Notes under the pieces: model-generated | Told to the model about the DNA's origin: nothing | Databases searched by the model: none | The model's input: the letters and a program-made list of their open reading frames with translations, nothing else | Origin: Escherichia phage vB_EcoP-101136BS1 | DNA: 39,375 nucleotides | Sequence record: MZ234024.1 | Direction: 5' to 3' (one strand) | Position numbers and translations under genes: made by a program | Shown here: positions 1 to 39,375 of the stretch, one piece after another | Numbering within the stretch: position 1 is the first letter of the stretch | How the letters are laid out: each line of letters starts with the position of its first letter

Positions 1-3000
1 ATGCAGGAACGAGAGGATCGCTCTACGTGGTTCGGTTTCGGCTCGGCTACAGAAGCTGAAGTGAAGAACTCTATGGTCGGCGTGGCTATCCGCGCTGGTC
101 AGACCGAGGACTCACTGGATGTCATTGGCGATGTGTTCAACCCAACCCGATGGAATAACCATAAGTGGTCTCGTGAGGAGCTGGACCAGATTCGTAACGC
201 TGGGGTTCTGCCTCAGTATTACGGAGTCATCACTGGTGGTTCCCCTCAGAACCTGACTGAGCTGATTAACTTGGCGCTTGAGAACCAGAAGTTGGACCAA
301 GAGAAGGCCAAGGCCGGGACTGGTGCTCAACTGGCGGCTGGTGTGATTGGTGCTGGCGTGGACCCTCTGACCTACGTTCCTATTGCTGGGCAGGTAGGTA
401 AAGGTGGGAAGCTAGTCAACAAGATGTTCACTGTGGCTGCTCAGTCTGGTGCTCTGGCTGGGGCATCCGAGATTGCTCGAACCTCAGTTGCTGGTGGGGA
501 CGCTCATGTGGCTGAGGCAATTATGGGCGGTGCTCTCTTCGGTGGGGGAATGACAGCTATCGGGGACGCTATCGGCAAGGCCTTAGGCAAGTCAACCAAC
601 GAGTTCGCCGGACCAGCCACACGTCTGGAAGCCCGTGAGACTGCACGTAATGTTGATGGTCAGGACCTGTCGCGTATGCCAATCCGTGAAGGAGAGGAGA
701 CCTTTAGTCATCAAGGTGTTAAGTTCGCAGACGTTCCGAACGAGCCGGGTAGTGTACGACTGGAAGATGGTTCAATCCTGATTGGTGAGAATCCTCTGAA
801 CCCTAAGACACGTAAAGTCTTTGACGAAGTGATTGAGCCTGAACGTGCCGCTGCTGGTGTGAACCTTGGTGGGCTGACTGAGATTGGCCTGAAGCTGCTT
901 CGGTCCGAGAACCCTGAGATTCGTGGAGTAGCTGCTGACTTAGTACGTTCACCGACTGGTATGCAGTCTGGGGCCTCAGGTAAAATAGGGACAACTGCGT
1001 CAGACGTATTCGAGAGACTTCGTGCTGTGGACCATCGGTTCTACAATGACATCGACGATGCGGTTACTGAGGCACTAAAGGACCCGTACTTCCAGACAGC
1101 ATTCTGGCGAGACTCTGGCGCATTCCGTCAAGACATCTATCAGCGCGTGTCTATGGCTATCGAAGATGGTAGCGGAAACCTGAAGGCTGAATTGACTCCG
1201 GGAGAACTGAAAGTCTATGACCTGCTGAAGAACCAGTTTGACGCCAAGCGTGAGATGATGGAGAACCCGGCGATGTTTGGTCGCCCAGACGCTCAGTCTA
1301 TCTTTCCGGGTAGCCGCTTCAAGGGAACATACGTCCCGCATGTGTATAGCAACCAGATGAAGGAGCTGTACATCAAGGAGCTTGGGAGTCCAGAGGCACT
1401 ACAGGAGGCCATCAAGAAGTCATGGTTGACCAGCTATGCGTCTCGACCTGAAGTCAAGAAACGTGTGGACGAGGCACTCTTAGAGGCTGACCCTACGTTG
1501 ACTCCAGAAGGACTTGCGGCTGCGGTCGATAAGTACGCCAACGATAAGGCTTATGGTATCTCTCACACCGAGCAGTTCGAGCGTTCATCCGTAATGGAAG
1601 AGAACATCAATGGTCTGGTGGGTCTGGAGAACAACAGCTTCCTTGAGGCTCGTAACCTGTTCGATAGCGATATGTCAATCGTCCTACCTAACGGTCAGAC
1701 CTTCAGTGTCAACAACCTGCGTGAGTGGGACATGGACAAGATTGTCCCGGCCTACAACCGTCGAGTTAATGGCGATATTGCTATCATGGCTGGTACAGGC
1801 AAGACCACGAAGGACATGAAGGACTTGGTTGAGACCCTGATGAACAAGGCTGGGGATGACGGTAAGTTGAAAGGTGAAGTATCTACATTACGTGACACTT
1901 TGAAGATTCTAACTGGTCGTGCTCGACGTGATGGTGCTGATGATGCGGCCTTCGCTACCGTGATGCGCACAATGACAGACCTATCGTTCTTCGCTAAGAA
2001 TGCCTACATGGGTGTTCAGAACTTAACGGAGATTGGTGGTATGCTGGCTCGTGGTAACGTTCGTGCAATGCTTCATGGAGTCCCAATTTTCCGTGACCTA
2101 GCCTTCCGTAACAAGAAGGTTGGGGCCTCAGAGATTAAGGACCTGCACAATGTTATCTTCGGTAAGGAACTGGATGACTCAATCCGTCCGTCTAAACAGG
2201 ATGTCATTGACCGTCTGCGATCTTACAGTGACCTCGGTCGTGGTACAGCTACAGCTCTGGGGACTGCCAAGTATTACACTGGCGAACTTGCAGTACGCTC
2301 TCCGTTCACTAAAGTCCTCAACGGTACGACCAACTACCTGTTAGATGCTGGACGTCAGGGCTTCCTGTCTGACATCGTGGAGCATAGCCTGACTGGTAGT
2401 AAGCGTAAGTTCGATGACCGCTGGCTGAAGACCGCTGGTATCTCTGACGAGCAGTGGAAGGGCATTAAGTCCCTAATCCGTGAGTCAGTGACTCGTGGTC
2501 CAGACGGGAAGTACACCATCAAGGATAAGAAGGCGTTCAGTCAGGACCCAAGGGCTATGGACCTCTGGCGTATGGGTGACACCATCGCTGATGAGACCCT
2601 GCTACGTCCCCACAAGCTGAGCAACATGGACGCCAAGGCTTATGGTCCGATAGCGAAGACTGTCTTGCAGTTTAAGAACTTCGTTATCAAGTCTATCAAC
2701 GGTCGAACCATGCGTACCTTCTACAATGCCACCAAGAACAACCGAGCTATGGACGCTGCGCTGTCAACGGTTATGTCTATGGGTCTGGCTGGAATGTACT
2801 ACATGGCTCAGGCGCACATAAAGGCTTACGCTATGCAGGACGGTCGTGACCGAGAGTATCTGAAGCAAGCCCTTAACCCAACAATGATTGGCTATGCGGC
2901 GCTGTCCCGTAGCTCCCACTTAGGTGGTCCTCTTGGGGTCGCCAACATTCTGGGTGGAATCGCTGGGTATGAGGACACTAAGATGCTCCGCTCGTCAATC

Positions 3001-3303
3001 CTTCCGCGCTCACCTACCGAGAAGACGGAGAAGCCAATCGCCTTTGGTGCTGCTTCCAGTGGTCCGGTAATGAATGTGGTCGGCAACTTCCTTGAGCAGG
3101 TCCCGGCTTTCGGCTATGCTGCTAACGTTGGTGCTACGGCTTACAACTTGGCGGGATACCTCAAGGCGGATACCCGTGTCAACGAGCGAGACTACATGAC
3201 CGGGATGTATAACACGTTCCGTGAACTTGTACCGAATGACCCGATTACCCAGAAGTTGCTGCTTGGAACGTTTGAGGAGCAGGGCATCCACATCAAGGAC
3301 TAA
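1..3303 (+). CDS. gp16: internal virion protein D (gp16), C-terminal 1100 codons; the 5' part of the same gene is at 38791..39375
   Basis: ORF is open from base 1 with no start. Translation shares long conserved blocks with T7 gp16 as recalled (LEARETARN, RSPTGMQSGASGK, RRVNGDIAIM, FFAKNAYMG, NGTTNYLLDA, DPRAMDLWR, ELVPNDP). Frame is continuous with the ORF running off the window end. Confidence 0.9.
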   Translation: MQEREDRSTWFGFGSATEAEVKNSMVGVAIRAGQTEDSLDVIGDVFNPTRWNNHKWSREELDQIRNAGVLPQYYGVITGGSPQNLTELINLALENQKLDQEKAKAGTGAQLAAGVIGAGVDPLTYVPIAGQVGKGGKLVNKMFTVAAQSGALAGASEIARTSVAGGDAHVAEAIMGGALFGGGMTAIGDAIGKALGKSTNEFAGPATRLEARETARNVDGQDLSRMPIREGEETFSHQGVKFADVPNEPGSVRLEDGSILIGENPLNPKTRKVFDEVIEPERAAAGVNLGGLTEIGLKLLRSENPEIRGVAADLVRSPTGMQSGASGKIGTTASDVFERLRAVDHRFYNDIDDAVTEALKDPYFQTAFWRDSGAFRQDIYQRVSMAIEDGSGNLKAELTPGELKVYDLLKNQFDAKREMMENPAMFGRPDAQSIFPGSRFKGTYVPHVYSNQMKELYIKELGSPEALQEAIKKSWLTSYASRPEVKKRVDEALLEADPTLTPEGLAAAVDKYANDKAYGISHTEQFERSSVMEENINGLVGLENNSFLEARNLFDSDMSIVLPNGQTFSVNNLREWDMDKIVPAYNRRVNGDIAIMAGTGKTTKDMKDLVETLMNKAGDDGKLKGEVSTLRDTLKILTGRARRDGADDAAFATVMRTMTDLSFFAKNAYMGVQNLTEIGGMLARGNVRAMLHGVPIFRDLAFRNKKVGASEIKDLHNVIFGKELDDSIRPSKQDVIDRLRSYSDLGRGTATALGTAKYYTGELAVRSPFTKVLNGTTNYLLDAGRQGFLSDIVEHSLTGSKRKFDDRWLKTAGISDEQWKGIKSLIRESVTRGPDGKYTIKDKKAFSQDPRAMDLWRMGDTIADETLLRPHKLSNMDAKAYGPIAKTVLQFKNFVIKSINGRTMRTFYNATKNNRAMDAALSTVMSMGLAGMYYMAQAHIKAYAMQDGRDREYLKQALNPTMIGYAALSRSSHLGGPLGVANILGGIAGYEDTKMLRSSILPRSPTEKTEKPIAFGAASSGPVMNVVGNFLEQVPAFGYAANVGATAYNLAGYLKADTRVNERDYMTGMYNTFRELVPNDPITQKLLLGTFEEQGIHIKD

Positions 3304-3321
3304 ACTATCACTATAGGAAAC
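3299..3321 (+). promoter_or_regulatory. phage RNAP promoter (phi17 position), CTAAACTATCACTATAGGAAAC
   Basis: One of 11 copies of the same ~20-nt motif with a TATAGG initiation region, placed just upstream of the tailspike gene as phi17 is in T7. Confidence 0.8.
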
Positions 3322-3367
3322 TGGAGGCGCTACCATAGGTCTCCGTTTAAATCACAAAGGAGGCATA

Positions 3368-5548
3368 ATGTCCACGATTACACAATTCCCTTCAGGAAAC
3401 ACTCAGTACAGGATAGAGTTCGACTACCTAGCCAGAACGTTTGTTGTTGTTACGCTGGTGAATAGCTCTAACCCTACCCTGAACCGTGTACTGGAAGTTG
3501 GTCGAGATTACCGATTCCTTAATCCAACGATGATTGAGATGTTGGCTGACCAATCAGGTTTCGACATCGTTCGTATTCACCGTCAGACTGGAACTGACTT
3601 AGTGGTAGACTTCAGGAATGGCTCAGTGTTGACAGCTAGTGACCTGACCAATTCAGAGCTTCAGGCTATCCATATTGCAGAAGAAGGTCGAGACCAAACG
3701 GTTGACTTAGCTAAGGAATATGCCGATGCTGCTGGTAGCTCTGCTGGCAACGCTAAGGATAGCGAGGACGAAGCACGCCGAATCGCTGCGAGTATCAAGG
3801 CAGCTGGTAAAATTGGCTATATTACCCGTCGCTCCTTCGAGAAAGGCTTCAACGTTACAACATGGAACGAGGTCCTGCTATGGGAAGAGGATGGTGATTA
3901 TTACCGCTGGGATGGTACGCTTCCAAAGAACGTTCCCGCTGGTTCAACTCCTGAATCATCTGGTGGTATTGGGCTGAGTGCGTGGGTTAGTGTTGGTGAT
4001 GCGTCACTTAGAGCAAACCTGGCTGATAGTGATGGCGCTAAATACATAGGCAGTGGAGAAAGGACATTACTTGAGCACAACAATGATGTTTTGCACTCAA
4101 AAGACTTTCCAACACTGCAGGCAGCTATAGATGCATCTTTGCAAAAAAATGATCTACTGGTGTCTCCTGGCAATTATACTGAAAAAGTTACTATTGGAAA
4201 CGCGCAGTTAAAAGGTGTTGGCGGGGCCACGGTACTAAAAACTCCGGCAGACTTTACAAACACTGTTCAGGTTAATTTAGCTACACCTCATTGGCAATTC
4301 CGCCATAGTGGTGGTTTTGCTATAGATGGTTCCGGGACAACCGGGGCCGTAGGTATTAGTTTTGACCCGTCAGACCAATATTCCGGACGTCATAATTTTA
4401 GTGATGTATACATCCACAACATCAACAAGGCCATTCAGAAGCCTTCCGGGAACATCGGCAATACTTGGAGAAATATTGGGATATCTACGTGTGATTGGGG
4501 GTATTACGCGATTAGTGGCTCAGAGATGCATTGCGGGGCCGATACCCTCTACAATATCCACTTCGATGGCATCTCCACCTATGCAGTCTATCTAGACGGC
4601 ACTGTCGATAATGGCGGGGGGGGCGCATGGTGGCTTAAAGACTCCATTATTGAGGCTTCCGGAGGTGGCGGGATATACTTAAAAAGTAAATCGGGCGACT
4701 GTCCTACATCTCCATGCGGGGTATCCAATATATGGATGGAAGCGATCGCAACATCACCGGCTGTTCAGGTAGACGGCGTGGCGCAAAAACCGCGAGTTCT
4801 CAAGTTGGTAGACACAGCGATATTCTTTGCTGAGTATTCTTATCTCAACAACATCGAGCTATCCAACTCCAACTTAGTAACTTATGGTTGCCGTTTTGAC
4901 AACGCTGATGGCAATCAGGATATTGTCGTGGATGCACAAAGTACCATTGTAGCCCATGACGTGTATTTAAACGGCAGTTCTGGAAAGGACGTTATTGTGG
5001 AGTCCGTAGCATCGCAATCTGCAACGATAGCTGCCACAAACTTATCTCTGAGGGGCAACTTAACAAGAGGGAGAGTATTTAATACGCCGACAGGGAATAA
5101 ATTAATGGCTATCACATTTGACTCAGGTAGCCATAATTTTTCTGGCAGCGGCACCGTTAACGGTTCGACTGTATCTGACGGACTTCACGCCGCTACATGT
5201 ACCGAATTTTCATTCCCCGGAGCCGGTTTATATGAAATGATAGCGACAAGAACAACCATTACATCCGGTAGATGGTACGTGTGGGGAGTTAACTCACGCC
5301 TACAATCTGGCTCGGCGGATATTAGTATAACGTTAGGTATTACCATGGGTAGTGTTTACACAAAGCCGGGGGAGTGGATTAGCACTTTCGGTGTAGGAAA
5401 GGCATCTACCACTGGCACTGTAGCGCTATACGTTTCCACAGGAGGAGGTTCGGGAGCTACGGTCAGATTCAGTGACTTTTTCATCGCTGAGTTTACGACG
5501 CAAGCTCAGGCTTTAGCTTTCGCCAATTCAAGGATGTCGTTATCATAA
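3368..5548 (+). CDS. gp17: tail fiber/tailspike (gp17) with T7-like N-terminal anchor and a long non-T7 C-terminal domain, possibly a beta-helix polysaccharide depolymerase
   Basis: Strong RBS AAAGGAGG upstream. N-terminal ~150 aa resemble the T7 gp17 adaptor region (EFDYLARTFVVVTL, LVDFRNGSVL). Remainder is Gly/Asn/Ser/Thr-rich with no T7 fiber similarity. Confidence 0.85.
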   Translation: MSTITQFPSGNTQYRIEFDYLARTFVVVTLVNSSNPTLNRVLEVGRDYRFLNPTMIEMLADQSGFDIVRIHRQTGTDLVVDFRNGSVLTASDLTNSELQAIHIAEEGRDQTVDLAKEYADAAGSSAGNAKDSEDEARRIAASIKAAGKIGYITRRSFEKGFNVTTWNEVLLWEEDGDYYRWDGTLPKNVPAGSTPESSGGIGLSAWVSVGDASLRANLADSDGAKYIGSGERTLLEHNNDVLHSKDFPTLQAAIDASLQKNDLLVSPGNYTEKVTIGNAQLKGVGGATVLKTPADFTNTVQVNLATPHWQFRHSGGFAIDGSGTTGAVGISFDPSDQYSGRHNFSDVYIHNINKAIQKPSGNIGNTWRNIGISTCDWGYYAISGSEMHCGADTLYNIHFDGISTYAVYLDGTVDNGGGGAWWLKDSIIEASGGGGIYLKSKSGDCPTSPCGVSNIWMEAIATSPAVQVDGVAQKPRVLKLVDTAIFFAEYSYLNNIELSNSNLVTYGCRFDNADGNQDIVVDAQSTIVAHDVYLNGSSGKDVIVESVASQSATIAATNLSLRGNLTRGRVFNTPTGNKLMAITFDSGSHNFSGSGTVNGSTVSDGLHAATCTEFSFPGAGLYEMIATRTTITSGRWYVWGVNSRLQSGSADISITLGITMGSVYTKPGEWISTFGVGKASTTGTVALYVSTGGGSGATVRFSDFFIAEFTTQAQALAFANSRMSLS

Positions 5549-5692
5549 AAACAACCTCAGCCGAATCGGGTTATTTATCATCAGAACGGTATTGAATCAT
5601 CGAAGGTTGTGGAGGTAGAGGCTAACTACACGTTGACCAACGTATGATAACAACTTTGGGTCACGGACGACCCGCTTTAAACTGGAGGTTTT

Positions 5693-5887
5693 ATGATTGA
5701 GTTAGACTTCAAGAATGAGGTCCTCAAAGCCTCGCCTATCGTCGGGACCGCTGCGGCTGATGGTGCCAGTCGGTTCTTCTTTGGGCTAACGCTCAACGAA
5801 TGGTTCTACGTCGCTGCTATCGCGTACACCGTGGTGCAGATTGGCGTCCTAATTTACAAGACGATTAAGAGCGGAGGTAAGACATGA
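5693..5887 (+). CDS. gp17.5: class II holin (gp17.5)
   Basis: 64 aa; near-identical block to T7 holin as recalled (FFGLTLNEWFYVAAIAYTVVQIG). Confidence 0.9.
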   Translation: MIELDFKNEVLKASPIVGTAAADGASRFFFGLTLNEWFYVAAIAYTVVQIGVLIYKTIKSGGKT

Positions 5888-6147
5888 CGCAGATGGACTT
5901 AGAGAAGTTCCTGTTAATGCTGGACACAGAACGTGCTAGACTAATGCTGCAAGACCTGCGGGATGACTCTAAGCGTTCGCCCCAGCTCTACAACGCCATT
6001 GAGAAGCTACTGGCTCGTCACAACTTCGTGCTAAGCAAGGTGTCTGTTGACGAGAAGACGCTCGCTGATATGGAGGCCCTGAACGCAGAGTACGATAAGG
6101 TGCTCTCCGCTACGGAAGATAATGACACTGGGTATGGAGTGCAGTAA
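5884..6147 (+). CDS. gp18: terminase small subunit (gp18)
   Basis: 87 aa; shares LMLDT and RSPQLYNAI with T7 gp18; start overlaps the holin stop. Confidence 0.85.
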   Translation: MTQMDLEKFLLMLDTERARLMLQDLRDDSKRSPQLYNAIEKLLARHNFVLSKVSVDEKTLADMEALNAEYDKVLSATEDNDTGYGVQ

Positions 6148-6160
6148 ATCTCTTAAGTGT

Positions 6161-6205
6161 TAGACTCAAGGTCATTACTGTGTGTAGTGGCCTTTATGGT
6201 TAACA
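6161..6205 (+). promoter_or_regulatory. conserved intergenic element GACTCAAGGTCAT...GTGGCCTTTATGGTTA, candidate RNase III site (T7 R18.5 position)
   Basis: Same motif recurs at 15320-15362 and 22385-22430, and in part at 11997-12012. AAGGTC and GGCCTT can pair with one G-U wobble. Confidence 0.45.
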
Positions 6206-6257
6206 CTAACTAGTGGAGGAGACTCTACGTGAAATCTGATAAACCGGGAGGGCAACT

Positions 6258-6707
6258 ATGCTCGAATTTTTAAAGAGAGCGGCTCCGTGGTTACTTGCAG
6301 CAGTGATGTTTGCTGGTGGCTACCGCACCGCTAACAATAAGTGGGAGGCTAAGGTCAATGCAGAATACACCTCGAATCTTAAGGCATCGGAAGATACAAG
6401 GCTTGCTGTCCAAGCTGAAGTCAACAAAGTGTCCAAACGGTTTCAGGACGAAATGTCCTCGCTGGAAGGCAGCACTGATAGGATTATTGCTGACCTTCAG
6501 TCTGACAATAAGCGGTTGCGCATCCGAGTCAAACCAACGAGTGGAACCACGCAAAGTGACGGTCGATGCTTCATTGATGGTTACGCCGAACTTGACGAAC
6601 GAGATGCTAAACGTCTTATCGCCATCGGAGTGAAAGGAGACAAGTGGATTAAGGCCCTTCAAGACACTGTGAGAGCCTTACAGCAAGAGAAGGAGGTGAC
6701 GCATTGA
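6258..6707 (+). CDS. gp18.5: Rz-like i-spanin (gp18.5)
   Basis: 149 aa; N-terminal membrane anchor; matches T7 gp18.5 ([29 protein letters not shown]). Confidence 0.85.
6358..6633 (+). CDS. gp18.7: Rz1-like o-spanin lipoprotein (gp18.7) embedded in the +1 frame of Rz
   Basis: Matches T7 gp18.7 ([18 protein letters not shown] lipobox, [10 protein letters not shown]). Start is uncertain; the open frame begins at 6310. Confidence 0.7.
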   Translation: MQNTPRILRHRKIQGLLSKLKSTKCPNGFRTKCPRWKAALIGLLLTFSLTISGCASESNQRVEPRKVTVDASLMVTPNLTNEMLNVLSPSE

Positions 6708-8467
6708 GTAAAGACTTAGTGGCGCGTCAGGCGCTAATGACTGCACGTATGAAGTCAGACTTCGTGTTCTTCCTGTTCGTCCTGTGGAAAGCTCTGTCGC
6801 TCCCAGTCCCTACTCGCTGTCAGATTGACATGGCGAAGAAACTATCGGCTGGGGACAACAGGCGCTTCATCCTACAAGCGTTCCGTGGTATAGGGAAGTC
6901 CTTCATTACGTGTGCCTTCGTTGTCTGGAAGCTATGGAACAACCCAGACTTGAAGTTCATGATTGTGTCGGCCTCAAAGGAACGAGCCGATGCTAACTCC
7001 ATCTTCATCAAGCGAATCATCGACCTCATGCCTCAGCTTCAGGAACTCAAACCTAAGCAGGGTCAGCGAGATGCGGTTATCAGCTTCGACGTTGGACCGG
7101 CTAAGCCAGACCACTCACCTTCGGTTAAGTCCGTTGGTATCACTGGTCAGTTGACTGGTAGTCGTGCTGACATCCTGATTGCCGATGACGTGGAGGTTCC
7201 GAACAACTCAGCGACTCAGGCTGCACGAGACCGTCTATCAGAGCTTGTGAAAGAGTTCGACGCTATCCTGAAGCCGGGAGGTACGATCATCTATCTGGGT
7301 ACTCCTCAGAACGAGATGACACTGTATCGTGAGCTGGAAGGTCGTGGGTACACCACTACTATCTGGCCCGCTCGTTATCCACGCGACAGGAAGGACTGGC
7401 AGTCTTACGGTGACCGTCTGGCACCGATGCTTCAGGCAGAGCTTGAAGAGGACCCTGAGTCCTTCTACTGGCGTCCGACTGATGAAGTACGCTTCGATGA
7501 TACGGACCTGAAGGAGCGTGAGCTGTCCTACGGTAAAGCTGGCTTCGCTCTACAGTTCATGCTTAACCCGAACCTGAGTGATGCTGAGAAGTATCCTCTT
7601 AAGCTCCGTGACCTTATCGTAGCCGACTTGGACCCAGCGTCCAGCCCAATGGTCTACCAATGGTTGCCAAACCCTCAGAACAAGCGTGAGGACGTTCCTA
7701 ACGTGGGACTCATGGGTGACTCGTACCACACGTATCAGACTGTAGGTTCTGCCTTCAGCTCATACACCCAGAAGATTCTGGTCATTGACCCTAGTGGTCG
7801 TGGTAAGGATGAAACTGGTTATGCGGTACTGTATCAGCTCAACGGCTACATCTTCGCTATGGAAGTAGGTGGTATGCGTGGTGGCTATGAAGACTCTACT
7901 CTGGAAGCACTGGCTAAGATTGGTCGTAAGTGGAAGGTCAACGAATACGTCATTGAGGGTAACTTCGGTGATGGTATGTACCTTGAGCTATTCAAGCCTG
8001 TAGCGGCCCGTATCCATCCTGCTGCTGTAACCGAAGTGAAGAGTAAGGGTCAGAAAGAACTCCGCATCTGTGACGTTCTTGAGCCTATCATGGGGTCTCA
8101 CCGACTTATCGTCAACGCTGCTGCTATCGTCCAAGACTATCAGACAGCCTCTGACAAGGATGGTGTTCGTAACCCTATCTACTCTCTCTTCTACCAGATG
8201 ACACGTATCTCTCGTGAACGTGGAGCCTTGGCACACGATGACCGACTTGATGCGCTAGCTATAGGTGTACAGTTCTTCGTTGAGTCTATGGCTAAGGATG
8301 CCAACAAGGGAGAACGTGAAGTCACTGAGGAGTGGCTGGAGGAACAGATGGAGAACCCACGGAAAGGCTTCGAGTCCATCCACACTGAGTTCTGGGACAA
8401 TGGGGTCCGGGTAACTCACAATACGGACGACGAGCTTGGACTAGGGTCATACGTTACGTTCCACTAG
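6704..8467 (+). CDS. gp19: terminase large subunit (gp19)
   Basis: 587 aa (T7 gp19 is 586); extensive identity including [69 protein letters not shown]. Confidence 0.95.
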
Positions 8468-8507
8468 CTGAATGAATAACTATAGGTGAAAGCTGCATGA
8501 ATAAGCA

Positions 8508-8530
8508 GGTAGTAACCTATAGTTACTACC
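8508..8530 (+). other. perfect hairpin GGTAGTAAC-CTATA-GTTACTACC downstream of gp19
   Basis: 9-bp perfect inverted repeat with a 5-nt loop, read directly from the sequence; no U-tract follows. Confidence 0.5.
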
Positions 8531-8561
8531 AGTCTAACATACTGTTTTACAAGGAGTTTGG

Positions 8562-8584
8562 ACTTAACTATCACTATAGGGAAG
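8562..8584 (+). promoter_or_regulatory. phage RNAP promoter near the genome right end (phiOR position), TTAACTATCACTATAGGGAAG
   Basis: Matches the window's promoter consensus including a GGG start. Confidence 0.75.
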
Positions 8585-8764
8585 ACCCCCGGTTACTTAT
8601 AGTATTACTGTAGTGAATATACATATGCAGACTTTATGCAAGACCTTAGGAGGCAGACTCCGAGTTCTTACCTAAGGCTTGCACCGATGGAAGGAGGGTG
8701 ATATTAATCATAATCCCTCCAATACAGATAGTCACCGACCATAGATACAGGAGGTATGTAGCAT

Positions 8765-8923
8765 ATGGCAAAGACCAAAGCTGTACTTAAAGCTCTGGCG
8801 ACCAATCGAGCTACATACAGGTTTCTTGCTGCTGTTCTACTTGCTGCTGGCGTTACTGCTGGAAGTCAGTGGGTCGGGTGGGTCGAGACTCTCGTATGTA
8901 CTCTGGTCTCTCAGTGTAATTAA
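8765..8923 (+). CDS. small hypothetical protein (gene 19.5 position), 52 aa
   Basis: AGGAGG RBS 10 nt upstream of the ATG. Hydrophobic core LAAVLLAAGVTAG. Below the ORF-track size cutoff; assignment is by position only. Confidence 0.4.
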   Translation: MAKTKAVLKALATNRATYRFLAAVLLAAGVTAGSQWVGWVETLVCTLVSQCN

Positions 8924-8956
8924 CGCAATCATGGTAACGATTCATGAGCGGAAGAC

Positions 8957-8999
8957 CTAAGGTCAGTACGTGGATAAAGACTCACTATACTGACCTTAG
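8957..8999 (+). repeat. 12-bp perfect inverted repeat CTAAGGTCAGTA / TACTGACCTTAG with a 19-nt spacer
   Basis: Seen directly; the spacer contains GACTCACTATA, a T7-type promoter core without a GGG start. Confidence 0.5.
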
Positions 9000-9084
9000 C
9001 TACTGTAGTCAAGGACTTTAGGTAACACCTTAAGAGAAGCTCACTTAGGGTCATCCTACTTATTGGTCTATCCTAGTGTCGCCT

Positions 9085-9126
9085 GACCTACGGTCCTTGA
9101 CCTACAGTGGCTGTGGCCTACAGTAG
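9085..9126. repeat. short direct repeats of (G)ACCTAC(A/G)GT, 3 copies
   Basis: GACCTACGGTC, GACCTACAGTG and GCCTACAGTAG within 42 nt; analogous to the CCTAAAG-type arrays at T7 genome ends. Confidence 0.5.
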
Positions 9127-9163
9127 TGACGATGAGTTTTGGACCAAAAGTTTGAGACCACAT

Positions 9164-9346
9164 CTCACACTTCAAGAACCTCAAGTCTCCCCATAGGCCC
9201 TCTTTAAGTCCAGACCAAAGGCCCTACCCCAGTCTATCATAAGGTTAGACCGATGGTCCAGACTTCAGGTCAACGATAGGTCTAGGCTATGGCTTAGGGA
9301 AGGACGATAGGTTGGGACTATGGGTCTTCTTTGAGTCTCTATCTGT
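9164..9346. repeat. candidate terminal-repeat region with the genome left end near TCTCACA (9164)
   Basis: TCTCACA followed ~29 nt later by CCCCATAGG, and ending near CTATCTGT, mirrors landmarks of the T7 160-bp terminal repeat as recalled. Boundaries cannot be fixed from a collapsed assembly. Confidence 0.3.
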
Positions 9347-9480
9347 ATAACCATAAGTCACAACCATAGGTCACAGCCTACCTCTCACAACCATAAGTCA
9401 TAACCTACAGTCTCACTAACCTACAGTCTCAACCATAAGACACCAACACCTACAGTCATAGACCTACAGTTAATAGACAC
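9335..9480. repeat. array of short direct repeats (ACCTACAGTC x4, ACCATAAG(T/A)C x3) in the left-end non-coding region
   Basis: Repeats read directly at 9403, 9417, 9447 and 9461, and 9351, 9379 and 9431. Confidence 0.6.
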
Positions 9481-9580
9481 AGGCTATAGACTTAAGGTCT
9501 AAGACATGTTAGTCAAAGACTATATCCTCTTACACCATGGGGCCGACGATAGCTTAATCAATATTATTTCAAATTACCTA

Positions 9581-9610
9581 TTGACTATAGGTCCAGACTA
9601 TGGCCTAATA
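9581..9610 (+). promoter_or_regulatory. candidate host sigma70 early promoter (T7 A1 position)
   Basis: TTGACT at 9581-9586 as in the T7 A1 -35; the -10 is weak (CCTAAT at 17-nt spacing). Downstream ACACGACACGG...AACCGGATA aligns with sequence after T7 A1. Confidence 0.4.
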
Positions 9611-9720
9611 GCTTCCGTCAACACGACACGGCAACAACCGGATAGTGAAGACGCCGGTCCGGTCCGGTTAAGTAGTCAGCCTGTAAGACATACGAACAAC
9701 AGGCAACCGACAGAAAGTAG

Positions 9721-9750
9721 TTGACAGGCAGTAACGACTTAAAGTAATAT
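9721..9750 (+). promoter_or_regulatory. candidate host sigma70 early promoter (T7 A3-like): TTGACA, 18 nt, TAATAT
   Basis: Consensus -35 and near-consensus -10, followed by GTACCACATCGAAAC, which matches the T7 A3 transcribed region. Confidence 0.65.
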
Positions 9751-9804
9751 GTACCACATCGAAACAACGGTGATGACCAACACTGAATGGTCTACCTGAA
9801 GTCC

Positions 9805-9850
9805 TCTGACTGAAGGGAATGCTCTTTAACAATCTGGATAAACTCTTAAT
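9805..9850 (+). promoter_or_regulatory. leader segment matching the T7 R0.3 RNase III site region (GCTCTTTAACAATCTGG)
   Basis: 17-nt identity with the T7 early leader sequence as recalled. Confidence 0.45.
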
Positions 9851-9863
9851 GTGCGCCGATAGC

Positions 9864-9920
9864 GACTAACTACAGGGCCTTTGAGTCTACATCTGAAGGC
9901 CCTGACTGATAGTCACTAAC
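9864..9920 (+). repeat. repeated structured element, copy 1 (ACTAACTACAGG ... GGCCCTGACTGATAGTCACTAAC); candidate RNase III site
   Basis: Contains hairpin AGGGCC-N18-GGCCCT. The 22-nt core recurs at 10216-10237 and 10944-10965, each ~30-45 nt upstream of an early start codon. Confidence 0.5.
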
Positions 9921-9936
9921 TTAAAGGATGGACACT

Positions 9937-10182
9937 ATGAAACACTTAAGCACAATCACTAATCGCAATGAAGTATTCGTGAACACTAAAGGTTATGCGT
10001 GGATTCAGCTTAAAGAGATGACAGGAGCGCGTCACCGTGTGGTAGTGCGCAAGGTATCAAGCAAGCAGTTCAGCAACTACAGCGTCGATACTGTGCGTAT
10101 AGACAACGAGACATACCTGATAGACTCGCAGATAACCGTGAGTCCTACAGTGGGCGTCTCAGCTCCTTATTTCGCTAACTGA
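9937..10182 (+). CDS. hypothetical early protein, 81 aa (first cistron after the host promoters)
   Basis: ORF-track frame 9928..10182; the second ATG at 9937 has better RBS spacing (AAAGGA, 8 nt). No similarity recognised. Confidence 0.55.
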   Translation: MKHLSTITNRNEVFVNTKGYAWIQLKEMTGARHRVVVRKVSSKQFSNYSVDTVRIDNETYLIDSQITVSPTVGVSAPYFAN

Positions 10183-10184
10183 GA

Positions 10185-10240
10185 GTGATTAACTACAGGT
10201 CGTTAGACTGATAGCGGCCTGACTGATAGTCACTAACACA
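10185..10240 (+). repeat. repeated structured element, copy 2; candidate RNase III site
   Basis: TTAACTACAGG can pair with CCTG(ACUGA)UAGU as an 8-bp stem with a bulge; core GGCCTGACTGATAGTCACTAAC. Confidence 0.5.
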
Positions 10241-10265
10241 TAATTAACTTTGAGAGGATATAACT

Positions 10266-10772
10266 ATGGAACGTAATGCTAACGCATACTATGAGCTGCT
10301 GGCTGCAACCGTTGAGGCATTTATCGAGCGTATTCAGTACGACCACCTGACTCAAGATGACGACTACAGCGATGCGCTGCATGAGGTCGTAGACGGTCAG
10401 GTTCCTCACTATTACCACGAGATTTTTACGGTGATGGCTGCTGATGGTATAGACAACGAGTTCGAAGACTCTGGGATGATACCTGAAACCAAGGACGTAA
10501 CGCGTATCCTACAAGCTCGCATCTATGAGGCACTTTATAACGACGTGTCTAATAGCTTGGATGTAGTCTGGTTTGAGGATGAAGAGGCAGACGAAGAGGA
10601 TGAATATTGGGTAGTTGACGCTAAAACAGGCGCAATAATTGTGCAAGCTGTAGCTCTTGAGGTCGCTACTGCATGTGCCAAGGTTAACTATGCGGCAGGT
10701 CGCCACCTGAAGGTGGAAGACACCAATGATAACGTAGTGTTCGACCCTGCGGCTGAGGACTGCGAGCGATGA
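10266..10772 (+). CDS. ocr: Ocr-like anti-restriction DNA-mimic protein (gene 0.3) with a ~50-aa C-terminal extension
   Basis: [45 protein letters not shown] is near-identical to T7 Ocr as recalled. T7 Ocr is 117 aa; this ORF is 168 aa, continuing past the acidic tail. Confidence 0.85.
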
Positions 10773-10914
10773 TAACTTACGGTTTATGCCAGCACCACGT
10801 CACCAACGCCCGGCTTATGGTCAAGACCGGGCAGTTAGACCACGATTGGGCTATGCGTCTCTTGAAAGTGGTCTACAGGAGACGCAAGCGTATACACGAC
10901 AGTTTACACGCTAA

Positions 10915-10968
10915 GTGACAGACTACAGGTCATCAATGCTGGTGGCCTGACTGATAGTCATTAACAAC
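10915..10968 (+). repeat. repeated structured element, copy 3; candidate RNase III site
   Basis: AGACTACAGG ... GGCCTGACTGATAGTCATTAAC upstream of the 10982 start. Confidence 0.5.
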
Positions 10969-10981
10969 TGAGAGGGAAGAT

Positions 10982-11209
10982 ATGAACACAATCACTGGTG
11001 CCATAACCAAAGGTTTTCGAGCAATTTTCGGTGAAACGCAAGAAGTATGCACCAATCATAAATTCGTACTTTCTTGCGTAGCAGGTGACGAGTTTGACGG
11101 GTTCGATAAACTGGTGGTTTGCGACCATTGCGGACAAGAGGCTATCCAACACTCAAACGGTAAATTTGAATTAATAGACGATAGCCTTACAGAAGGAGAC
11201 GGCGAGTAA
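10982..11209 (+). CDS. hypothetical early protein, 75 aa, Cys-containing and acidic
   Basis: RBS GAGGGA; contains VCTNH and VVCDHCGQE, a possible small metal-binding fold. No homolog recognised. Confidence 0.55.
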   Translation: MNTITGAITKGFRAIFGETQEVCTNHKFVLSCVAGDEFDGFDKLVVCDHCGQEAIQHSNGKFELIDDSLTEGDGE

Positions 11210-11341
11210 CCTAAATAAACAGGAGAGAACCAAATCATAGCTTGACCATAACACTGACGTGATGGTACTGAGTGATAGACGAGAGGTCATCGACTGATAG
11301 GTGGCCTCAAAGATTACCACTTACATTGATAGGAGTTAACT

Positions 11342-11446
11342 ATGAGCACTGCAATCATCTGGACTATCTCAGGCTTCGTAGCGTGGGGAATGTTTACTCT
11401 AGTCTGCAAACTACCGGTCCTTACTCAACTGTTATGGGGCTTATGA
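11342..11446 (+). CDS. possible small hydrophobic peptide, 34 aa
   Basis: AGGAG RBS 6 nt upstream; MSTAIIWTISGFVAWGMFTLVCKLPVLTQLLWGL; stop overlaps the next ATG (ATGA). Too short to score. Confidence 0.3.
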   Translation: MSTAIIWTISGFVAWGMFTLVCKLPVLTQLLWGL

Positions 11447-11646
11447 CTATGAGTATCGCACTATTGATAGCCATAGGCTATGGACTTATCGCCTACGTGC
11501 TGGTGAGAGACATCAACAAAGCGCGTAAAGTCTACAAATTCAACTATGTACGTCTGGGTAGCTGGACTGTACGTCAACCTAACGGACGATTCATGCGTAA
11601 CTTAGCGAACGTCTGGGATATAGCAACACTTGGGAGCAAACTGTAA
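11443..11646 (+). CDS. hypothetical early membrane protein, 67 aa
   Basis: In-frame part of ORF 11272..11646. The 11272 start lies inside a repeated structured element, so the ATG at 11443 is preferred. One predicted transmembrane segment. Confidence 0.45.
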   Translation: MTMSIALLIAIGYGLIAYVLVRDINKARKVYKFNYVRLGSWTVRQPNGRFMRNLANVWDIATLGSKL

Positions 11647-11972
11647 TGAACAAGTCATACGGGATTAATCTGGTACACTCTATGGACGCAGACATGCAAA
11701 TGTTAAGCCTACTGGCTACCGGGTATCGTCACGGAACGTCAAGTCACTCCGCACGTCAACAGCAGGAGCGGGACCGGGTACTGCAAGCAAGACTCCGGGC
11801 TGAGGGCCATAAGTCCGAACTAATGTGTCTGGCGTATGGTGGACGACCAATCACTGACGATGGTAAACTTTTAGTCTCAGGCTGGAAGGCGATAGACCAA
11901 CGGTCAACCATCAAGCACACGACTCATGGTGACTTCAGTCATCTCCACGCTAACCCGCTGATATGCAAGTAA
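11646..11972 (+). CDS. hypothetical early protein, 108 aa, in the slot where T7 carries gene 0.7
   Basis: ORF with ATG overlapping the upstream stop. No kinase motifs and too short for a gp0.7 kinase. Confidence 0.5.
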   Translation: MNKSYGINLVHSMDADMQMLSLLATGYRHGTSSHSARQQQERDRVLQARLRAEGHKSELMCLAYGGRPITDDGKLLVSGWKAIDQRSTIKHTTHGDFSHLHANPLICK

Positions 11973-11978
11973 TTCTGA

Positions 11979-12001
11979 CTTAACTATCACTATAGGACTC
12001 A
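11979..12001 (+). promoter_or_regulatory. phage RNAP promoter immediately upstream of the RNAP gene (TTAACTATCACTATAGGACTC)
   Basis: Matches the window consensus with a GGA start, ~75 nt upstream of the gene 1 ATG. Confidence 0.7.
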
Positions 12002-12069
12002 AGGTCTAAGACTCCAAGTGAAAGACCAAAGAGACTTTAAGTGAAAGACTAATAACAAGGACTTTAAGT

Positions 12070-14751
12070 ATGAGCGTCATCTCTATTGACAAGCACGACT
12101 TCTCTGATGTGTCGAACGCCATTGAGCCGTTTAACCTACTGGCTGACCACTACGGGCAAGACCTTGCAGTCAAACAGCTTCAGCTTGAGCACGAGGCATA
12201 CACTGAAGGCGAGCGACGTTTCATCAAGAACCTTGAGAGACAGACTGAGCGAGGGGAACTGGCAGACAATCAGGTCGCCAAGCCTTTGATGCAGACTCTA
12301 GTCCCTAAGATTGCGCAAGCCGTCAAGGAGTGGCATGAAGGTCCAGACGGGAAGCTGTCAACCTCTCGTCCGAGCGTAGCGTTCACCATGTTGAGCACTG
12401 AAGAGAAGGCCGTAAAGGTCCGCTCTTTGCGCATCTCCTGCGAGTCTGCTGCGGTTATCATACTGAAGGTCATACTCTCCAAGCTGGTCAAGCCTGAAGG
12501 GATACCGATTACACCGATGGCCTCAGCGATAGGTCGCACACTTGAGGACGAAATCCGCTTCGGTCGCATCCGTGACAAGGAGAAAGAGCACTTCAAGAAG
12601 GCGATAGCTGATAACCTGAATAAGCGGGCCGGGGCGTCCTACAAGAAAGCCTACATGCAAGCGGTCGAGGCATCCATGCTGGAGCAAGGCCAACTGGAAG
12701 ATGCGTGGGGGACTTGGAGTCCGACCGAGGCTGTCCACGTTGGAATCAAGATGCTGGAGATTGTCATCCAGTCCACACAACTGGTCGAGCTTAAGCGTTA
12801 CGGTGCTGGCAATGCAGCGGCTGACGTTGAGATGGTCCACCTGTCAGACTTCTGGGTCAAGAAGATGGCACAACGAGGATTCAGCCTTGCGGGTATAGCT
12901 CCAGTCTACCAGCCTTGCGTCGTTCCACCTAAGCCGTGGACTGGTGTCGTAGGCGGTGGGTACTGGGCCAAAGGACGCAGACCATTACCACTGATTCGCT
13001 TAGGGTCTAAGTCTGCGGTAGCACGCTACGAAGACGTGTATATGCCTGAAGTCTATGACGCTGTGAACATCATTCAGAATACACCTTGGAAAGTGAACAA
13101 GAAGGTTCTGGAAGTGGTGAACATGGTCGAGAAGCTGAACAACACGCCTATTGATGACATCCCTCAGATGGAACCGCTGAAGCCTGAGGACTATGCGGGT
13201 GAGACTGAAGAAGAACTCAAGGCATGGAAGAAGGCTGCTGCTGGTATCTATCGCCGCGAGAAGGCCAGACAGTCACGAAGATTGTCACTGAGCTTTATCG
13301 TCAACCAAGCGAACAAGTTCTCTCAGTTCAAGGCCATCTGGTTCCCGTATAACATGGACTGGCGCGGTCGCGTCTACGCTGTGCCGATGTTCAACCCTCA
13401 GGGTAACGACATGCAAAAGGGTCTTCTGACTCTGGCAGTCGGTAAGCCTATTGGTGCTGATGGTTTCAAATGGCTGAAGGTCCACGGTGCAAACTGCGCG
13501 GGTGTCGATAAAGTCACCTTCGAGGAGCGTATCAAGTGGGTGGAAGATAACCACGACAACATCATGGCTGCTGCCAAGGCACCGATGGATAGCATTGAGT
13601 GGTGGGGCAAGTTAGACTCTCCGTTCTGCTTCCTAGCGTTCTGCTTCGAGTATGCTGGCGCAATGCACCACGGCTTGTCTTACTCCTGCTCGCTGCCGAT
13701 AGCGTTCGATGGGTCCTGCTCTGGGATTCAGCACTTCAGCGCTATGCTTCGCGACCACATCGGTGGACATGCAGTAAACCTGACGCCATCCGGTAAGGTC
13801 CAAGACATCTACCGCATCGTGTCTGACCGCATTGAGGAGGAGCTTAAAGTCCTACTGGTTAACGGTACGGACAACGAGATGGTAACTCACGAGGACAAGA
13901 AAACTGGTGAGATTACCGAGCGTCTCAAGCTGGGGACACGAGAGCTTGCCCGTCAGTGGCTGACCTACGGTATGTCACGAAAGGTCACTAAGCGTTCGGT
14001 CATGACTCTGGCCTACGGGTCGAAAGAGTACGGCTTCGCAGACCAAGTTTACGAGGACATCGTGATGCCAGCGATTGACTCAGGGTCTGGCGCTATGTTC
14101 ACTGAACCAAGCCAAGCATCTCGCTTCATGGCTAAGATGATTTGGGAAGCTGTGAGTGTGACCGTAGTTGCTGCGGTTGACGCGATGAAATGGCTTCAGG
14201 GTGCTGCCAAGCTGCTTGCTGCTGAAGTGAAGGACAAGAAGACTGGAGAAATCCTGAAGCCTTGTCTTCCGGTACACTGGGTCACACCTGATGGTTTCCC
14301 TGTCTGGCAGGAATACCGCAAGAAGGACACCACTCGTCTGAACCTGATGTTCTTAGGGTCATTCAACCTTCAGCCTACCGTCAACAAAGGCACGAAGAAA
14401 GAGCTGGACAAGCACAAGCAGGAGTCAGGCATTAGCCCGAACTTCGTCCACTCACAAGATGGTAGCCACCTGCGGAAGACTGTAGTCCACACTCACCGCA
14501 AGTATGGCGTGATGTCATTCGCAGTGATTCACGATAGCTTCGGGACCATCCCTGCTGACGCTGAGTATCTGTTCCGTGGTGTCCGTGAGACGATGGTCGA
14601 GACATACCGCGATAACGATGTGCTGCTTGACTTCTACGAGCAGTTTGAATACCAGCTTCATGAAAGCCAGCGCGACAAGTTGCCTGAGCTTCCGAAGAAA
14701 GGTAAACTGAATATCGAAGACATCTTGTCTTCAGACTTTGCATTCGCTTAA
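12070..14751 (+). CDS. gp1: single-subunit DNA-directed RNA polymerase (gene 1)
   Basis: 893 aa (T7 RNAP is 883); conserved C-terminus ...HDSFGTIPADA...DFAFA and specificity-loop region TRLNLMFLGSFNLQPT (T7: TRLNLMFLGQFRLQPT). Confidence 0.97.
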   Translation: MSVISIDKHDFSDVSNAIEPFNLLADHYGQDLAVKQLQLEHEAYTEGERRFIKNLERQTERGELADNQVAKPLMQTLVPKIAQAVKEWHEGPDGKLSTSRPSVAFTMLSTEEKAVKVRSLRISCESAAVIILKVILSKLVKPEGIPITPMASAIGRTLEDEIRFGRIRDKEKEHFKKAIADNLNKRAGASYKKAYMQAVEASMLEQGQLEDAWGTWSPTEAVHVGIKMLEIVIQSTQLVELKRYGAGNAAADVEMVHLSDFWVKKMAQRGFSLAGIAPVYQPCVVPPKPWTGVVGGGYWAKGRRPLPLIRLGSKSAVARYEDVYMPEVYDAVNIIQNTPWKVNKKVLEVVNMVEKLNNTPIDDIPQMEPLKPEDYAGETEEELKAWKKAAAGIYRREKARQSRRLSLSFIVNQANKFSQFKAIWFPYNMDWRGRVYAVPMFNPQGNDMQKGLLTLAVGKPIGADGFKWLKVHGANCAGVDKVTFEERIKWVEDNHDNIMAAAKAPMDSIEWWGKLDSPFCFLAFCFEYAGAMHHGLSYSCSLPIAFDGSCSGIQHFSAMLRDHIGGHAVNLTPSGKVQDIYRIVSDRIEEELKVLLVNGTDNEMVTHEDKKTGEITERLKLGTRELARQWLTYGMSRKVTKRSVMTLAYGSKEYGFADQVYEDIVMPAIDSGSGAMFTEPSQASRFMAKMIWEAVSVTVVAAVDAMKWLQGAAKLLAAEVKDKKTGEILKPCLPVHWVTPDGFPVWQEYRKKDTTRLNLMFLGSFNLQPTVNKGTKKELDKHKQESGISPNFVHSQDGSHLRKTVVHTHRKYGVMSFAVIHDSFGTIPADAEYLFRGVRETMVETYRDNDVLLDFYEQFEYQLHESQRDKLPELPKKGKLNIEDILSSDFAFA

Positions 14752-14766
14752 CAGGAGGAGAAGTAT

Positions 14767-14997
14767 ATGCCAATGAAACTTGTAGCACACAACAGAGTAT
14801 TCAACGATGGGTCGGGAAGCTGCCATGTAGAGCTGACTTATAAGGATTTAGTCATTCTCCGAGACAGATTACAAGCGGGTGTGACTGGGTGGATTCAACC
14901 TAACGAGTACAACCTTATAGCTTCGATTGATGAAGTTCTTAACGCGTGGATGGAAGACGAGCGCATTCAGTATCCGTCATTCCCTAAAATTAGATAA
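14767..14997 (+). CDS. hypothetical protein, 76 aa
   Basis: Strong RBS AGGAGGAG; between RNAP and the phi1.1 promoter. Confidence 0.55.
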   Translation: MPMKLVAHNRVFNDGSGSCHVELTYKDLVILRDRLQAGVTGWIQPNEYNLIASIDEVLNAWMEDERIQYPSFPKIR

Positions 14998-15007
14998 GGA
15001 GAGAGTT

Positions 15008-15223
15008 ATGAAATTTGCACACAAGCAGAGCGGCGTTAAGGGTGGGACTCAAATCGTGACCGTAACAGAACACAACGGCAAGGGTCTGGTGAAGACCACG
15101 GTCATCCCTACCGAGATGTCCAAGCAGCTTAACATCCAGTTCAAGACTCTTGTATATCTGGTCGAGTCCAGCCACGAGAAGTACCTGAAGGACGCAGTGT
15201 CCAAGCTGGAGCAGGCCAAATGA
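15008..15223 (+). CDS. hypothetical protein, 71 aa
   Basis: RBS TAAGGAGAGAG then ATG at 15008; the ORF-track frame 14927..15223 extends upstream into the previous gene. Confidence 0.5.
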   Translation: MKFAHKQSGVKGGTQIVTVTEHNGKGLVKTTVIPTEMSKQLNIQFKTLVYLVESSHEKYLKDAVSKLEQAK

Positions 15224-15298
15224 CAGACATACAGTTACTGGCCCTGTGGCTGGGAGCACTCGCAGTATTCACTTTAATCCAACGCAGAAGAGGTTAAC

Positions 15299-15321
15299 CC
15301 TAAACTATCACTATAGGATTA
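15299..15321 (+). promoter_or_regulatory. phage RNAP promoter (phi1.1 position)
   Basis: CCTAAACTATCACTATAGGATTA. Confidence 0.8.
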
Positions 15322-15362
15322 GACTCAAGGTCATGACTCAAAGTCGTGGCCTTCATGATTAA
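15320..15362 (+). promoter_or_regulatory. conserved element AGACTCAAGGTCAT...GTGGCCTTCATGATTA, candidate RNase III site (R1.1 position)
   Basis: Second copy of the 6161 motif, directly downstream of a promoter. Confidence 0.45.
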
Positions 15363-15394
15363 CCCTAAATAAACACTACTGGAGATTTAACCGT

Positions 15395-15574
15395 ATGTAT
15401 CAGAACACTATCAACTTCGAGCGCATCCGTGAACGTCAGCAGACTGAAGGTTACATCCCGAAGGGCCGCAAGCTGAACAAGACCAAGCGTGGCGGGGGTA
15501 TCAAAGGCGCTTTCAGAAACGCTGAAGGTAAAGACTCTCTGGTCAACCAAGAGAAATACTTCGTAGGAGCATAA
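15395..15574 (+). CDS. gp1.1: gp1.1-like small basic protein, 59 aa
   Basis: KGRKLNKTKR matches T7 gp1.1 as recalled; below the ORF-track size cutoff. Confidence 0.6.
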   Translation: MYQNTINFERIRERQQTEGYIPKGRKLNKTKRGGGIKGAFRNAEGKDSLVNQEKYFVGA

Positions 15575-15578
15575 CTCT

Positions 15579-15836
15579 ATGGGCCGACTTTATAGTGGCA
15601 ACCTCAACGCTTTCAGAGCAGCGTGTAACAGGCTTTATCAGTTAGACTTCTGCGTGATACAGCAGGACTGGTACGACGCGCATCTTCGGAAAGAGTGCAT
15701 GAGACTTCAAGTCGAGGACCGAGCTGGTAACATCTTCGCGCTTAAGACCTTCGCACACCGCGATGAAGACGTACTGTACAACACTGCAACAGGCTTCCTT
15801 AACTGTCTCGCTAACCAACTCGACACATGGAGATAA
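15579..15836 (+). CDS. gp1.2: gp1.2-like protein (host dGTPase inhibitor in T7)
   Basis: 85 aa, the same length as T7 gp1.2; MGRLYSGNL, QLD, DWYDA, HRDEDVLYN conserved. Confidence 0.85.
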   Translation: MGRLYSGNLNAFRAACNRLYQLDFCVIQQDWYDAHLRKECMRLQVEDRAGNIFALKTFAHRDEDVLYNTATGFLNCLANQLDTWR

Positions 15837-15840
15837 CACA

Positions 15841-16929
15841 ATGACAACTATTAAAACTAACCCGCACCGCGCTGTAGATTACTCTGAGTCAGGCGTTACG
15901 AAAGCACTGGCAGCAGCCGGGTCGCTGGAAGCTGAAGTTAAGTATGACGGTGTGCGGCTGAACCTCCTGGTCCTGCGTGAAGGTGAGACCTACTGGCTTA
16001 GCCGCGAGTCGAAACCTCTACCAGCCTTGGAGTGGATGAACTCTGAGTTAGGTAATGCGTGGACCCAAGCTGACTGGCGATGGTTCCTGCGTCAATCCGG
16101 CTACGAAGGTGTGGGCATGATGATTGATGGCGAGGTCATGGTCAAAGGTGTAGACTTCAACACCTCCTCAGGTCTCATCCGAACGAAGTGGCTCAAGCCT
16201 AACAACGAGGAGTTCGCTGAATACTATTCGCCGGCGACTGGTGGAAAGAAGCTCCCGTTCTGGGGATCCCGGTCACGACTTCAGGTTGTGGTCTACGGTG
16301 TCATCGACATGACAACCATTGCTGACCCGAAAGCCGAAGGTCCTATCCATAGCGTCACACGCCTGAAGGCCGAAGCTATCGTCCCTCTCCTCCAGAAATA
16401 CTTCCCGGAAATCGACTGGGTTCTGTCTGAGTCACACACGGTCTATGACCTTGAGTCGCTCAACTCCCTGTACGAACAGAAGCGTATGGAAGGACACGAG
16501 GGTCTGGTAGTCAAGGACCCGCTTGGTAAATACAAGCGTGGCAAGAAGTCAGGCATGTGGAAAATGAAGCCTGAGGAGACCATCGACGGGACCGTGTGTG
16601 GCCTCGTGTGGGGGACTCCTGGTAAGGCTAACGAAGGTAAGGTCATCGGCTTTGAGGTTCTACTGGAGGATGGCATGGTGGTCAACGCCTGTGGTCTGAC
16701 TGAAGAACAGAAGGACGAGTTTACGGCTAAGGTCAAGGAGGACACGCTTGCTGCGGTTGGAATCTTTGCGCCGTACGGCATTGGTGGTAACGAACCTTGC
16801 TTCGATAACCCATACGAAGGCTGGCAGTGTGAAGTCCTCTTCATGGAGAGGTTCCCTGATGGCTCCCTTCGTCACCCCAGCTTCAAGTGCTGGCGTGGAA
16901 CCGAAGACAACCCAACGGTGAAGTCATGA
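15841..16929 (+). CDS. gp1.3: ATP-dependent DNA ligase (gene 1.3)
   Basis: Start taken at the ATG at 15841, after the gp1.2 stop. KTNP, active-site EVKYDGVR, GEGHEGLVVKDP, YKRGKKSGMWKMKPE, EGKVIGFEVLLE, DGSLRHPSF match T7 ligase. Confidence 0.92.
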   Translation: MTTIKTNPHRAVDYSESGVTKALAAAGSLEAEVKYDGVRLNLLVLREGETYWLSRESKPLPALEWMNSELGNAWTQADWRWFLRQSGYEGVGMMIDGEVMVKGVDFNTSSGLIRTKWLKPNNEEFAEYYSPATGGKKLPFWGSRSRLQVVVYGVIDMTTIADPKAEGPIHSVTRLKAEAIVPLLQKYFPEIDWVLSESHTVYDLESLNSLYEQKRMEGHEGLVVKDPLGKYKRGKKSGMWKMKPEETIDGTVCGLVWGTPGKANEGKVIGFEVLLEDGMVVNACGLTEEQKDEFTAKVKEDTLAAVGIFAPYGIGGNEPCFDNPYEGWQCEVLFMERFPDGSLRHPSFKCWRGTEDNPTVKS

Positions 16930-17105
16930 GTACACAACTTTATATCAACATAGCAAGTGGTCAACTCTACGCTGTGGTAAATGGCGAGCTGTGGTATCGT
17001 AAACTCAAGAAGTGGGCCAAGTCCTACTACGATGAAGAGACAATATCAACCATGAGTCATCGCTACCGTAAGGCTGCTAAGGTGAACAACTTTAAGATGC
17101 GTTAA
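16926..17105 (+). CDS. hypothetical small protein, 59 aa
   Basis: ATG overlaps the ligase stop (ATGA); ORF-track frame 16887..17105. Confidence 0.45.
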   Translation: MSTQLYINIASGQLYAVVNGELWYRKLKKWAKSYYDEETISTMSHRYRKAAKVNNFKMR

Positions 17106-17109
17106 CGTC

Positions 17110-17148
17110 AACCCAGTGGTCTTAGGACTGCTGGGTTTCTTTGCGTCT
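17110..17148 (+). terminator. candidate intrinsic terminator (T7 TE-like position)
   Basis: Hairpin CCCAGUGGUC-UUAG-GACUGCUGGG (10-bp stem with G-U pairs) followed by UUUCUUUGCG. Confidence 0.45.
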
Positions 17149-17164
17149 GGGCCACCAGCTAGAC

Positions 17165-17187
17165 CCTAAGCTATCACTATAGGACAA
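17165..17187 (+). promoter_or_regulatory. phage RNAP promoter (CTAAGCTATCACTATAGGACAAC)
   Basis: Consensus match with one mismatch. Confidence 0.75.
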
Positions 17188-17215
17188 CCCCCTAACCGAC
17201 CAAAGGAGAAACCTT

Positions 17216-17470
17216 ATGTATAAAAACTTAATGTTCAACCGATTTACTCGAAGCTTCCACCTGTCGCATAGCCCATTCAGCTTCCATAAATCTAATCAAC
17301 CATTACCCCGCTTTGGTAAGACAGTGGCTCTGTCTCCCACAGTTCATGCGCTAGTCACCCGCAAGTCTATGCTGAAGGCTATGGATAAAGAACAAGTCGA
17401 TGTACCTGTGGTCGTTACAAAATGGCCTCGCATTAAGCTGGCCCTTCTGGTAATTAAGGAGGTGTTTTGA
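17216..17470 (+). CDS. gp1.6: gp1.6-like protein
   Basis: 84 aa; SPTVHALVTR and C-terminal IKEVF resemble T7 gp1.6 as recalled. Confidence 0.55.
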   Translation: MYKNLMFNRFTRSFHLSHSPFSFHKSNQPLPRFGKTVALSPTVHALVTRKSMLKAMDKEQVDVPVVVTKWPRIKLALLVIKEVF

Positions 17471-17808
17471 TGGCATATTGTGATAGCACCACATACTGTG
17501 AAGCATGTAATGGTGATGACCGCTTCCCACACGTTGGTAAACTTGTAGGTAACAAGCTGCAAGAAATTGATGGTGTACGCAAGCCATCCCACTATCAGGT
17601 CTTTGATGGCGTGGAATCCATTGAGATTATCGCACGGTCAATGACTGTGAGTGAGTTCCGTGGGTTCTGCATGGGTAACGTCCTGAAGTATCGACTCCGG
17701 GCTGGTAAGAAGTCAGAGCTGGCAACTATGGAGAAGGACCTGAACAAAGCAGCCTTCTATCAGGAGCTGTTCGACCTGCATAAAGGTAAGTGCTATGCTT
17801 CCGAGTGA
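17467..17808 (+). CDS. gp1.7: gp1.7-like protein (nucleotide kinase family), 113 aa, shorter than T7 gp1.7
   Basis: KPSHYQVFDGVESIEIIARSMTVSEFRGFCMGNVLKYRLRAGKKSELATMEKDL closely matches the C-terminal half of T7 gp1.7 as recalled. Confidence 0.75.
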   Translation: MMAYCDSTTYCEACNGDDRFPHVGKLVGNKLQEIDGVRKPSHYQVFDGVESIEIIARSMTVSEFRGFCMGNVLKYRLRAGKKSELATMEKDLNKAAFYQELFDLHKGKCYASE

Positions 17809-17890
17809 GTGGTGTGAAATGATGTTCGAGAAGACAGGTAACACTGACTACCTTGAATTGTATAACCAGTGGAAGGAGCGCGGTTTATGA
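17795..17890 (+). CDS. possible gp1.8-like small protein, 31 aa
   Basis: Short ORF between gp1.7 and gp2 whose stop overlaps the gp2 ATG. Confidence 0.3.
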
Positions 17891-18045
17891 CTGAGGTTGA
17901 GAAGAAATACATCGTGGAGCTTGAGGGTCGCGTTCAGTCCTTCGAGGTTCCGTTGTACGCAAAGTCTCTTGAAGAGGCTACACTGAAGTCCCAAGAGTAT
18001 GAGGACGCTGGGTTTGTGGTCGGACGGATTCGCCCTGAGACCTAA
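17887..18045 (+). CDS. gp2: Gp2-like inhibitor of host RNA polymerase
   Basis: 52 aa; [14 protein letters not shown]...[10 protein letters not shown] matches T7 Gp2 SFEVPIYAETLDEA...AGFEVTRVRP. Below the ORF-track size cutoff. Confidence 0.7.
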
Positions 18046-18062
18046 CTATCACTGTAGGACAG
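18040..18062 (+). promoter_or_regulatory. variant phage promoter (CTAACTATCACTGTAGGACAG; phi2.5 position)
   Basis: Consensus with TGTAGG in place of TATAGG, located before the SSB gene. Confidence 0.5.
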
Positions 18063-18102
18063 ACGTCCAGTTAGTAACTTTTAAATTAGGAGATTTACAC
18101 CG

Positions 18103-18795
18103 ATGGCTAAAGAGAAACTGAAGACTTTCACCACTCCGGTAGCTGGTATCGTTGAGCCTTACGCATGGCTGAACAAAGCAGACACCAAGTTTAACGAGCG
18201 TGGTGAGCATAAGGTTAACCTGACATTCGACCTGAGCGACCCGAAGGTCCGTAAGATGATTGATGTCTTACAGAAGATTCACGACGATGCGTATGCGAAA
18301 GCACTCGCAGACCACGAGAAGAACCCACCTCAGGTTCAGCGTGGCAAGAAGCCTATTGAACCACGTGAAGGCGACATGCCGTGGATTGAGAATGGTGACG
18401 GTACTGTTACCCTTAAGTTTAAATGCTTTGCGTCTTACCTGAAAGACGGCAAGTCCGAGCCTATCGTATTACGGTTCTACGACACCGATGCTAAACTCAT
18501 CCGTGACGTCCCGAATATCTGCGCTGGGTCTAAGATGAAGGTCAAGTTTAAAGTCCTGCCGTTCAAGTGGAACGCTGCGACTGGTGCAAGCGTTAAGCTC
18601 CAGCTTGAGTCCTGCCTTCTGGTAGAACTGAAGGAGTGGAAAGGCGATGGTGGTGATGGTGGCTGGGGTGATGATGAAGACCTTGGTACTGGCTACAAAG
18701 CGCCAACCGATGGTGACTTCGGTGACGATGACTTCGGTGACGATGGTTCCGAAGGTGGTGACGACTCCAACTCTGGTGGCGATTACGACTTCTAA
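18103..18795 (+). CDS. gp2.5: single-stranded DNA-binding protein (gp2.5) with an extended Gly/Asp-rich acidic C-terminal tail ending in DF
   Basis: 230 aa; acidic tail ...GDDDFGDDGSEGGDDSNSGGDYDF with a terminal Phe as in T7 gp2.5; position between gp2 and endonuclease I. Confidence 0.85.
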   Translation: MAKEKLKTFTTPVAGIVEPYAWLNKADTKFNERGEHKVNLTFDLSDPKVRKMIDVLQKIHDDAYAKALADHEKNPPQVQRGKKPIEPREGDMPWIENGDGTVTLKFKCFASYLKDGKSEPIVLRFYDTDAKLIRDVPNICAGSKMKVKFKVLPFKWNAATGASVKLQLESCLLVELKEWKGDGGDGGWGDDEDLGTGYKAPTDGDFGDDDFGDDGSEGGDDSNSGGDYDF

Positions 18796-19247
18796 TGGCC
18801 CAATGGTCTGCAAAACGGGGGCACTCTGTGGGTGCCTACCGCTCTGGACTTGAAGCCAAGAACCAGCAGTGGCTGGAACAGAACGGCGTCAAAGCGGAGT
18901 ACGAAAGCCATTATATCAACTATGTGATTCCGGCTTCCGACCACAAGTACACACCAGACTTTATCCTTCCAAACGGTATCATCGTGGAGACCAAAGGTAT
19001 CTTCGATAGTGATGACCGTAAGAAGCACCTTCTGGTACGAGAACAGCACCCAGAGTTAGACATCCGGTTCGTGTTCTCAAGTTCACGCTCCAAGTTATAC
19101 AAAGGGTCTCCAACCACGTATGGCGCATGGTGCGAAAAGAACGGCTATAAGTATGCCGATAAATTCATCCCGGTTGAGTGGCTTCGAGAGGCGACTGTAC
19201 GTCTGCCTTCAGGTATACTCATCCCCAAGAAGAAAGGAGTTAAGTGA
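18795..19247 (+). CDS. gp3: endonuclease I (Holliday junction resolvase, gp3)
   Basis: 150 aa (T7 is 149); YTPDFILPNGIIVETKG...EWL conserved. Confidence 0.9.
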   Translation: MAQWSAKRGHSVGAYRSGLEAKNQQWLEQNGVKAEYESHYINYVIPASDHKYTPDFILPNGIIVETKGIFDSDDRKKHLLVREQHPELDIRFVFSSSRSKLYKGSPTTYGAWCEKNGYKYADKFIPVEWLREATVRLPSGILIPKKKGVK

Positions 19248-19738
19248 TGAGCAAGAAGTTTAAACTGTTAGTAGATGCGCATGGCTGGCCTAGTGGGACT
19301 ATAGTTACCAAGTGTGAGAATGACCCCGTACCAGATTCAAGAATGACCCTAGTTGAGTGCCAGATTCCAGGCGCATACAAACATGGGTCTAACGGCGGCA
19401 ATACTCAGCCTGAGGGTATGTGGGGAGCATGGGTCCTTAATTGGAAACTTGAGGAAATCAAGCCGGAAGAGAAACTCACTGGTGTCCAAACCACTCAAGT
19501 CCTGCCAGCTTCGAGCGTACCGCCTGTGACTTTGAAGCGTGAAGTCCTGACCATCGACAAGATTGGTGTAGGCCAGACGTTCATCGTCCATGGAAAGCCT
19601 GAAGAAGTTTACGTGAAGATTAGCAACTCACACGTCTTCAACCATAAGCATCTCCAGATGCACACCACGGACGCACAACGCTTCACCCAGCACCTGAATC
19701 TGGTTGTCGTAGAATTGGTGGTGTACAATGGTAAGTAA
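19244..19738 (+). CDS. hypothetical protein, 164 aa, between endonuclease I and the amidase
   Basis: Start overlaps the gp3 stop and the stop overlaps the amidase start; no recognisable motif. Confidence 0.6.
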   Translation: MMSKKFKLLVDAHGWPSGTIVTKCENDPVPDSRMTLVECQIPGAYKHGSNGGNTQPEGMWGAWVLNWKLEEIKPEEKLTGVQTTQVLPASSVPPVTLKREVLTIDKIGVGQTFIVHGKPEEVYVKISNSHVFNHKHLQMHTTDAQRFTQHLNLVVVELVVYNGK

Positions 19739-20186
19739 GGTACAGTTCAATCCACGGTCCCGGACCGACGCTATCTTCGTACACTGTTCGGCTACCAAGC
19801 CAGAGATGGACATCGGGGTAGAGACCATCCGTATGTGGCACAAGCAGCAAGGCTGGCTGGACGTAGGCTACCACTTTATCATCAAGCGCGATGGCACTGT
19901 GGAAGAGGGACGCCCGGTCAATGTCGTAGGGTCACACGTTAAGGACTGGAACTCACGGTCTGTAGGCGTCTGCCTTGTAGGTGGAATTGACGCTAAGGGC
20001 AAGTTTGAAGCTAACTTCACTCCGGCCCAGATGAACTCCCTGCGCAACAAGCTGGCTGACCTGAAGGTCCTGTATCCTCAGGCAGAAATCAAAGCACACC
20101 ATGACGTAGCACCTAAGGCGTGTCCAAGTTTTGACTTGCAACGCTGGCTGTCTACCAATGAACTGGTCACTTCCGACCGTGGTTAA
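19728..20186 (+). CDS. gp3.5: N-acetylmuramoyl-L-alanine amidase / T7 lysozyme (gp3.5)
   Basis: 152 aa; DAIFVHCSATKP, WLDVGYHFIIKRDGTVEEGR, GVCLVGGID, HHDVAPKACPSFDL, NELVTSDRG nearly identical to T7 lysozyme. Confidence 0.95.
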   Translation: MVSKVQFNPRSRTDAIFVHCSATKPEMDIGVETIRMWHKQQGWLDVGYHFIIKRDGTVEEGRPVNVVGSHVKDWNSRSVGVCLVGGIDAKGKFEANFTPAQMNSLRNKLADLKVLYPQAEIKAHHDVAPKACPSFDLQRWLSTNELVTSDRG

Positions 20187-20210
20187 TAAACTCTAAGGGA
20201 GAACAACCCA

Positions 20211-20426
20211 ATGATTAAACTTATCGAATTTCTTGGTCGTCTGGTGGTGCGTGGTTATCGTCGTGCTGCGGTACGGGAACGAAAGGTAGAAAAGAAGACT
20301 GCGGACGGTGCGGCTGATGCTGCTGCTCTGGCTGACAAGCTGACCATCGCGTCACTGGAAGCTGGCATGAAGGCGCGTCAGGCTGACACCAAAGCCGACC
20401 AGTTGTCTCAGTTCTTCAAAGCCTAA
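20211..20426 (+). CDS. hypothetical protein, 71 aa (T7 gene 3.8 position, but no HNH motifs)
   Basis: ORF with N-terminal hydrophobic segment and Ala/Lys-rich helix. Confidence 0.5.
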   Translation: MIKLIEFLGRLVVRGYRRAAVRERKVEKKTADGAADAAALADKLTIASLEAGMKARQADTKADQLSQFFKA

Positions 20427-20444
20427 ACTATCACCTTAGGGATG
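20422..20444 (+). promoter_or_regulatory. variant phage promoter (CCTAAACTATCACCTTAGGGATG)
   Basis: Upstream consensus intact, but the -4..-1 region is CTTA instead of TATA. Confidence 0.45.
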
Positions 20445-20491
20445 GGACCGTGAGTCCTGTCCCTCTGTTCGCATTTGTGATTAAGGAGTGA

Positions 20492-22195
<1,704 letters not shown>

Positions 22196-22206
22196 GGAGG
22201 AGTACA

Positions 22207-22371
22207 TTGCTAAGAAAACTTAAAGCTCGCTACCATCGGTTCATGTACAAATGGTGGAGCGACGAAGCAACCTGCCTGTCGAACATTCTGGGAGACCAGC
22301 GGTTCAACTCTGAGGCATGGAAGAAAGCTAACCGGAAGTTCATGTATCACTTCTTGCGTACAGACTTCTAG
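22207..22371 (+). CDS. hypothetical small basic protein (gene 4.3/4.5 region)
   Basis: ORF-track 22174..22371 overlaps gp4; a TTG at 22207 follows AGGAGG by 5 nt. Start is uncertain. Confidence 0.35.
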   Translation: MLRKLKARYHRFMYKWWSDEATCLSNILGDQRFNSEAWKKANRKFMYHFLRTDF

Positions 22372-22384
22372 GTCTAGACTCAAG

Positions 22385-22430
22385 GTCATTCATAGCGAGT
22401 GGCCTTTATGATTAGACTAAAGCGGAGGAT
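22385..22430 (+). promoter_or_regulatory. conserved element TAGACTCAAGGTCAT...GTGGCCTTTATGATTA, candidate RNase III site upstream of the DNA polymerase gene
   Basis: Third copy of the 6161 motif. Confidence 0.45.
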
Positions 22431-22435
22431 TAACC

Positions 22436-24607
22436 ATGTTTGACCTTAAGAGTATCTGGGGTTCTGACATCGAGACCAACGGTCTCCTTGATACAGTCTC
22501 CCAGTTTCACTGTGGGGTCCTGATTAACGCCGAGTCGAATGAGACCCTTAAGTATGGGGTAGCTCCGATGGTCGGTATCGTCGGCGGCTTCAAAGAGTAT
22601 GTTCATAAAGTGGAAGAGATTGCCGCATCACCTGATGGTATGCTGGTATTCCATAACGGTATCAACTATGACGTCCCGGCTATAGACAAGCTGAAGCGTT
22701 TGTACTTTGGGAAACGCTTTAACTTCCCGAAACATAAGATGATTGATACCTTGGTGCTGGGACGCTTGATGTATCCAAACATTAAGTTCTCAGACATGGG
22801 CGCGGTAAAAGCTGGTCGTCTGCCACCTAAGATGATGGGACGCCAGTCTCTTGAGGCTTGGGGCTATCGTCTCGGTGAGATGAAAGGTGAGTACAAACAC
22901 GATTACGTTGCCAAGTGCAAGGCTGAAGGTATCGAATATAAGGCTGGGGACGAATGGTTGTTCCCGTCTCAGGAGATGCTGGACTATAACGTTCAAGACG
23001 TTGTGGTCACACTGGCGTTGTTCAAGAAGTTCCTGACTGACAAGTATTACTTCCAGTCTGAACAGTTCGCTTTCGACCAGATTTATGCGTTGCGTCTGGA
23101 ACATGATGCTGCGTGGACCTGTGCGAAGATGGAGTGTAACGGCTATCCGATGAACACCGAGATGGTCGAAGGCTTATATCGTGAACTCACTGTCAAACGT
23201 GCAGAGTTGCTGGACAAGCTGCGTTCGACTTTCGGTAGCTGGTACGCACCAAAGGGAGGCAAGGAGTTCTTCAGGCATCCACGGACAGGTAAGGACCTTC
23301 CGAAGTATCCGAGGGTCGTGTATCCTAAGGTCGGTGGCATCTTTAAGAAGCCGAAGAACAAAGCTCAACGCTTAGGTCTTGAACCTTGTGAACGCGATAC
23401 GCGAGACACGATGGAAGGAGCACCATTCACGCCAATCACTTACGTTGAGTTTAATCCGGGAAGCGGAGACCACTTAGCGAAAGTCCTGATGGAGCGTGGC
23501 TGGGAGCCTGTTGACTTCACTGACACCGGGAAACCTGTAGTCGATGACGAGACGTTGGAACACGTTAAGTTACCAGACGCAGAGGCTCAGGCTTGCGTAG
23601 AGCTGGTCCGTGAGTATCTGGTAGTCCAGAAGCGCATCGGTCAGGCTGCTGAAGGTAAGAACGCATGGTTGAAACTTGTAGGTCCAGACGGACGTATGCA
23701 CGGCTCAATAAACCCATGCGGGGCAGTAACCGGACGTGCGACCCATAGTTCACCAAACATGGCTCAGGTCCCGGCTAACGGTGCTCCATATGGTGAGACT
23801 TGCCGTGGTGCTTTCGGTGCAGCGTGGAACAAGAAGGACGGTAAGCCAGACCCTTGGATTCAAGTTGGTGTGGATGCCTCAGGTCTTGAGCTTCGTTGTC
23901 TTGGGAACAGAGCGGCTACGTTTGATGGTGGTGCATATGCGAAGACTGTGGTAGAAGGTGACATCCACTGGGCCAACGCAGTAAACGCTGGGTTAGCACC
24001 TAACGTCCAACGCGATAAGTCTAACCACGACCATGAGGCTTTCCGTAACAACGCTAAGACGTTCATCTACGCGTTCCTGTATGGTGCAGGGGCCGCTAAG
24101 ATTGGACTGATAGTAGGCGGTGGTAAGAAGGAAGGTTCAGCGCTAATGAAGAAATTCATTGAGGGTACACCAGCTATCAAGGACCTCAGGGAAGCTGTAA
24201 GTAATACGTTAATCTCAGACTCTAAGTGGGTGGACGGAGAGAACATCGTTAAATGGAAACGTCGCTGGCTGAAAGGTCTGGATGGTCGTCGTATTCACAT
24301 CCGGTCTCCACACTCAGCACTTAACGCCCTACTTCAGGGGGACGGTGCGGTTGTCTGTAAGCACTGGATGGTACTGACTGAGAAGAAACTTGAAGAGGCT
24401 GGTTACGGTAACGGATGGGACGGCGACTTTGCGCTAATGGCTTGGATTCACGATGAATTGCAGATAGCGTGCCGTACTCAGGAGATAGCAGAAGATGTCG
24501 TCCGTATTGCTCAAGAGGCGATGCGCGAGGTCGGACGCTTCTATAACTTCAAGTGTGAACTTGATACGGAGGGTAAGATTGGACCAACGTGGAAAGAGTG
24601 TCATTGA
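22436..24607 (+). CDS. gp5: DNA polymerase (gp5), family A with 3'-5' exonuclease
   Basis: 723 aa; exonuclease motif DIETNGL, polymerase motifs NFKCELDTEGKIGPTWKECH, KTFIYAFLYGAG, HDELQ. Confidence 0.95.
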   Translation: MFDLKSIWGSDIETNGLLDTVSQFHCGVLINAESNETLKYGVAPMVGIVGGFKEYVHKVEEIAASPDGMLVFHNGINYDVPAIDKLKRLYFGKRFNFPKHKMIDTLVLGRLMYPNIKFSDMGAVKAGRLPPKMMGRQSLEAWGYRLGEMKGEYKHDYVAKCKAEGIEYKAGDEWLFPSQEMLDYNVQDVVVTLALFKKFLTDKYYFQSEQFAFDQIYALRLEHDAAWTCAKMECNGYPMNTEMVEGLYRELTVKRAELLDKLRSTFGSWYAPKGGKEFFRHPRTGKDLPKYPRVVYPKVGGIFKKPKNKAQRLGLEPCERDTRDTMEGAPFTPITYVEFNPGSGDHLAKVLMERGWEPVDFTDTGKPVVDDETLEHVKLPDAEAQACVELVREYLVVQKRIGQAAEGKNAWLKLVGPDGRMHGSINPCGAVTGRATHSSPNMAQVPANGAPYGETCRGAFGAAWNKKDGKPDPWIQVGVDASGLELRCLGNRAATFDGGAYAKTVVEGDIHWANAVNAGLAPNVQRDKSNHDHEAFRNNAKTFIYAFLYGAGAAKIGLIVGGGKKEGSALMKKFIEGTPAIKDLREAVSNTLISDSKWVDGENIVKWKRRWLKGLDGRRIHIRSPHSALNALLQGDGAVVCKHWMVLTEKKLEEAGYGNGWDGDFALMAWIHDELQIACRTQEIAEDVVRIAQEAMREVGRFYNFKCELDTEGKIGPTWKECH

Positions 24608-24638
24608 CCCTCGAACCCAGACCCTACGCTTCCACACC

Positions 24639-24920
24639 ATGCCTACCGGATGTATCGTCTGCGTGTCCCACAAGAGGAACCAAGATGGGTACTTCCGGTA
24701 CTCCATGGGAAGCTACAGGAAGGGCAACAAGTTCGCCTTCATGTTCCACCGATGGGTGTGGGAGCAGAAGCGCGTACCTATACCAAATGGCTACGAAATA
24801 GACCATTTGTGCTTGAACCGTGGGTGCTGCAACATAGAGCATCTACAGTGTATTCCAAAACGCGAACACGTCATTAAGACGAACCGTGAGCGCAAACTTG
24901 TTAAGAAGGAGTGTCACTAA
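24639..24920 (+). CDS. HNH endonuclease-like protein (gene 5.3 position)
   Basis: 93 aa from the ATG at 24639 (ORF-track frame begins inside gp5); motif YEIDHLCLNRGCCNIEHLQ. Confidence 0.65.
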   Translation: MPTGCIVCVSHKRNQDGYFRYSMGSYRKGNKFAFMFHRWVWEQKRVPIPNGYEIDHLCLNRGCCNIEHLQCIPKREHVIKTNRERKLVKKECH

Positions 24921-25204
24921 TGGCTATTACTAAACGTATTCGTGTGAGTTTTGATCTGAAGATGGTTGTTAACTCAAAGGAAGAAGATACCATGTGTCGC
25001 CAACTGGCCGAGATGACTAAAGCCTACGCTGAGGGTGAGGAGCTGGATGGTCTTCAGTTGGCTATGGTCAAAACCGCAATCGAGTCAGGCCCTGAGTCTG
25101 CCCTTGAAATTGCCCTCAAGAAGACCATCAAGGATGAGCTGGTAGACGACTTTGGTTATGGCCAGTTCGGAGTATCTAACCTGCGATTCGAGGTCAAGCA
25201 ATGA
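24920..25204 (+). CDS. gp5.5: gp5.5-like protein
   Basis: MAITKRIRVSFDL resembles the T7 gp5.5 N-terminus MAMTKKFKVSFDV; ~94 aa. Confidence 0.6.
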   Translation: MAITKRIRVSFDLKMVVNSKEEDTMCRQLAEMTKAYAEGEELDGLQLAMVKTAIESGPESALEIALKKTIKDELVDDFGYGQFGVSNLRFEVKQ

Positions 25205-25410
25205 GTGAATACTTACGGGTCCTAGCGGCCCTTAAGTCCTGCCCGAAGACCTTCCAGTCCAACTATGTGCGCAACAACGCTGCACTTGTGGCTGAGGCTG
25301 CGAGTCGTGGACATCTAAGCTGCCTGTCTATGGATGGGCGTAACAACGGTGCGTGGGAGATTACCGCTGCTGGCACCAAGTTCCTGAACCAACACGGAGG
25401 ATGCCTGTGA
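25201..25410 (+). CDS. gp5.7: gp5.7-like protein
   Basis: 69 aa, the same length as T7 gp5.7; KSCPKTFQSNYVRNNA.LVAEAASRGH.SCL...GAWEITA.GT.FL near-identical. Confidence 0.85.
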   Translation: MSEYLRVLAALKSCPKTFQSNYVRNNAALVAEAASRGHLSCLSMDGRNNGAWEITAAGTKFLNQHGGCL

Positions 25411-26273
25411 GCGAAAAGAAAATAGCTCTGGTGCTAGACGGTGACTACTTAGTGTTCTCTTCTATGGCTGCTGCCGAGGACGAGACAGACTGGGGTGATG
25501 GCATCTGGACCCTTATCTGCGACCATGAGAAGGCTCGTCGTATCCTTGAGAACACCATCGCTGAAATCGTTAAGAAGCGTAAGGCGTGGAAAGACGCTAA
25601 GATTGTGATGTGCTTTACTGACGATAACAACTGGCGTAAGGACGTGCTACCTACCTATAAGGCCAATCGTAAAGGTTCCCGCAAGCCTGTAGGTTACAAG
25701 AAGTTCGTAGCCGAAGTGATGGCTGACCCACGGTTCAACAGCTTCCTGCGTCCTACGCTTGAGGGCGATGACTGTATGGGTATCATCGGGACCAGACCTC
25801 AGATTGTTGGATGTGACCATGCGGTTCTGGTGTCCTGTGATAAGGACTTCAAGACCATCCCGAACTGTGAGTTCTTCTGGTTAACCACTGGTGAAATTCT
25901 GAGTCATACGACTGCTGAGGCAGACTACTGGCACATGGAGCAGACCATCAAGGGTGACACTACAGATGGCTACGGCGGGATTCCGGGGATGGGTGAGGAC
26001 ACCACTCGTGCGTTCCTTGACGAGCCGTACTACTTCGTGCAGGAGAGCCGTGAGCTTAAGACTGGAAAGAACAAAGGCCAGATTAAGACTGAGTGGAAGA
26101 AGTATCCTAAGCGTGAAGACATGACGCTGTGGGACTGCATGGTGACTCTGGCTGCTAAAGCTGGGATGACCGAGGAGGAACTTCTGGTCCAAGCTCAGGT
26201 AGCTCGTATTTGCCGAGCCTCCGACTACGACCCTAAGTCCAAGGAGGTCATCCTATGGACACCATCCATGTAA
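25401..26273 (+). CDS. gp6: 5'-3' exonuclease (gp6)
   Basis: KANRK, KPVGY, SCDKDFKTIPNC, QTIKGDTTDGY, LWDC, KAGMTEEEL match T7 gp6. Start may be the ATG at 25401 or the GTG at 25407. Confidence 0.9.
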   Translation: MPVSEKKIALVLDGDYLVFSSMAAAEDETDWGDGIWTLICDHEKARRILENTIAEIVKKRKAWKDAKIVMCFTDDNNWRKDVLPTYKANRKGSRKPVGYKKFVAEVMADPRFNSFLRPTLEGDDCMGIIGTRPQIVGCDHAVLVSCDKDFKTIPNCEFFWLTTGEILSHTTAEADYWHMEQTIKGDTTDGYGGIPGMGEDTTRAFLDEPYYFVQESRELKTGKNKGQIKTEWKKYPKREDMTLWDCMVTLAAKAGMTEEELLVQAQVARICRASDYDPKSKEVILWTPSM

Positions 26274-26347
26274 TTTACTGGGCCGGACTTCTGGCCCTTT
26301 ACTGCATGTACAAGTGGTTCGGGTCGAACAACCGTCCTAAACACTAA
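26255..26347 (+). CDS. possible small membrane peptide, 30 aa (gene 6.3 position)
   Basis: AAGGAGG RBS 7 nt upstream; hydrophobic VIYWAGLLALYCMYKWF; overlaps the gp6 3' end in another frame. Confidence 0.35.
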   Translation: MDTIHVIYWAGLLALYCMYKWFGSNNRPKH

Positions 26348-26399
26348 GTCTAACCGATAGTCATATACTATCAATCCAACAGTCATCCATAGGTGAAAC

Positions 26400-26422
26400 A
26401 CTAAACTATCACTATAGGGACT
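26400..26422 (+). promoter_or_regulatory. phage RNAP promoter (phi6.5 position)
   Basis: CTAAACTATCACTATAGGGACT, full consensus. Confidence 0.85.
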
Positions 26423-26483
26423 TTAGGACCTAAGATATGACTATAAGATAGACTTTAGTCTTAACTTAAAGAGGAGATTCAAG

Positions 26484-26756
26484 ATGGCGCTTAATGCTAT
26501 TGAAAACGTTGTTAAGCAATTACAGGAAGAAAGACTTGATGTCCCGAACATCTCCCAGTCTGCCATCCAGTTCCTGCACGTACTGTTCAACGCAAGCTAC
26601 GCTGAGAAGATGGGAGCTATCAGTCTCCTCAAGCAGCAAGGCTACAGCGATGCGTTCATTGCCGGGTTCATCAAGGGTCTCCAGTATTGTTCTGACACTC
26701 TCGACTCTGCGATTGCTATGCGTCGTGAGCTGAAAGATACCGTTCAGTTCGATTAA
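26484..26756 (+). CDS. gp6.5: gp6.5-like protein
   Basis: 90 aa; GFIKGLQYCS matches T7 gp6.5 GFIQGLQYAS. Confidence 0.6.
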   Translation: MALNAIENVVKQLQEERLDVPNISQSAIQFLHVLFNASYAEKMGAISLLKQQGYSDAFIAGFIKGLQYCSDTLDSAIAMRRELKDTVQFD

Positions 26757-26770
26757 CTGTAGGAGGGACT

Positions 26771-26995
26771 ATGTGTTTCAGTCCAAAGATTAGCACTCCG
26801 AAGCCTTCGGTCCAAGCACCTGAACCAGCACCTCTGAGTGAGGAAGTTGCGTCAGTTGACATCGGGGCTGAATCGGATGTGGACACCAACGAGACCAAAG
26901 GTATCAAAGACCTTAAGGTTAAGAAGGAGTCTGCACCTAAAGATAAATCGTCAGTTAGCCGCGCTATGCGAGCCTCTGGCGTCAACATGGGGTAA
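26771..26995 (+). CDS. gp6.7: gp6.7-like virion protein
   Basis: MCFSPKISTPK ... EPAPLSEEV matches T7 gp6.7 MCFSPKIKTPK ... EPAPLTQEV. Confidence 0.75.
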   Translation: MCFSPKISTPKPSVQAPEPAPLSEEVASVDIGAESDVDTNETKGIKDLKVKKESAPKDKSSVSRAMRASGVNMG

Positions 26996-26999
26996 GACA

Positions 27000-27422
27000 A
27001 TGCTACCATATCTCAACTCACGCGAAGGTCGCCACATGTGCGCTTGCCTCCTCTGGGAAGACGGGCAGTCTAACTTCAAGTCATTCGAGGACTTCAAGGC
27101 TCATACTTACCGTATGGCTGACGAGTTCGATGGTGAAGAGTACACAATCTACGATGTCTCAGGTCAACCAGTAGCGTATCTCTACATGCTGGCTACCGCA
27201 TCTTGGCACCGACCGACTCCCGGTCTTGACCTTTCAATCGTCGCTATTCGTCGTGACTCGCAGTCCTCCCGCAAGGTTCTTGAGACGGTCAGACACATCA
27301 TAGACGAAGAGTGCAAGCGTTGGGGTCTTGGCTGGTATTCTCGTATCAAGCATGTTTCCGGGTCGGTAGACATCGTAACAACCAAGTGCGTTAGCACGAA
27401 CAAGGAGATTAATCGTGGGTAA
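27000..27422 (+). CDS. gp7-like protein (assigned by position)
   Basis: 140 aa from the ATG at 27000, following the gp6.7 stop; the ORF-track frame begins upstream at 26838. Confidence 0.5.
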   Translation: MLPYLNSREGRHMCACLLWEDGQSNFKSFEDFKAHTYRMADEFDGEEYTIYDVSGQPVAYLYMLATASWHRPTPGLDLSIVAIRRDSQSSRKVLETVRHIIDEECKRWGLGWYSRIKHVSGSVDIVTTKCVSTNKEINRG

Positions 27423-27663
27423 ATCAATCAGTAAGGCCTTCAAGAAAGTGGTGAAAAGTACGTTAGGGACAGTGGGTCTTGGCTCTGACGATGCACCTAA
27501 GGTTGTTGAGGCTCAGACCCCAGCAGCACCAGTGGAAGTACCGAACGACAAAGTGGAGGATGTGGATACTGAAACAACCGCATCTGACGAGAAGAAAGTG
27601 AAGCGTTCCGGTAAGCGTAGCCTTCAGGTCTCTCGCACCTCTGGTGGCGGTATTTCTATTTAA
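27415..27663 (+). CDS. gp7.3: gp7.3-like tail/virion protein
   Basis: GTG start with AAGGAG RBS; MGKSISKAFKK ... RTSGGGISI matches T7 gp7.3 MGKK ... RSSGGGINI. Confidence 0.7.
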   Translation: MGKSISKAFKKVVKSTLGTVGLGSDDAPKVVEAQTPAAPVEVPNDKVEDVDTETTASDEKKVKRSGKRSLQVSRTSGGGISI

Positions 27664-27674
27664 GGAGGTGACGA

Positions 27675-29243
27675 ATGGCTGAACGTGAAGGGTTCGCTGC
27701 TGAAGGCGCGAAGTCAGTTTATGATAGATTGAAGAACGGACGACAGCCTTACGAGACCCGCGCACAGAACTGTGCTGCCGTGACTATCCCCTCGCTATTT
27801 CCTAAGGAGTCCGACAACTCGTCTACTGAGTACACCACTCCGTGGCAAGCTGTAGGTGCTCGCTGTTTGAACAACTTGGCTGCAAAGCTGATGTTGGCGT
27901 TATTCCCTCAGTCACCGTGGATGCGACTTACAGTCTCCGAATACGAGGCAAAGACCTTGAGTCAGGACTCAGAGGCGGCTGCTCGTGTTGATGAAGGGCT
28001 GGCTATGGTCGAGCGTGTGTTGATGGCTTACATGGAGACTAACAGTTTCCGTGTCCCATTATTCGAGGCGCTGAAGCAGCTTATCGTCTCAGGTAACTGC
28101 CTGCTCTACATCCCTCCTCCAGAACAAGGAACCTACAGTCCTATGCGAATGTACCGCTTAGTGTCCTACGTTGTTCAACGTGATGCTTTCGGTAACATCT
28201 TACAGATTGTGACTCTCGACAAGGTAGCGTTTAGTGCTCTACCGGAAGACGTGAAGTCTCAACTCAACGCAGACGACTATGAGCCTGACACCGAGCTTGA
28301 AGTGTATACGCACATCTACCGTCAGGACGACGAGTATCTGCGCTACGAGGAAGTGGAAGGCATTGAGGTGACAGGTACCGATGGTTCCTACCCGCTGACT
28401 GCATGTCCATACATCCCGGTACGAATGGTTCGACTGGATGGTGAAGACTACGGTCGTTCTTACTGCGAGGAGTATCTGGGCGACCTCAACTCGCTGGAGA
28501 CGATTACAGAAGCTATCACAAAAATGGCTAAGGTAGCCTCCAAGGTGGTGGGCCTCGTTAACCCGAACGGTATCACGCAACCTAGACGTCTGAACAAGGC
28601 GGCTACAGGTGAGTTCGTGGCTGGTCGCGTTGAGGACATCAACTTCCTGCAACTGACGAAAGGTCAGGACTTTACGATTGCTAAGTCGGTGGCTGACGCT
28701 ATCGAGCAACGTTTAGGCTGGGCCTTCCTTCTTAATAGTGCTGTTCAGCGTAATGCCGAGCGTGTCACTGCTGAAGAGATTCGTTATGTTGCTGGCGAAC
28801 TGGAGGCGACCTTAGGTGGCGTGTACTCAGTACAGTCACAAGAGCTTCAGTTACCTATCGTCCGTGTGCTGATGAACCAACTTCAGTCTGCTGGCATGAT
28901 TCCTGACCTTCCGAAAGAAGCGGTAGAGCCTACTGTCTCAACTGGTCTGGAAGCTCTGGGCCGTGGTCAGGACTTGGAGAAGCTGACTCAGGCGGTTAAC
29001 ATGATGACTGGTCTTCAGCCTCTACAACAGGACCCAGACATTAACTTGCCTACACTGAAGCTGCGACTGCTGAATGCCTTAGGCATTGACACCGCTGGTC
29101 TGCTACTGACTCAGGACGAGAAGTTGCAACGCATGGCTGAACAATCCGCTCAAGGAGCTGTGGTCAACGGTGCGTCTGCTGCTGGTGCTAACATGGGTGC
29201 TGCTGTAGGTCAGGGAGCTGGTGAGGACATGGCTCAAGCCTAA
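27675..29243 (+). CDS. gp8: head-to-tail connector / portal protein (gp8)
   Basis: 522 aa (T7 gp8 is 536); strong RBS; position between gp7.3 and scaffold. Confidence 0.9.
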   Translation: MAEREGFAAEGAKSVYDRLKNGRQPYETRAQNCAAVTIPSLFPKESDNSSTEYTTPWQAVGARCLNNLAAKLMLALFPQSPWMRLTVSEYEAKTLSQDSEAAARVDEGLAMVERVLMAYMETNSFRVPLFEALKQLIVSGNCLLYIPPPEQGTYSPMRMYRLVSYVVQRDAFGNILQIVTLDKVAFSALPEDVKSQLNADDYEPDTELEVYTHIYRQDDEYLRYEEVEGIEVTGTDGSYPLTACPYIPVRMVRLDGEDYGRSYCEEYLGDLNSLETITEAITKMAKVASKVVGLVNPNGITQPRRLNKAATGEFVAGRVEDINFLQLTKGQDFTIAKSVADAIEQRLGWAFLLNSAVQRNAERVTAEEIRYVAGELEATLGGVYSVQSQELQLPIVRVLMNQLQSAGMIPDLPKEAVEPTVSTGLEALGRGQDLEKLTQAVNMMTGLQPLQQDPDINLPTLKLRLLNALGIDTAGLLLTQDEKLQRMAEQSAQGAVVNGASAAGANMGAAVGQGAGEDMAQA

Positions 29244-29262
29244 ACTATCACTATAGGAACAA
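29240..29262 (+). promoter_or_regulatory. phage RNAP promoter (phi9 position)
   Basis: CTAAACTATCACTATAGGAACA, overlapping the gp8 stop. Confidence 0.85.
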
Positions 29263-29296
29263 CGTCTGGTCTACAATTTGTAGGTTTCTAGTCCAG

Positions 29297-30217
29297 TTGT
29301 TCCTACCATTTCAATCAAAGGAGAATGACTCAATGTCTCAATCAGTTTATGCCGAGTTCGGCGTTAGCTCTAATGCAATCACTGGTTCCGTTGAGGACCT
29401 GAACGAACACCAGAAGTCTATGCTTGAACAGGACGTAGCTGTTCGTGATGGCGATGACGCTATTACCTTCAAGCAACTGGAAGCCGAAAACGAAGAGGCG
29501 ACCGAAGAAGACGAGAACGTCGAAGAGACTGAGGGTGCTGAAGACAACGAGTCCGATGACGAAGAGTCTGAGACCGATGGTGAGCAGCCTGAGTTCATTG
29601 AACTGGGTGATGCACCGAAAGAGCTGACCGAAAGTGTCACCGCTCTGGATGAAAACGAAGCTGCATTTGACGACATGGTGTCTTCCGCTGTAGAAGCTGG
29701 CAAGGTCACTGCTGATGAAATTACCGCTATCAAGGCTGAATACGCCAAGGACGGTAAGCTGTCTGACGCATCCTACGCTAAGTTGCAGGAAGCAGGTTAC
29801 ACCAAGCGTTTCGTAGATTCGTTTGTACGTGGTCAGGAAGCTCTGGCTGAACAGTATGCTGCTGGTGTGGTTCGCTATGCTGGTGGTGCTGAACAGTTTA
29901 ATCGAATCCTGTCACACCTTGAGTCCAACGACCCGTCAACTCGTGAAGCACTGGAAGCTGCTATCGTTCGTAAGGACATTGCGACTACCAAAGCTCTGCT
30001 GAATCTTGCTGGAAAGACACTTGGCAAAGCTGTAGGCGTTAAACCTCAGCGTACAATCACCACTCAGGCTAAACCTGTGGTAGCACCTAAGGCTCCTCAG
30101 ACAGAAGCATTCAGCTCTAAGGCTGACATGATTAAGGCTATGAGTGACCCGCGATACCTGCGTGACGCTAAGTACACGATGGAAGTTCGCGCTAAGGTAG
30201 CTGCCTCAAGCCTGTAG
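29297..30217 (+). CDS. gp9: capsid assembly scaffolding protein (gp9)
   Basis: 306 aa (T7 is 307); highly acidic, Glu/Asp-rich N-terminal half. Confidence 0.85.
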   Translation: MFLPFQSKENDSMSQSVYAEFGVSSNAITGSVEDLNEHQKSMLEQDVAVRDGDDAITFKQLEAENEEATEEDENVEETEGAEDNESDDEESETDGEQPEFIELGDAPKELTESVTALDENEAAFDDMVSSAVEAGKVTADEITAIKAEYAKDGKLSDASYAKLQEAGYTKRFVDSFVRGQEALAEQYAAGVVRYAGGAEQFNRILSHLESNDPSTREALEAAIVRKDIATTKALLNLAGKTLGKAVGVKPQRTITTQAKPVVAPKAPQTEAFSSKADMIKAMSDPRYLRDAKYTMEVRAKVAASSL

Positions 30218-30219
30218 TT

Positions 30220-30242
30220 GACTAAACTATCACTATAGGGAG
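30220..30242 (+). promoter_or_regulatory. phage RNAP promoter (phi10 position), best consensus copy
   Basis: CTAAACTATCACTATAGGGAGAC, with the same +1 to +6 GGGAGA as T7. Confidence 0.9.
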
Positions 30243-30345
30243 ACCAAGAGACAGACTCAAGGTTTCCCTATTACTTCAGTCCATACGGATTGGGCATACA
30301 GTAAGTAATAAACTTTATCTTTCAATTGAATAGGAGAATTATCAT

Positions 30346-31395
30346 ATGGCAAACGTTCCGGGTCAGAAAGTTGGTACAGACCAAGGTAAAGGCAAATCTG
30401 GTTCCGACGCTCTGGCGTTGTTCCTGAAGGTCTTTGCTGGCGAAGTCCTGACAGCATTCACTCGCCGCTCTGTAACTGCTGACAAGCATATTGTCCGTAC
30501 CATTCAGAACGGTAAGTCTGCTCAGTTCCCGGTCATGGGTCGCACCTCTGGTGTGTATCTGGCTCCGGGTGAGCGACTGTCCGATAAGCGTAAAGGTATC
30601 AAACATACCGAGAAAGTGATTACCATTGATGGTCTGCTGACTGCCGATGTGATGATTTTCGACATTGAAGACGCGATGAACCACTATGACGTGGCTGGCG
30701 AGTACTCCAACCAGTTGGGCGAAGCTCTGGCTATCGCTGCCGATGGTGCGGTACTGGCTGAGATGGCTATTCTGTGTAACCTACCGGCTGCATCTGATGA
30801 AAACATCGCTGGTCTTGGCAAAGCGTCTGTGCTGGAAGTTGGTACTAAAGCAGACCTGAACACTCCGGCTAAGCTGGGTGAAGCAATCATCGGTCAACTG
30901 ACCATTGCTCGTGCGAAGCTGACATCCAACTACGTTCCTGCTGGCGACCGTTACTTCTACACCACGCCGGACAACTACTCTGCAATCCTCGCGGCTCTGA
31001 TGCCGAACGCTGCTAACTATGCTGCGCTGATTGACCCAGAGACTGGTAACATCCGTAACGTAATGGGCTTCGTGGTTGTTGAAGTTCCACACTTGACTCA
31101 GGGTGGTGCTGGGGAAACTCGTGGTGCCGATGGTATCACTATTGCGACTGGTCAGAAGCACGCCTTCCCAGCTACTGCTACTGGTGATGTTAAAGTTGCT
31201 CTGGACAACGTTGTGGGCCTGTTCTCTCACCGTTCTGCTGTAGGTACTGTTAAGCTGCGTGACTTGGCGCTGGAACGTGACCGTGACGTCGATGCTCAGG
31301 GCGACCTGATTGTTGGTAAGTACGCTATGGGTCACGGTGGTCTGCGTCCAGAAGCAGCAGGCGCACTGGTTTTCACAGCGGCGTCAGCGGGTTAA
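30346..31395 (+). CDS. gp10A: major capsid protein (gp10A)
   Basis: 349 aa; ALFLKVFAGEVLTAF, KSAQFPV, YLAPGE, KHTEKVITIDGLLTADV, DIEDAMNHYDV, SAILAALMPNAANYAALIDPE, RNVMGF, VVEVPHLT, RSAVGTVKLRDLALER, KYAMGHGGLRPEAAGA match T7 gp10A. Confidence 0.97.
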   Translation: MANVPGQKVGTDQGKGKSGSDALALFLKVFAGEVLTAFTRRSVTADKHIVRTIQNGKSAQFPVMGRTSGVYLAPGERLSDKRKGIKHTEKVITIDGLLTADVMIFDIEDAMNHYDVAGEYSNQLGEALAIAADGAVLAEMAILCNLPAASDENIAGLGKASVLEVGTKADLNTPAKLGEAIIGQLTIARAKLTSNYVPAGDRYFYTTPDNYSAILAALMPNAANYAALIDPETGNIRNVMGFVVVEVPHLTQGGAGETRGADGITIATGQKHAFPATATGDVKVALDNVVGLFSHRSAVGTVKLRDLALERDRDVDAQGDLIVGKYAMGHGGLRPEAAGALVFTAASAG

Positions 31396-31658
31396 CGACC
31401 TTTAAGGCCCTCTCTACAGAGGGTCCTACCTTAGAGACGTATAGTTCTACGGTGGGAACCAGCCTGAAGGTTGACTTCCCTGAGCTTTCAGATGTGACCG
31501 ATTGGTCGCTGCTTGAGGTGACTACGCCTGATGGTGTTAGCTACTCCCGTAGAACCAACAGTCTCTACTTCAAGGCCACCTCTGGCGTGGAAGGTCTGGT
31601 GATTGTTGGGTATGACGGGACGCCTGTGCGTTCCTTCAACGTATCTTTCACAAACTAA
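31371..31658 (+). CDS. gp10B: predicted -1 frameshift extension of the capsid protein (gp10B-like minor capsid), 96 codons
   Basis: Heptamer G GTT TTC at 31368-31374, 7 codons before the gp10A stop. The -1 frame is open from there to 31658 (checked codon by codon), ending just before the terminator. Confidence 0.6.
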   Translation, partial: FHSGVSGLTTFKALSTEGPTLETYSSTVGTSLKVDFPELSDVTDWSLLEVTTPDGVSYSRRTNSLYFKATSGVEGLVIVGYDGTPVRSFNVSFTN

Positions 31659-31659
31659 T

Positions 31660-31703
31660 TGAAACCCCTTGGGTGCCTTCGGGTGCTTGAGGGGTTTTTT
31701 TTG
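31660..31703 (+). terminator. intrinsic terminator (T7 T-phi-like)
   Basis: GAAACCCCTTGGGTGCC-TTCG-GGTGCTTGAGGGGTT followed by U8; resembles T7 T-phi (AACCCCTTGGGGCCTCTAAACGGGTCTTGAGGGGTTTTTTG). Confidence 0.85.
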
Positions 31704-31717
31704 CTTAAGGAGGGACT

Positions 31718-31807
31718 ATGGTCCTTATTTACACAGGGTTAGCACTATTCGTCTTATTCTGGGCGTACCTGCTGTCCAGCTCACCGTCTAGCGCCTATGA
31801 CCGTTAA
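31718..31807 (+). CDS. possible small hydrophobic peptide, 29 aa
   Basis: Strong RBS TAAGGAGGG, 4 nt spacer; MVLIYTGLALFVLFWAYLLSSSPSSAYDR. Too short to score. Confidence 0.3.
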   Translation: MVLIYTGLALFVLFWAYLLSSSPSSAYDR

Positions 31808-31818
31808 GGAGTAAACCT

Positions 31819-32385
31819 ATGGCTCAATACATTCCACTGAATGCTAACGATGACTTAGATGCCATCAACGATATGTTAGCAGCTATCGGTGAACCAGCAG
31901 TCCTACAGCTTGACGAAGGTAACGCTGACGTCTCGAACGCTCAACGTATCCTGCATCGTGTCAATCGTCAGGTCCAAGCTAAAGGCTGGAACTTTAACAT
32001 CAACGAAGCTGCTGTCCTGACACCTGATGTCCAAGACAATAGGATTCGATTCCTGCCGTCTTACCTTCGGGTCATGACTGCTGGTGCTACCAGTTACTAC
32101 AGCAACATGGGGGGCTATCTCTATGACCTGTCCACTCAGTCCACGACCTTCACTGGACCAATTACAGTCGAACTGGTGGAGATGAAACCGTTCGCTGAGA
32201 TGCCTGTAGTATTCCGTGACTACATCGTTACCAAGGCTAGCCGTGAGTTCAACGCTAAGTTCTTCGGTAGCCCAGAGTCTGAACTGTACCTTCGTGAGCA
32301 GGAAGCAGAACTCTACCAGCAGGTGATGGAGTACGAGATGGACACTGGTCGCTACAACATGATGTCCGACATCGGGAGGGACTAA
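31819..32385 (+). CDS. gp11: tail tubular protein A (gp11)
   Basis: 188 aa; ILASIGEP, ANA.RIL..NRQ.Q..GW.FNI.E, IVTKASR.FN..FFG.PE, EYEMD.G.YNM shared with T7 gp11. Confidence 0.92.
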   Translation: MAQYIPLNANDDLDAINDMLAAIGEPAVLQLDEGNADVSNAQRILHRVNRQVQAKGWNFNINEAAVLTPDVQDNRIRFLPSYLRVMTAGATSYYSNMGGYLYDLSTQSTTFTGPITVELVEMKPFAEMPVVFRDYIVTKASREFNAKFFGSPESELYLREQEAELYQQVMEYEMDTGRYNMMSDIGRD

Positions 32386-32612
32386 TGGCTAGTCACAACC
32401 TGAAGATTCACCGCCAGCACTTTGGTCCGGTACAACTGGGTCTAAAGACAGCAGAGCTGAGACTTAACGACCGGGACTTTAAGGTTGGCGACTGGCTTAT
32501 CCTGAATGAGTGGGACAACGGGTATACTGGACAACAGGTAGCACGTAAGGTTGTCCACATTGCTGACGTTGGTGACATCGCTGAGGGATACGTCCTAATG
32601 AGTATGATTTAA
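32385..32612 (+). CDS. ASCH/PUA-like small protein (DUF3850-like), 75 aa
   Basis: Contains GLKTAELR, matching the ASCH GxKxxExR signature, then DRDFKVGDWLIL. Start overlaps the gp11 stop; ends 10 nt before gp12. Confidence 0.6.
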   Translation: MASHNLKIHRQHFGPVQLGLKTAELRLNDRDFKVGDWLILNEWDNGYTGQQVARKVVHIADVGDIAEGYVLMSMI

Positions 32613-32621
32613 GGAGAGCCT

Positions 32622-34979
32622 ATGCCATTAATTACGCAAAGCATAAAAAATCTTAAAGGTGGTATTAGCCAGCAGCCAGACATACTGAGGTTCTCAGACC
32701 AAGGCGAGGCACAAGTTAACTGCTGGTCATCCGAAAGTGATGGACTCCAGAAGCGTCCACCTACAGTCTTCAAGCGACGTCTTAACATCGACGTTGGGAG
32801 CAACCCCAAGTTCCACCTGATTAACCGTGATGAGCAGGAGCAGTATTACATAGTGTTCAACGGGTCCAACATTCAGGTAGTTGACTTGAGCGGTAATCAA
32901 TACTCAGTTTCCGGTGAGGTAGACTACGTTAAATCGTCCAACCCGCGAGATGACATCCGTGTCGTTACCGTTGCAGACTATACGTTCATCGTGAACCGTA
33001 AGGTTGTCGTTAAAGGTGGAAGCGAGAAGTCACACTCTGGTTATAATCGTAAAGCACGCGCTTTAATTAACCTGCGCGGTGGACAGTATGGTCGCACCCT
33101 TAAGGTAGGAATCAACGGTGGAGTTAAGGTCTCGCATAAGCTGCCAGCAGGTAATGATGCCGAGAATGACCCACCTAAGGTGGACGCTCAAGCCATTGGT
33201 GCAGCTCTGAGAGACCTTCTTGTTGCTGCCTATCCTACCTTCACGTTCGACCTTGGGTCTGGCTTCCTGCTAATCACAGCTCCTTCAGGGACCGACATTA
33301 ACTCAGTGGAGACTGAGGATGGATACGCTAACCAGCTAATCAGCCCAGTCCTCGACACGGTGCAAACAATCTCTAAGTTGCCTCTTGCGGCTCCAAATGG
33401 GTACATCATTAAGATTCAAGGTGAGACCAACAGTAGCTCCGATGAATATTACGTGATGTATGACTCCAATACTAAGACGTGGAAGGAGACAGTAGAGCCG
33501 GGAGTGGTCACTGGGTTCGATAACACCACAATGCCACATGCTCTGGTGAGACAATCTGACGGCTCCTTTGAGTTCAAGACTCTGGACTGGTCTAAGCGGG
33601 GTGCTGGTAATGATGACACAAACCCTATGCCTAGCTTCGTGGATGCTACGATTAACGATGTGTTCTTCTACAGGAACAGGCTAGGGTTCTTGTCAGGAGA
33701 GAACGTAATCATGAGCCGTTCAGCCAGCTACTTTGCGTTCTTCCCTAAGAGTGTGGCGACATTGAGTGATGATGACCCTATTGACGTAGCTGTAAGTCAC
33801 CCTAGAATCTCAATACTTAAGTATGCCGTTCCGTTTAGCGAGCAGCTACTACTTTGGTCGGATGAGGTTCAGTTCGTGATGACAAGCTCTGGTGTCCTTA
33901 CCTCGAAGTCTATCCAGCTTGATGTAGGCTCAGAGTTTGCCTTAGGAGATAATGCCCGACCGTTCGCTGTAGGACGCTCAGTCTTCTTCTCAGCGCCTCG
34001 TGGGTCATTCACCAGCATTAAGCGATACTTCGCTGTAGCAGATGTGTCTGACGTGAAGGATGCCGATGATACCACAGGCCACGTACTGTCCTATATTCCT
34101 AACGGGGTGTTTGACATTCAAGGTACAGGGACTGAGAACTACATCTGCGTCAACTCTACAGGTGCATACAACCGAATCTACATCTACAAGTTCTTGTTTA
34201 AGGACGGCGTACAACTTCAAGCCTCTTGGTCGCACTGGGAGTTCCCTAAAGCTGATAAGATTCTGGCGTCTGCGTCGATTGGCTCTACCATGTTCATTGT
34301 TCGTCAGCACCAAGGGGGTGTGGACATTGAGCACCTTAAGTTCATCAAGGAGGCAACCGACTTTCCATTAGAGCCGTATAGACTCCACGTTGACTCCAAG
34401 GTGTCTATGGTAATCCCAATTGGCTCATATAACGCTGACACCTATGAGACTACGGTCGACATTGGTTCTGCTTATGGTGGAAACGCTCCGTCTCCCGGTC
34501 GGTACTATCTGATTGACAGTCAGGGTGCCTATGTGGACCTTGGTGAACTGACCAACATCTCAACTGTGGCTATACTCAATGGCGATTGGTCGGGACGTAC
34601 AGTGTTCATCGGACGGTCTTATCTGATGTCCTACAAGTTCTCACGGTTCCTGATTAAGATTGAAGACGATAGTGGCACTCAGTCTGAAGACACTGGACGT
34701 CTACAGCTTCGTAGGGCTTGGGTCAACTACAAGGACACTGGCGCTCTTAGACTCATTGTCAGAAACGGTGAGCGGGAGTTCGTGAACACCTTTAATGGGT
34801 ACACCCTTGGTCAGCAACCCATCGGGACTACCAACATTGGGGACGGTCAGTATCGCTTCGCTATGAATGGTAACGCATTAACCACGAGTCTAACCTTAGA
34901 GTCAGACTATCCTACCCCAGTGTCCATCGTTGGGTGTGGCTGGGAGGCGTCATACGCTAAGAAAGCTCGTTCCGTCTAA
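32622..34979 (+). CDS. gp12: tail tubular protein B (gp12)
   Basis: 785 aa (T7 gp12 is 794); position between gp11 and the phi13 promoter. Confidence 0.9.
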   Translation: MPLITQSIKNLKGGISQQPDILRFSDQGEAQVNCWSSESDGLQKRPPTVFKRRLNIDVGSNPKFHLINRDEQEQYYIVFNGSNIQVVDLSGNQYSVSGEVDYVKSSNPRDDIRVVTVADYTFIVNRKVVVKGGSEKSHSGYNRKARALINLRGGQYGRTLKVGINGGVKVSHKLPAGNDAENDPPKVDAQAIGAALRDLLVAAYPTFTFDLGSGFLLITAPSGTDINSVETEDGYANQLISPVLDTVQTISKLPLAAPNGYIIKIQGETNSSSDEYYVMYDSNTKTWKETVEPGVVTGFDNTTMPHALVRQSDGSFEFKTLDWSKRGAGNDDTNPMPSFVDATINDVFFYRNRLGFLSGENVIMSRSASYFAFFPKSVATLSDDDPIDVAVSHPRISILKYAVPFSEQLLLWSDEVQFVMTSSGVLTSKSIQLDVGSEFALGDNARPFAVGRSVFFSAPRGSFTSIKRYFAVADVSDVKDADDTTGHVLSYIPNGVFDIQGTGTENYICVNSTGAYNRIYIYKFLFKDGVQLQASWSHWEFPKADKILASASIGSTMFIVRQHQGGVDIEHLKFIKEATDFPLEPYRLHVDSKVSMVIPIGSYNADTYETTVDIGSAYGGNAPSPGRYYLIDSQGAYVDLGELTNISTVAILNGDWSGRTVFIGRSYLMSYKFSRFLIKIEDDSGTQSEDTGRLQLRRAWVNYKDTGALRLIVRNGEREFVNTFNGYTLGQQPIGTTNIGDGQYRFAMNGNALTTSLTLESDYPTPVSIVGCGWEASYAKKARSV

Positions 34980-35003
34980 CTTATTGAAGGGCCTATAGAT
35001 TTA

Positions 35004-35026
35004 CCTTAACTATCACTATAGGGACT
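35004..35026 (+). promoter_or_regulatory. phage RNAP promoter (phi13 position) bracketed by a 10-bp inverted repeat
   Basis: CTTAACTATCACTATAGGGACT; flanked by GGGCCTATAG (34989-34998) and CTATAGGCCC (35026-35035). Confidence 0.8.
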
Positions 35027-35055
35027 ATAGGCCCTTAAGGTTATAAGGAGACTTT

Positions 35056-35514
35056 ATGTATATTCGCAAGGCTACGGAACCAGATGTCCACTACTTTATG
35101 CGGCATCTTTCAGCAGATGATGTTAATGAGTGCAAAGCAAACTATGGGTCAACCGTGGGTCTCTCTGAAAGACTGCTCAAGCACCTATCTCCTTCATCTG
35201 TGGTTTTAACGAACTGTGTAGGCGAAGTGTTTGCCTATGGTGGAAACCAAGGGGATAACGTATGGTTCTTGACTTCCGGTCTGGTCTATAAGCTGAGACC
35301 TAAAGAGAAGCGAGAGTTCATAAAGTGTATCTCTGAGTACAGGGACTTAATGTTAGACCAATACGGGACCATCTGGAACTACGTGTGGTCAGACAATAAG
35401 TCTCACATTAAATTCTTGAAGTTGCTTGGGGCTAAGTTCCATGATGATTGGACTATCAGCCCGGTAACTGGTGAGCGTTTTCAATTATTCACTATCTCTA
35501 AGGAGGACGTATGA
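35056..35514 (+). CDS. hypothetical protein, 152 aa; possible gp13 internal virion protein A by position only
   Basis: First ORF after the phi13-position promoter and before gp14; no sequence match could be confirmed from memory. Confidence 0.5.
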   Translation: MYIRKATEPDVHYFMRHLSADDVNECKANYGSTVGLSERLLKHLSPSSVVLTNCVGEVFAYGGNQGDNVWFLTSGLVYKLRPKEKREFIKCISEYRDLMLDQYGTIWNYVWSDNKSHIKFLKLLGAKFHDDWTISPVTGERFQLFTISKEDV

Positions 35515-35912
35515 CGAAGGTCTGTTTAACTTGTGGTCTGGAGAAACCAATCACTGAGTTTCACAAACAGGCCACCAAGAAAGACCCGAACAGGCGTAAG
35601 CCTCATTGTAGAAGCTGCTGGTCCAAGATACGTAAGGATAGAACCCCAGAGCACAACAGGCGATATAACCTGAAGAGATGCTATGGAATAACACCTGAGG
35701 AGTATGATAAAATGCTTCGTGAGCAAGGTGGGACATGTGCTATTTGTCATGGTACAGAGTCTGTAGGAAGACTAGCGGTAGACCATTGCCATTCAACTGG
35801 AAAGGTTAGAGGGCTGCTATGTACCAACTGCAATCAAGCTATAGGCAAGCTGAAGGATGACGCTCAGTTGCTTAGAAACGCTATCAACTATCTGGAGGTG
35901 AACCGTGTGTGA
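35511..35912 (+). CDS. endonuclease VII-like (T4 gp49 family) zinc-binding nuclease
   Basis: GGTCAICHG...LAVDHCHSTGKVRGLLCTNCNQAIGKL matches the endonuclease VII signature, plus an upstream Cys pair (CLTCG). ATG overlaps the upstream stop (ATGA). Confidence 0.75.
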   Translation: MTKVCLTCGLEKPITEFHKQATKKDPNRRKPHCRSCWSKIRKDRTPEHNRRYNLKRCYGITPEEYDKMLREQGGTCAICHGTESVGRLAVDHCHSTGKVRGLLCTNCNQAIGKLKDDAQLLRNAINYLEVNRV

Positions 35913-36492
35913 ACCAGTATCCATCGGTCTAGGAGTAATGGCTGTAGCAGGGGCCACTATGTCCGCATCCCAACAGGCCAAGGCTGAAGGAGCAGCAATT
36001 GACGCTCAGAACCGACAGGCTCAGGAAATGGTTAAGCAGATGAACTACTCTGACGCCAACCTGAAGATGCAGGAGCGAGACCTGAAGGAGCAGCAGATGG
36101 CTGAACTGACAGAGACCACTCTAAACGGTATCCGCAATCAGGGGATGGTCCGAGCTGCAGTGGCTGAGTCAGGTCTGGAAGGTAACTCTATGGACAGGAT
36201 TGAACGTCAGGTCGAAGGAGATACAGTCAAGGAGCGAGCAGGGATTACCGAAAGTTACAACCGCGACTATGCGGCTATCTTCGGGAACCGTATCGCCAAC
36301 ATTGAGAACACAAAGTCTGCTATCCGTGGTCAAGGTAAAATCATCAAGACCAGCCCACTGGCTCATGCACTTAATGTTGCTAACGCCGGGATGCAAGGTT
36401 ACGCTGCTGGTGAATCAATGTCTGGGTCATCCAGCTCTGGCGGTTCTGCACCAATTAGGGCTGCTAAAGGAACACCTACAGGTCATAGCTAA
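35905..36492 (+). CDS. gp14: internal virion protein B (gp14)
   Basis: 195 aa (T7 gp14 is 196); GTG start giving MCEPV (T7 MCWAA); MLEGSSMDRI-like GLEGNSMDRIER, YNRDY.AIF, PI.AAKGT.TG conserved. Confidence 0.85.
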   Translation: MCEPVSIGLGVMAVAGATMSASQQAKAEGAAIDAQNRQAQEMVKQMNYSDANLKMQERDLKEQQMAELTETTLNGIRNQGMVRAAVAESGLEGNSMDRIERQVEGDTVKERAGITESYNRDYAAIFGNRIANIENTKSAIRGQGKIIKTSPLAHALNVANAGMQGYAAGESMSGSSSSGGSAPIRAAKGTPTGHS

Positions 36493-36503
36493 GAGGAGGA
36501 CTA

Positions 36504-38786
36504 ATGGCTAGTAATATTGAATCAGCTCTGGCTAATCGGACTATGGGTCGTGGCAGAGCGCCTGGTAAAACTATCGCCGTCAACTATCAAGCAGCCAGCG
36601 TTCAGGCTCCAACTGGCGACTCCGGTCTGGCTCGTGCGTTAACCAACTTCGTTGAGTCTGGGACAGGATTGTACAAGCAGTTCAAGGACGATGAGAAGAC
36701 CAGAGCTGACGAGCGGTCTAACGAGATTATCCGTAAGCTGACACCACAGCAAAGACGTGAGGCTATCCAGAACGGCACATTGCTGTATCAGGATGACCCT
36801 TACGCTATGGAAGCACTTCGAGTCAAGACTGGTCGTAATGCTGCCTTTGCTGTAGACGACGAGATTAACGTTAAGATTCAGAACGGTGAGTTCCGTACAC
36901 GTCAGGACATGGAAGAGTATCGCCACCAGCGACTTCAGGACGCCGCTAAGTCCTATGCTGAAGAGGCGGGTATCAACCCTACCGACGAGTTCTTCCAGCG
37001 TGGATTCAACGATAACATCACAGACCGCAACATCGCCATCTATGGGTCTTTCAATAAGTATTTCAGCAAGCAGTCTGAAGAGACAGCAATGTTGAACACT
37101 CGTATTGAGATGAACTCATTCCTGAACGATGGGGACCTGATGCGTTCTCCTGAGTCTGGAAAGACCTTCATGGCCTACCTTCGGGATGGACTAACGACTG
37201 CTGCTATCCCTTCGGACCAGCGAGCACGAGAGGTCATTACCCAGACGGTCCGTGACGCAATCCAGAAGTCAGGTGGCTCAAACTTCCTACAGCAAGTACG
37301 AGGCGAGCGAATCACCCTTAACGGTGTGGATGCTACAGTCGAAGAGATTGTAGGACCAGATGTCTTCAACGCTGCTATTGTAGAGGCCCAAGGTACTGAG
37401 TACAAGCTGGTGGCTAAGTATCAGGAAGACTTGTCGTTAGGCGTTCAGTCTGCGATTCTTCAGGATGACCCAACCATCGGTCTGGCCCAGATTCAGAAAC
37501 TCAAGGAGCAGAACAACCTGCTTCAACCGGGTGAAGAACTCACGCCTCAGCGTCAGATGCTTATTAATGCCGAAGCCAGCTTACTGGAAGCGGTCAAGCG
37601 TAAGTCTGCTGAACAAGCGAAGGAGAACACTAAGTTAATCCAGACCCAGAACAAGCAACTGGTCATCGACCAAGTGTATCAGCGACGTCTGGCCGGTGAC
37701 AACGTATCCACCAACTATGAGGACCTTCCGGTCTCTGACGCTACAGGGGAGTTCAAGCGTTCAGACATGAACAACTATGCGTCTTCCAAGCTACAGCAGA
37801 TTGACCAGATGGACATCCCTGAGGCTGCTAAGGACGCTCAGAAGGTGGCATTGTTAAGAGCTGACACTAATAACGGTCCGTTCCGTAATGCCTTCCAGAC
37901 GCTGACTCAGGACGCTGCTGGTGAGTGGCAAGCTGCGGTCATCCGTGGGCAGTACGACCCAGACAAGATGCAACGCTTCGAGTCTCTTCGTCGTGCCTAC
38001 ACTCAGGACCCTTCAAGTTTTGCTGCTCTATATCCTGACCAAGCTCAGTTGTTCTCTACGTTCGACCAGATGGACAAGATGGGTCTGGACCCTCAGACGA
38101 TGATTGAGGCTGATAAGCAAGCTGCAAGTCAAAGCCGTGAGATGCGCATGGAGTCAGACAAGGCGTGGCAGGAGTTGAAGAACGACTCTCGGAATAAGGA
38201 CCTTTCGCGTCTTCCTACGTCTCTAGACTCAAGTGCTCGTAAGGTCTGGGACTCATGGTACTATCGTACAGGTAACGCTGATGCTGCAACTCAGCAGACT
38301 CAACGCTGGCTGAATGAGAACACCGTAACGTTCCAGTCTGAAGGTTCTGATGGTAAGTCCCTCGGCATGGTGTCCAAGCACCAGCTTATGGTCGGGGATA
38401 ACCCAGAGTCGTGGCAGGTGGGTCGAGACATTATCGACACAGCTCGTCAGCAGCTCATTAAGGCCAACCCTTGGGTAGTGAACTCTCAGTTGTCCGTTGT
38501 TGAACAGAACGGCTCTATCTTCCTCCAAGACGCTACGGGGACTATTCGTATTCGATACGATAAAGAACTTGTAGGTAAACTCTACCGCGAACAACAGCAG
38601 AAGGCACAAGATGCCGCATATGCTCAGGCAGAACGTGACGCTAACAAGCGAGCGCGTATCGTCGGGACTAAAGCTGCTGGTGACAAACGTCGAGCTGACC
38701 GAGAGGCCAACATCGAGAAGCGTGGTGGGATGTACAATGACGTCTCACTGGAGGGTATCGCAAACGTACTAATCGGTAAGGAGTAA
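36504..38786 (+). CDS. gp15: internal virion protein C (gp15)
   Basis: 760 aa (T7 gp15 is 747); position between gp14 and gp16; strong RBS GAGGAGG. Confidence 0.85.
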   Translation: MASNIESALANRTMGRGRAPGKTIAVNYQAASVQAPTGDSGLARALTNFVESGTGLYKQFKDDEKTRADERSNEIIRKLTPQQRREAIQNGTLLYQDDPYAMEALRVKTGRNAAFAVDDEINVKIQNGEFRTRQDMEEYRHQRLQDAAKSYAEEAGINPTDEFFQRGFNDNITDRNIAIYGSFNKYFSKQSEETAMLNTRIEMNSFLNDGDLMRSPESGKTFMAYLRDGLTTAAIPSDQRAREVITQTVRDAIQKSGGSNFLQQVRGERITLNGVDATVEEIVGPDVFNAAIVEAQGTEYKLVAKYQEDLSLGVQSAILQDDPTIGLAQIQKLKEQNNLLQPGEELTPQRQMLINAEASLLEAVKRKSAEQAKENTKLIQTQNKQLVIDQVYQRRLAGDNVSTNYEDLPVSDATGEFKRSDMNNYASSKLQQIDQMDIPEAAKDAQKVALLRADTNNGPFRNAFQTLTQDAAGEWQAAVIRGQYDPDKMQRFESLRRAYTQDPSSFAALYPDQAQLFSTFDQMDKMGLDPQTMIEADKQAASQSREMRMESDKAWQELKNDSRNKDLSRLPTSLDSSARKVWDSWYYRTGNADAATQQTQRWLNENTVTFQSEGSDGKSLGMVSKHQLMVGDNPESWQVGRDIIDTARQQLIKANPWVVNSQLSVVEQNGSIFLQDATGTIRIRYDKELVGKLYREQQQKAQDAAYAQAERDANKRARIVGTKAAGDKRRADREANIEKRGGMYNDVSLEGIANVLIGKE

Positions 38787-38790
38787 CATA

Positions 38791-39375
38791 ATGGCGACTC
38801 GTGGTATTCGCAATAACAATCCGGGTAACATCCGGGTAAGTAAGGACCAATGGGAAGGAATGACTGGAGATGATGGCGCATTCGTCACCTTCGATAGTCC
38901 AGAGTCTGGCGTCCGAGCTTTAGGTAAAAACCTGCTGTCCTACGGTCGCCAAGGTTATGATTCCATCGAGAAGATTATCAACAGATGGGCACCTCCTAAC
39001 GAGAACGACACTAAGGCTTATATTGACTCAGTGGTGGCTGCAACTGGTATTCCAGCTACACAGAGTCTCGACCTATCGGACCCTGACACCCTGTCTTCTC
39101 TGGCTCAAGCTATCAGCTTCCATGAGACAGGCTCCCGGTACGACCCTGAAGTCTATCAGAAGGGAGTCGCACGAGCACTCAATGGCATTAGCCCAAAGAC
39201 TCCACCAGTAAGCGCTAACGTATTTGACGCACTCACGGAAGGACTCAAGGCTAAACCTAAAGTAGCTCTTGGCGAGAACCTTCCGACCGCTGCTGGTCTA
39301 AACATTGAGGGTCAAGCACCTGAAGCTCCCAACGAATCGTTCGGTGAGATGTTCTATAAGTCTACTGGCGAGACC
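38791..39375 (+). CDS. gp16: internal virion protein D (gp16), N-terminal 195 codons, running off the window end and continuing in frame at 1..3303
   Basis: ATG at 38791 after RBS AAGGAG; no stop before the window end; 585 nt is exactly 195 codons, so base 1 starts a new codon. N-terminus (RNNNPGNIR...) does not resemble the T7 gp16 SLT domain. Confidence 0.8.
   Translation, partial: MATRGIRNNNPGNIRVSKDQWEGMTGDDGAFVTFDSPESGVRALGKNLLSYGRQGYDSIEKIINRWAPPNENDTKAYIDSVVAATGIPATQSLDLSDPDTLSSLAQAISFHETGSRYDPEVYQKGVARALNGISPKTPPVSANVFDALTEGLKAKPKVALGENLPTAAGLNIEGQAPEAPNESFGEMFYKSTGET

Follow-up and report, generated by a model that had tools for sequence, protein, structure and literature searches.

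The intergenic stretch directly upstream of gene 1, the RNA polymerase (RNAP) gene of Escherichia phage vB_EcoP-101136BS1, raises the question of whether the phage polymerase transcribes its own gene. The window, i.e., the whole stretch of DNA that was analysed, is the record MZ234024.1 of 39,375 nt. It holds a whole Kayfunavirus genome in circular permutation, with 99% identity to LM33_P1, and a 4-kb query around the gene-1 promoter returned 97–99% matches in Kayfunavirus genomes (LM33_P1, HC13 and others). The physical left end lies near 9163 and begins with TCTCACAC; the terminal-repeat and concatemer-junction region follows (9163–9345), with a concatemer-junction-like ATCTGT near 9333. Gene 1 (12070–14751, + strand) encodes a single-subunit T7-type RNAP of 893 aa (Pfam RNA_pol, 6.7e-107, and RPOL_N), which is 62.6% identical to T7 gp1 over the full length. 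The gene is one intact ORF here, whereas the LM33_P1 record (LT594300) splits it into two CDS (2925–5606); the same record misnames an Ocr homologue (1121–1624; Pfam ocr, 7e-29) as ‘protein kinase’. The class II pause signal ATCTGTT occurred at chance frequency, with one copy within gene 1, at 14567.

The candidate promoter, phi1, occupies positions 11978–12000 of the + strand (−17 to +6, ACTTAACTATCACTATAGGACTC) and matches the 23-bp consensus of the phage itself. Within it, TTAACTATCACTATAGGA (11980–11997) is the sole zero-mismatch copy among ten matches found in the whole genome at up to 3 mismatches; all ten lie on the + strand, where 0.01 would be expected by chance. An alignment of the ten copies at their TATA|G start gave the consensus (A/C)CT(A/T)AACTATCACTATAGG(A/G). 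The +1 position was set at G11995 by analogy with T7 (TATA|G), which leaves 75 nt to the ATG of gene 1 at 12070. An earlier note on this DNA had placed a consensus phage promoter at about this distance from gene 1, and the exact match bears it out; the transcript start that it gave as ~11996 holds for the site and is one base off the predicted nucleotide. A position weight matrix spanning −20 to +8 assigned 35.7 bits to the gene-1 promoter, in the middle of the range of the ten (33–41 bits), and 29.6 bits in a leave-one-out calculation. All non-promoter sequences scored below 15 bits, aside from one weak site. We also observed an eleventh, weak promoter-like site of 24.5 bits at 20419–20446 (CCTAAACTATCACCTTAGGGA, +1 at 20439), just before the primase/helicase gene. 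The other nine sites precede genes 1.1, 1.6, 2.5, 6.5, 9, 10, 13, 17 and 19.5 (named by T7 homology), the last being phiOR-like with +1 at 8579. The gene-1 promoter is intergenic, between an ORF at 11646–11972 and gene 1, and is co-oriented with the genes. Its +3 to +6 bases are ACTC, unlike the GGGAGA start of the capsid-gene promoter, so that the gene-1 promoter may be a weak one.

Upstream of this site, a consensus scan located host sigma-70 promoters at the left end (9581–9750, + strand), i.e., TTGACT from 9581 and TTGACA-18-TAATAT at 9721–9750. They are homologous to the annotated host RNAP promoters 469–505 and 609–647 of EcoDS1. A scan of the + strand from 9100 to 12070 gave no terminator-like site. 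A TE-like host terminator hairpin (AACCCAGTGG...CTGCTGGGTTTCTTTG) is located at 17110–17145 of the same strand, after the ligase gene, placed as TE in EcoDS1 and T7, and would end the host-transcribed early unit; a Tphi-like terminator follows gene 10 (31661–31698). With host promoters upstream and no terminator-like site before gene 1, host polymerase must make the first gene-1 mRNA, as in T7. Since a cognate promoter is present and no terminator was found before gene 1, the phage RNAP can almost certainly transcribe its own gene as well. The arrangement is that of an autogene, with a cognate promoter ahead of the polymerase gene, a 75-nt unstructured leader and no terminator between them.

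The promoter and its leader are strongly conserved. The 116-bp promoter–leader stretch was recovered from 218 phage records at a coverage of 80% or more; RNAPs at least 80% identical also come from 218 records, an agreement in number only. Among 17 K1F-type genomes, none of the 23 promoter columns varies, compared with 5 of 69 columns in the leader and 64 of 300 at the start of gene 1 (its first 300 nt). Across 80 IMG/VR loci, a promoter lies 75–102 nt before gene 1 in all phages whose RNAP is at least 79% identical, whereas all loci with a 58–63% identical RNAP (T7-, T3- and K11-like) have no promoter directly before the gene, and those of them that retain the left end all have a phiOL-type promoter. 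Moreover, the promoters fall into three classes, K1F (AACTATCACTATAGG), GW1-type (AAACCCTCACTATAGG) and CR8 (GGAAGGTACACTATAGG), and in each class the gene-1 promoter matches the other promoters of its own genome in the specificity region (−12 to −8). The residues at T7 positions 746/748/756/758 are RNNQ in the K1F-type polymerases (R/N/N/Q in this phage), RDRQ in the GW1-type and RKQR in CR8. A T7 RNAP with the K1F specificity loop gave a 17-fold drive of a predicted K1F-subfamily promoter in vivo (PMC3458549). This co-variation with polymerase specificity is the strongest of the four comparative lines that point to function: the promoter appears to have been rewritten twice together with the specificity of the polymerase, and it is not a relic. 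Judged from these sequence comparisons, the cognate phage promoter before gene 1 is almost certainly real.

The earlier note implied that a promoter at this position is unusual, which does not agree with the records of related phages: EcoDS1, CR44b, CR8, gh-1 and Pf-10 all carry annotations of this layout. The homologous site bears the name promoter ‘phi’ in the record of the Kayfunavirus EcoDS1 (NC_011042, 2244–2266) and is a ‘predicted promoter’ in that of Citrobacter phage CR44b, also a Kayfunavirus; in both, promoter and leader are nearly identical to those described here. We see no difference of substance from these two phages, and vB_EcoP-101136BS1 is another isolate of the genus. Citrobacter phage CR8 (Caroctavirus) has a ‘predicted promoter’ at the same position, with its own consensus and a homologous leader. 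For T7 gene 0.7, which encodes the kinase and host shut-off functions, a tblastn search over the whole genome of our phage found no homologue; CR8 has the gene-1 promoter, yet retains a 0.7-like gene. The promoter is unannotated in the LM33_P1 and K1F records, and the PE3-1 record mislabels the phage promoter as a host promoter.

A similar layout has been annotated in gh-1 and Pf-10. In Pseudomonas phage gh-1 (Ghunavirus) phi1, and in Pf-10 (Pifdecavirus) ‘phage specific promoter 02’, lie about 100–125 nt before the RNAP gene and downstream of host promoters; the gh-1-type promoter is conserved in six gh-1-like (Ghunavirus) loci. The promoter consensus of both differs from that of our phage, gene 1 is the first gene in gh-1, and Pf-10 retains a phiOL-like promoter, unlike vB_EcoP-101136BS1. 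Their leaders resemble ours little or not at all (z = 3.7 for Pf-10 and 0.8 for gh-1). In all gh-1-like loci examined, we also observed a conserved promoter-like AAAAACCCTCGCTATGGC inside the RNAP ORF, ~1844 nt past the gene 1 start. A survey of repeated 13-mers found no gene-1-proximal promoter in Vibrio phage 4141; under the strict criterion of this survey CR8 was missed, only because its locus had been cut at 7 kb. For SP6, a search of the initial 3.4 kb of NC_004831 that allowed as many as 3 mismatches found no promoter upstream of its own RNAP gene.

Positive feedback has itself been proposed before. In LUZ100, the phage-specific promoter phi1 stands immediately before the RNAP gene. Under the published model, the first polymerase comes from host read-through and then switches on transcription of its own gene, and a MarR-like repressor is proposed to gate the loop; the promoters came from ONT-cappable-seq (PMC10134795). 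LUZ100 is a distant T7 relative with temperate features, whereas our phage has no lysogeny module and its promoter was predicted from sequence. By the account of the engineered T7 genomes of Endy et al. (2000) given in PMC3737178, gene 1 placed behind a T7 promoter shows the logic of auto-amplification; those genomes are artificial, and the arrangement described here is natural and conserved. The gene-1-proximal promoter is consequently not new: it is a known, annotated and recurrent layout of the Studiervirinae. With the site annotated in earlier records and a feedback model in print for a relative, the promoter opens no new question.

We assign a probability of roughly 85% to the reading that 11978–12000 is a working promoter for the phage’s own T7-type RNAP, the first in the order of DNA entry, acting in the following sequence of events. 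Host RNA polymerase would start at the sigma-70 promoters (about 9581 and 9721) and read the early genes and gene 1 as far as TE (about 17110–17145), and this read-through would yield the first molecules of phage polymerase. The new polymerase would then initiate at G11995 and produce the 75-nt A-rich, unstructured leader with its AAGGA site, followed by gene 1; by analogy with T7, the transcript would run on into the middle genes. Gene 1 would in this way be both an early and a phage-transcribed gene, whose product amplifies its own mRNA, and this mRNA would still be made after gp2, which is present in this phage, shuts off the host polymerase. The gene-1 promoter would also be the earliest loading point from which the phage polymerase could pull in and transcribe the remaining genome.

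Self-transcription of gene 1, which the earlier note had proposed, is very likely: the cognate promoter and the lack of a terminator, the conservation, the co-variation and the annotation in relatives all agree. Initiation in vivo is predicted at G11995; we found no Kayfunavirus transcript 5′ ends or reporter data in the searched literature. A net positive-feedback loop in infection is plausible. T7 lysozyme inhibits T7 RNAP. The homologue of gp3.5 in our phage (19731–20183, + strand) is 69.5% identical to T7 gp3.5 over all 151 aa by tblastn and is, by analogy, a probable brake on the loop, which would also be limited by the class-II-like start (GGACTC, not GGGAGA); the role in genome entry is likewise proposed by analogy. 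We must also note that in engineered T7 with gene 1 behind a T7 promoter the fitness effects defied prediction (PMC3737178), so that ‘feedback’ need not mean faster growth. Selection could act on genome entry or replication and not on polymerase dosage.

The comparison with T7 bears on the first of these possibilities. The earlier note stated that the interval between genes 0.7 and 1 of T7 holds no phage promoter, which is correct, as the T7 record has only the E. coli C promoter there. Its further statement that T7 RNAP is made only from host promoters does not strictly hold: phiOL at nt 405 precedes all early genes, gene 1 included, and in principle offers the T7 polymerase a route to transcribing its own gene. 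The contrast with T7 was therefore overstated. In T7, phiOL lies about 2.8 kb before gene 1 and ahead of the host promoters, whereas the promoter of our phage adjoins the gene. T7, K11 and BA14 have no gene-1-proximal promoter and carry phiOL ahead of the early region. In our phage, the weight matrix gave no phiOL-like site above 4 bits from the left end (about 9163) up to 11978.

These observations allow a second reading, in which the promoter is functional and was selected as the first loading site of the polymerase, for internalisation and for the middle genes, in replacement of phiOL, with the additional gene-1 mRNA as a by-product. The distribution of the two promoters fits such an exchange, as phiOL is lacking in this lineage, whereas T7, K11, BA14 and the T7-, T3- and K11-like loci have it and are without the gene-1 promoter. 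The entry of the T7 genome is transcription-driven (PMC3737178; PMC11863960), and phiOL, though described as weakly used, is credited with directing RNAP-mediated entry (PMC6171733). Pf-10, however, carries both a phiOL-like and a gene-1 promoter, which means that the two are not simple alternatives, and the promoter just past gene 1 (15316) could serve entry just as well, with no transcription of gene 1 from it. We regard the replacement as possible but clearly less probable than a promoter that serves gene 1; the two are compatible and not exclusive.

Two promoter-like sequences were observed at or near phiOL positions. At 9484–9505, CTATA-GACTTAAGGTCTAAGAC is a 22/23 copy of positions −5 to +18 of the gene-1 promoter and leader. 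The terminal repeat lies on one side of it and the host promoters on the other, which is the position of phiOL in T7, K11 and BA14, so that it may be a relic of phiOL. The copy is also found in LM33_P1, CR44b and two IMG/VR loci, and is absent from K1F and EcoDS1. In K11, an unannotated K1F-type promoter-like sequence, GATCACTATCACTATAGGTCTAA (541–563), lies 57 nt downstream of phiOL; this type of sequence is conserved in about 30 K11-like loci, and the K11 polymerase has a different consensus.

The 5′ leader of gene 1 (12001–12069, + strand) is A-rich and unstructured and carries an AAGGA Shine-Dalgarno sequence at 12057–12061. At 36–37%, its GC content is the lowest of the neighbourhood. The motifs reported in it by the earlier note were confirmed: GACTCAAGGTC is found at 11996–12006, and AAGTGAAAGAC is present in exactly two copies, 23 nt apart (12016–12026 and 12039–12049, + strand). 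Degenerate versions of the latter (AAGTnnAAnGAC) recur in the leaders of IMM-002-type phages and of CR8. The leader folded no better than its shuffles (z of +0.49 and −0.37), and the same was true of the longer version made by host read-through. RNAalifold on eight diverged leaders gave a consensus of −2.46 kcal/mol with 5 bp and zero compensatory pairs.

The motif GACTCAAGGTC (+ strand) is the 5′-arm motif of the RNase III-type hairpins of this phage and is present here without a 3′ arm. The same 11-mer opens three hairpins (6163, 15322 and 22377), in which its pairing partner is GTGGCCTT(T/C)ATG(A/G)TTA; in sequence and placement the hairpins correspond to the T7 RNase III sites R18.5, R1.1 and R4.7, respectively, and T7 R1.1, checked directly, reads ACTCAAGGTCAT...GTGGCCTTTATGATTG. 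As a family, the hairpins (6163–6202, 15322–15361 and 22377–22414) have the 5′ arm GACTCAAGGTCAT and the 3′ arm GTGGCCTTTATGATTA, and a diverged copy is located in the early region (11277–11316). The bases at 11996–12006 agree with the 5′ arm GACUCAAGGUC(AU) through the exact 11-mer, followed by UA and not AU. The 3′ arm GUGGCCUUUAUGAUUA is not found in the gene-1 leader and occurs only at 6187, 15346 and 22399, with a diverged copy at 11301. The best hairpin of the leader has −10 kcal/mol with z = −0.37, as against −3.4 (15316), −4.0 (6150) and −1.6 (22360) for the complete copies, two of three of which are clearly better than their shuffles. Having the 5′ half only, and no stable or conserved fold, the leader is not a canonical RNase III site, and an equivalent of R1 was rejected. 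Eight of the ten GACTCAAGGTC copies with at most 1 mismatch on the + strand are intergenic. At up to 2 mismatches there are 55 copies against 24 ± 2.8 under a codon-shuffle null; for the exact copies this null carries no information, as it leaves intergenic DNA unshuffled, where four of the six lie.

The T7 primary origin consists of phi1.1A/B and an AT-rich region. The best match of our gene-1 leader in the whole T7 genome is the phi1.1B–gene 1.1 leader, with a score of 55 against 21.1 ± 5.4 and a next best of 43. The reverse search with this T7 leader returned the gene-1 leader at 57, the next being 49. The reciprocal match suggests a third reading, in which the promoter and its A/T-rich leader form a replication-origin cassette, the K1F-lineage counterpart of the T7 primary origin, with RNAP transcripts priming DNA synthesis. 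The locally lowest GC content of the leader is consistent with it, and so is the phi1.1B position of our phage, which holds only a decayed promoter and no long leader. This decayed phi1.1B-like sequence (15361–15385, CCTAAATAAACACTACTGGAGA) scored 6 bits against 33–41 and comes after the R1.1-like hairpin, an order shared with phi1.1B of T7. Its GGAGA now falls at the ribosome-binding-site position of gene 1.1 (ATG 15395). In T7, however, phi1.1B and its leader are downstream of gene 1, after the R1.1 hairpin, unlike the cassette considered here. Furthermore, other promoter-proximal leaders score only slightly lower, much of the score comes from GGACTTTAAGTATG, a 14-nt identical ribosome-binding stretch common to the gene-1 and T7 gene 1.1 leaders, and CTTTAAG-rich leaders also follow phiOL and phi6.5. 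With such margins the homology is suggestive only, and we consider an origin at this site doubtful. The kinship with the phi1.1B region, which would point to a moved cassette, is the only mildly new angle of the locus. If it were true, replication and phage-polymerase transcription would start upstream and not downstream of gene 1, the phi1.1B site (15361–15385) and the phiOL-like site (9484–9505) would be decayed leftovers of a rearrangement, and the site of the first phage promoter would be a control point that moves in the course of Studiervirinae evolution.

It is very improbable that the site is a host sigma-70 promoter comparable to the minor C promoter of T7. The PE3-1 record does call the homologous 23 bp a ‘host RNAP promoter’ (2874–2896), and in T7 the E. 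coli C promoter (3113) stands immediately ahead of gene 1. Nevertheless, our sequence is identical to the phage consensus and, in relatives, shifts with the specificity of the phage polymerase. The sigma-70 scan was empty at 11978–12000, and the hexamers located 16–18 nt before TATAGG (GTAATT, AGTAAT and AAGTAA) are unlike TTGACA; a sigma-70 promoter was rejected here. Least probable of all is a non-functional or decaying copy, there by chance or descent, for although decayed promoter-like copies do exist at 15361–15385 and 9484–9505, the gene-1 promoter has zero consensus mismatches, is invariant in 17 genomes while the adjacent coding sequence varies, and has changed together with polymerase specificity on two independent occasions.

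The phage promoter before gene 1, which we take to serve the polymerase encoded behind it, adds vB_EcoP-101136BS1 to a layout found in at least four genera (Kayfunavirus, Caroctavirus, Ghunavirus and Pifdecavirus), in which the polymerase gene lies directly behind its cognate promoter. The textbook arrangement of T7 is not the sole one in its subfamily. The layout is a natural counterpart of the ‘autogene’ circuit of synthetic biology, and it is relevant to models of infection timing, to the engineering of K1F-type therapeutic phages and to the use of K1F-type polymerase–promoter pairs.

Follow-up and report, generated by a model that had tools for sequence, protein, structure and literature searches.

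In phage T7, the gene for endonuclease I (gene 3, 10258–10707) runs directly into the gene for the amidase (gene 3.5, 10707–11162), with no gene between them. In K1F and EcoDS1, a protein annotated as gp3.2 and catalogued as PHROG 16385 is encoded between these two genes, and Cronobacter phage Dev2 carries a short form of the protein (PHROG 15211). Other well-described phage proteins offer points of comparison for a protein at this position. T7 gp2, gp5.5, gp5.7, gp5.9 and gp4.5 are small, single-domain, non-essential class II proteins that bind host proteins; none of them is known to be subject to cassette swapping. The internal proteins of T4 combine a conserved capsid-targeting sequence with a variable anti-restriction body. 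A further comparison for the exchange of variable parts beside constant ones is offered by a preprint on diversity hotspots in phage genomes (bioRxiv 10.1101/2024.10.15.618418).

Here we analyse the corresponding locus of Escherichia phage vB_EcoP-101136BS1 (record MZ234024.1; 39,375 nucleotides, hereafter the window). Its sequence opens at the ATG of a 1100-amino-acid (aa) late-region open reading frame (ORF), a circular permutation of the T7 and K1F convention, so that coordinates in the window are not directly comparable with those of K1F. The RNA polymerase gene is found at 12070–14751.

Between the gene for gp3 (18795..19247, plus strand), whose homologues in K1F, EcoDS1 and other phages bear the annotation endonuclease I, and the gene for gp3.5, an N-acetylmuramoyl-L-alanine amidase (19728..20186, plus strand), the ORF listing of the window contains a plus-strand frame that spans 19244..19738 and encodes 164 aa when read from a GTG. 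The original prediction held that the amidase gene follows endonuclease I directly in T7 and that here an ORF fills the gap, overlapping the gp3 stop and the amidase start, and both statements agree with what we find. The TGA of gp3 (19245–19247) has 1 nt in common with an ATG at 19247, and the ORF overlaps the amidase gene, which starts with an ATG at 19728, by 11 nt. The frame given in that prediction is present, but its start is probably one codon too early. The most likely start is the ATG at 19247, not the in-frame GTG at 19244, because this ATG is where the identical protein in the database (P0001) begins, as do the orthologues of K1F and EcoDS1. The coding sequence of gp3.2, as we call the product, would then run from 19247 to 19738 on the plus strand and comprise 163 codons and a TAA stop (19736–19738). 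Inspection of the sequence places a Shine–Dalgarno motif, AAGGAG (19234..19239, plus strand), 7 nt 5′ of the ATG, and this motif and the overlaps of start and stop codons are consistent with coupled translation.

Length is weak evidence of coding for this ORF, because 8 minus-strand ORFs in the window reach 120–184 aa. Chance frames of this kind are the one argument for regarding the gp3.2 ORF as a chance frame or a decaying remnant, a reading that we consider extremely improbable and that the selection pattern refutes. Across 13 genes with the same N-terminal module as the window (type A, see below), dN/dS in the C-terminal domain is about 0.08 (dS about 0.5, dN about 0.04). Also against a non-functional ORF are the presence of the C-terminal domain in every Kayfunavirus-type genome (219 versus 218 by count), the Shine–Dalgarno motif with overlaps into both neighbours, and a confident fold prediction for the N-terminal domain. 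The case for coding draws on the synonymous excess in the C-terminal domain among homologues at the same position and on a full-length match to a phage protein family (phrog_16385). That gp3.2 is a genuine protein-coding gene under selection, as had been predicted, is well supported by these sequence comparisons.

The family is already deposited, named and catalogued. An identical protein (100%) is recorded as QZI79902.1, ‘hypothetical protein 101136BS1_035’ (P0001), and the best relative in the phage collection, from LM33_P1, is 99.4% identical. Identity to the K1F and EcoDS1 proteins is 79–87%, and the DNA flanking gp3.2 is 95–97% identical to that of other vB_EcoP phages and LM33_P1. In profile searches, residues 1–163 align with the whole of phrog_16385 (E = 2.3e-94; profile positions 1–157 of 157), and residues 94–163 align with positions 5–74 of the 74-aa family phrog_15211 (E = 4.3e-39). 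The taxonomy retrieved for relatives is Kayfunavirus or unclassified. The ORF is almost certainly the orthologue of the Kayfunavirus (K1F-like) gp3.2, with the same two-part architecture and the same place between genes 3 and 3.5 as in K1F and EcoDS1; the N-terminal loop residues differ, and nothing else of substance does. The short gp3.2 of Dev2 differs from the protein described here in lacking the N-terminal module. Two records of K1F disagree at this gene: in DQ111067.1 the match covers residues 1–141 only, in a feature labelled ‘unknown’, whereas AM084414.1 has a full, annotated 157-aa gp3.2. The discrepancy is probably a sequencing or frameshift difference.

The gene is annotated as gp3.2 in K1F and EcoDS1 and as gp3.2 or ‘hypothetical’ in Dev2, PE3-1 and SH3; across sources, the names given to gp3.2 proteins are all ‘hypothetical’, ‘uncharacterized’ or ‘phage protein’. 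No Pfam family matched gp3.2 at E values of up to 10, relatives with other N-terminal modules gave only sub-threshold matches to unrelated Pfam families, and NCBIfam returned no significant match. The best match in a profile search of the Protein Data Bank (PDB), to the helicase HAS1 (E = 0.8), is noise. We found no HNH motif or profile in gp3.2 (the Pfam and NCBIfam searches were blank), and the HNH genes of PH1061 and PE3-1 are separate ORFs that adjoin the gp3.2 locus. No Rfam family matched positions 17500–21000 of the window, which gives no sign that the conservation of gp3.2 stems from an RNA element. Our literature search returned no statement on the function or expression of gp3.2 in searchable papers, and for anti-defence in Kayfunavirus it returned Ocr alone. 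The description of the gene as unassigned, with no recognizable motif, is thus accurate with respect to function, as no source gives one and neither Pfam, NCBIfam nor the PDB profiles supply a function-bearing family. With respect to novelty it does not stand, given QZI79902.1, the homologous gp3.2 of K1F and EcoDS1, and PHROG families 16385 and 15211. The absence of an enzyme signature is well supported. In the papers searched, we found no description of the genus-wide core status of the gene or of its cassette-like, fast-evolving N terminus.

gp3.2 lies in a unit bounded by two phage promoters. A phi2.5-type promoter for the phage RNA polymerase (18040..18058, plus strand; a match to the EcoDS1 consensus) opens the unit, and a second (20422..20440, plus strand; an exact match to an EcoDS1-annotated promoter) precedes gene 4 and closes it. 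Between them are the genes for the single-stranded DNA-binding protein (SSB) gp2.5 (18103–18795), gp3, gp3.2, gp3.5 and gp3.7 (20211–20426), with no further phage promoter; the gene for the primase/helicase gp4 follows at 20495–22195. Matches of the EcoDS1 type, with core AACTATCACTATAGG, number 11 in the window, against 0.01 expected by chance. They start at 3299, 8562, 11978, 15299, 17165, 18040, 20422, 26400, 29239, 30221 and 35004, all on the plus strand, and together constitute a full promoter map of the genome. Within the gp2.5–gp3.7 unit, we found no sigma-70-like site, and the frequency of terminator-like sites did not exceed that of shuffled sequence. It is well supported, from sequence, that gp3.2 is a middle (class II) gene, positioned so that the phage RNA polymerase would transcribe it along with the genes for the SSB, endonuclease I and the amidase. 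A search of the window for tRNA genes returned none; in Enterobacter phage EV136_1 (L011), the depositor labelled a misc_feature between gp3.7 and the primase/helicase gene as ‘tRNA’ (2512–2590).

To define how widely gp3.2 occurs, we compared its distribution with that of the RNA polymerase. In a tblastn search of the phage collection, the C-terminal domain was found in 219 phage records. RNA polymerases at least 80% identical to that of the window were found in 218 records, below which there is a clean gap to ≤64%, where T7 (62.6%) and all other genera of the Autographiviridae fall. Because the two counts match, the C-terminal domain appears to be a core gene of Kayfunavirus that is absent outside the genus; the sequence data indicate this core status. 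We did not find the domain outside T7-like phage sequences. When 1.84 billion cluster representatives were searched with a profile, only 16 clusters (50% identity) came back, all of the gp3.2 family, and a further profile search, started from the C-terminal domain, contributed just 3 divergent members. A scan of 185,579 species of bacteria and archaea, each represented by one genome, found no relative.

The order endonuclease I (gene 3), gp3.2, amidase (gene 3.5) is shared by the window, K1F, EcoDS1, Kc166A, PE3-1, Dev2 and others, and by distant metagenomic members. Even P0149 and P0150, which are the most divergent members with retrieved contigs (43–46% identical to the query in the C-terminal domain), are encoded between endonuclease I and amidase. 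Additional genes are present around the locus in some phages. Escherichia phage PH1061 (L007) has two HNH genes (1745–2116 and 2684–2905), one between gp3.2 and the amidase gene and another after the amidase gene; PE3-1 (L010) has an HNH gene upstream of gene 3 (871–1068); and Salmonella phage PRF-SP5 (L012) has, at the junction of gp3.2 and the amidase gene, an ORF of 149 aa that bears no annotation (1784–2233). This junction appears to be a recurrent insertion site. Two records labelled Enterococcus phage EFA-1 and Acinetobacter phage vB_Aba_01KA have a Kayfunavirus-like arrangement, in which gp3.2 is flanked by T7-type genes for endonuclease I and amidase. As Enterococcus and Acinetobacter are implausible hosts for an enterobacterial genus, the host labels are likely to be wrong or the samples contaminated.

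One possible role for gp3.2 would be to work with gp3.5, either as a detached, SH3b-like cell-wall-binding subunit of the amidase or as a modulator of the interaction between lysozyme and RNA polymerase. Of the 10 phage genomes compared, 8 have gp3.2 directly 5′ of the amidase start, as does a distant metagenomic member (L002); the predicted folds of gp3.2 are SH3-like; and the RNA polymerase of Kayfunavirus differs from its T7 counterpart (the 62.6% identity given above). We nevertheless consider such a partnership improbable. Neither an SH3b nor any other Pfam family matches gp3.2 (E up to 10), the adjacency is interrupted by the HNH gene in PH1061 and the 149-aa ORF in PRF-SP5, and gp3.2 is joined just as tightly to endonuclease I upstream. 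When the sequence is read by eye, no signal peptide or membrane segment is evident.

The constant part of the protein is its C-terminal domain (residues 94–163; 19526..19735, plus strand), which is predicted to form a small, six-strand SH3-like barrel. At around 70 aa, it corresponds to the entire 74-aa gp3.2 of Dev2-type phages. The motif SNSH.FN....Q.H.T...RF is unchanged in all of 28 diverse sequences; the residues of the domain that never vary are Y122, S126, N127, S128, H129, F131, N132, Q137, H139, T141, R145 and F146, and M138 and T140, which complete the stretch QMHTT, are conserved in at least 90% of members. The domain is mildly basic, with a pI of 9.0–10.2 in most members. It is preceded by a Pro/Ser-rich linker (residues 73–93; 19463..19525, plus strand), delimited using alignments A1 and A3 and modelled with low confidence by AlphaFold2. 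The first part of the linker varies in length. The second, QVLPASSVPP, is conserved: P87, A88, S90, P92 and P93 are invariant in alignment A1 (types A and A+D), and the stretch is kept, with occasional substitutions, alongside modules B, C2 and D.

Structure prediction suggests that gp3.2 consists of two small SH3-like β-barrels joined by this linker. The N-terminal domain was predicted confidently (AlphaFold2), and the model has the five strands of an SH3-like barrel. The C-terminal model has a core pLDDT of about 90 and a mean of 78, from a shallow alignment of 28 sequences, and resembles SH3-like barrels weakly. Fold searches returned only generic SH3-like barrels (PDB) or uncharacterized phage proteins (BFVD). 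The likeness to eukaryotic SH3 domains, FeoA, KOW, the C-terminal domain of ribosomal protein L2, EF-P domain I and Tudor domains is one of predicted fold only: identity is 4–17% to SH3 domains and up to 20% over all listed matches, and gp3.2 has no profile match to the SH3, SH3b, KOW or Tudor families of Pfam.

A basic barrel encoded in an SSB–endonuclease I–amidase–primase unit could be a nucleic-acid-binding accessory, in which the C-terminal domain binds DNA, RNA or the acidic tails of gp2.5 and gp4 and modulates recombination, junction resolution or the breakdown of host DNA with endonuclease I. The gp2.5 and gp4 proteins of the window end in acidic tails (...DYDF and ...DTDF, respectively); in T7, tails of this type mediate replisome contacts, and a small basic domain such as the C-terminal one of gp3.2 might have them as ligands. 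The pI of the domain, a predicted fold like that of the nucleic-acid-binding barrels of KOW, L2, EF-P and Tudor type, and invariant Ser, Asn, His, Thr and Arg residues that would suit phosphate contacts are all in keeping with such a function, and a genus-wide core gene fits a housekeeping role. We regard this explanation as possible but rather doubtful: the net charge is just +2 to +4, with one divergent member neutral; T7 and all other genera do without gp3.2; and a fast-evolving, swappable N-terminal module is left unexplained.

That module is the exchangeable part of the protein. In the window it is of type A (residues 1–72; 19247..19462, plus strand) and is predicted to form a five-strand SH3-like barrel with a conserved core (GWP.GT.VT.C..DP...LVE...G...HG..G...QP.GMWGAW) and hypervariable loops. 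In addition to type A, we classified N-terminal modules as types B, C2, D and E; the N-terminal parts of the divergent proteins P0130, P0135, P0148 and P0149/P0150 are further ones, outside the formal comparison. Type A occurs in 54 records of the phage collection, D in 27, C2 in 21, E in 4 and B in 2; the other ~111 records comprise short proteins and rare types. The N-terminal module is missing, and gp3.2 is 74–76 aa in length, in about half of the genus. One lineage (P0059, P0103, P0107 and P0110) has modules A and D in tandem, and natural in-frame deletions (P0122, P0138 and P0139) have removed most of module A and kept the C-terminal domain. Three metagenomic ORFs (P0131, P0132 and P0134) have only the start of module A, followed by unrelated sequence (for example, ...ESGGSRTGGVQW), and look like frameshifted or misassembled copies of gp3.2.

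Comparison of the window with PH1061, PRF-SP5 and phiHAO1-1, all of which have modules other than type A, shows how the module is exchanged. DNA identity through gp3 is 83–100% (mostly 93–100%), drops mostly to 0–60% from position 19245 to about 19485–19540, and then returns mostly to about 90%. The N-terminal module has thus been replaced as a cassette, with sharp boundaries and almost identical DNA on either side. Pairwise comparison of all modules and the C-terminal domain (hhalign) gave probabilities of 11% or less for every pair and thus no detectable homology, and we rejected on this basis the idea that the N- and C-terminal modules are diverged repeats of one domain. We also rejected the idea that the N-terminal modules occur elsewhere in phage genomes, as tblastn places each of them at the gp3.2 locus only.

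The two domains also differ in how they evolve. Nei–Gojobori estimates for the gp3.2 of the window against nine phages gave, for the C-terminal domain, dS of 0.14–0.84 (1.5 for Dev2) and dN of 0.017–0.13 (0.25 for Dev2). At dS of 0.14–0.84, conservation of this domain at the level of DNA, through an overlapping signal or a recent sweep, was rejected. Among the 13 type-A genes, dN/dS is 0.20 in the linker and 0.24 in the N-terminal domain, where dS is saturated; recombination and the saturated dS blur these estimates. In the four closest pairs, dN/dS for the whole N-terminal domain is 0.84, 2.34, 0.83 and 0.94, compared with about 0.13 or below for the C-terminal domain. In the core of the N-terminal barrel, pN is 0.00–0.09 versus pS of 0.00–0.42 (mostly 0.14–0.42), and the changes sit in the loops. 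As the set of hypervariable loop positions was picked post hoc, an excess of pN over pS within it is circular, and the whole-domain ratios alone are unbiased.

Rapid change and loss could mean that the N-terminal module is a liability: host immune sensors would recognize it, its alteration or loss would be escape, and the C-terminal domain would have the sole function. About half of the genus does without the module, natural in-frame deletions exist, dN/dS in the loops is high and the cassette is replaced as a unit, all of which would be expected of a liability. This explanation is unlikely in our judgement. Simple loss should win, yet at least five folded modules are kept in frame with conserved cores, and one lineage (the A+D tandem proteins) has two.

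Our own reading, which we hold tentatively, is that gp3.2 is a non-enzymatic adaptor with a constant core and a variable head that acts in host takeover or counter-defence. The C-terminal barrel would bind a non-varying partner through its invariant polar patch (SNSH / QMHTT / RF); this partner would either take part in the DNA or RNA transactions of the phage itself or be a host molecule that is strongly conserved. The barrel at the N terminus would be an add-on specificity module that contacts, or is seen by, a variable host factor. Exchange of the N-terminal cassette and loop change at the pace of silent sites would follow because the module would face such a factor. The C-terminal barrel is sufficient alone in about half of the genus, in which gp3.2 is just 74 aa. 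Weighing against the adaptor, SH3-like folds are so general that they reveal little of what is bound, and a genus-wide core is atypical of counter-defence genes, which are usually patchy, so that patchiness fits the N-terminal module only.

By analogy, T7 gp2, gp5.5, gp5.7, gp5.9 and gp4.5 would be the nearest counterparts of such an adaptor, as they are likewise small and non-enzymatic, encoded among genes of DNA metabolism and placed behind phage promoters; they have no sequence or detected fold relationship to gp3.2. The constant-anchor and variable-payload design of the T4 internal proteins resembles gp3.2 in its in-frame fusion of a conserved and a replaceable part, whereas gp3.2 has its constant part at the C terminus, as a folded domain that also occurs as a stand-alone protein. 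It is conceivable, at rather low probability, that gp3.2 is the founding example of a modular adaptor, in which a genus-wide SH3-like domain, docked on a conserved machine of phage or host, bears an interchangeable, positively selected SH3-like head that would neutralize or evade strain-specific host factors such as defence systems, and that the junction of genes 3 and 3.2 is a dedicated site for counter-defence cassettes in Kayfunavirus.

Therapy-oriented work and phage engineering make use of Kayfunavirus phages such as K1F, LM33_P1 and CLB_P1. gp3.2 is one of many conserved hypothetical proteins of phages, and the combination of core status with a cassette-like N terminus will be of little surprise to a specialist in T7-like phages; its value is as a well-delimited experimental target. 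As a core gene with a swapped, hypervariable module, gp3.2 is a reasonable candidate determinant of strain range after adsorption. Should the N-terminal module face the host, module type could be of help in predicting or engineering host range; should growth depend on the C-terminal domain, the domain would mark a genus-specific step that T7 skips.

Follow-up and report, generated by a model that had tools for sequence, protein, structure and literature searches.

A probable programmed −1 frameshift in the capsid gene of a Kayfunavirus coliphage, and the predicted Ig-like domain it would append

The major capsid gene of Escherichia phage vB_EcoP-101136BS1 is very probably subject to programmed −1 ribosomal frameshifting as in other members of the T7 family, a minority slip near the end of the gene giving a 437-residue minor capsid protein, gp10B. 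The DNA analysed is the whole stretch of 39,375 nucleotides deposited as MZ234024.1, which we call the window. Specifically, we propose that i) most ribosomes would read gene 10 in the 0 frame to yield the 349-residue gp10A; ii) on a minority of ribosomes, tRNA-Val and tRNA-Phe would slip back in tandem by one nucleotide on G GUU UUC (31368-31374); iii) the slipped ribosomes would read 94 codons in the −1 frame and stop just 5′ of the terminator, releasing gp10B; iv) because gp10B contains the whole capsid body, it would co-assemble into the shell with gp10A; and v) on assembled gp10B, some 19 residues of flexible linker would hold an Ig-like beta-sandwich of roughly 75 residues outside the head. 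We infer both the slippage in this phage and the incorporation of gp10B into its virions. The features on which the argument turns, with the basis for each in brackets, are:

30221..30243, plus strand: phage-RNA-polymerase promoter-like sequence ACTAAACTATCACTATAGGGAGA (position and consensus only)
30346..31395, plus strand: major capsid protein gene gp10A, 349 aa, 0 frame (open reading frame, Pfam match, annotation of relatives)
31368..31374, plus strand: slippery heptamer G GUU UUC, with GUU (Val) in the P site and UUC (Phe) in the A site (sequence, register, conservation)
31374..31430, plus strand: −1 frame linker, extension residues 1-19, HSGVSGLTTFKALSTEGPT (translation, AlphaFold)
31400..31436, plus strand: RNA hairpin in the linker-coding stretch (RNA folds, paired columns in relatives)
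31431..31655, plus strand: −1 frame domain, extension residues 20-94, a predicted seven-strand Ig-like beta-sandwich (AlphaFold2 model)
31452..31658, plus strand: 68-aa "hypothetical protein" ORF beginning with GTG (automatic annotation)
31656..31658, plus strand: stop codon TAA of the −1 frame, end of gp10B (sequence)
31661..31702, plus strand: Tphi-like intrinsic terminator, a 17-bp hairpin (31661-31698) followed by a U-run, with CCCC inside (fold, conservation)

The window is a K1F-like Kayfunavirus genome, within the T7 subfamily Studiervirinae. Its capsid region is 99.9% identical to that of Escherichia phage vB_EcoP-101118UKE1 and 99.5% identical to that of LM33_P1 (both Kayfunavirus), and its first 25 kb reach no more than 98% identity in the best match to a deposited phage, values which mark it as a new isolate of a species group that is already known. 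The gene that hosts the putative slip site encodes a T7-type (HK97-fold) major capsid protein: gp10A matches the Pfam family Gp10A-like (PF21703) at E 1e-104, its residues 1-345 match solved T7-type capsid proteins (T7 capsid chain 2xvr_A at E 3e-145), and it is annotated as major capsid protein in the 99.9%-identical relatives. The promoter-like sequence lies 103 nt 5′ of the capsid gene start, a spacing equal to that of the gene 10 promoter annotated in EcoDS1.

The original prediction had placed a G GTT TTC slip site at 31368, close to the gp10A stop, and this proves correct: the 0 frame reads CTG GTT TTC, then six sense codons, then the gp10A stop TAA (31393-31395), and the heptamer (31368-31374) thus sits in X_XXY_YYZ register close to where the major capsid gene ends. 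The G_GU found in gene 10 of T7 counts as a recognised variation on that motif (PMC5009743). Read in the −1 frame, the same nucleotides give GGT TTT and continue as HSGVSGLTT...NVSFTN, 94 new residues (31374-31655) which, together with the two slip codons, account for the 96-codon extension originally proposed; the first 22 nt of the linker (31374-31395) overlap the 3′ end of gp10A in the 0 frame. The −1 frame is indeed open through 31658, with 0 stops before its terminal TAA versus 6 and 9 stops in the other two frames, and, again as predicted, it ends just before the terminator hairpin, which begins 2 nt 3′ of the −1 stop. The slipped product would be 437 aa long versus 349 aa for gp10A, and would carry the junction peptide ...GALVF-HSGVSGL..., ...PEAAGALVFHSGVSGLTTFK.

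The number of GGTTTTC heptamers is not by itself above chance (2 copies in the window versus 3.7 expected), and the other occurrence, at 11012, falls outside the slip register of any long gene. By sequence comparison, what goes beyond chance is the register and location of the heptamer, its invariance in related phages, and its near-perfect pairing with a conserved extension. The comparison covered 17 loci in several genera (T7, K1F, EcoDS1, MmP1, KP32, K11, TH50, Ro_S7a, PP74, CR8, GA2A, EV136_1, ZCEC02, LS2, EcpYZU01, Peacock, and the window). No base of the heptamer varies among the 17, and the −1 frame behind it is open in every one; around it, the upstream codons vary synonymously at third positions and the downstream sequence is unconserved.

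A scan of IMG/VR with the capsid C-terminus pattern HGGLRPExAGAxVF, in which all Val and Phe codons were allowed, returned at least 120 contigs. Among the matches listed, a conserved long −1 extension follows GTT-TTY in 90 of 91 contigs, versus 4 of the 29 contigs with GTC, GTG, or GTA; stops or frameshifts break the frame in only two of the 91 (L029 and L047). The four non-GTT contigs with an extension, among these same matches, encode Big_2 behind ACAAAGG, which is the T3-type lysyl slip site (A AAG), and in the 25 that have none the −1 frame is either short and unconserved or runs accidentally into gene 11. The association between codon pair and extension is strong (Fisher exact p = 1.4e-20 over the at least 120 contigs), and since these contigs are related to one another the p value overstates their independence. 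The slippery codon pair thus clearly seems to be maintained against synonymous change wherever an extension exists, and the natural contrast of GTT versus GTC, tied as it is to the extension, cleanly confirms the T7 slip site by comparison.

The same conservation bears on whether the ribosome or the polymerase would slip. Four consecutive T residues lie within the site, and the phage RNA polymerase might slip on them instead; such a run is, however, far below the homopolymer lengths known to cause polymerase slippage, a −1 product would require an extra base in the mRNA, and the whole heptamer is conserved, including the leading G and trailing C, which fits tRNA re-pairing better than stuttering by the polymerase. 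The T7 case, moreover, is treated as ribosomal tandem slippage (PMC5009743). We consider transcriptional slippage extremely improbable, and retain tandem slippage of tRNAs on the ribosome as the preferred explanation.

The extension encoded behind the heptamer is widespread and its frame is kept. A tblastn search found homologues in 454 phage records, almost all T7-like as judged by name and record size, and at every locus inspected the homologue lies directly 3′ of gene 10. Across 13 loci with the window-type extension there are 0 stops in the −1 frame versus 5-12 in each of the other frames, and between the heptamer and the candidate start codons discussed below the −1 frame is open in every lineage, all indels being whole codons. 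For most pairs of loci, dN/dS in the −1 frame lies between 0.13 and 0.45, and the frame, by this measure, is under purifying selection. Under laboratory conditions 10B of T7 is commonly considered dispensable, and one might accordingly imagine the extension to be a decaying relic whose frame is open by accident of recent descent. Against this stand a dN/dS well under 1, homologues that are only 40-50% identical across genera yet have the frame intact, a predicted fold of good confidence (see below), and the loss of the slippery codon pair in the extension-less lineages among the IMG/VR matches listed; we give a relic next to no credence.

The alternative to a frameshifted fusion that was named in the original prediction is that the −1 ORF is an independent small gene with its own start at GTG 31452, encoding a 68-aa free protein, for example a decoration protein. 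ORFs of 68-87 aa are annotated as "hypothetical protein" or "minor capsid protein" in 101118UKE1, U8, KP32, GA2A, ZCEC02, LS2, and PP74, and the KP32/K11 group has one in-frame GTG with GAGG 8 nt upstream, all of which would suit such a gene. Yet i) the first in-frame start among relatives falls anywhere from residue 8 to residue 31, with differing codon types, and in EcpYZU01 no in-frame start precedes residue 31; ii) the stretch upstream of GTG 31452 in the window, GACGTATAGTTCTACG, lacks a Shine-Dalgarno sequence; iii) the 26 codons between heptamer and GTG are open in every lineage; iv) the GTG is extension residue 27 and follows predicted strand A (residues 22-26), so that initiation there would cut this strand off, a further argument against the 68-aa ORF as a real product; and v) among the IMG/VR matches listed the extension is nearly confined to contigs with a slippery pair. 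With starts that are not conserved, a GTG that has no Shine-Dalgarno sequence, and the loss of strand A, an independent gene is disfavoured and in our view highly improbable, and we judge the 68-aa ORF to be a likely artefact of frameshift-blind annotation; gene callers produce extension fragments of 44-87 aa with differing starts. A compromise, in which the frameshift fusion is made together with a free domain from weak internal initiation, can appeal to the plausible internal starts of some lineages; neither the starts nor the Shine-Dalgarno sequences are conserved, however, and a free-domain product goes unreported in the K1F (PMC6277420) and Kvp1 (PMC2579914) papers. We regard such dual expression as very unlikely, and take the fusion by frameshifting to be the route by which the extension is made.

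Frameshifting at this site is well supported and already known in kind, a joined coding sequence being annotated in near-identical phages, and current understanding is unchanged by our results. The prototype is the T7 gene 10A/10B programmed −1 frameshift, reportedly described by Condron, Atkins & Gesteland in 1991. The original prediction had likened the window to the T7 gp10B arrangement, and the likeness holds: the heptamer and its register just before the 10A stop are identical, the capsid proteins are homologous, and the −1 ORF ends just 5′ of a Tphi terminator whose core, AACCCCTTGGG...GAGGGGTTTTTT, is shared. The two differ in the distance from slip site to 10A stop (3 codons in T7 versus 6 in the window) and in the extension itself, which in T7 is 56 residues of low complexity with no domain versus 94 residues in the window. 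In T7, about 10% of translations yield 10B (PMC1635266), and 10B frameshift peptides have been detected by mass spectrometry in Kvp1 (PMC2579914).

Nearer to the window, phage Peacock (MK903279; 98.6% identical DNA) carries the same joined coding sequence, 21012..22324, annotated as a 437-aa "minor capsid protein". Citrobacter phage CR8 (HG818824) shares the heptamer, and neither phage differs from the window in any essential way; the CR8 extension is 50% identical to that of the window, and its GenBank record describes 10B as produced "by a -1 internal frameshift" with "matches in mass spectrometry analysis"; the CR8 genome announcement is silent on both mass spectrometry and frameshifting, so the CR8 evidence consists of the GenBank record note only. 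The closest relatives mostly annotate the extension ORF as a separate hypothetical protein, and in most records of LM33_P1-like phages and of Klebsiella Przondovirus phages it is either that or unannotated. The joined gp10B coding sequence would be the correct annotation for the LM33_P1-like Kayfunavirus coliphages, which are therapeutic candidates, and for the Klebsiella Przondovirus phages. Beyond this our additions are minor: the assignment of an Ig-like fold to the extension, a picture of three exchangeable cassettes, the GTT/GTC natural control described above, and a covarying RNA hairpin.

As to the nature of the extension, we put at about even the chance that its 94 residues are an unclassified Ig-like capsid-display domain restricted to T7-like phages, that it belongs with two or more other, non-homologous cassettes that replace one another between slip site and terminator, and that the covarying hairpin, 20-26 nt 3′ of the slip site, perhaps takes part in long-range stimulation of frameshifting. 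An AlphaFold2 model of the window's extension, built from a 21-sequence alignment, shows seven beta strands with pLDDT of about 90 over residues 20-94. The first 19 or so residues look disordered because of their low pLDDT, which is below 50 for residues 1-9 and 11-14 and averages 45 over residues 1-10 and 51 over residues 11-20. In the PDB, Foldseek ranks the Ig-like C-terminal domain of lambda gpV first (E 1.4e-3, TM 0.55); in BFVD a member of the extension's own family comes first, followed by Big_2 and Ig-like proteins. Since the structural neighbours of the model are for the most part Ig-like domains, we assign the extension an Ig-like beta-sandwich fold, a prediction that would make the window-type extension an Ig-like beta-sandwich with no class in the sequence libraries. 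Searched against Pfam, the extension has no match at E <0.1, whether to Big_2, I-set, or FN3, the families by which appended phage Ig-like domains are classed (Fraser et al. 2006), or to the BACON models; it falls in phrog_7473, a PHROG of unknown function; and no solved structure found by sequence covers it.

A profile search of 1.84 billion representative proteins gave 12 matches only, and those outside the capsid-extension ORFs of T7-like phages are weak and doubtful. The sole non-phage match that stands out contains four BACON repeats (PF13004 / PF19190) and hints at a possible relationship; its whole-protein E of 1e-9 comes from a score summed over four nearly identical repeats of only about 18 bits each.

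The extensions of T7-like capsid proteins fall into three unrelated types:

Type A (T7, K1F, EcoDS1, MmP1): 45-56 residues, a low-complexity tail, slip site G GUU UUC
Type B (T3 and relatives): about 89 residues, Pfam Big_2 (E 4e-10), slip site C CCA AAG in T3
Type C (window, KP32, K11, CR8, GA2A, PP74, and others): 91-97 residues, no Pfam match, phrog_7473, slip site G GUU UUC

The idea that the window's extension might be a homologue of the type A tails was tried and rejected, the tails of T7, K1F, and MmP1 (45-56 aa) being unalignable with it. The remark in the original prediction that the extension is longer than that of T7 is therefore accurate (94 versus 56 residues), and the reason is that the two are different, non-homologous modules, that of the window being a separate, predicted Ig-like one. 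Homology to the Big_2 extension of T3 was not detected either (BLASTP E >1, and no Pfam Big_2 match for the window's extension). T3 nevertheless resembles the window in joining an Ig-like domain of about 90 residues to a T7-type capsid C-terminus by a −1 frameshift, and differs in slipping at C CCA AAG and in having a domain that Pfam recognises as Big_2. The type B Big_2 domain is promiscuous, turning up in many unrelated phages as part of tail and fibre proteins, and in a few IMG/VR contigs a Big_2 extension is paired with a G GUU UUC site. K1F (the type species) and EcoDS1 share with the window the genus Kayfunavirus, the heptamer, and the terminator, but have a short T7-like extension of 48 residues; when the 361-nt segment 31340-31700 is used as query against them, only the first ~50 and last ~50 nt align (~27% covered). 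Alignment at the query ends only, in members of the same genus, points to exchange of the cassette between these two anchors, and on this sequence pattern the stretch between slip site and terminator has evidently been swapped in evolution, even within one genus.

A domain carried at the C-terminus of gp10B may well be exposed on the capsid surface, by analogy with T7 and K1F, whose gp10B C-termini have been used for display: GFP fused to K1F g10b gives stable fluorescent phage (PMC6277420), and the K1F g10b locus serves capsid display (PMC13370021). The passages of PMC5009743 and PMC13320782 that cite Fraser et al. 2006 describe Ig-like domains added by frameshifting, and an adhesion role has been suggested for the Ig-like domains of T3 and other phages (PMC13320782); by analogy, the domain of the window would likely act as a weak accessory adhesin for surface glycans. 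The virion would then probably display tens of copies of the Ig-like domain, with possible consequences for adherence to glycans or mucus, for immunogenicity, and for display on the gp10B C-terminus, a use already made of it in T7 and K1F.

The stimulation of frameshifting in T7 gene 10 is itself unexplained, and is reported to involve the CCCC of a terminator more than 200 nt away (PMC5009743). This CCCC is also present in the terminator of the window, and the terminator core, located 2-15 nt beyond the −1 stop, is kept at every one of the 17 loci except LS2, which has GAGGGAAATTTTT instead. A conserved G-run close to the slip site, as a pairing partner for the CCCC of the terminator, was considered and rejected: T7 has GGGGG, and KP32 and K1F are without it. 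Nor is there any hairpin or pseudoknot at 5-9 nt from the heptamer, the distance canonical for a stimulator, and the sequence there is unconserved across groups.

The stretch that encodes the linker does fold into an RNA hairpin, which in the window begins 4 nt past the gp10A stop; at 25 nt 3′ of the heptamer, it is too distant from the slip site to be a canonical stimulator. Every type C group has a hairpin beginning 19-28 nt 3′ of the heptamer. Within the window's own group, 91% of cells are paired in 9 distinct relatives, with one compensatory pair; in the KP32 group, represented by 20 distinct sequences, the hairpin has 18 pairs and 98.6% of cells are paired; two of the pairs are compensatory, and the covariation score was equalled in 0 of 500 shuffles.

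An RNA hairpin lies within the linker-coding stretch of the -1 extension, as indicated by folding and by comparison with relatives, and it has a counterpart in the KP32 group of Klebsiella phages, which carry the same predicted Ig-like (type C) extension domain.

31400-31436, + strand, window: RNA hairpin in the linker-coding stretch
~1521-1563, KP32_192 (contig L004): KP32-group counterpart of the hairpin

The 5′ edge of the hairpin lies 19-28 nt downstream of the slip site, or 1-10 nt past the gp10A stop. The KP32-group version is the better supported of the two: it has 18 pairs, is 98.6% paired, displays clear compensatory changes, and has a score that was reached in none of 500 shuffles. 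Of the 20 distinct KP32-group sequences, 19 share an identical run of 23 nucleotides in this region (GCGTAAATACCTTTAGTGCTCGG), without variation at any codon position, and the twentieth has a single substitution within it.

Several IMG/VR contigs with a T7-type capsid gene C-terminus depart from the arrangement in the window. In L029 (IMGVR_UViG_2974604219_000001), the type C extension is cut off after ...VTDWSLLEVTTPE, and the -1 frame then enters the small hydrophobic ORF (...LLTALGLFVSFWAIILLTGPCSPYDR) that in the window follows the terminator, which would imply that most of the type C domain has been deleted together with the terminator; this variant could, however, be an assembly artefact. 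Four other contigs (L036, L039, L052, and L124) have a -1 extension of the Big_2 type, the domain found in T3, despite a non-slippery GTG-TTC or GTG-TTT pair in the capsid gene; a few bases 3′ of this pair is the motif ACAAAGG or GCAAAGG, whose sequence suggests a T3-like A AAG lysyl slip site, so that a single type of payload would be reached through two different slip sites. Finally, the T7-type capsid gene of L078 (IMGVR_UViG_3300034127_000003) has G GTT TTT followed by a -1 extension of 475 residues.

Ending at position 970, matched strand, L078: slip site

This extension carries a Big_2 domain (E 1.5e-10) and then continues for about 390 residues without a Pfam match, within which is found a GDSL-like motif, FEGDSLT; it may be an enzyme displayed on the capsid via frameshifting.

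Two small ORFs lie downstream of the capsid gene in the window.

31718-31807, + strand: 29-codon ORF (MVLIYTGLALFVLFWAYLLSSSPSSAYDR), immediately 3′ of the terminator
32385-32612, + strand: 75-aa ORF between genes 11 and 12

The first has a strong Shine-Dalgarno sequence (TAAGGAGGGACTATG), and its product would be a small hydrophobic peptide, probably located in the membrane; its counterpart in the phage 101118UKE1 record is annotated as hypothetical, whereas phage Peacock lacks the ~100 bp segment containing it and passes directly from terminator to gene 11. Records of relatives label the second "RNA-binding protein" or DUF3850, but it is absent from the K1F annotation.

The solved capsid chain PDB 9vvq (347 residues) matches residues 1-344 of the window gp10 (E 4e-214). 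Because this chain is as long as a major capsid protein of the gp10A type, its name, "Minor capsid protein", looks like a naming slip, as in the phage U8 record.

Follow-up and report, generated by a model that had tools for sequence, protein, structure and literature searches.

Gene organisation and expression signals of the locus

The window, i.e. the whole 39,375-nt stretch of DNA of Escherichia phage vB_EcoP-101136BS1 that was analysed here (MZ234024.1), contains a small open reading frame, referred to below as gene 13.5, between the genes of the internal virion proteins gp13 and gp14. An earlier note, made from the sequence alone, had read an ORF with the motif CAICHG at 35511-35912 between these two neighbours, and the ORF call and Pfam matches confirm its coordinates, motif and surroundings. 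The source genome belongs to the Kayfunavirus group (K1F-like relatives of T7), the genomes of which are highly mosaic. The features of the region, together with the endonuclease I gene located outside the element, are as follows:

18795..19247, plus strand: gene 3, T7-type endonuclease I (PF05367, E 2.8e-81, profile positions 1-147 of 149); outside the element
35004..35027, plus strand: late promoter phi13 of the phage RNA polymerase (…CTTAACTATCACTATAGGGACTA…), read from the sequence, coordinates within 1-2 nt
35056..35514, plus strand: gene 13, internal virion/scaffold protein gp13, 152 aa (PF11090, E 5.9e-42)
35500..35506, plus strand: Shine-Dalgarno sequence AAGGAGG, serving the nuclease gene here and gp14 in empty-site phages
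35511..35912, plus strand: gene 13.5, ATG to TGA, 133 codons, 133 aa
35514..35907, plus strand: insertion of 394 nt relative to empty-site relatives (alignment and junction listings)
35523..35618, plus strand: N-terminal zinc module (C5, C8 … C33, C36), presumed DNA-binding or structural repeat
35670..35897, plus strand: ββα-Me nuclease domain, residues 54-129 (Pfam match)
35894..35898, plus strand: replacement Shine-Dalgarno sequence GGAGG for gp14, inside the 3' end of the nuclease gene
35905..36492, plus strand: gene 14, internal virion protein gp14, 195 aa (PF24072, E 2.9e-46)
35916..35991, plus strand: candidate right-hand co-conversion tract, nine substitutions relative to pO2 within 87 nt right of the insert

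Gene 13, the nuclease gene and genes 14-15 are all read as a single late mRNA from the phi13 promoter, the position of which matches the annotated 'promoter phi13' of EcoDS1 (L001 1005-1027). A scan of 34900-36600 gave no sigma-70-like promoter, and a search for a promoter or terminator belonging to gene 13.5 itself revealed none.

The 394-nt cassette sits exactly at the gene 14 start codon. The sequence of the empty site at the insertion point is …GGAGGACGTATG|TGTGAACC…, the empty junction of the pO2/22664BS1 type reads …CTAAGGAGGACGTATGTGTGAACCCGTAAGTATCGG…, and the insertion junction is ambiguous by 2 nt (TG). The Shine-Dalgarno region (…AAGGAGGACGTATG) is the same in the window and in the empty sites of pO2, 22664BS1 and 20 or more IMG/VR loci, and the cassette borrows the ribosome-binding site and the ATG that belong to gp14 in the empty-site phages. 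The gp13 stop codon TGA (35512-35514) overlaps the nuclease start as ATGA, and gp13 is four codons shorter here than in the empty-site relatives; in pO2 and 22664BS1 its gene comprises 471 nt and ends inside the gp14 gene. At the opposite end, gp14 begins with a GTG codon located 8 nt before the nuclease stop (overlap GTGTGTGA). The GGAGG sequence ahead of it is kept in all seven type-A cassettes, and the start codon itself varies, being ATG in the empty sites, EcoDS1 and TH20, and GTG in the window, yong1, PDP21P1, PDP351P4 and VIPECLMC06. Since the last codons of the cassette supply both GGAGG and GTG, gp14 is still made. The cassette thereby shows how a gene may be slotted into a tightly packed late operon without harm, one ribosome-binding site being borrowed and a new one donated.

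Family and domain architecture of the gene 13.5 product

The product of 35511..35912 matched the Pfam family PF02945 (Endonuclease_7; E 8.6e-28, 96.5 bits against a gathering cut-off of 23.6 bits, residues 54-129, profile positions 4-81 of 82) and PHROG 2633 'endonuclease VII' (E 8.5e-45), and its family match is therefore far beyond chance. In the 133-aa translation, CAICHG forms residues 76-81 and LAVDHCHSTGKVRGLLCTNCNQ residues 88-109. The nuclease motif of the T4 endonuclease VII (Endo VII) type, which had been noticed earlier from the letters alone, was recovered by Pfam, by a PDB sequence match to 1e7d (T4 Endo VII-type core) and by a Foldseek match of the AF2 model, which had a mean pLDDT of 93.4.

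Both the sequence and the model place an N-terminal Cys4 zinc module first and the ββα-Me domain at the C-terminus. The family to which such proteins belong is recognised by the residues D, H, H, R and N (D40, H41, H43, R54 and N62 of T4 Endo VII) and by CX2-4C / CX2C zinc ligands (PMC6083498). The gene 13.5 protein carries the DHHRN residues as D91, H92, H94, R100 and N108, and the ligands of the nuclease domain as C76, C79, C104 and C107 (second Cys4 site). Across 72 homologues, the five DHHRN residues, C76, C79 and C107 do not vary and C104 is conserved in at least 90%, while all nine are invariant in alignment A4, which includes the homing endonuclease F-CphI. Among the N-terminal cysteines, C5, C8, C33 and C36 are invariant in A4, and C8, C33 and C36 are at least 90% conserved in alignment A3. 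None of the catalytic and zinc-binding residues has been lost, and a dN/dS of 0.08-0.16 against six orthologues points to purifying selection, even at dS of about 1. Gene 13.5 is a real, intact, small nuclease gene of a known "selfish" type, its nuclease function being predicted from sequence, and it is an ordinary gene already known from close relatives.

F-CphI (ORF177 or 'g49' of cyanophage S-PM2), the founding member of the DHHRN homing-endonuclease family (Fang et al. 2018, PMC6083498), aligned with the gene 13.5 protein end to end (44% identity, residues 1-129, E 2e-32, BLASTP). In the same study, EcoDS1 gp13.5, which is 97% identical to the window protein, was among the Endo VII-motif proteins used to define the family and is listed in Table S1 with motif position 'C', i.e. 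C-terminal; a C-terminal motif is the hallmark of the 'endonuclease clade' and not of the 'resolvase clade' (PMC6083498). Both elements of this architecture, the C-terminal motif and the whole-length alignment with F-CphI, are present in the gene 13.5 protein. Its probable placement in the 'endonuclease clade' rests on this architecture, on the full-length similarity to F-CphI and on the table of Fang et al. (2018).

T4 Endo VII (gp49; PDB 1en7, 2qnc) has in common with the gene 13.5 protein the catalytic ββα-Me core, the zinc cysteines and the equivalents of D40, H41, H43, R54 and N62. The presence of this core, the annotation of relatives as 'endonuclease VII' or 'recombination endonuclease VII' and expression late in infection, at the time of concatemer resolution, might indicate a second resolvase of Holliday junctions and branched DNA, equivalent to the T4 enzyme and aiding endonuclease I in recombination and packaging. 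Such a role is, however, highly improbable. The alignment with T4 Endo VII is limited to residues 9-71 of 157 (about 87 columns in Foldseek). In the T4 enzyme the core is N-terminal and is followed by a helical dimerisation domain forming the junction-binding dimer, whereas the gene 13.5 protein carries its core at the C-terminus, as in the 'endonuclease clade' (PMC6083498), has no Endo VII dimerisation domain and possesses an extra zinc module ahead of the core. Moreover, the genome retains an intact gene 3; the T7-type endonuclease I reported earlier at 18795..19247 was verified by its PF05367 match, and this enzyme is the phage's own Holliday-junction resolvase. Podovirus proteins with an Endo VII motif that occur alongside endonuclease I have been argued not to be resolvases (PMC6083498). 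Finally, any gene at the gp13|gp14 junction is absent from roughly 85% or more of close relatives. As endonuclease I is present and the gene is missing from most relatives, the gene 13.5 product does not qualify as the resolvase of this genome.

Distribution among relatives and signs of transfer

Gene 13.5 was found in 7 of 260 related phage records (6 phages), and it is missing from the closest genome, 22664BS1 (97.5% identity over 25 kb). The earlier suggestion of an acquired gene is borne out by these data, which show an accessory insertion, and the universal syntenic presence in relatives that would have spoken against it was not observed. The gp13|gp14 junction is uninterrupted in 20 of 24 IMG/VR relatives, and an exact 26-nt pattern from the gene had no match in IMG/VR, which thus yielded no further type-A carriers. 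The sporadic presence between the conserved genes 13 and 14 is one of the traits by which a free-standing homing-endonuclease gene is defined operationally.

The same site is occupied in other relatives by a CY1-type lineage (about 40% identity, 11 records) and by a Ro45lw-type lineage (also about 40% identity). The cassettes of these two lineages have another right junction, in which the gp14 ATG is replaced by ATT. One locus (L017) contains a 5'-truncated, decayed remnant at the same site. Other genera have homologues with about 50% identity at this junction, one of them being gene 13.5 of phiYeO3-12, on which a search for statements in the literature returned nothing usable; further homologues occur elsewhere in unrelated phages.

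All carriers share one insertion point, and their left junctions vary. That of the window is unique among the carriers in retaining the empty-site sequence GGAGGACGTATG, and the window differs from the other carriers by two synonymous differences in codons 2 and 4. The left junction is GGAGTAAAGATG in the E. coli-type carriers EcoDS1, yong1, TH20 and PDP21P1, where gp13 is two codons shorter, and GGAGTAGCAATG in VIPECLMC06. The right junction of gp14 (GGAGG and the start codon) is common to the window, EcoDS1 and yong1.

A position-by-position comparison of 35394-36470 with the empty-site phage pO2 revealed the insert and nine substitutions as the sole differences. The nearest four substitutions (35916 and 35920-35922; CCC GTA AGT to CCA GTA TCC) are synonymous and match yong1, EcoDS1, TH20 and PDP21P1. 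The clustering of substitutions to the right of the insert is consistent with a co-conversion tract, which fits break repair without proving it. The CCAGTATCC flank is present in 6 of 7 carriers versus 2 of 24 empty sites (L004 and L012), in samples that are not phylogenetically independent; the carrier with an AGT-type flank is VIPECLMC06. The change of AGT to TCC in gp14 codon 6 was considered as a strict immunity marker and rejected, VIPECLMC06 lacking the change and L004 and L012 having it without the gene. Because of these exceptions it is treated here only as part of the putative co-conversion tract.

The arrival of the cassette and its flank could also be due to ordinary homologous recombination, no break by an endonuclease being needed. 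Recombination is very active in phages of the T7 group, and the region is a patchwork, resembling 22664BS1 up to about 35000 and pO2 between 35394 and 36470 (mismatch bins). It is conceivable, then, that gene 13.5 is a passenger, brought in by ordinary homologous or illegitimate recombination within a mosaic genome, and that its product had no part in the spread and may even be inactive. This explanation has very little probability: no catalytic or zinc residue is lost and purifying selection acts on them, the insertion point does not vary among carriers, the junction has been used independently by two further lineages of this nuclease family, and the substitutions are tightly clustered beside the insert, as expected for local break repair.

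As proof of recent transfer, a cassette more identical than both of its flanks was looked for; such an excess exists on one side alone, that of gp13, in the EcoDS1 group. In TH20 and PDP351P4, the cassette is 94-98% identical and the adjoining gp13 alleles are 64-68% identical; in PDP21P1 and VIPECLMC06, the divergence of the cassette roughly equals that of its flanks. Divergence that tracks the flanks, taken with the strong purifying selection, would also be in keeping with a gene inherited vertically over a long time for some benefit to the phage.

Gene 13.5 might be a domesticated or beneficial nuclease kept for the fitness of its carrier, which serves in interference competition by cutting co-infecting relatives (marker exclusion) or degrades host or foreign DNA. 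Besides the low dN/dS and the tracking of flanks by the cassette in some lineages, the persistence of three lineages at the same site would agree with this, and the authors who described Hafnia phage Ca speculated that such nucleases attack host DNA (PMC8861465). On the other hand, the rarity of the gene among relatives and the decayed copy fit a selfish cycle of gain, decay and loss, and the characterised family members are sequence-specific. In addition, the mechanism would overlap with that of homing, cut and repair being the same, which makes such a role an added benefit and not a true alternative. Overall, a primarily beneficial role appears rather unlikely.

Proposed homing and relation to known systems

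Most probably, gene 13.5 belongs with F-CphI in the Endo VII-motif (DHHRN) family and is a free-standing homing-endonuclease gene. The earlier note had spoken of a second junction-cleaving or nicking enzyme, possibly a free-standing homing endonuclease. Its interpretation is supported, with the refinement that the F-CphI/Hpy99I architecture and the 44% identity with F-CphI make a second junction-cleaving enzyme unlikely. The putative function as an endonuclease and in homing relies on this level of homology and on the comparative patterns. The cassette, which has no promoter of its own, is transcribed as part of the phi13 late mRNA and uses the original ribosome-binding site of gp14. The mechanism that follows is inferred from the homology with F-CphI and from the comparative patterns. 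On co-infection with a relative lacking the gene, the enzyme might recognise a specific sequence, located either at the gp13|gp14 junction or just to its right, and nick first one strand and then the other, producing a double-strand break. In the repair of the break by the phage recombination machinery, the carrier genome would serve as the template, and the recipient would gain the cassette along with a short piece of right-hand flank. Protection of the carrier genomes from cutting is proposed to have two sources: their target site is split by the insertion, and synonymous changes are present in the gp14 codons next to it.

A further, speculative reading, possible but on the whole unlikely, is that the gp13|gp14 junction is a contested hot-spot. 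At least three divergent DHHRN lineages would act there as mutually exclusive 'alleles' that cut empty or rival junctions in co-infections, the gene serving as a weapon of interference competition and being more than a parasite. The window would then represent a very recent invasion, and the right tract of 12-87 nt might show where, within the opening codons of gene 14, the enzyme recognises and cleaves its target.

The widespread label 'recombination endonuclease VII' at this locus almost certainly denotes a mobile, site-specific nuclease, as its predicted activity goes, and not a resolvase, which calls for a correction of annotations. E. coli phages offer carriers, empty sites, a decayed copy and two rival lineages, and with them a system in which homing by a DHHRN enzyme could be tested for the first time in the T7 group. 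The practical value is small, but in the engineering of Kayfunavirus for therapy and in cocktails the spread of such genes between co-infecting phages should be expected.

The closest known counterparts are gene 13.5 of EcoDS1 (YP_002003777 / ACF15821) and ORF40 of Hafnia phage vB_HpaA_yong1 ('phage Ca'), which are 97-98% identical over 133 aa, occupy the same site between genes 13 and 14 and are both annotated as 'endonuclease VII'. The genomic background differs, that of the window being LM33P1/22664BS1-like, unlike EcoDS1 and yong1. Gene 13.5 of phiYeO3-12 and the CY1-type and Ro45lw-type genes have the same insertion point, architecture and conserved residues, with 40-50% identity.

Among solved structures, the best match was Hpy99I (PDB 3fc3; sequence E 6.4e-8, residues 76-196; Foldseek E 7.7e-7). 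Both proteins possess Cys4 zinc repeats and a ββα-Me site; Hpy99I has two zinc sites made of CXXC pairs (PMC2699513), and the N-terminal module of the gene 13.5 protein corresponds to the first CXXC…CXXC repeat of Hpy99I, C5, C8, C33 and C36 aligning with cysteines in Hpy99I residues 76-110. Hpy99I, however, has an extra N-terminal β-barrel, acts as a dimer recognising the 5-bp CGWCG and is paired with a methyltransferase, whereas gene 13.5 encodes no barrel and has no methyltransferase neighbour. An Hpy99I-like type II restriction enzyme was rejected as an identity for the product, its neighbours being gp13 and gp14 and the alignment starting at Hpy99I residue 76, after the barrel.

Like F-CphI, the gene 13.5 protein has a CxxC…CxxC module at the N-terminus and an Endo VII motif at the C-terminus, and the D, H, H, R and N residues and the zinc cysteines are the same in both. 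Both are free-standing genes, each directly after a conserved gene; F-CphI is encoded directly downstream of the intron-containing psbA of S-PM2. F-CphI is site-specific and Mg-dependent, and it nicks its target first and then cuts it (PMC6083498). It targets the psbA gene of cyanomyoviruses and works with a group I intron, whereas gene 13.5 resides in a T7-like podovirus, at the gp13|gp14 junction, with no intron. The activity of F-CphI is proven, and that of the gene 13.5 protein is predicted from homology.

Gene 13.5 and its genomic setting

According to megablast, the window belongs to the genus Kayfunavirus, K1F-like T7 relatives, and across 25 kb Escherichia phage vB_EcoP-22664BS1 comes nearest to it (97.5% identity). 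It looks like a complete, circularly permuted genome with the break inside gene 16: base 1 starts an ORF (1-3303) encoding the C-terminal 1100 aa of gene 16, gp15 ends at 38786 and the other edge is 38789-39375. This permutation suggests an assembly-derived circular contig, not a natural genome end. The genes discussed below are:

18795-19247, T7-type endonuclease I (PF05367, E 2.8e-81)
32622-34979, nozzle protein gp12 (Pfam)
35056-35514, gp13 (Pfam)
35511-35912, + strand, gene 13.5, nuclease
35905-36492, gp14 (Pfam)
36504-38786, gp15 (no Pfam match; name taken from the syntenic, annotated gene 15 of EcoDS1)

The earlier note had placed an apparently acquired endonuclease VII-type gene between gp13 and gp14 in a phage that already encodes endonuclease I, and the genes were found as described. 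The ORF runs on the + strand from ATG (35511) to TGA (35910-35912), comprises 133 codons and contains both quoted motifs, CAICHG (residues 76-81) and LAVDHCHSTGKVRGLLCTNCNQ (residues 88-109). Its product matched Pfam Endonuclease_7 (PF02945) with E 8.6e-28 (96.5 bits, cut-off 23.6) and PHROG 2633 'endonuclease VII' (E 8.5e-45). The orthologue of EcoDS1 (protein 97% identical) is labelled 'gene 13.5, endonuclease VII', and that of Hafnia phage vB_HpaA_yong1 (98% identical), which is 'phage Ca' in PMC8861465 with the gene as ORF40, is labelled 'endonuclease VII'. The first interpretation is supported, and the element is an ordinary and already known one, since GenBank has annotated genes nearly identical to it and an orthologue is included in the paper defining the DHHRN homing-endonuclease family. 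New here are the description of the cassette at nucleotide level, the co-conversion tract, and three lineages plus a remnant at one junction.

Elsewhere in the window, a second nuclease ORF (24495-24920, + strand, 141 aa, HNH_3 domain PF13392, E 4e-16) overlaps the DNA polymerase gene (22436-24607) at the latter's 3' end; it looks like another sporadic gene of homing-endonuclease type, because coverage of 24200-25400 reaches 80% in only 23 of the 224 related phage records. A 168-aa protein (10266-10772, + strand) has at its N-terminus a DNA-mimic domain of the Ocr type (PF08684, E 7e-29, residues 8-94) and, exceeding the profile of ~101 positions, bears an unassigned C-terminal extension.

Insertion anatomy and flanking sequences

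Empty sites read …CTAAGGAGGACGTATG|TGTGAACC…, where the ATG is the gp14 start, and gp13 there extends to a TAA within gp14. In the window, a 394-nt insert (35514-35907, junction ambiguous by 2 nt) is placed after this ATG, and the Shine-Dalgarno sequence (35500-35506) and ATG (35511), which are those of gp14 at empty sites, serve the nuclease gene. The stop codon of gp13 (TGA, 35512-35514) comes four codons early and overlaps the nuclease ATG, while the 3' end of the cassette supplies new gp14 signals, GGAGG (35894-35898) and a GTG start (35905) that overlaps the nuclease stop codon (GTGTGTGA). Scanning of 34900-36600 revealed no sigma-70-like promoter and no convincing terminator; the phage promoter phi13 lies upstream of gene 13 (~35004-35027). 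Because its signals are borrowed or overlapping, it has no promoter of its own and phi13 is located upstream, gene 13.5 is a passenger of the late transcript for the virion proteins, with coupled translation.

Over 35394-36470 the window is the same as pO2, a relative with an empty junction, except for the insert and nine substitutions confined to 35916-35991; the ~480 nt to the right contain zero differences. The four substitutions closest to the insert change CCC GTA AGT to CCA GTA TCC and are synonymous (Pro-Val-Ser); this flank is common to the other carriers of the window-type cassette (type A), VIPECLMC06 excepted. The pattern looks like a short right-hand co-conversion tract left by local break repair. 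No tract was found left of the insert, where the window retains the empty-site GGAGGACGT. The left junction is GGAGTAAAG in EcoDS1, yong1, TH20 and PDP21P1 and GGAGTAGCA in VIPECLMC06, so the recombination end-points vary between carriers. In TH20 and PDP351P4, as well as EcoDS1, the cassette is 94-98% identical to that of the window and the adjoining gp13 only 64-68%, which means that one cassette resides beside two very different gp13 alleles. The GC content of the cassette (46.3%, genome 50.2%) is a weak signal of acquisition, since gp13 itself has 44%.

The region 34200-36500 is a local mosaic: ~34200-35000 is nearly identical to 22664BS1, 35394-36470 is identical to pO2 apart from the insert and tract, and divergence is greater elsewhere. 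Given this mosaicism, recombination without an endonuclease cut could also lie behind this particular event. The carrier-type flank is missing in VIPECLMC06 and was found in L004 and L012, two genomes with an empty site, which rules it out as a strict immunity marker; these two genomes could carry resistant alleles, be ancestral, or have lost the cassette precisely. Empty junctions (e.g. 1505-1535 of the related locus L002) contain CGTA twice, 12 nt apart (GA-CGTA-TGTGTGAACC-CGTA-AGT), and most type-A carriers have changes in both; the pair is a candidate lead to the recognition sequence.

Occupancy of the gp13-gp14 junction

Gene 13.5 is present in only 7 of the 260 phage records matching window 34500-37000, representing six phages: yong1, PDP21P1, TH20, EcoDS1 (two records), PDP351P4 and VIPECLMC06. 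The gene is sporadic at this junction: most other relatives, with flanks 95-96.6% identical, match in two pieces and lack the gene, as does 22664BS1, the closest genome overall. Among 24 IMG/VR relatives gene 13.5 itself was found in none; the junction is uninterrupted in 20 and is occupied by a different endonuclease VII-type gene in one and by a fragment in another. The junctions of two distant relatives, L018 and L027, are uninterrupted too, with a different sequence. Metagenomic relatives with 83% protein identity occupy the same site.

Other occupants were also identified. Escherichia phage CY1 encodes here a 128-aa protein (type B) of the same architecture, 40% identical to the gene 13.5 protein, with close relatives in 11 records; its gene (L033 3012-3398; OM937123.1 35842-36228) is intact, lies between 'protein inside capsid A' and 'B' and is unannotated in GenBank. 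Ro45lw (IMG/VR locus L023) has a third type (type C, 42% identical). L017 1398-2030 (IMG/VR UViG 2974604219) contains a 5'-truncated CY1-type remnant (VCAICRTSGPSRGLCVDHCHDSGKVRG…) after a truncated gp13 (…GTIWN*), a decaying copy in a genome that apparently tolerates a shortened gp13. Homologues of ~50% identity occur at gp13-gp14 in other genera (phiYeO3-12 gene 13.5, AP5, FE44, several Klebsiella phages), and further ones at other positions in other phages. The junction is a hot-spot. A homing-endonuclease gene is expected to invade a site, persist there, decay and finally be lost.

Type B and C cassettes end …GGAGGATTAGAAAATTTGCGA…, converting the gp14 ATG to ATT (L033 3395-3440, L023, L017 ~1990-2030); gp14 must then start at this rare ATT or at a Met eight codons downstream, which would cost the conserved N-terminal Met-Cys-Glu-Pro.

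Pairwise dN/dS of gene 13.5 against six orthologues was 0.08-0.16 (dS up to ~1) and no catalytic or zinc-binding residue is lost, which indicates purifying selection on the protein. A passive or inactive passenger is very improbable in view of this selection and because nucleases of one family have repeatedly occupied this site.

Relation to F-CphI and other endonuclease VII-motif proteins

In a tblastn search the gene 13.5 protein matched 'g49' of cyanophage S-PM2, located directly 3' of the intron-containing psbA; this is F-CphI, a proven free-standing homing endonuclease (44% identity over residues 1-129, E 2e-32). F-CphI is Mg-dependent and site-specific, cleaves the two strands one after the other, nicking first, and its residues equivalent to those of endonuclease VII are essential (Fang et al. 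2018, PMC6083498). During co-infection, the gene 13.5 enzyme, probably a homing endonuclease as well, would likewise nick and then break either the empty junction or gene 14 within its first codons, and the T7-type recombination system would repair the break from the carrier genome, copying the cassette and a short flank. A beneficial role as a competition weapon is compatible with the data and mechanistically the same cut-and-repair process, but is considered rather unlikely.

Proteins with an endonuclease VII motif fall into a 'resolvase clade', in which the motif is N-terminal, and an 'endonuclease clade', in which it is C-terminal; podoviruses of the latter all carry endonuclease I, thus their proteins 'might not be resolvases' (PMC6083498). 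Table S1 of that work lists 'ACF15821 gp13.5 Escherichia phage EcoDS1 … C', so the family placement is already in the literature. That gene 13.5 encodes a true second resolvase is highly doubtful, as the motif is C-terminal, a dimerisation domain is lacking, endonuclease I is already encoded and most relatives miss the gene.

Among 72 aligned homologues C76, C79, D91, H92, H94, R100, C107 and N108 are invariant and C8, C33, C36 and C104 are conserved in at least 90%; in a seven-sequence alignment including F-CphI and phiYeO3-12 gp13.5, the cysteines C5, C8, C33, C36 and C76, C79, C104, C107 and the DHHRN residues D91, H92, H94, R100 and N108 are all invariant. The top sequence match among solved structures was the restriction enzyme Hpy99I (3fc3, E 6.4e-8), residues 3-129 aligning with Hpy99I 76-196, the N-terminal CxxC…CxxC included, whereas T4 endonuclease VII aligned only at its residues 9-71 of 157. 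Foldseek with an AlphaFold2 model (mean pLDDT 93.4) gave the same order: Hpy99I (E 7.7e-7, 139 columns), then T4 endonuclease VII (~87 columns, rmsd 3.0-3.6 Å). Hpy99I consists of two β4α2 repeats, each with one Cys4 zinc, and a ββα-Me active site in the second (PMC2699513). The gene 13.5 protein thus has the two-zinc-repeat layout common to Hpy99I and F-CphI, and not that of the T4 resolvase, in which a catalytic domain is joined to a dimerisation domain.
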